Assembly (NCBI GenBank): GCA_040754455.1
Contig: JBFMCP010000042.1
Coordinates: forward strand, 1-23,415
DNA: 23,415 nucleotides
Direction: 5' to 3'
Origin: Nitrospirota bacterium
GTDB lineage: Bacteria; Nitrospirota; Thermodesulfovibrionia; Thermodesulfovibrionales; Dissulfurispiraceae
Positions 1 to 23,415 of this stretch are shown piece by piece. The translations under genes and the position numbers were made by a program. The stretch's first letter is position 1. Every line of letters starts with the position of its first letter. The notes beneath the pieces were generated by a model that was not told where the DNA came from, did not search any database, and saw nothing but the letters and a program-made list of their open reading frames with translations.

Positions 1-298
1 CGCCGCCGTTGGTGGTAAGACCAACCTTTACTCCCTCTTTCGCTGCATGGTCGAGGATGGTGAAGAACTCCTTGTGGAGCGTCGGCTCGCCCATCACATG
101 GAATGTTATTTTTTCGCAGATGCCGTTGCTGCCGAGCTCGGAGATGATGCGTTTGGCAAGGTCCGTCTCCATGGAACCGTAGGGCCGCTTCATTTCGGAC
201 TTCGGGCAGAAGACACAATTGAAGTCACAGACATTGGTCAGCTCTATGTGCACCCGCTGGAGCGGAATCTCGATATGGCCGAAGCGTTTCTTCCTCAT
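1..298 (-). CDS. Radical SAM domain protein (5' part only; runs off the window start)
   Basis: Manual translation from ATG at 298: MRKKRFGHIEIPLQRVHIELTNVCDFNCVFCPKSEMKRPYGSM...ITFHVMGEPTLH...VGLTTNG. It has the CxxxCxxC motif plus GEP and TNG motifs, and an AAAGGA RBS just upstream. Not in the ORF track because it has no stop within the window. Confidence 0.9.
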   Translation of the reverse strand, partial: MRKKRFGHIEIPLQRVHIELTNVCDFNCVFCPKSEMKRPYGSMETDLAKRIISELGSNGICEKITFHVMGEPTLHKEFFTILDHAAKEGVKVGLTTNGG

Positions 299-373
299 AA
301 TCCTTTGCTGCACTGAAGGTACCTACCTATTCTGACGCAAACGGAATGTTTTTTTCCATACGCAGGGAATAAA

Positions 374-443
374 TGGGGTGATGGAGTAATGGGTAGCTAT
401 GCTTCGGATGTTTTTTTCAATACTCCGATACTCCAACGCTCCA
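374..443. repeat. Intergenic octamer tandem repeats in inverted arrangement
   Basis: Left arm TGGGGTGA/TGGAGTAA/TGGGTAGC (374-397). Right arm ATACTCCG/ATACTCCA/ACGCTCCA (420-443), whose reverse complements are CGGAGTAT/TGGAGTAT/TGGAGCGT. Confidence 0.7.
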
Positions 444-459
444 TTTTTATCCCCTCTTC

Positions 460-488
460 TTGGACAAATGTGATAAAAATGATAATAT
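460..488 (+). promoter_or_regulatory. Candidate sigma70 promoter for ybaK
   Basis: TTGGAC (460-465), 17 nt spacer, TAATAT (483-488) with an extended -10 TGn, about 30 nt before the GAGG RBS and ATG 518. Confidence 0.35.
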
Positions 489-517
489 AGAAAACATTCA
501 AGAAACGAGGTACGGGT

Positions 518-1009
518 ATGATTGAAAATACGCCTCCTGTCACGGCAGCGGTTGAAGTTGTGCGCGCGGCGGGGATCGAATATTCGGACCACCTCTACGC
601 CTATGAGGAAGGCGGCGGCACAGCGGACTGCGCAAGAGAGCTCAACGTTGATGAACACGCTATCGTGAAAGTGATCGTCCTGGAGGCCGACGGAAAGCCT
701 TTTATCGTTCTCATGCACGGCGATATGAGGGCATCGACTAAGGAGCTTGCAAAAATAATCGGGGCAAAGAGCATTCTACCCTGTGTCCCTGAGAGAGCGG
801 AACAGCTTACAGGATATCAGACCGGAGGTATCTCTCCCTTCGGCACACGCTCTGAAATGCCGGTATATATGGAAGAGACCATCCTCAATCTTCGCAAAGT
901 CTACATAAATGGCGGCAAGCGGGGCTATTGCATCGGCATAGACCCGTACGATATCGTCAAAATCCTTCGTCCCACCATCGTAAAGGTCGGCTCCGCACGC
1001 GGGGCCTGA
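518..1009 (+). CDS. ybaK: Cys-tRNA(Pro) deacylase, YbaK/EbsC family
   Basis: 163 aa. Catalytic Lys in 'IVKVIV', plus TGYQTGGISPFG and 'YINGGKRG' motifs. GAGG RBS. Confidence 0.92.
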   Translation: MIENTPPVTAAVEVVRAAGIEYSDHLYAYEEGGGTADCARELNVDEHAIVKVIVLEADGKPFIVLMHGDMRASTKELAKIIGAKSILPCVPERAEQLTGYQTGGISPFGTRSEMPVYMEETILNLRKVYINGGKRGYCIGIDPYDIVKILRPTIVKVGSARGA

Positions 1010-1020
1010 GTAGTCCACAT

Positions 1021-1038
1021 TTCTGGGAGTTCCCAGAA
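1021..1038. other. 18-bp palindrome TTCTGGGA-GT-TCCCAGAA downstream of ybaK
   Basis: Perfect 8-bp arms read directly. Function unknown (RNA stem or protein-binding site). Confidence 0.5.
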
Positions 1039-1196
1039 CCAAAAGCCGGACCAGAAACAATGACAGGATTTCCTTCCTTTCGGTGCTGCACGTTTATAAT
1101 AAAAATTTTTAATAATTCTATAGTTACGTAGATAACACCATTTGAGTGTGGTACATTTTTAATTAACCTTGGAGCCATGAAGCAAGGAGGTCAGGG

Positions 1197-1607
1197 ATGA
1201 CGCTGAAGGAAGTGCTGCAAGCGAAAACAACAAAGATGGTCACCTGCAAGACAACCTGCCTTGTCGCTGATGCGGTGACCGTCATGGACGGGCATAACAT
1301 AGGTTCAATACTGGTCCTTGATCATGATGACAAACTGGCCGGCATCTTTACTGAAAGGGACATCATGCATTGCTTTGTAAAGAAAATCTCTTTCAATGAG
1401 GCGAGGATCGGTGAAGTCATGACCCCCAACCCGATAACTGTCAACGGATCGGAAGATATCAGCGTTGCGATCAAGATCATGTCGGAAAAGAGGATCAGAC
1501 ACCTCCCGGTCATGGAAGACGGGAGGCCTATCGGTGTGGTCTCTTACCGCTTTGTAGTTCCCTACCTGCTGCCTGAGGCTACCTATAAGTCGGACGATAT
1601 CTATTAG
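1197..1607 (+). CDS. CBS-domain pair (Bateman module) protein
   Basis: 136 aa with two CBS repeats: 'MDGHNIGSILV...GIFTERDIM' and 'VMTPNP...IRHLPV...GVVS'. Strong AAGGAGGT RBS. Confidence 0.9.
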   Translation: MTLKEVLQAKTTKMVTCKTTCLVADAVTVMDGHNIGSILVLDHDDKLAGIFTERDIMHCFVKKISFNEARIGEVMTPNPITVNGSEDISVAIKIMSEKRIRHLPVMEDGRPIGVVSYRFVVPYLLPEATYKSDDIY

Positions 1608-1935
1608 GTGTATTTATACAAAAACCTTGCCCGTATTCCTCGGTATCCGGTATGCGGAGATGGCATGAGCTCATCGTAAGCGTGCAGGGGATATCATGGT
1701 GCCAAAGGTTACCTAAAGTTACATAATTATTGATCGGGATAAAGCCCCTGTGTTAAAGTAAAATAGCTTGTCTTATCGAAGACAGAGTTCGTGAGGCTGT
1801 TGGGAAAGAGTGGAAGTATCGTAAATTTTTTATAGATTTTGCCGCATTCAGCTGCAAAACTTTCCATCCTTTCGGGATAAAAATTTGCAAAAAAACAAGC
1901 AATAAACAACAATACTGCTGCGATGAGGAAAACTC

Positions 1936-2412
1936 ATGAAAGAAACCTTTGATCAGATCATCACAAAGTACAGGGATACCGGAGGCAATGTTATTTTCCT
2001 GCTCCAGGAGACTCAGGATGCACTGGGGTATATCCCCGAAGAGGCGATTAACTACTTTTCAGAGGAGCTCGATATCCCCGCCAGCCGCTTCTACGGAGTC
2101 GTCACCTTCTACTCGCAGTTCCATCTGAAACCAAGGGGCAAGAACGTCATTTCGGTCTGTTGCGGAACCGCCTGTCATGTCAAGGGCGGATCCAAGATAG
2201 CCGAGCGGGTCCAGAGGGACCTCGGCCTTGCCGCTGACGGAGAAACGACCGAAGACGGACAATTCACCTTTGAGGTCGTGCGGTGTGTCGGGGCCTGCAG
2301 CATCGCCCCTGTGGTATTGGTGAATAACAAGGCCTATGCCGAAATGACTGCCGACGGCACGTCAAAGCTCATCAAACAACTGAAAAAAGAGGGGCCAGAT
2401 GCAGCAAACTGA
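1936..2412 (+). CDS. nuoE: NuoE/HydC-like [2Fe-2S] subunit (gamma) of an NAD(P)-linked formate dehydrogenase complex
   Basis: 'GVVTFYSQF...VCCGTACHVKGG...VRCVGACSIAP' thioredoxin-like [2Fe-2S] motif. GAGGA RBS. Overlaps the next gene. The symbol denotes homology, not complex I membership. Confidence 0.92.
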   Translation: MKETFDQIITKYRDTGGNVIFLLQETQDALGYIPEEAINYFSEELDIPASRFYGVVTFYSQFHLKPRGKNVISVCCGTACHVKGGSKIAERVQRDLGLAADGETTEDGQFTFEVVRCVGACSIAPVVLVNNKAYAEMTADGTSKLIKQLKKEGPDAAN

Positions 2413-4219
2413 TGTCGAATATAAGGCACAAAATGATGATGGAAAGAAAAAGGTCGTCGTAAGGGTCTGTATAGGTACGGGTGGCCTTGCTGCCGGAGGC
2501 AAGGAGGTCATCCAGGCGTTCAAGAAGGCAATTACCGATTTCTGCGTTGATATCGATCTCGATTTCACCTGCCATTACCAAAAGGTAGGTTGCCGCGGTT
2601 TCTGCGCGCGGGACGTTCTCGTCGATGTTGTTGATAACAATACAAGTGTTACCTACCAGGGCATAAAGCCTGATAATGCGTACAGGATCGTCAAGGAGCA
2701 TCTAATAGAGGGCAAGCCGATTACCGAGTGGCTTATCGACGACTCATACTATGCCTTTCATTCCAAACAGCACAAGGTACTCCTCAAGGATTGCGGCTCC
2801 ATAGACCCCGAAAACATCCATGCGTACATCGGTGTCGGAGGGTATGAAGGAATAAAGAAGATCCTGGCAGGAATGACCCCCGAGGATGTGATCGCCGAGA
2901 TCAAGGCATCGGGCATCCGCGGCAGGGGGGGCGCCGGTTTTCCGACAGGAGTGAAATGGGAAGCCTGCCGTAAGGCCCCGGGCGAGAAAAAGTACATCGT
3001 GTGCAATGCCGACGAAGGCGATCCGGGTGCATTCATGGACCGGTCGATCATTGAGGGCAACCCTCATTCGGTCATCGAGGGAATGATGATCGCCGCCTAT
3101 GCGATCGGCGCGGACCTCGGATACGTCTACATCAGGGCTGAATACCCCGCTGCCGTCGATCGGCTGAAGCTCGCGATGGCGCAGGCCCATGAGTTGGGCT
3201 ATCTCGGGAAGAACATCTTCGGCTCGAATTTCAGCTTTGATCTCAAGATAAAACTCGGTGCAGGCGCCTTTGTCTGCGGTGAAGAGACCGCTCTCATCGC
3301 TTCGATCGAAGGAGAGCGGGGAATGCCGCGGGCAAAGCCACCGTTCCCGGTCCACAAAGGTCTCTGGGGCATGCCGACGGTTATCAACAACGTTGAGACC
3401 CTTTCGAATATACCGTACATCATACGGAACGGCGCTGCCTGGTTTGCCTCGATTGGCACCGAGAAGAGCAAAGGCACGAAGGTCTTCGCACTTACCGGCA
3501 AGGTGAAGAACACCGGCCTGATAGAGGTTCCGATGGGTATACGGCTCGGGGAGATCATCTATGATATCGGCGGCGGCTGCCTCGATGGCAAGCAGTTCAA
3601 GGCGGTCCAGACCGGCGGCCCTTCCGGCGGCTGCATTCCGGCCTCGTTGCTCGACACGCCGGTCGATTACGATTCCCTCGCTAAGGTCGGCTCGATCATC
3701 GGCTCAGGCGGCATGGTCGTCCTCGACGAGACGGACTGCATGGTCAATATCGCGAAGTTCTTCCTCGAATTCACCCAGGCCGAATCCTGCGGCAAATGCG
3801 TGCCCTGCAGGATCGGAACGAAAAGACTCTATGAGATACTCGACAGGATGACAAAAGGTCTTGGCAAAGAGGGAGATATCGAACTCCTCGAGAAGCTCTG
3901 CAATGACATCAAGGTAACATCCCTGTGCGGTCTCGGGCAGACCGCTCCCAACCCGATCCTCAGCACCCTTAAGTATTTCAGGGAGGAATACGAAGCTCAC
4001 ATAAAGGAAAAGAAATGTCCTGCGAAGGTATGCAAGGACCTTTTAACCTATAGCGTTATCGAAGAAAAATGCAAAGGCTGCGGCGCCTGTCTCAGGGCCT
4101 GCCCTGCGAAAGCGATCACCGGAGAAAAGAAGAAACCCCACAAAATAAACACCAGCATATGCATTAAGTGCGGCGCATGTTTCGATGTCTGCAAATTCAA
4201 TGCTGTGGGGAGGGAGTAA
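2399..4219 (+). CDS. nuoF: NuoF/HydB-like FMN/NAD(P)H-binding subunit (beta) with C-terminal 2x[4Fe-4S] domain
   Basis: Motifs GRGGAGFPTG, CNADEGDPGAFMDR, GAGAFVCGEETAL, GGPSGG and ESCGKCVPCRIG...SLCGLG. C-terminal CKGCGACLRACP and CIKCGACFDVC. The symbol denotes homology. Confidence 0.95.
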   Translation: MQQTDVEYKAQNDDGKKKVVVRVCIGTGGLAAGGKEVIQAFKKAITDFCVDIDLDFTCHYQKVGCRGFCARDVLVDVVDNNTSVTYQGIKPDNAYRIVKEHLIEGKPITEWLIDDSYYAFHSKQHKVLLKDCGSIDPENIHAYIGVGGYEGIKKILAGMTPEDVIAEIKASGIRGRGGAGFPTGVKWEACRKAPGEKKYIVCNADEGDPGAFMDRSIIEGNPHSVIEGMMIAAYAIGADLGYVYIRAEYPAAVDRLKLAMAQAHELGYLGKNIFGSNFSFDLKIKLGAGAFVCGEETALIASIEGERGMPRAKPPFPVHKGLWGMPTVINNVETLSNIPYIIRNGAAWFASIGTEKSKGTKVFALTGKVKNTGLIEVPMGIRLGEIIYDIGGGCLDGKQFKAVQTGGPSGGCIPASLLDTPVDYDSLAKVGSIIGSGGMVVLDETDCMVNIAKFFLEFTQAESCGKCVPCRIGTKRLYEILDRMTKGLGKEGDIELLEKLCNDIKVTSLCGLGQTAPNPILSTLKYFREEYEAHIKEKKCPAKVCKDLLTYSVIEEKCKGCGACLRACPAKAITGEKKKPHKINTSICIKCGACFDVCKFNAVGRE

Positions 4220-4221
4220 TT

Positions 4222-6921
4222 ATGGTAAAGGTAACAATAGACGGAAAGACAATAGAGGTTTCTGAAGAGATGACGGTCCTTGAGGCAGCGAGGATGGCGG
4301 GAATAGAGATACCTACGCTCTGCCATCACCCGAAACTCACTCCTTTCGGCGGCTGCCGGCTCTGCATTGTCGAGATCAAAAGCATTCCGAGGCCGGTGAC
4401 CTCCTGCACAACCCCGGTGAGCGACGGGATGGAAGTGACGACTTCGAACCCGAACATCGAAAACCTGAGAAAGACCGTCCTGGAGTTGATACTCTCCGAT
4501 CACCCGAACGACTGCATGGTCTGCGAGCGGGCCGGCGACTGCACGCTCCAGGAAATGGCATACCAGTATGGCATCAGGGAGAACAGGCTCGCCGGTGAAA
4601 GAAGGGTCTACACGAAGAGGGACGGAAACCCCTTTATCGAGAGGGACCTCGAAAAGTGCATCATGTGCGGCAGATGTGTGAAGGTCTGCAACGAGGTCCA
4701 GGGTGTCCAAGCGATCGACTTCGGTTACCGCGGCTTCAAAGCCAAGATATGCACTGCATATGAGAAAGACCTTAACTGTGAATTTTGCGGCCAGTGCGTT
4801 TCGGTATGCCCCACGGGAGCACTTACCGGCAAGATGTGGTCATTAAAGGGACGTCAAAAGGGCGTGAAAGAGGTCGACACCGTCTGCTCTTACTGCGGCA
4901 CCGGCTGCAATATCACGCTCCATGTGAAGAACAATGAAGTCGTGAGGGTCTCGTCCAAAGAGGACACCTGGAACGAGGGCTGGCTCTGCGTCAAGGGCAG
5001 GTTCGGCTACCAGTTCATAGGCAGCCCCGACCGCCTGAAAAAACCATTGATCAGAGTTGCACCGAAAGATGCTCCGACATCCGGCGCTCAACGTTCGACG
5101 CTTTTCAAAGAGGTCTCCTGGAACGAGGCGCTCGATTATGTTGCAGCGAAGATAAAGGAGATAAAGGCCGCTCACGGCGCCGATGCCATCGGCGGACTCT
5201 CATCAGCGCGCTGCACCAATGAAGAGAACTACGCATTCCAGAAAATGATCCGCGCCGCAGTGGGGACGAACAACGTCGACCACTGCGCCCGGCTTTGACA
5301 CGCGCCCACGGTAGCCAGTCTGGCTGCCATATTCGGTTCTGGCGCAATGACCAACTCCATACAGGAGATCGAGGGGATGGAGGTCATCTTCATCATCGGC
5401 TCGAATACCAAGGAGTCGCACCCGGTCATCGCCAACAGGATGATCAAGGCATATCGCAAAGGCGCGAAGATCATCGTTGCCGATCCGCGAAAGGTGCCGA
5501 TGGTGCGCTTTGCCGAGCACTTCCTCAACCTGAAGCCGGGCACTGATATCGCCCTGCTCAACGGCATGGCCCATATTATAATTAAAGAGGGGCTCTACAA
5601 TAAAGAATTCATTAACGAGAAAACCGAGGGCTTTGAGGAATTCAAGAGGTCGGTCGAAGAGTACACTCCTGAAAAGGTGGAGCAGATCACCGGCGTTCCC
5701 AAGGACGAGCTGATCAAGGCTGCGCGGCTCTACGGCGGTTCGCGGAAGGCGGGCATCTTCTACACCATGGGAATCACCCAGCACACCTGCGGCACCAATA
5801 ACGTAGCTGCTGTCGCCAATCTGGTGATGCTCACTGGCAATATCGGCAGAGAGTCCACCGGCATCAACCCGCTCAGGGGACAGAATAATGTCCAGGGCGC
5901 CTCTGATGCAGGCTGTCTCGCCGCTACCTATCCTGGATACCAGAAGGTCGACCTTCCGGAAGTGAAGGACAAATTCGAGAAGGCCTGGGGCGTGCCCCTC
6001 TCCGCAAAGGTGGGGATGACTGCAACCGAGATGATTCCCGCTGCACTCGAAGGAAAAGTCAAAGCGCTCTACATAATGGGAGAAAACCCGGTCATCACCG
6101 ATCCCAACACCCATCACACGGTCGAAGCGTTGAAGAAGCTCGACTTCCTGGTAGTGCAGGACATCTTTATGACCGAGACTGCTGCATTGGCAGATGTGGT
6201 GCTGCCCTCTACCTGCTTTGCCGAGAAAGAAGGCACCTTCAGCAACACGGAGCGAAAGGTCCAGCGGGTGAGAAAGGCGGTCGATGCACCCGGCGAGGCG
6301 CGGGCCGACCTGGACATCATCATGGATGTCTCGAAGAGACTAGGATATGAAATGAGCTACAAGTCTCCTGAAGATGTGCTGATCGAGTTCGGCCAGGTAT
6401 GGCCCAATCTTGCGGGGATCACCTACCAGCGCCTCGAAAAGGGAGGTATCCAGTGGCCGTGCCCGGACGAGGATCATCCGGGGACGCCTTATCTCTACAA
6501 GACGGGGTTCCCGAAGGGCAAAGTCAAATTCTCAACCGTCGAGTATACTCCTCCTGCCGAGACCACGGATGAAGAGTTCCCCTTCATCCTCACGACAGGA
6601 AGGAACCTCTACCAGTACCACTCCGGCTCGATGACAAGGAGGGTGCAGCCCATCGAGGCGCACGCCGGAGAGCCGTATGTCGAGCTCAATCCCGCAGACG
6701 GAAAGAGGCTGAACATCAGCAACGGCGAGCGGATTACCGTTGCCTCGCGGCGCGGGAGTATCAAGATAAAGGCGAAGCTCACCCCGAAGGTCCCGGCAGG
6801 CACGATCTTTATCCCGATGCACTACAGCGAAGCTGCGGCGAATGTGATCACGAACGACGCGCTCGATGCTCAGGTGAAGATCCCCGAATTCAAGGTCTGC
6901 GCAGCGAAGATAACAAAATAA
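4222..6921 (+). CDS. fdhF: Selenocysteine-containing formate dehydrogenase alpha subunit (Mo/W-bis-PGD), 899 aa, Sec at residue 359
   Basis: ORFs 4168-5298 and 5347-6921 are in the same frame and joined by TGA (5296-5298) in 'DHCARL-U-HAPTVASL...GSGAMTN', the FDH Cys/Sec-His site. The N-terminus has NuoG-like [2Fe-2S], HxxxCxxCxxxxxC, two ferredoxin-type [4Fe-4S] and CSYCGTGC...LCVKG motifs. Also PLRGQNNVQG and a C-terminal IPEFK. ATG 4222 follows a GGGAG RBS. No Tat signal. Confidence 0.95.
5310..5328 (+). promoter_or_regulatory. Bacterial SECIS element (selenocysteine insertion hairpin)
   Basis: GGTAGCC-AGTCT-GGCTGCC stem-loop with G in the apical loop, starting after an 11-nt spacer 3' of the UGA. 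This is the same spacing as the E. coli fdhF SECIS. Confidence 0.85.
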
Positions 6922-6932
6922 CGTTCAGGTCT

Positions 6933-6979
6933 GAACACAAAAAGGGCAGTGCCTTTTGAGCGCTGCCCTTTTTGTGTTC
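6933..6979. terminator. Bidirectional intrinsic terminator between the convergent fdh and dapF-like genes
   Basis: GAACACAAAAAGGGCAGTGC-loop-GCGCTGCCCTTTTTGTGTTC, a 20-bp inverted repeat with an A-tract and a T-tract flanking the GC core. Confidence 0.9.
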
Positions 6980-6994
6980 GCCGGGCGATCGTTG

Positions 6995-8107
6995 CTAAAT
7001 AAACATCAATCCTGCTTTATATTTGTTATCTGCCACCGTGCTCCACATGACCACGGCGGTCCTGAGCGGCAAGGTGCTTTCTTTCTTTTTGAAGACAACG
7101 ACGTCTCCCATTTTCAGTTCCTGATCGGTAATAATGGCGACTCCCGATTCGCTGATATCGATGCAGATGCATGAATATACCGCGCCCCTCGGTTCGCCCT
7201 TCTTTGAAAATTCCAGCGTAGCCTTGCAGACCTTACGCTGGTGCCTTCTGCACTCTCTTCTCTTTTCTTCAAGGTGCATCATCCTGCCTTCAAAGACCTC
7301 CACCGCAGGACCGGTTATATAGACGTGATCATTATGCGGCCACTCGATCACCACTTCTCCCCCTGAAAAGGATACCGTAACTTTCCGCCCCGTGAGTCCC
7401 TTCAGAATGGCGGCCACGCCTGCAGCAGCAGCCCCGGTACTGCACGCCATCGTTTCGCCGACTCCCTTTCCCCAGAACCTCATCATCAGCTCTTGTTTGC
7501 TCTTCACATTGACGAAGGCGATATCGGTCTTTTCCGGAAAGAGCGGGTGATTTTCAATAGCAGGCCCGTAGGCGGATAACAGGAACTCAGCGAGATCATC
7601 CTTCAGGAAAACTACTGCCTGCGGGCCGCCGAGGGCAAGGCAGGTCACCCTGAAGTCGGTATTTCCGGCCTGGATCGGATAATCGATAATAGGTCTTTTT
7701 AATTTAAGGTTGACAGGAATCTTATCGGCATCGAAGACCGGCTCTCCCATATCCACTCTTACCATATCGCCGATACGCTCGACATTCACCAGGGCGGCAA
7801 GCGTGTCGATCTTGAGAAGCCCTTTGTCCGAGATCCCCTTGTTCCAGATATACTTGGCAAGACAGATAATCCCGTTGCCGCACATCCCGACCTCTTTGCC
7901 CCCGCTGTTGAAGATTTTCAGCCTGAAGTCAGCGTCAAGCGAATTGTAGAGCAGCAAAAGCTGGTCAGCGCCGATCCCCGACCGCCGGTCGCAAAGCCGC
8001 ACGGCAAGGGAATTGAGATTAAAGTATTCGGCAATATCGAATGCTCTACAATCGAGAATGACAAAATCATTCCGGTTGCACTGCATTTTGGTGAAATTCA
8101 GCTCCAT
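6995..8107 (-). CDS. dapF: Diaminopimelate epimerase (DapF)-fold protein with degenerate substrate pocket, fused to a C-terminal PilZ domain
   Basis: Residues ~1-277 are DapF-like: FTKM..NDF, GIGADQ, MCGNG (C76), VDMGEP, ETMACSTG (C222), TGPAVEVFEG. Residues ~280-370 are PilZ-like: RRHQR (RxxxR) and DISESG (D/NxSxxG), ending in beta strands 'AVVMWS...YKAGLMF'. The symbol denotes the fold; canonical activity is doubtful. Confidence 0.85.
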   Translation of the reverse strand: MELNFTKMQCNRNDFVILDCRAFDIAEYFNLNSLAVRLCDRRSGIGADQLLLLYNSLDADFRLKIFNSGGKEVGMCGNGIICLAKYIWNKGISDKGLLKIDTLAALVNVERIGDMVRVDMGEPVFDADKIPVNLKLKRPIIDYPIQAGNTDFRVTCLALGGPQAVVFLKDDLAEFLLSAYGPAIENHPLFPEKTDIAFVNVKSKQELMMRFWGKGVGETMACSTGAAAAGVAAILKGLTGRKVTVSFSGGEVVIEWPHNDHVYITGPAVEVFEGRMMHLEEKRRECRRHQRKVCKATLEFSKKGEPRGAVYSCICIDISESGVAIITDQELKMGDVVVFKKKESTLPLRTAVVMWSTVADNKYKAGLMFI

Positions 8108-8254
8108 AGTTTCATCGGGTTGATACGTTCAAAAGATACGCCCGCCACAAGCAGGCGCTCTATGATAATGCAAAGAGAGGAATGAGAGCAAACCTGTGGG
8201 ATGCACCTTGTGCACATTGTGCTCTGGCAATAAGGGAGGGTGAGAGGTATACAG

Positions 8255-8283
8255 TTGAGATAAAAGGGGAATACCGGTATTAT
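8255..8283 (+). promoter_or_regulatory. Candidate sigma70 promoter for the hpt-queD-pmbA-acd run
   Basis: TTGAGA (8255-8260), 17 nt spacer, TATTAT (8278-8283). An overlapping TATAAT lies at 8283-8288. Confidence 0.4.
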
Positions 8284-8322
8284 ATAATACTGTTGTTATT
8301 AGCACGTTCCGGGAGGAAGTTG

Positions 8323-8844
8323 ATGATTATAGGCAAGCCGCTATTCACCACCGAGCAGATCAACGATAAGGTTATGGAGCTGGCAGAGCGGATATCGCGG
8401 GATTACGCGGGCAAGGAGGTGCTTGCCGTCGGCGTTCTGAAAGGCTCGTTCATGTTCTTTGCCGACCTTATCAGGGCACTGAGGATTCCTGTCTCCGTCG
8501 ATTTCATCATTTCCTCGAGCTATGTAAAAACCGACTCTTCCGGCAAGACTAGCATCTACTACGACGTACGGGAGAATATAAGGGGCAGAGACGTCCTGCT
8601 CATCGATGATATAATTGATACAGGGATATCGCTCAATATCATCCGCGAAAGCCTCTTGTCAAAGGGGCCCGCGAGCCTCAGGATATGCGTGCTCCTCGAT
8701 AAGGAGGAGCGCCGGGTCACCAGGGTGCCGGTCGATTATATCGGCTTCAGGATTCCAAACCAGTTCGTCGTCGGCTACGGCCTGGATTACGAGAACAAAT
8801 ACAGGAACCTGCCTTACATTGCTTTGTTCAAAAAAGAAAGATAA
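8323..8844 (+). CDS. hpt: Hypoxanthine phosphoribosyltransferase
   Basis: GVLKGSFMFFADL, PRPP-binding VLLIDDIIDTG, and FVVGYGLDY...YRNLPYI. Start moved to ATG 8323 after a GGAGG RBS; the ORF-track extension from 8182 is unlikely. Confidence 0.95.
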   Translation: MIIGKPLFTTEQINDKVMELAERISRDYAGKEVLAVGVLKGSFMFFADLIRALRIPVSVDFIISSSYVKTDSSGKTSIYYDVRENIRGRDVLLIDDIIDTGISLNIIRESLLSKGPASLRICVLLDKEERRVTRVPVDYIGFRIPNQFVVGYGLDYENKYRNLPYIALFKKER

Positions 8845-8847
8845 TAC

Positions 8848-8941
8848 GTTCATAGTATACCATTCATTGTTCATGGTAAAAATGCTCATTATCGGCAACC
8901 TATAAACTATGAACCATGAACAGCGACTATGACCGATGAAC
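8848..8941. repeat. Intergenic heptamer (GTTCATN / NATGAAC) inverted tandem repeat
   Basis: Left arm GTTCATA GTATACC ATTCATT GTTCATG (8848-8875). Right arm TATAAAC TATGAAC CATGAAC AGCGAC TATGACC GATGAAC (8901-8941). Confidence 0.8.
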
Positions 8942-8957
8942 TAAACCGGAGGTTACA

Positions 8958-9335
8958 ATGTACGAATTGATGATAGAGACGGGTTTTGCCTCAGCGCACC
9001 AGCTGAGGGGCTACAAAGGAAAATGCGAAAACCTGCACGGCCACAACTGGAGAGTCCAGGTGTATGTCACGGCAGAGCGCCTGAACGAGCTCGATATCGC
9101 CATCGACTTCCATGATCTGAAGGCGCAGACCAACGAGATCATTGCACAGCTCGACCACACCTGCCTCAACAATGTCTTTCCCTTTACCGAGAAAAACCCT
9201 TCATCGGAAAACATCGCCCGCTGGATATTCGAGTCGCTCAGAAAACGATTGACGGGATACTCGAATGTCTCCGTCTCTGCGGTCACGGTCTGGGAATCTG
9301 AGAGCGCTTCGGCCACGTACTACGAAGAGGACTGA
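8958..9335 (+). CDS. queD: 6-carboxy-5,6,7,8-tetrahydropterin synthase
   Basis: FASAHQL..YKGKCENLHGHNW, IDF..LK, LDH..LN, NPSSENIA and VTVWES. GGAGG RBS. Confidence 0.95.
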   Translation: MYELMIETGFASAHQLRGYKGKCENLHGHNWRVQVYVTAERLNELDIAIDFHDLKAQTNEIIAQLDHTCLNNVFPFTEKNPSSENIARWIFESLRKRLTGYSNVSVSAVTVWESESASATYYEED

Positions 9336-9340
9336 AAATT

Positions 9341-9371
9341 AGGAAGTAGGAAGCAAGGAGCGGGAAGCAGG
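9341..9371. repeat. Intergenic heptamer tandem repeat (AGGAAGY)
   Basis: AGGAAGT AGGAAGC AAGGAGC GGGAAGC AGG immediately after the queD stop. Confidence 0.7.
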
Positions 9372-9409
9372 CATGCACCCAGTCACCTGCAATCTAAGAG
9401 GAATACGCT

Positions 9410-10744
9410 ATGGAGAGAGCATTTGCATTAAAACTGATGGAACTGGCACTGCGGAAAGGAGCCGACGAGGCAGAGGTCTATGCCAAGAGGTCGAAAAGTC
9501 TCGGTATCGAGGTCAAAGGGCAGAAGATCGACACCCTCGAATCCTCAACGACTGTCGGCTACTGCATCAGGGTCATTAAAGCCAAACGGCTCGGCTTTTC
9601 CTATTCCACCGATCCTGACGAAATGGACCGGGTGGCGGAAGCTGCCGTCGAAGCGGCAGAGTATACCGAACCCGACGAGTCACTCGGATTGCCCTCGCAC
9701 GGCAAACCGTCTGAAGTAGCCATATTCGACACAGCCATCTCTTCTCTCCCTGAACAGGATGCGATAGACCGCGTCATGCTCATCGAGAAGACCGCCTTTG
9801 ACGAGGATCGCCGAATCAGACGCGTAAGAAAGGCGGCGGGGTATTTCGGCGCCAGTGATACCTACATCGTCAACTCGAAGGGCGTCGATATCCACTATGC
9901 CTCCACCGGCTGCTCCGCACAGATAACGGTCATTGCAGAAGAAGATGGCGAGAGCCAGATGGGCTGGGACTATGAGGGGTCCAGGTTCCTGCAAGACCTC
10001 TCCTTTGAACGGGTCGGCAGAAAGGGCGCCCGGCGCGCGCTACAACTCCTCGGCGCAAAGAAAATAACCCCGTTACGAGGATTCGTACTTCTCGACAACT
10101 CCATTGCATCGGAGTTCCTCGGCATCTTTGCCACTGCCATCTCCTCTGAGTCGGTCCAGAAAAAGAAGTCGATGCTTGCCGGAAAAAAGGGAGCGCAGGT
10201 GGCAAGCGCCGGCATCAATATTATCGACAGCGGACTCCTCGCCGGGAGACTCGGCAGCAAGCCGGTCGATGATGAAGGGGTACCTACGTCGAGCAAGGTC
10301 CTGATCGAACGGGGTGTCTTGAACGGTTATTTGTACAATACTTATACTGCGAGAAAGGACGGCGTATCGTCGACCGGCAACGCTGTCCGGGGAGGGGCCG
10401 CGGGCCTGCCGCTCGTGGGTCCGACAAACCTCTACTGCGAGCCCGCAGGGCCAGAATACCTCTCTGATTTCTCAAGCCTTCTCAAGACCATCGACCGGGG
10501 ACTCTATGTGATCGAGACCATGGGCATGCACACGGCAAACCCCATATCAGGGGAATTCTCCGTCGGCGCCTCAGGGTTATGGATCGAAAAGGGAGAGATC
10601 GCCTATCCGGTAAAGGAGGCCGTCATTTCCGGAAATATCCTCGATCTGTTCAAAAACATCTCCAAGGTTGGCGATGATCTGAGATTTTATGGTAACATAG
10701 GCTCATCGAGCTTGCTGATAGAAGGCGTTGATATCAGCGGCTGA
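9410..10744 (+). CDS. pmbA: TldD/PmbA family protein, PmbA(TldE)-like
   Basis: GADEAEVY, RLGFSY, 'PVDDEGVP', GVL.GYLY, STGNA.RG, 'GMHTANPISGEFSVGASG' and I.GNILD. No TldD HExxH motif. Confidence 0.88.
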   Translation: MERAFALKLMELALRKGADEAEVYAKRSKSLGIEVKGQKIDTLESSTTVGYCIRVIKAKRLGFSYSTDPDEMDRVAEAAVEAAEYTEPDESLGLPSHGKPSEVAIFDTAISSLPEQDAIDRVMLIEKTAFDEDRRIRRVRKAAGYFGASDTYIVNSKGVDIHYASTGCSAQITVIAEEDGESQMGWDYEGSRFLQDLSFERVGRKGARRALQLLGAKKITPLRGFVLLDNSIASEFLGIFATAISSESVQKKKSMLAGKKGAQVASAGINIIDSGLLAGRLGSKPVDDEGVPTSSKVLIERGVLNGYLYNTYTARKDGVSSTGNAVRGGAAGLPLVGPTNLYCEPAGPEYLSDFSSLLKTIDRGLYVIETMGMHTANPISGEFSVGASGLWIEKGEIAYPVKEAVISGNILDLFKNISKVGDDLRFYGNIGSSSLLIEGVDISG

Positions 10745-10747
10745 ATA

Positions 10748-10823
10748 GTTCATCGTTCACCGTTCATAGTTCATCATTGGCTGAGATTACCATTTTTGTT
10801 TCAATAAACCATGAACGGTGAAC
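10748..10823. repeat. Intergenic heptamer (GTTCAYN / NRTGAAC) inverted tandem repeat
   Basis: Left arm GTTCATC GTTCACC GTTCATA GTTCATC (10748-10775). Right arm AATAAAC CATGAAC GGTGAAC (10803-10823). Same unit as the 8848-8941 element. Confidence 0.85.
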
Positions 10824-10844
10824 GAGATACAGAGGAGGATGTTG

Positions 10845-12002
10845 ATGGATTATTTTTTGACTGAAGAGCAATTGATGATCCGTGATCTTGCACGGCAGAT
10901 TGCTGAAGAAAAGGTCGTACCGGTCAGAGCCGAACTTGATGAAAAGAACGAATACCCCTGGGAGATCATAAAAGTCCTCGCCCAGTCTGATATGATGGGG
11001 ATATATATCCCCGAGGAGTATGGCGGTCTCGGCAAAGGATGCCTCGAGCTCTGCATCGCGGTCGAAGAGCTCTCAAGGGCATGCGTCGGGGTATCGACCA
11101 CCTATGCCGCCAATGCGCTCGGCACCTTCCCCATTCTGCTCCACGGTTCGGAGGAGCAAAAGAAAAAATATCTCCCCGATATCGCAGCTGGCAAACGGCT
11201 GGTGGCCTTCGGACTGACCGAGGCGAACGCAGGGAGCGACGCCAGCGGCATCCAGACCACGGCAAAGCTCGAGGGGAACGAGTATGTCCTGAATGGCACG
11301 AAGCAGTGGATCACCAACGGCGGCGAAGCGGACATCTATACCATCATCGCCATCACCGACCGGTCAAAGGGCCCTCGGGGCGCCTCAGCATTCATTGTCG
11401 AGAAGGGGACCCCGGGCTTCACCTTCGGCAAGAAGGAAGACAAGATGGGCATCAGGGCATCATCGACGCGAGAGCTCATTTTCGACAACTGCAGGATTCC
11501 GAAAGAGAACCTCATCGCGCGAGAGGGCATGGGCTTTATCGTCGCCATGAAGACCCTCGATAATTCTCGTACCGGCGTCGGCGCCCAGGGGCTCGGCGTT
11601 GCCCAGGGTGCCTTTGAGGAAGCGGTGAAGTTCGCCCGTGAGCGCCACCAGTTCGGCCACCCGATCATCAGCTTCCAGGCGATCCAGCATATGCTGGCCG
11701 ATATGGCAATGCAGATAGAAGCAGCCCGCTCGCTCATCTACTCGGTTGCCCGCTATATCGACAGCGGGGCCAAAGATATTTCTAAAGAATCCGCGATGGC
11801 AAAGACCTTTGCCACCGATCTCGGAATAAAAGTGGCCCTCGATGCGCTGCAGATAATGGGCGGCGCAGGCTACATGAAGGAATACCCTGTCGAAAAAATG
11901 GTGCGTGATGCGAAGATCCTCCAGATATACGAAGGCACCAATCAAATCCAGAGGAACGTCATCGGTCAGGCATTGATCAAAGAAGCGGCAAAACAGAAGT
12001 AA
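10845..12002 (+). CDS. Acyl-CoA dehydrogenase (butyryl/short-chain-like)
   Basis: AFGLTEANAGSDA, LNGTKQWITNG, KMGIRAS, R.QFG.PI..FQAI, GGAGY and catalytic IYEGTNQIQ. Start ATG 10845 follows a GGAGG RBS. Confidence 0.93.
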   Translation: MDYFLTEEQLMIRDLARQIAEEKVVPVRAELDEKNEYPWEIIKVLAQSDMMGIYIPEEYGGLGKGCLELCIAVEELSRACVGVSTTYAANALGTFPILLHGSEEQKKKYLPDIAAGKRLVAFGLTEANAGSDASGIQTTAKLEGNEYVLNGTKQWITNGGEADIYTIIAITDRSKGPRGASAFIVEKGTPGFTFGKKEDKMGIRASSTRELIFDNCRIPKENLIAREGMGFIVAMKTLDNSRTGVGAQGLGVAQGAFEEAVKFARERHQFGHPIISFQAIQHMLADMAMQIEAARSLIYSVARYIDSGAKDISKESAMAKTFATDLGIKVALDALQIMGGAGYMKEYPVEKMVRDAKILQIYEGTNQIQRNVIGQALIKEAAKQK

Positions 12003-12015
12003 CATCTGTTATATA

Positions 12016-12051
12016 AAGCAGAGCAGGGTGCAAAAACACTCTGCTCTGCTT
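12016..12051. terminator. Intrinsic terminator (probably bidirectional) between convergent acd and rrf2
   Basis: AAGCAGAGCAGGGTG-CAAAAA-CACTCTGCTCTGCTT hairpin, followed by ATTTT on the plus strand and TATAT on the minus strand. Confidence 0.8.
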
Positions 12052-12445
12052 ATTTTCTCAAACCCGCAAAGTCCTTTTTGCCGAGGAGTTTCCTGAAATC
12101 CTTCCGTATCTCCACCCAGACAGGATGAATGCAGCACGTACTGCTCAGATCGCACCGTCTTTCGTCGAGGACGCAAATGTTCATGCCGACCGGCCCTTCT
12201 ATTGCCTCTACGACATCGAGAAGGGTAATGTCCTTTGGAGCCCTAGCGAGCTGAAAGCCACCCTTCACTCCTCTGAAGGAATTCACGATCCCTGCCTTGG
12301 CAAGCTTCTGCAGTATTTTGGCGAGAAAACTCTTCGGTATCGACATCTCCCGGGCGATCTCGTCGATCATGGTGACCTCATTCGGTCTGCCCGACAGGTA
12401 AAAAACACATCTGATCGCATAATCCGCCTCGCGGGTAATCTCCAT
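12050..12445 (-). CDS. Rrf2 family transcriptional regulator (IscR/NsrR-like, Fe-S Cys motif)
   Basis: MEITREADYA...FLAKILQKL...SFRGVKGGFQLAR...ITLLDVVEAIEG, then C-x6-C-x5-C(C)IH. Start placed at ATG 12445 after an AAAGGGA RBS. Confidence 0.92.
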   Translation of the reverse strand: MEITREADYAIRCVFYLSGRPNEVTMIDEIAREMSIPKSFLAKILQKLAKAGIVNSFRGVKGGFQLARAPKDITLLDVVEAIEGPVGMNICVLDERRCDLSSTCCIHPVWVEIRKDFRKLLGKKDFAGLRK

Positions 12446-12509
12446 GTCAGTCCCTTTCAAAGCAAGAGGTAAAGAGTGAGGAATGTGCTCTCACTCTGCC
12501 TATTATATT

Positions 12510-13538
12510 TTAGTACGCTTCTTTATCAGCCATAATCTCATCAGCATTCACACGATGCCTGAATATGCGGTAAATCCAGATCTGATAAGCGATCACCACC
12601 GGCACAAAAAGCAGCGCAACTACGGTCATGATCTTCAGCGTATAGATGCTGGACGAAGAATTGAAAATGGTCAGGCTGTACGCCGGGTCGATGTTCGAGG
12701 GGATGAGATTCGGAAAGAGGCCGATCACCCCCGTAAAGACCACCGTCAGTATGGTCACCATAGAAGCATAGAATGCTTTCAGATACGCGCCTGCTGCAGC
12801 AAAGAGCTTCGTCCCGAGCAGCGCCGCGACCGCAGCAGCAGGGACAATAAACCAGACAGGGTTGCCGAAATAGTTCGCATAGAGATCGGTCGCAAAATAG
12901 GTAGCAACCAGGAACACTGCCGCTACGCCGAGGAGAATGAACCACACTTTATTCGCAAGTCTTCCCGCCCGCACGCTGAGGTCTCCGGTTGTCTTAACCG
13001 AAAGCCACAGAGCTCCATGCACAATAAAGAGGAGAACAAAGAGGATTCCGGTCAGCAGTCCGTAGGGATTAAGCAGGGTGAAAAACGATCCGTGGTATCC
13101 ACCGGCATCAATCGGCAGACCGCGGAAGATATTGCCGAAGGCAACGCCGAAGAGGAGCGCGGGAAGCAGGCTACCAAGGAAGGCAGCAATGTCCCATCCC
13201 TTCTCCCAGGCAGGGCTGCCGCCCTTGCCCCTGAACTCGAGAGCAACTCCCCTGAAGATCAATGCGAAAAGAATGAGCAGCAGCGCAGAGTAGAGATAGC
13301 TGAACATAAGCGCATAGGTAGTCGGAAATGCGGCAAACGTTGCGCCGCCGGCGGTGATGAGCCAGACCTCGTTGCCACTCCATACGGGGCCCAACGTATT
13401 GATGATCGCCCGCTTCTCAGGATTATTCTTTCCAAGAAAAGGCAGAAGCATGCCAGCACCGAAATCGAATCCCTCGAGCATGAAAAAGACCGCCCAGAGC
13501 GTTCCCCAGAGAATAAACCAGATAATCTGAAATTCCAT
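12510..13538 (-). CDS. cydB: Cytochrome bd quinol oxidase subunit II
   Basis: 'LEGFDFGAG', 'GPVWSGNEVWL..AGGA.FAAFP', FRGVALEFR, multiple TM helices and SLTI.N.SSS..TL. Confidence 0.95.
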   Translation of the reverse strand: MEFQIIWFILWGTLWAVFFMLEGFDFGAGMLLPFLGKNNPEKRAIINTLGPVWSGNEVWLITAGGATFAAFPTTYALMFSYLYSALLLILFALIFRGVALEFRGKGGSPAWEKGWDIAAFLGSLLPALLFGVAFGNIFRGLPIDAGGYHGSFFTLLNPYGLLTGILFVLLFIVHGALWLSVKTTGDLSVRAGRLANKVWFILLGVAAVFLVATYFATDLYANYFGNPVWFIVPAAAVAALLGTKLFAAAGAYLKAFYASMVTILTVVFTGVIGLFPNLIPSNIDPAYSLTIFNSSSSIYTLKIMTVVALLFVPVVIAYQIWIYRIFRHRVNADEIMADKEAY

Positions 13539-13539
13539 G

Positions 13540-14904
13540 TTACACCTCCTGCGCCTGTGTGGCTCTCACGGGAGTCTCAATGAGCACTTCGACATTCTCA
13601 TCCGGCCCTTTCTTTGCGAACTTCGTCAGCAGATAGATGTCGACCACCGCAAGCAGTCCATAGACCAGGGTAAACCCGAAGAGCGATGCCCAGACCTGTC
13701 CGGGCGTTATTGCTTTGGACACCGCATCGGATGTCTTGAGCACACCATAGACGATCCAGGGCTGTCTGCCGACCTCCGCTACGATCCAGCCGAGCTGCGC
13801 AGCGATATACGGCAGGGGGAGCGCATAGAGCATGATTCTCAGGAACATCGGGGACAATTCAAGCCGATTCCCGCGCGACAGGACGAAGGCAATGAGCGTC
13901 AGCAGCATGAAGAGCATGCCGAGCCCGGCCATTGCCCTGAAGCTCAGGTGCGTGGGAAGCACCGGAGGCCGCTCCTCCTTCTTGAACTCCTTCAACCCCT
14001 TCACCTCGGCATTGCCGTCGTGGAAAGCCATCAGACTCAGGAGCTTCGGGACTCCGATCGCTTCAACAGTATTCCTCTCGTTGGCGACATCGGGGACGAC
14101 GATGAAATTGTAGGGAGCGGCTTTCTGCGTGTCCCATACCGACTCCATAGCCGCAAACTTCGCCGGCTGCGTCTTTGCGACCTCGGCGGCATGGAAATCA
14201 CCGACAACAAAGAGCAGCAGCGAGCTCACTAATCCGAACGTCGCCGCCATCCTGAAGGACTTCTTGAAAAATTCGGTATTCTGCTTTTTCAGCAGGTGGT
14301 AGGCGGCGATTCCCATCACAAAGAAGGCCGCGACTACATATCCTGAGAAGATGGTATGAAAGAATTTCAGCAGGCCGTAAGGATTGGTGAGCATAGCAGT
14401 GAAATCGACCATTTCGGCCCTGTTATTCCTCAGCACATAGCCGACGGGATGCTGCATCCAGCCGTTGGCGAGGAGTATCCAGAGCGCGGAAAGGTTCGTG
14501 GCGACACCGACGATCCAGATCGAGAGGGCATGGACCCTTTTGGATACCTTGTTCCAGCCGAAGATCCATAGACCGATAAATGTCGACTCAAGAAAAAATG
14601 CGACCGTCGCCTCGATTGCCAACGGTGCACCGAAGATGTCGCCGACGTATTTCGAGTATTCCGCCCAGTTCATGCCGAACTGGAATTCCAAAGTGATGCC
14701 CGTCACCACGCCGAGGGCGAAATTGATGAGAAACAGTTTCCCCCAGAACTTCGTCATCTTGAGGTACAGCTCATCACCCGTCCTGACATAGCGCGTCTCC
14801 ATGTAGGCGACCATAAGGGAGAGGCCGAGTGTCAGGGGCACGAAAATGAAATGAAACATAGCCGTTACCGCAAACTGCAGCCTGCTCAACGCCAATGCAT
14901 CCAT
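13540..14904 (-). CDS. cydA: Cytochrome bd quinol oxidase subunit I (short Q-loop type)
   Basis: LSRLQF..TAMFHFIF (His ligand), EFQFGMNW, FFLESTF, FFHT, QPAKFAAME, FRAM (Met ligand) and EVGRQPW. Start ATG 14904 follows an AAGGAGG RBS. Confidence 0.96.
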   Translation of the reverse strand: MDALALSRLQFAVTAMFHFIFVPLTLGLSLMVAYMETRYVRTGDELYLKMTKFWGKLFLINFALGVVTGITLEFQFGMNWAEYSKYVGDIFGAPLAIEATVAFFLESTFIGLWIFGWNKVSKRVHALSIWIVGVATNLSALWILLANGWMQHPVGYVLRNNRAEMVDFTAMLTNPYGLLKFFHTIFSGYVVAAFFVMGIAAYHLLKKQNTEFFKKSFRMAATFGLVSSLLLFVVGDFHAAEVAKTQPAKFAAMESVWDTQKAAPYNFIVVPDVANERNTVEAIGVPKLLSLMAFHDGNAEVKGLKEFKKEERPPVLPTHLSFRAMAGLGMLFMLLTLIAFVLSRGNRLELSPMFLRIMLYALPLPYIAAQLGWIVAEVGRQPWIVYGVLKTSDAVSKAITPGQVWASLFGFTLVYGLLAVVDIYLLTKFAKKGPDENVEVLIETPVRATQAQEV

Positions 14905-14970
14905 TGTCTCTTCCTCCTTTGTATATAGCTTCTTTGATAATGATCCGCTCGTCAAGCCCTGAGGTCTAAT

Positions 14971-15008
14971 CTGGACAAATATTATCCTGTTTTGAAGCAG
15001 GTTGTCAA
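14971..15008 (-). promoter_or_regulatory. cydA promoter (TTGACA -35) with a palindromic candidate operator over the -10 region
   Basis: On the minus strand, TTGACA at 15003-15008 and TAATAT at 14979-14984 (18-nt spacer). The imperfect palindrome CAGGATAA-TAT-TTGTCCAG (14971-14989) covers the -10 box. Confidence 0.55.
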
Positions 15009-15034
15009 GGGTGCCAAAAAAATTTGCAAATCAT

Positions 15035-16732
15035 TTACAATCTTCCCGACCGTATGATCGAAATGATCAGCCAGACGCCGAGGAAGAAGGCGAAGCCGAA
15101 GGCGGAGAGGGCGAGAAGAGAAACGCCCAAGATTTTGGGGCCGACACCGGCGGCGTGAAGGATAGCAGAGCTTAGAATCATAGAGCTCACGATCATGGCG
15201 AAGGCGACGCGGTTGCTCGCGCGGTCCATGTCCTTGATGAACTCGGGAAGATTGACATGGAACATCCTTACTTGGATATCGTCTTTCAGCGCCTTCTTGA
15301 TCAGGTGCTTCATCTGCCGAGGGAAGAGTGATACGAAATCGCTGATCTCCATAATGTTGTCTCTCGTCTTCTGATAAAACCGGGAGGGACTGACCCGCTC
15401 CTTGATCAGTTTGGAGGCATAGGGCTCTGCGGCTGCGACGAAATCGAAGCCGGGATCGAGCTGCCGCCCGATATTTTCGAGAATGAGCATGGCCTTGTTG
15501 ATCATCAGAAGCTCCGAGGGAATCTTGAGGTGGTGCTTGATCGCAAGGTGCGTCACAGTGTCCAGATATTCGGCGAAATTGATCTCCTGCAGGGTGAGCC
15601 CGTAGAGCGGTTCGAGGAAGTCGGTAAGGTCCGCTTTGAATTCCTTTCTGAAGGCATTGAGATCGATATGCTCGGGAACGAGACCGAGTTCTATGTATTG
15701 GTCGATGAGACGGTCGAAATCATGCTGGATGAGCGCAAGAAAGGTGTTCGCCATGGTCTCTTTGAGCTCATCCGACACCCTGCCGACAATGCCGAAGTCC
15801 AGAAAGGCGAGCGTCCCGTTCGGCATGACCAGGATATTCCCGGAATGCGGGTCGGCATGGAAAAAGCCGTCCTTGAGGATCTGCTTGAAGTACGCGTCTA
15901 CGCCGATCTTTGCGAGTTTCTTTCTGTCGAGCTCCATCCTGCTGATCGCTGCGATATCATCGATCCTGACGCCCTCGATCCGCTCCATGACCAGCACCTT
16001 TTCAGTAACGAGCTCGTTATATATTTTCGGAATATGGATATCGGGGTAGTCTTCGAAGTTTCTCTTGAACCGTGTGCAGTTCCTCGCCTCCTCCTCGAAG
16101 TCGAGCTCTCTCCGGATAGTCCTCGAGAACTCCTCGACAATGCCGATGGGATTGAAGAACCTGCTCTCCGATATATATTTGTCGAGAAGCCGGGCGAGCG
16201 TAAAGAGAATGGCGATATCGGCTTCGATATACTCCCTGATGCCGGGCCGCTGCACCTTGACGATGACGTCGGAGCCGTCGAGAAGTGTCGCACCATGCAC
16301 CTGGGCAATCGAGGCAGCCGCGATGGGCTCTTCATCAAAGCGCTTGAAGAGGTCGGAGAGGGGAAGCTTAAGCTCCATTTCGACAATCTGTTTCGCCTCG
16401 TGTGCAGGGAACGGGGGGACCTCGTCCTGGAGCTTCTTCAGCTCGTTTGCATACTGGATCGTGATCAGGTCGGGCCGCGACGAGAGCAGCTGCGCGAGCT
16501 TGATGAAGGTGGGACCGAGCTCGGCAAAGGCCATGCGCAGCCGTTCGGGGACCGTCGGGCCTTTGAGTGAGGGCCAGGAGCCGAAGGAGCGTATCCTCTT
16601 TTTGAAGGGGATATACCTGCCGAGATTGATCTGCTCGATGATCTGGCCGAAACCGTACTTGAGGAATACGTTGATAATCTGCTGGAGGCGTCGGGCAGAT
16701 TTATAGGTACGGTTGAGCTTAAAAATATCCAC
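15035..16732 (-). CDS. ubiB: UbiB/AarF/ABC1 family atypical kinase with C-terminal TM helices
   Basis: ELGPTFIKLAQLLSSRPDL, AAASIAQVH, VKVQRP, FFHADPHSGN, FLDFGIVG and two C-terminal hydrophobic helices. GTG start. Confidence 0.92.
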   Translation of the reverse strand: MDIFKLNRTYKSARRLQQIINVFLKYGFGQIIEQINLGRYIPFKKRIRSFGSWPSLKGPTVPERLRMAFAELGPTFIKLAQLLSSRPDLITIQYANELKKLQDEVPPFPAHEAKQIVEMELKLPLSDLFKRFDEEPIAAASIAQVHGATLLDGSDVIVKVQRPGIREYIEADIAILFTLARLLDKYISESRFFNPIGIVEEFSRTIRRELDFEEEARNCTRFKRNFEDYPDIHIPKIYNELVTEKVLVMERIEGVRIDDIAAISRMELDRKKLAKIGVDAYFKQILKDGFFHADPHSGNILVMPNGTLAFLDFGIVGRVSDELKETMANTFLALIQHDFDRLIDQYIELGLVPEHIDLNAFRKEFKADLTDFLEPLYGLTLQEINFAEYLDTVTHLAIKHHLKIPSELLMINKAMLILENIGRQLDPGFDFVAAAEPYASKLIKERVSPSRFYQKTRDNIMEISDFVSLFPRQMKHLIKKALKDDIQVRMFHVNLPEFIKDMDRASNRVAFAMIVSSMILSSAILHAAGVGPKILGVSLLALSAFGFAFFLGVWLIISIIRSGRL

Positions 16733-16792
16733 AATAAAAAAGTTATAGCGTTATCGGAATTCTTATACAGAACGCGATAGACGCTCCACCCG

Positions 16793-17119
16793 TTACTCCT
16801 CTTTCCCCGTGTCTTCGACCGTCCCTTCGAGCTTCTTGACCCGTGCGGAAAGGTTCTGTACTTTCTTGTTGAGCTTGTCGAAATCGTCCTTGGTCGGGAT
16901 ATTCATTTTCTCCATGGTCTTGGTGATGACGTCCGAGATGCTCTTGCTCCAGTCGGTGGTGCTCTTCTCCGCCTTCTCGGACCATTCCTTCACCAGCTTT
17001 GCGCCCTGGGACTCGCTCAGCTCACCCTTTTTTACCAGGTCATCAATGAATTCCTTGACTTTTTCCTGAACCCCGAAGCCTGCAAGAACCGCATTCCGTA
17101 CGATGTCGAATACTGTCAT
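16793..17119 (-). CDS. Small coiled-coil phasin-like protein (commonly found upstream of ubiB)
   Basis: 'LAGFG...EKVKEFIDDLVKKGELSE..GAKLV...MNIPTKDDF..L..KV..L..RVKKLE' pattern. GGAGG RBS. Confidence 0.75.
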   Translation of the reverse strand: MTVFDIVRNAVLAGFGVQEKVKEFIDDLVKKGELSESQGAKLVKEWSEKAEKSTTDWSKSISDVITKTMEKMNIPTKDDFDKLNKKVQNLSARVKKLEGTVEDTGKEE

Positions 17120-17146
17120 GGAACACCTCCGTTTGAAAGGAAGAAC

Positions 17147-17224
17147 TCAGGAGCCAGTAGTCAGAATTCAGAAGAATGAGTCTTGAAATCGTTTTTATTC
17201 TGACTTATGGATTCTGTCTCCTGA
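17147..17224. repeat. Intergenic heptamer (TCAGAAN / NTTCTGA-type) inverted tandem repeat
   Basis: Left arm TCAGGAG CCAGTAG TCAGAAT TCAGAAG (17147-17174). Right arm ATTCTGA CTTATGG ATTCTGT CTCCTGA (17197-17224), abutting the alaS stop. Confidence 0.8.
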
Positions 17225-19861
17225 CTACTTCTTATTTTTCACTATATCATATACAGACGCAAGGGCTTTGTCTAGTTTTGCCGGCTCGTCCAGGTTTGCC
17301 ACGCCGCCCTGGGCCATTTCAGGCTTGCCGCCGCCCCTGCCGCCGACCTGTGCAGCGACCTCCTTTAAGAGCTCACCGGCACTGAATCTCTCCGTAAGGT
17401 CGGCAGTCACCATAGCGAGGAGCGCGGTCTGGCCGTCCTTGCCTGAGGCGAGGACAATGACACCCGAGCCGATCCTGTCCCGCACATTATCGGCGAAGAT
17501 CCGGAGGTCTTTCTGTTCCATGCCGTCGACGCGGCAGGAGAGGACCTTGACACCGTTTATCTCTCTGACTTTTTCCATGACCATTGAAGAGCTCTGCGAT
17601 GCCGCCTTTGCCTTCAGAGACTCGACCTCTTTGTCACGTTCCTTGAGCTCGGCGAGCAGCCGCTCCACTCTCTCGTACGGCCTGTCGGTCCTGAGGAGAT
17701 CGGCAATGCTCCGGAGTTCGTTGCTCTTCTGCCGCAGATAGTCGAACGCAGCCTTACCGGTGAACGCCTCGATCCTCCTGATGCCGGAGGCGACGCTCCC
17801 TTCGGAAACAATGGTGAAAAGCCCGATATCGCCGGTGGTCCTGCAGTGCGTCCCGCCGCAGAGCTCGGCGCTGTAGCCAGGAACACTCACGACCCTCACC
17901 TTTTCGCCATACTTCTCTCCGAAGAGCGCAGTGACCCCGGACTTCAATGCGTCCTTTATGTCTTTAACCTCGGTTACGACGCCGATATTTTCGAGGATCT
18001 TCTCATTGACCATGGTCTCGATCGCCTCGATCTCGTTCCTCTCGAGCCCGTAGAAATGGGTAAAGTCAAAGCGCAATCTCTCTGGCGACACATAGGAGCC
18101 CGCCTGTTTGACATGCTCTCCGAGCACCGACTTCAATGCCGTATGGAGCAGATGGGTTGCCGTATGGTTCCGCGCTGTTGCCATACGCTGGTTCCTGTCA
18201 ACAGCAGCAGTTACCTTGTCCCAGACCTTGAGTGTCCCTTTTTTAATCTTGACCACATGGGCATGAAGATCAACCTCTTTTTTGGTATCGACAACATCGG
18301 CCTCGAATCCATCGTTATATATCGTACCCTTGTCACCAACCTGACCGCCCGACTCTCCGTAAAAAGGCGTTGTATCGAGAAACACTTCTACCTCATCTCC
18401 TGTAGATGCCTCGGTAACGATCTTGCCCTCTTTGAGCATTGCCTTGACCACTGCTGCGGTCTCGATTGCGTCATATCCGACAAAGGTTGTTGCGCCGATC
18501 TCGGATAAAAGCTCTTTATAGATAGAGGCAATGGCTTCCTCCTCGCCGACCCACGATGCCCGCGCCCGCTCCCGCTGCACCTCCATCTCACGATGGAAGC
18601 CATCTTCGTCGATGAGCAGATAATTGTCTATGGCGATATCGCGCGCGAGGTCCAGAGGAAATCCATACGTATCGTAGAGTTTGAACAGCTCATCGCCGGG
18701 GATCGTCCTCTCACCGGACTTCTTCAGTTTGGCGATAACGTCATCAAGAATCCTCATGCCCTGCTCAAGGGTCTTGGTAAAACGTTCCTCTTCGAACCGC
18801 AGGACCTTTGCGGTCCGCTCACGCTCCCGGGCCAGTTCAGGATAGACAGCTCCCATCGCATCGATCACGGAATCCAGTAAATTGTACAGGACCGCTCCTT
18901 CGAGGCCGAGCAGCTTTGCATGCCGTGAGGCCCTCCGGATAATCCGCCGCAGCACGTATCCCCTCCCCTCATTCGAAGGCATGAGGCCATCGGAAAGCAG
19001 AAACGCAGCTGCTCTCATATGGTCGGCAATCACCCGCATCGACGTGTCATGTTCGCGGGAGCGTCCGTACGTCTTTCCGGATACCTGTTCGACGGCAGCG
19101 ATGATCGGCGCAAAAAGATCGGTATCGAAATTATTCAGCTTGCCCTGGAGTACAGCACAGAGACGCTCAAGGCCCATGCCTGTATCGATGCTCGGTTTCG
19201 GCAATGGGGTGAGCGTGCCTGACTCGTCGCGGTTGAATTGCATAAAGACGAGGTTCCATATTTCAAGATAGCGGTCGCAGTCGCAGCCGACCTTGCAGTC
19301 GGGCTGCCCGCAGCCGACCTCTTCGCCCTGGTCGATAATAATCTCGGAACAGGGCCCGCAGGGGCCGGTGTCTCCCATCTGCCAGAAATTATCCTTTGCG
19401 CCGAGTCTGACGATCCTATCGCCGGGAATGCCGGTGAGCTCTTTCCAGAGATTCTCGGCCTCGTCATCATCCTGGTAGACCGTTGCCCAGAGCTTGTCCT
19501 TCGGCAGTTTATAGACCCCGGTAAGAAGCTCCCAGGCAAAGAGGATTGCATCTTTTTTAAAGTAATCACCAAAAGAAAAGTTGCCGAGCATCTCGAAAAA
19601 GGTGTGATGCCGGGCAGTATGTCCGACGTTTTCGAGGTCATTGTGCTTGCCGCCCGCCCTCATGCATTTCTGGCAGGTCGTCGCCCTGGTATAGGGCCGC
19701 TTCTCCTCGCCGAGGAAGACAGACTTGAACTGCACCATACCTGCATTGGTAAAGAGCAGCGTCGGATCGTTCCGCGGGATGAGGGATGAGCTGCTTACAA
19801 TGCTGTGCTGCTTCGATTTAAAAAACTCCAGAAACGAATTCCTGACATCGGCGCTCTTCAT
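17225..19861 (-). CDS. alaS: Alanine--tRNA ligase
   Basis: DPTLLFTNAGM, RHHTFFEMLGNFSFGDYFK, GPCGPCSEI, IDTGMGLER, editing-site HTATH...ELCGGTH and C-terminal GGRGGGKPEMAQGG. Confidence 0.99.
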   Translation of the reverse strand: MKSADVRNSFLEFFKSKQHSIVSSSSLIPRNDPTLLFTNAGMVQFKSVFLGEEKRPYTRATTCQKCMRAGGKHNDLENVGHTARHHTFFEMLGNFSFGDYFKKDAILFAWELLTGVYKLPKDKLWATVYQDDDEAENLWKELTGIPGDRIVRLGAKDNFWQMGDTGPCGPCSEIIIDQGEEVGCGQPDCKVGCDCDRYLEIWNLVFMQFNRDESGTLTPLPKPSIDTGMGLERLCAVLQGKLNNFDTDLFAPIIAAVEQVSGKTYGRSREHDTSMRVIADHMRAAAFLLSDGLMPSNEGRGYVLRRIIRRASRHAKLLGLEGAVLYNLLDSVIDAMGAVYPELARERERTAKVLRFEEERFTKTLEQGMRILDDVIAKLKKSGERTIPGDELFKLYDTYGFPLDLARDIAIDNYLLIDEDGFHREMEVQRERARASWVGEEEAIASIYKELLSEIGATTFVGYDAIETAAVVKAMLKEGKIVTEASTGDEVEVFLDTTPFYGESGGQVGDKGTIYNDGFEADVVDTKKEVDLHAHVVKIKKGTLKVWDKVTAAVDRNQRMATARNHTATHLLHTALKSVLGEHVKQAGSYVSPERLRFDFTHFYGLERNEIEAIETMVNEKILENIGVVTEVKDIKDALKSGVTALFGEKYGEKVRVVSVPGYSAELCGGTHCRTTGDIGLFTIVSEGSVASGIRRIEAFTGKAAFDYLRQKSNELRSIADLLRTDRPYERVERLLAELKERDKEVESLKAKAASQSSSMVMEKVREINGVKVLSCRVDGMEQKDLRIFADNVRDRIGSGVIVLASGKDGQTALLAMVTADLTERFSAGELLKEVAAQVGGRGGGKPEMAQGGVANLDEPAKLDKALASVYDIVKNKK

Positions 19862-19866
19862 ATATA

Positions 19867-20205
19867 CTACTTCAACCTTCCCGGCTCAGAGCTGATGATG
19901 TACACCAGCTTTCCATCGATAAAGGTGAGCCTGGTCTTGAATACTCCCATGGAGGAATAGATCCATTCCTCTTTCTGCTTACCAGCCTCAGGCTCGAGCA
20001 TACGCACCGCGTTCGGGGCACCCCAGGCGTACCGCACCTGCTGCTGCGTCATGCCGGGGACAATCTCTCCCTTGATGATCTTTTCCTGGATCTCGACCGG
20101 ATAGTTTTTTATTTCGTCATGGGTGTACCGTGCATACGATGCGCACCCTATGAAAAACATCATTCCGACAAACAAAACACCCCCTACCGTCTTCCTGATT
20201 CTCAT
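19867..20205 (-). CDS. Small lipoprotein, SmpA/BamE-like domain
   Basis: Basic N-terminus, hydrophobic stretch and lipobox FIG-C. 'GMTQQQVRYAWGAP...EEWIY' is typical of the BamE/SmpA-like fold. Start overlaps the recX stop. Confidence 0.7.
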   Translation of the reverse strand: MRIRKTVGGVLFVGMMFFIGCASYARYTHDEIKNYPVEIQEKIIKGEIVPGMTQQQVRYAWGAPNAVRMLEPEAGKQKEEWIYSSMGVFKTRLTFIDGKLVYIISSEPGRLK

Positions 20206-20720
20206 TGCTGCTCCTCCTTTATATCAAATGATTTCATTGCCGCCCGTATATTTTCGACTGAAAACCCTCGCCGTGCCAGGAGCCCCCAGAGTCGACGCTT
20301 TATCGTCTCCTCATCGAACTGTTTCAGGTGTCGCAGCTTTTTCTCGATGAGCTGACGCGCTGCATCAACGTACGCCGCTTCGTCCTCATCGTCCGAAAGC
20401 GTATCGGCAACCTCTCCGGTGAGCCCCCGCTTCAAAAGCAAGCCCCTGACACCACGCTTGCCGAGATGCCGCCGCTCCACCGCATCCCGCCTCAGGGCTG
20501 CGGCGAGCTTCCGGTCGTTTATGAATCCCTTCTCTTTAAAAAAGTCGATCGTCTTATTTATTGTGCCGTTGGAGAATCCTTTCCGTGCCAGTTTCTCCTG
20601 CAGCTCCTTCTCGCTCCGGTCGCGATACCCGAGGAGCTTGAAGGCATATTTTACTGCATTGTCGAAGGCATCTTCAAAGTTTTTCGGCAGAGTCTTTGTT
20701 CTTTTGCTCTCTAATGTCAT
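20202..20720 (-). CDS. recX: Regulatory protein RecX
   Basis: 'AFKLLGYRDRSEKEL..KL..KGF', 'FINDRK.A' and 'L.RRGFS'. Directly downstream of recA. Confidence 0.92.
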   Translation of the reverse strand: MTLESKRTKTLPKNFEDAFDNAVKYAFKLLGYRDRSEKELQEKLARKGFSNGTINKTIDFFKEKGFINDRKLAAALRRDAVERRHLGKRGVRGLLLKRGLTGEVADTLSDDEDEAAYVDAARQLIEKKLRHLKQFDEETIKRRLWGLLARRGFSVENIRAAMKSFDIKEEQQ

Positions 20721-20753
20721 TTATAACTCAAGCAACGGTTACTCGAAATTTAC

Positions 20754-21782
20754 TTACTTCCCGTTGTTCCGGGCCTCTTCTTTCGTTTCAGCCGTCAAGC
20801 CGTATGCTTCTCGGATCTTCTGTCCGATCTCTTCGGCAACAGCAGGGTTGTTCTTCAGGTACTCTCTGACATTGTCCCTGCCCTGCCCTATTCTCGTACC
20901 GTTGTAGCTGTACCAGGCGCCCGCCTTTTCAATAATGCCCTTCTCGGCGCCGAGGTCAATGATCTCCCCGGTCTTCGAGATGCCCTCATTGAAGAGGATA
21001 TCGAACTCCGCCTGCCTGAAGGGCGGCGCAACCTTGTTCTTTACCACCTTCACTCTTACCCGTCCGCCGATGACCTCCTGCCCGTCCTTGAGGTTGTCGA
21101 TCTTCCGGATATCGAGCCTCATGGATGCATAGAACTTCAGGGCATTACCGCCGGTCGTGGTCTCGGGGTTGCCGAACATCACGCCGATCTTCATACGGAT
21201 CTGGTTGATGAAAATGATGGTGGTCAGCGACTTCGATATGGCTGCGGTAAGTTTCCTCATTGCCTGGCTCATAAGCCGTGCCTGAAGTCCCGGCAGCGAA
21301 TCGCCCATATCGCCCTCGATCTCCGCTTTGGGTACCAGCGCAGCAACAGAGTCGACGACAACGATATCGACAGCGCCGCTCCTGACCAGTGTCTCGGCAA
21401 CTTCAAGCGCCTGCTCGCCGGTATCAGGCTGCGAGACCAGCAGGTCTTCGATATTCACACCGAGCCGGGCAGCATAGTTCACGTCCAGGGCATGCTCTGC
21501 ATCGATGAATGCAGCGACACCGCCCATCTTCTGCGCCTGTGCAATGGCATTCAATGCGAGAGTCGTCTTGCCCGATGATTCAGGGCCGTAGATTTCGATG
21601 ACCCTTCCTCTCGGAAAGCCGCCGATGCCGGTAGCAATGTCGAGCGAGATGGAGCCTGTCGGAATCGCCTGCACGCCCTCGGCGACCTCTGCGGCGCCGA
21701 GACGCATGATGGCGCCCTTTCCAAAGTTCTTTTCGATCTGGGAAATGGCCACTTCCAGGGCCTTGATCTTATCCTTGTTCAT
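20754..21782 (-). CDS. recA: Recombinase RecA
   Basis: GPESSGKTT Walker [36 protein letters not shown] and KNKVAPPF. Confidence 0.99.
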
Positions 21783-21821
21783 TAAGGTGCCTCCTTTTTA
21801 TCCCCCCCTCAGGGGACTTCC

Positions 21822-22382
21822 TTAGTTGTCTGTTAAAGCAAAACAGGCGAGCCTGGAATATTCCGCGCCGCCCGGTTTCAGTACGCTCTTCATGAGCAGG
21901 ATTGCTCCGACATCTATAGTACCAAAAACTGTATCCTTAAAGGTATATAACTCTTTGATTACCGGCCCTATATTTTTCCTGTCCTTCACCCTCCCTATGG
22001 TGAGATGGGGAGAAAACTGCCGCTCCTCCTTTTCGAACCCGAGCGCAGCCATGGACAGATCAACAGCACGGGCGAGCTGCTCGAGTTCCCCGGATGCATC
22101 GAGTCCCACCCATATGGTAGCGGGGTGCTTGAGGCTGGGGAATGCGCCTATGCCGGACGCAGTAATTGAGAACGGCTTAAAGCCCGCGCATACCGAGGAG
22201 AGGCTCTTTTCAATAGCCGGAATGGTCTCCTCCTGTACCTCGCCGAGAAATTTCAGGGTAAGATGCACGTTCTGCACCGGGACCCAACGGATATCCTTTG
22301 ATGAACCTTTTACCCGATTGATGACCTCGCCGAGAGATCGTTTAACGGTTTCCGGCATATCGATGGCAATAAAGCATCTCAT
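21822..22382 (-). CDS. thpR: RNA 2',3'-cyclic phosphodiesterase (2H family, LigT/ThpR)
   Basis: MRCFIAI start overlapping the pgpA stop (ATGA), two HxT motifs (HLTLKFLGE and FSPHLTIGR), and S.L...GAEY. Confidence 0.93.
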   Translation of the reverse strand: MRCFIAIDMPETVKRSLGEVINRVKGSSKDIRWVPVQNVHLTLKFLGEVQEETIPAIEKSLSSVCAGFKPFSITASGIGAFPSLKHPATIWVGLDASGELEQLARAVDLSMAALGFEKEERQFSPHLTIGRVKDRKNIGPVIKELYTFKDTVFGTIDVGAILLMKSVLKPGGAEYSRLACFALTDN

Positions 22383-22837
22383 ACAGCAACCCTCCACACG
22401 TGGAGCACGACGTTAGTGAACACACCGGCGACTGCATCGTCGATCATAACTCCCCAACCGCCGCGTACCGCCCGCTCGATGTTCCTGATCGGCGGCGGCT
22501 TCAGGATGTCGAATATCCTGAAGAGCACAAAGGCTGCCACAAGGTAGCCGACCGTAACCGGCAGGTACAACATCGAGATGAAATAGCCGATGAGCTCGTC
22601 GATAACGATATGCCTGCTGTCCTCCTCACCGAAGATTTCCCCGGCCTCCCGGGCGCTGATAACTCCTGCCATGAATCCGACGATAATCGTGATCAGCAGA
22701 AGAGGAGTGTCGGGCTTGACCAACCAGAGATACGCCACTCCTGCAAGGCTTCCAAAGGTCCCCGGGGCAAAGGGAATAAAACCAATGAAGAGTACCGTGG
22801 CAATAGCCTTTGAAACAAATAGATGTAGAAACTTCAT
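22379..22837 (-). CDS. pgpA: Phosphatidylglycerophosphatase A
   Basis: APGTFGSL, D...IVIDE..G, FRIFDILKPPPI and GVMIDD.VAG. The start at ATG 22837 is uncertain. Confidence 0.92.
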   Translation of the reverse strand: MKFLHLFVSKAIATVLFIGFIPFAPGTFGSLAGVAYLWLVKPDTPLLLITIIVGFMAGVISAREAGEIFGEEDSRHIVIDELIGYFISMLYLPVTVGYLVAAFVLFRIFDILKPPPIRNIERAVRGGWGVMIDDAVAGVFTNVVLHVWRVAV

Positions 22838-22930
22838 CGAGTAGTAGTTTAACACAAAACCGCTCTATTTTTCAGATATTTATCTGGATCAACCATTTAC
22901 GAAAACGCCCTTTTTCTGTTATGGTACAGG

Positions 22931-23415
22931 ATGCAGGAAGAGCTCCTCGAAATTGTTGATAAAGAAGGTAATGTCCTGGGCGTTGCTCCCCGATCTGCCA
23001 TTCACGGAAATCCCGATCTGCTGCATAAGGTCGTCCATGTGCTCGTCTTCAATGATAGAGGTGAGCTCCTCTTGCAGAAGCGCTCGATGAGCAAAGATGT
23101 GGCGCCCGGTAAATGGGATACCTCTGTGGGCGGTCATGTTGCCCCCGCTGAAGAACTGACCGTTTCCGCTCAACGGGAGATGGAAGAGGAGCTGGGTATT
23201 GCCGTCGGAGAGCTGGCCTTCCTTTATTCCTATATTCATTCGAATGCCTACGAAAGCGAGCTGGTCTTTACCCACTCCTGTATTCACAACGGGCCCTTTT
23301 CGTTCAATGCGGAAGAGATCGACGAGGTAAGGTTCTGGAGCATCGATGAGATCAAAAACGCCATCGGCTCAGGAACACTGAGCGACAACTTCGAATCGGA
23401 GATCATGAAGTATCT
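22931..23415 (+). CDS. Nudix hydrolase, isopentenyl-diphosphate isomerase/YfcD-like (3' end runs off the window)
   Basis: Manual translation: MQEELLEIVDKEGNVLGVAPRSAIHGNPDLLHKVVHVLVFNDRGELLLQKRSMSKDVAPGKWDTSVGGHVAPAEELTVSAQREMEEELGI... with a Nudix box REMEEELG. Not in the ORF track because it has no stop within the window. Confidence 0.88.
   Translation, partial: MQEELLEIVDKEGNVLGVAPRSAIHGNPDLLHKVVHVLVFNDRGELLLQKRSMSKDVAPGKWDTSVGGHVAPAEELTVSAQREMEEELGIAVGELAFLYSYIHSNAYESELVFTHSCIHNGPFSFNAEEIDEVRFWSIDEIKNAIGSGTLSDNFESEIMKY

Follow-up and report, generated by a model that had tools for sequence, protein, structure and literature searches.

Motility, secretion and exopolysaccharide enzymes are known targets of c-di-GMP acting via PilZ domains. 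We found no report in the literature of c-di-GMP acting through PilZ on an amino-acid or cell-wall-precursor enzyme, and none that links DapF with PilZ. Likewise, the main text of a PilZ survey preprint contains no mention of DapF or of an epimerase (10.1101/814665). The preprint refines the second PilZ motif to [D/N]hSxxG, with h hydrophobic, and describes a C-terminal helix in canonical PilZ domains. In Anabaena DapF, the ligands of the distal carboxylate of DAP include Asn164 and Asn197, and Glu73 forms a salt bridge with the key Arg (PMC12039745). In H. influenzae DapF, His159 is listed as catalytic (PMC3581254). The fold is not a guide to substrate in every case: PddB has replacements at the equivalents of Asn64, Asn157, Asn190 and Arg209 (PMC8225329), and HisR had been annotated as DapF (PMC11602996).

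Here, we describe a DapF-PilZ gene on contig JBFMCP010000042.1 of assembly GCA_040754455.1 (Nitrospirota bacterium). The whole stretch of DNA analyzed, 23,415 nt, is called the window.

The window gene and its fused relatives

A sequence-only reading of this DNA had described a single uninterrupted 370-aa frame that stands alone, divergent from hpt and closed by a terminator. The frame reads intact, with an hpt-like phosphoribosyltransferase ORF diverging from it (8182..8844, plus strand) and a molybdopterin oxidoreductase ORF converging on it (5347..6921, plus strand). The gene and its flanking signals are:

6995..8107, minus strand: whole ORF of the window gene, 370 aa plus stop, DapF fold followed by PilZ (ORF list, domain profiles)
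6935..6977, minus strand: terminator hairpin with an A-run and a U-run on either side, common to the convergent molybdopterin oxidoreductase gene (folding)
8138..8158, minus strand: terminator-like hairpin and T-run in the 5′ leader, ~30 nt ahead of the ATG (terminator scan)

The hairpin 3′ of the stop codon folds strongly (-31.8 kcal/mol, z -6.96, matched by 0 of 200 shuffles). A simple scan for terminators missed it, probably owing to the length of the loop. The hairpin in the 5′ leader has a fold z of merely -1.94. Since Rfam returned nothing in the whole window at gathering thresholds and, for the 5′ leader, no match between 8090 and 8340 at E values up to 1, an upstream lysine or c-di-GMP riboswitch is not supported. 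A foreign origin of the gene seems unlikely: its composition is just mildly different, and its position in the tree lies within the lineage's own clade.

The DapF/PilZ junction is real and not an assembly artefact, since contigs from three of four runs of independent metagenome studies bridge it (X6, 6900-8208; X4, 6900-7618; X9, 7075-7311). The fourth contig (X5, 7248-7521) extends just to the RxxxR motif.

The sequence-only reading knew of no characterized DapF-PilZ fusion and took this one for the best candidate in the window for an undescribed system. As far as the literature goes, the first point stands; however, the architecture itself recurs through one lineage. Both PilZ motifs are present in all 35 homologues of at least 350 aa and in none of the 86 shorter homologues, and the 35 fused proteins are confined to one Nitrospirota family. 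They include the genome's own housekeeping dapF product (P0002), a second DapF-PilZ protein of 370 aa encoded between lysA and dapA on another contig (C1). The window and C1 copies are 59% identical with zero gaps (BLASTP). The C1 copy scores 306.2 bits with TIGR00652, the DapF equivalog profile, and the window copy 87 bits lower.

We compared the dapF loci of 18 relatives. dapF is fused in five, has a pilZ stretch directly 3′ in eight (six of them with intact separate ORFs) and lacks pilZ in the remaining five; dapA lies downstream in 18/18 and lysA upstream in 16/18. The same-genus genome G001 has a DapF with a 47-aa tail that is not PilZ, and tblastn found no PilZ remnant there. The window paralogue was not found in the single same-genus genome searched, and its known close relatives make up one cluster only (P0001). 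We also looked for distant fusions among 1.84 billion representatives, with a profile built from the 35 fused proteins. Among the best 150 matches, only P0015 aligned to the end, and fusions with a weaker DapF part would rank below these. DapF-PilZ is a trait of one lineage, in which natural split forms exist. Within the lysine/DAP operon of that lineage, the association of PilZ with DapF takes three evolutionary forms (fusion, adjacency and loss), a pattern that is a classic signature of functional partnership. With two small soluble proteins, such a partnership can be tested directly.

The PilZ half and a possible c-di-GMP switch

The PilZ assignment was upheld by profile and by structure. 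PF07238 (cut-off 22.5 bits) matched residues 287-369 of the whole protein with 31.0 bits (E 3.4e-7) and the 95-aa tail alone with 34.7 bits (2.3e-8). Both c-di-GMP motifs are intact where the sequence-only reading had placed them:

7250..7279, minus strand: inter-domain linker, residues 277-286, of low model confidence (AF2; pLDDT 58 for block 281-290)
7235..7249, minus strand: RxxxR motif RRHQR, residues 287-291 (motif reading, alignment)
7142..7159, minus strand: [D/N]hSxxG motif DISESG, residues 317-322, with I as the hydrophobic h (motif reading, alignment)
6998..7234, minus strand: six-stranded PilZ beta-barrel, residues 292-370, which stops just past strand 6 (AF2 models)

R287, R291, D317, S319 and G322 are invariant across the 35 fused homologues. 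The AF2 model of the whole protein has a mean pLDDT of 90.3 and gave only DapF-fold matches in Foldseek; the PilZ part was then modeled and searched alone. The best matches to this second model (residues 279-370) were c-di-GMP-bound PilZ structures, with TM scores by query of 0.56-0.72. All six strands of the barrel are present in both models. The canonical C-terminal alpha-helix is absent from both, as the protein ends one residue past strand 6, and this absence counts against reading the domain as a c-di-GMP-responsive PilZ. The inter-domain geometry is poorly defined, given a pTM of 0.73 for the whole-protein model and the low linker pLDDT. A prediction of the complex of the DapF part (1-276), the PilZ part (277-370) and two c-di-GMP, run with controls absent, scored 0.00, which counts as evidence for neither outcome. 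Profile matches across the genome comprise 24 GGDEF and 9 PilZ domains, indicating plentiful c-di-GMP machinery.

The C-terminal PilZ of the window protein is predicted still to sense c-di-GMP, which would be held by R287 and R291 of the linker together with D317, S319 and G322 on the barrel. Since RxxxR lies just ~10 residues past the last DapF strand, binding would be expected to draw the barrel onto the DapF N-domain, as in other PilZ proteins with RxxxR in a linker. Such docking could alter domain closure or dimerization and so switch activity, in either direction.

The catalytic half, its divergence and its likely role

The window protein also contains the DapF fold that the sequence-only reading had assigned. 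TIGR00652 (cut-off 114.65 bits) matched residues 4-277 with 218.3 bits, and PF01678 (DAP_epimerase) matched in two stretches (E 1.8e-42). In Foldseek, the full-length model matched 9mro (Anabaena DapF) first, with E 1.1e-30, and the listed ranks 1-26 were all DapF structures or DcsC. We placed the active-site residues by alignment with 9mro, taking roles from the description of that enzyme (PMC12039745):

7280..8107, minus strand: DapF-fold domain, residues 1-276 (TIGR00652, Foldseek)
7880..7882, minus strand: Cys76, first catalytic Cys (Anabaena Cys75), kept (9mro alignment; invariant column; PMC12039745)
7442..7444, minus strand: Cys222, second catalytic Cys, kept (9mro alignment; invariant column)
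7886..7888, minus strand: Gly74 instead of Glu (Anabaena Glu73) (9mro alignment; Glu in 116 of 119 other homologues)
7619..7627, minus strand: Gly161-Pro162-Gln163 instead of Asn-Pro-His (9mro alignment; homologue columns)
7523..7525, minus strand: Asp195 instead of Asn (Anabaena Asn197) (9mro alignment; homologue columns)
7466..7471, minus strand: Gly213-Lys214 instead of Glu-Arg (Anabaena Glu215/Arg216) (9mro alignment; homologue columns)

Besides the equivalent of Cys75, the window copy keeps those of Asn13 (proximal site) and Asn66, the CGNG motif and the Gln that aligns with H. influenzae Gln44. Three of the four distal-carboxylate ligands are lost (Asn164 to G161, Asn197 to D195 and Arg216 to K214), leaving only Asn66 (N67). 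Gln163 occupies the position of H. influenzae His159, an equivalence we infer from the N-P-H motif, and this position is His in 119/119 other homologues. The equivalent of Glu208, listed as catalytic, is also lost in the window strain. Ser223, which follows Cys222, stands where 119/119 other homologues have Gly. Altogether, 96 columns are near-invariant (at least 95% conserved in the 119 other homologues), and 20 of these are altered in the window copy and its 97% twin, P0001. The altered distal-site, Glu73 and His159 positions are 97-100% conserved in these homologues, every other fused form included. Gly213 is specific to this strain, as two other metagenome variants have Glu (GAA).

The copies also differ in rate. 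With outgroups presumed to lie outside both copies, where the tree has a four-way polytomy, the DapF half of the window copy accumulated 60.4 lineage-specific changes versus 17.9 in the housekeeping copy (3.4-fold), while the PilZ halves differed 1.4-fold (10.6 versus 7.7). In a tree built on DapF columns only, the stem branches were 0.63 and 0.17, respectively, and the window copy fell inside the same clade as the other fused DapF-PilZ proteins (support 99/97). Comparison with the X6 variant revealed 16 synonymous and 10 non-synonymous changes, with a pN/pS of 0.18 in both halves. The sole indel among the metagenome variants, of 9 nt, is in frame, and metagenome assemblies from several studies contain the gene. 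The window gene is a fast-evolving, stand-alone second copy outside lysA-dapF-dapA, and it is under purifying selection.

The reading we prefer, with a probability of roughly 0.45, is that the window gene is a duplicated, neofunctionalized DapF-PilZ copy that encodes a c-di-GMP-responsive two-Cys racemase/epimerase with a changed substrate. On this reading, the protein would probably racemize or epimerize an amino acid with its two Cys and no cofactor, in a rebuilt distal pocket. Since that pocket is rebuilt, meso-/LL-DAP is probably no longer the preferred substrate. The Dab racemase PddB offers an analogy, from which a reasonable guess is a diamino or basic amino acid that lacks a distal carboxylate. 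Three points temper a changed substrate: the positive charge of Arg is retained in Lys, the equivalents of Asn66 and H. influenzae Gln44 are in place, and other strains keep the Glu215 equivalent.

Two other functional readings deserve weight. It is rather unlikely, though the stronger of the two, that the protein remains a diaminopimelate epimerase, as an additional isozyme under c-di-GMP regulation that has altered kinetics and is used under other conditions. The protein exceeds the TIGR00652 cut-off and so may retain some DAP epimerase activity; both catalytic Cys, the proximal Asn13 and CGNG are kept; and the key Arg is conservatively replaced by Lys in a protein whose Glu215 equivalent is present in other strains. 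Against an isozyme, three of four distal ligands are changed, as are the partner Glu73 and the equivalent of His159, all at highly conserved positions, the acceleration is limited to the catalytic half, and the gene lies outside an operon that already has an intact copy. Loss of the His159 equivalent could alternatively mean loss of catalysis. It is unlikely that the protein has become a pseudoenzyme, its fold retained for c-di-GMP-dependent regulation or scaffolding, for instance in a heterodimer with the housekeeping DapF-PilZ or bound to another partner. This reading would fit the loss of listed catalytic residues (the His159 equivalent and, in this strain, the Glu208 equivalent), with purifying selection persisting and the PilZ half evolving at a normal rate. 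DapF is also a non-enzymatic partner in the E. coli RppH-DapF complexes, and the Foldseek matches include two structures so titled (PDB 6d13 and 6vck). However, a role purely as scaffold would not require the two Cys and reactive-centre surroundings that selection has kept, and the gene neighborhood points to no partner.

That the gene is a functionless decaying duplicate or an assembly artefact is extremely improbable. Many conserved positions are lost, no Shine-Dalgarno sequence is evident ahead of the ATG, and GC3 is 0.63 versus 0.66-0.74 in neighboring genes. Yet the 370-codon frame is intact and gapless against its paralogue in spite of 41% divergence, the low pN/pS and in-frame indel are those of a constrained gene, and the same gene recurs in metagenomes from several studies.

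The label 'diaminopimelate epimerase' probably misdescribes the window gene. The sequence-only reading had suggested a link between c-di-GMP and peptidoglycan; for this gene, such a link is unlikely, since it is a diverged copy that has lost three of four distal ligands, the Glu that pairs with the key Arg and the equivalent of His159, while the lysA-dapF-dapA copy, PilZ-fused too, lies on another contig. A wider proposal would cover the whole family, with c-di-GMP directly gating the final steps of meso-DAP/lysine supply through a PilZ module that is fused to DapF or encoded beside it in a lysA-dapF-pilZ-dapA operon. The window copy, derived from that module, would serve as a gated racemase for another substrate, such as a basic amino acid with no distal carboxylate (Lys, Orn or Dab), and D-amino-acid production would come under second-messenger control; we consider this quite improbable.

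Comparison with known systems

The window protein shares the two-domain pseudo-symmetric fold of canonical DapF (H. influenzae 1bwz/2gke, Anabaena 9mro and E. coli 4ijz), with Foldseek E values of 1e-30 to 1e-26 and TM scores by target of 0.85-0.92. The two catalytic Cys, the proximal Asn and the CGNG motif are common to both. Unlike canonical DapF, it adds a C-terminal PilZ domain, has altered distal-site ligands and is encoded outside the lysA/dapA operon.

PddB (2,4-diaminobutyrate), HisR/CntK (histidine) and DcsC (O-ureidoserine, 7vdy) likewise combine the DapF fold and two Cys with a rebuilt distal pocket. However, their substitutions are other than those of the window protein, and none has a PilZ domain. 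The window protein is no nearer to these racemases than is its paralogue, as the match to 7vdy has E 1.5e-31 for the window copy and 5.7e-47 for the C1 copy.

On the PilZ side, BcsA cellulose synthase, Alg44, VCA0042/PlzD and YcgR have the same barrel, RxxxR and [D/N]hSxxG, and c-di-GMP-bound forms are the best structural matches. RxxxR lies in the inter-domain linker, as in the two-domain PilZ proteins of the survey preprint (10.1101/814665). In contrast to BcsA, Alg44, VCA0042 and YcgR, the window protein has the fold of a soluble amino-acid epimerase as its output domain, and this fold is absent from the PilZ partners described in the main text of that survey (10.1101/814665).

The closest relatives are the housekeeping DapF-PilZ proteins (the C1 copy and P0003-P0034), which have the same architecture and PilZ motifs. 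These keep all canonical DapF active-site residues and sit between lysA and dapA, whereas the window copy does neither. The window paralogue is a natural experiment in which the sensor half has been retained and the catalytic pocket rebuilt.

The fused gene and its surroundings

A single unbroken ORF encodes the protein, as the sequence-only reading had it, and both c-di-GMP-binding motifs lie at the positions claimed.

Features of the fused gene
6995..8107, minus strand: DapF-PilZ ORF, 370 codons
7235-7249, minus strand: RxxxR motif RRHQR, residues 287-291
7142-7159, minus strand: [D/N]xSxxG motif DISESG, residues 317-322

Both proposed domains scored above cut-off in profile HMM searches. 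Pfam DAP_epimerase matched two stretches (E 1.8e-42) and PilZ matched residues 287-369 of the whole protein (E 3.4e-7; 31.0 bits, gathering cut-off 22.5), while the 95-residue tail by itself gave 34.7 bits for PilZ. The NCBIfam DapF equivalog TIGR00652 matched residues 4-277 with 218.3 bits (cut-off 114.65). An AF2 model of the full-length protein (mean pLDDT 90.3, pTM 0.73) was weak in the inter-domain linker (pLDDT 58, residues 281-290) and had six strands from residues 292 to 369, with the C-terminal helix absent. When residues 279-370 were modelled alone (pLDDT 84.8), the best 38 structures listed were nearly all c-di-GMP-binding PilZ proteins (TM by query 0.56-0.72), including PP4397, BcsA, VCA0042, PA0012, YcgR, MotI, MrkH, Alg44, MapZ and PlzA. 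By its predicted structure too, the tail is a PilZ domain. Since profile searches of the genome gave 24 GGDEF and 9 PilZ matches, c-di-GMP signalling is present.

The DapF/PilZ junction, a possible artefact, proved real: contigs of three of four runs, from other studies, span it, and the fourth run's contig (also another study) extends as far as the RxxxR motif. The gene is divergent from an hpt-like gene and closed by a hairpin that carries a U-run and folds strongly (-31.8 kcal/mol, z -6.96), both as first described; a molybdopterin oxidoreductase gene is convergent with it.

Several features of the neighborhood were also observed. A GC-rich, terminator-like hairpin with a T-run (8138-8158, minus strand) lies in the 5′ leader, ~30 nt 5′ of the DapF-PilZ ATG; it has no minus-strand gene upstream to terminate, a fold z of only -1.94 and no match found in Rfam. 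The hpt-like ORF (8182-8844, plus strand) is listed as 220 aa, its Pfam match begins only at residue 58, and it contains a promoter-like site at 8255-8283; its true start is probably an internal ATG near 8323. ORFs 4168..5298 and 5347..6921 (plus strand), preceded by NuoE-like (1936..2412) and NuoF-like (2399..4219) genes, share a frame and split one Pfam molybdopterin oxidoreductase, with a TGA at 5296-5298 between them (context '...CARL*HAPTV...'). Together, the ORFs spanning 4168-6921 probably encode the alpha subunit of a formate dehydrogenase that contains selenocysteine.

Spread of the fusion and the dapF-pilZ partnership

The fusion is no singleton but a trait of the lineage. Out of 3781 homologues with E no higher than 0.001, the best 120 were listed; 34 of these were 358-410 aa long, with full-length identities of 47-97%. 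RxxxR followed by [D/N]xSxxG occurs in all 35 long forms, window protein included, and in 0 of 86 shorter forms; R287, R291, D317, S319 and G322 are invariant across the fused forms. We also searched 1.84 billion cluster representatives with a profile built from all 35 fused proteins: of the best 150 matches, one alone (P0015, a fused form) reached position 370 and the other 149 ended at about 275-291; the fusion therefore falls into a single 50%-identity cluster. Unbroken full-length matches among 41 relatives came from the window's own genome (twice), G006, G005, G019, G008 and G007, and a 301-genome phylum sample added G232 and G202. Among species-representative genomes, such matches are confined to the window's own family; the source names of close unfused relatives indicate Nitrospirota / Thermodesulfovibrionales / Dissulfurispiraceae. 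The database label of the fused proteins is plain 'diaminopimelate epimerase'.

Six DapF proteins of the representative library, P0128, P0213 (687 aa), P0245 (836 aa), P0186, P0196 and P0258, carry their DapF part behind a long N-terminal extension (at 407-686, 559-835 etc.) and are unrelated DapF fusions.

The better of two TIGR00652 matches in the window's genome (306.2 bits) is on another contig, C1. This C1 copy, the product of the genome's housekeeping dapF, is a 370-aa DapF-PilZ that retains all canonical DapF motifs; its gene is flanked by lysA (417 aa) and dapA (291 aa). Two more PilZ-domain matches lie within ~5-10 kb of this locus (C1 263582-263905 and 247792-248013). In 18 relatives' loci, dapA is downstream of dapF in 18 and lysA upstream in 16. 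pilZ is fused to dapF in five (G006, G005, G019, G008, G007), lies directly 3′ of it in eight, and is absent between dapF and dapA in five (G001, G011, G022, G002, G014). In six of the eight adjacent cases pilZ is an intact ORF of its own whose motifs can be recognised (G015, G195, G216, G226, G036, G021); the stretch is degenerate or frameshifted in G010 and G016. The operons of G008 and G007 have two PilZ modules each, as a second, stand-alone pilZ follows the fused gene before dapA (L007 ~1186-1410 and L008 ~1181-1435, respectively). The DapF of the same-genus genome G001 (P0035, 324 aa) has no PilZ and a 47-aa low-complexity tail (L009 2335-2475), probably a leftover of PilZ loss.

A careful tree of 47 rows, built from DapF columns only, intermixes fused, split and PilZ-less forms, and its starred branches force at least six changes of the 'fused' label. 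Thus, fusion, fission and loss were recurrent. The dapF-pilZ partnership is older than any single fusion, and this pattern is Rosetta-stone-type evidence that PilZ acts on or with DapF.

A diverged paralogue with an altered catalytic half

The window and C1 copies are 59% identical with zero gaps, and neither lysA nor dapA is near the window gene. Its only close relative among the homologues listed is P0001 (97%), which corresponds to a 3587-nt contig of a hot-spring run; the paralogue was not found in G001. In the DapF-only tree, window copy, P0001 and C1 copy all belong to one starred clade (99/97), where 18 of the 21 rows are fused and the window lineage has a stem of 0.63 changes per site versus 0.17 for the C1 copy. 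In a relative-rate count with 14 outgroups, unique changes in the DapF half were 60.4 in the window lineage and 17.9 in the C1 lineage (3.4-fold; p 2.5e-5 with P0003, a fused form), compared to 10.6 and 7.7 in the PilZ half (1.4-fold, not significant). Branching within the clade is a four-way polytomy, which weakens the absolute rate test, but the contrast between halves is independent of it. In short, the window gene is a paralogue that has diverged.

Selection maintains it, as metagenomic variants show. The ORF differs from the X6 variant by 16 synonymous and 10 non-synonymous changes, with pN/pS 0.18 overall and about 0.18 per half (counted by simple Nei-Gojobori, uncorrected for multiple hits); X9 pieces have 6 and 2 changes, and X5 has 1 and 1. 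The sole indel among the variants, in a hot-spring contig (X4; window 7181-7189), deletes 9 nt in frame and takes three codons out of the loop that joins PilZ strands 1 and 2. The stretch was found in run contigs of eight studies (groundwater, biofilm, hot spring, soil); two of these samples are possibly the source itself. A dead gene is very improbable.

Of 96 columns conserved to 95% or more across the remaining 119 homologues, the window copy and P0001 depart from the consensus at 20. Sites were mapped by alignment with Anabaena DapF (9mro), using residue roles described in PMC12039745.

Distal-site residues in Anabaena DapF and their window counterparts
Asn164, carboxylate ligand: G161
Asn197, carboxylate ligand: D195
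Arg216, carboxylate salt bridge, recognises the distal L-centre: K214
Glu215, amine ligand: G213 (strain-specific; GAA, Glu, in X6 and X9 variants)
Glu73, salt bridge to Arg216: G74
Asn66, carboxylate and amine ligand: N67, kept

By this alignment, the distal site of the window copy is rebuilt. The reactive centre is kept (Asn13 = N13, Cys75 = C76, second catalytic Cys = C222). The Gly following the second Cys is Ser223, and Gln163 replaces the N-P-H motif's His; from the motif, we infer that this His is equivalent to H. influenzae His159, listed as catalytic (PMC3581254). We tentatively favor a changed substrate, at a probability of roughly 0.45; a continuing role as a DAP epimerase isozyme is a lesser possibility, and a pseudoenzyme regulator a slightly less likely one. 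The Dab racemase PddB has a distal-site replacement of the same kind (PMC8225329), and a histidine racemase once carried a DapF annotation (PMC11602996).

A possible c-di-GMP switch

Beyond the demonstrated architecture, motifs, paralogy, pocket changes and selection, we infer the rest of the mechanism. c-di-GMP would be bound by R287/R291 and D317/S319/G322, drawing the barrel onto the DapF N-domain. Since RxxxR lies in the linker, ~10 residues past the last DapF strand, binding would pull the barrel against this domain. Docking could alter DapF domain closure or dimerisation, with either sign of effect.

Our literature search found nothing on PilZ with diaminopimelate epimerase, and PilZ co-mentions of DapF or diaminopimelate were incidental by listing. 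The main text of a PilZ survey preprint (10.1101/814665) has no occurrence of DapF, epimerase or enzym-; its supplements may list architectures. We regard as new the attachment of a PilZ module to an output enzyme of a new class, together with a putatively neofunctionalising paralogue. The model for the proposed mechanism is the two-domain PilZ receptors, in which RxxxR is likewise in the linker (10.1101/814665).
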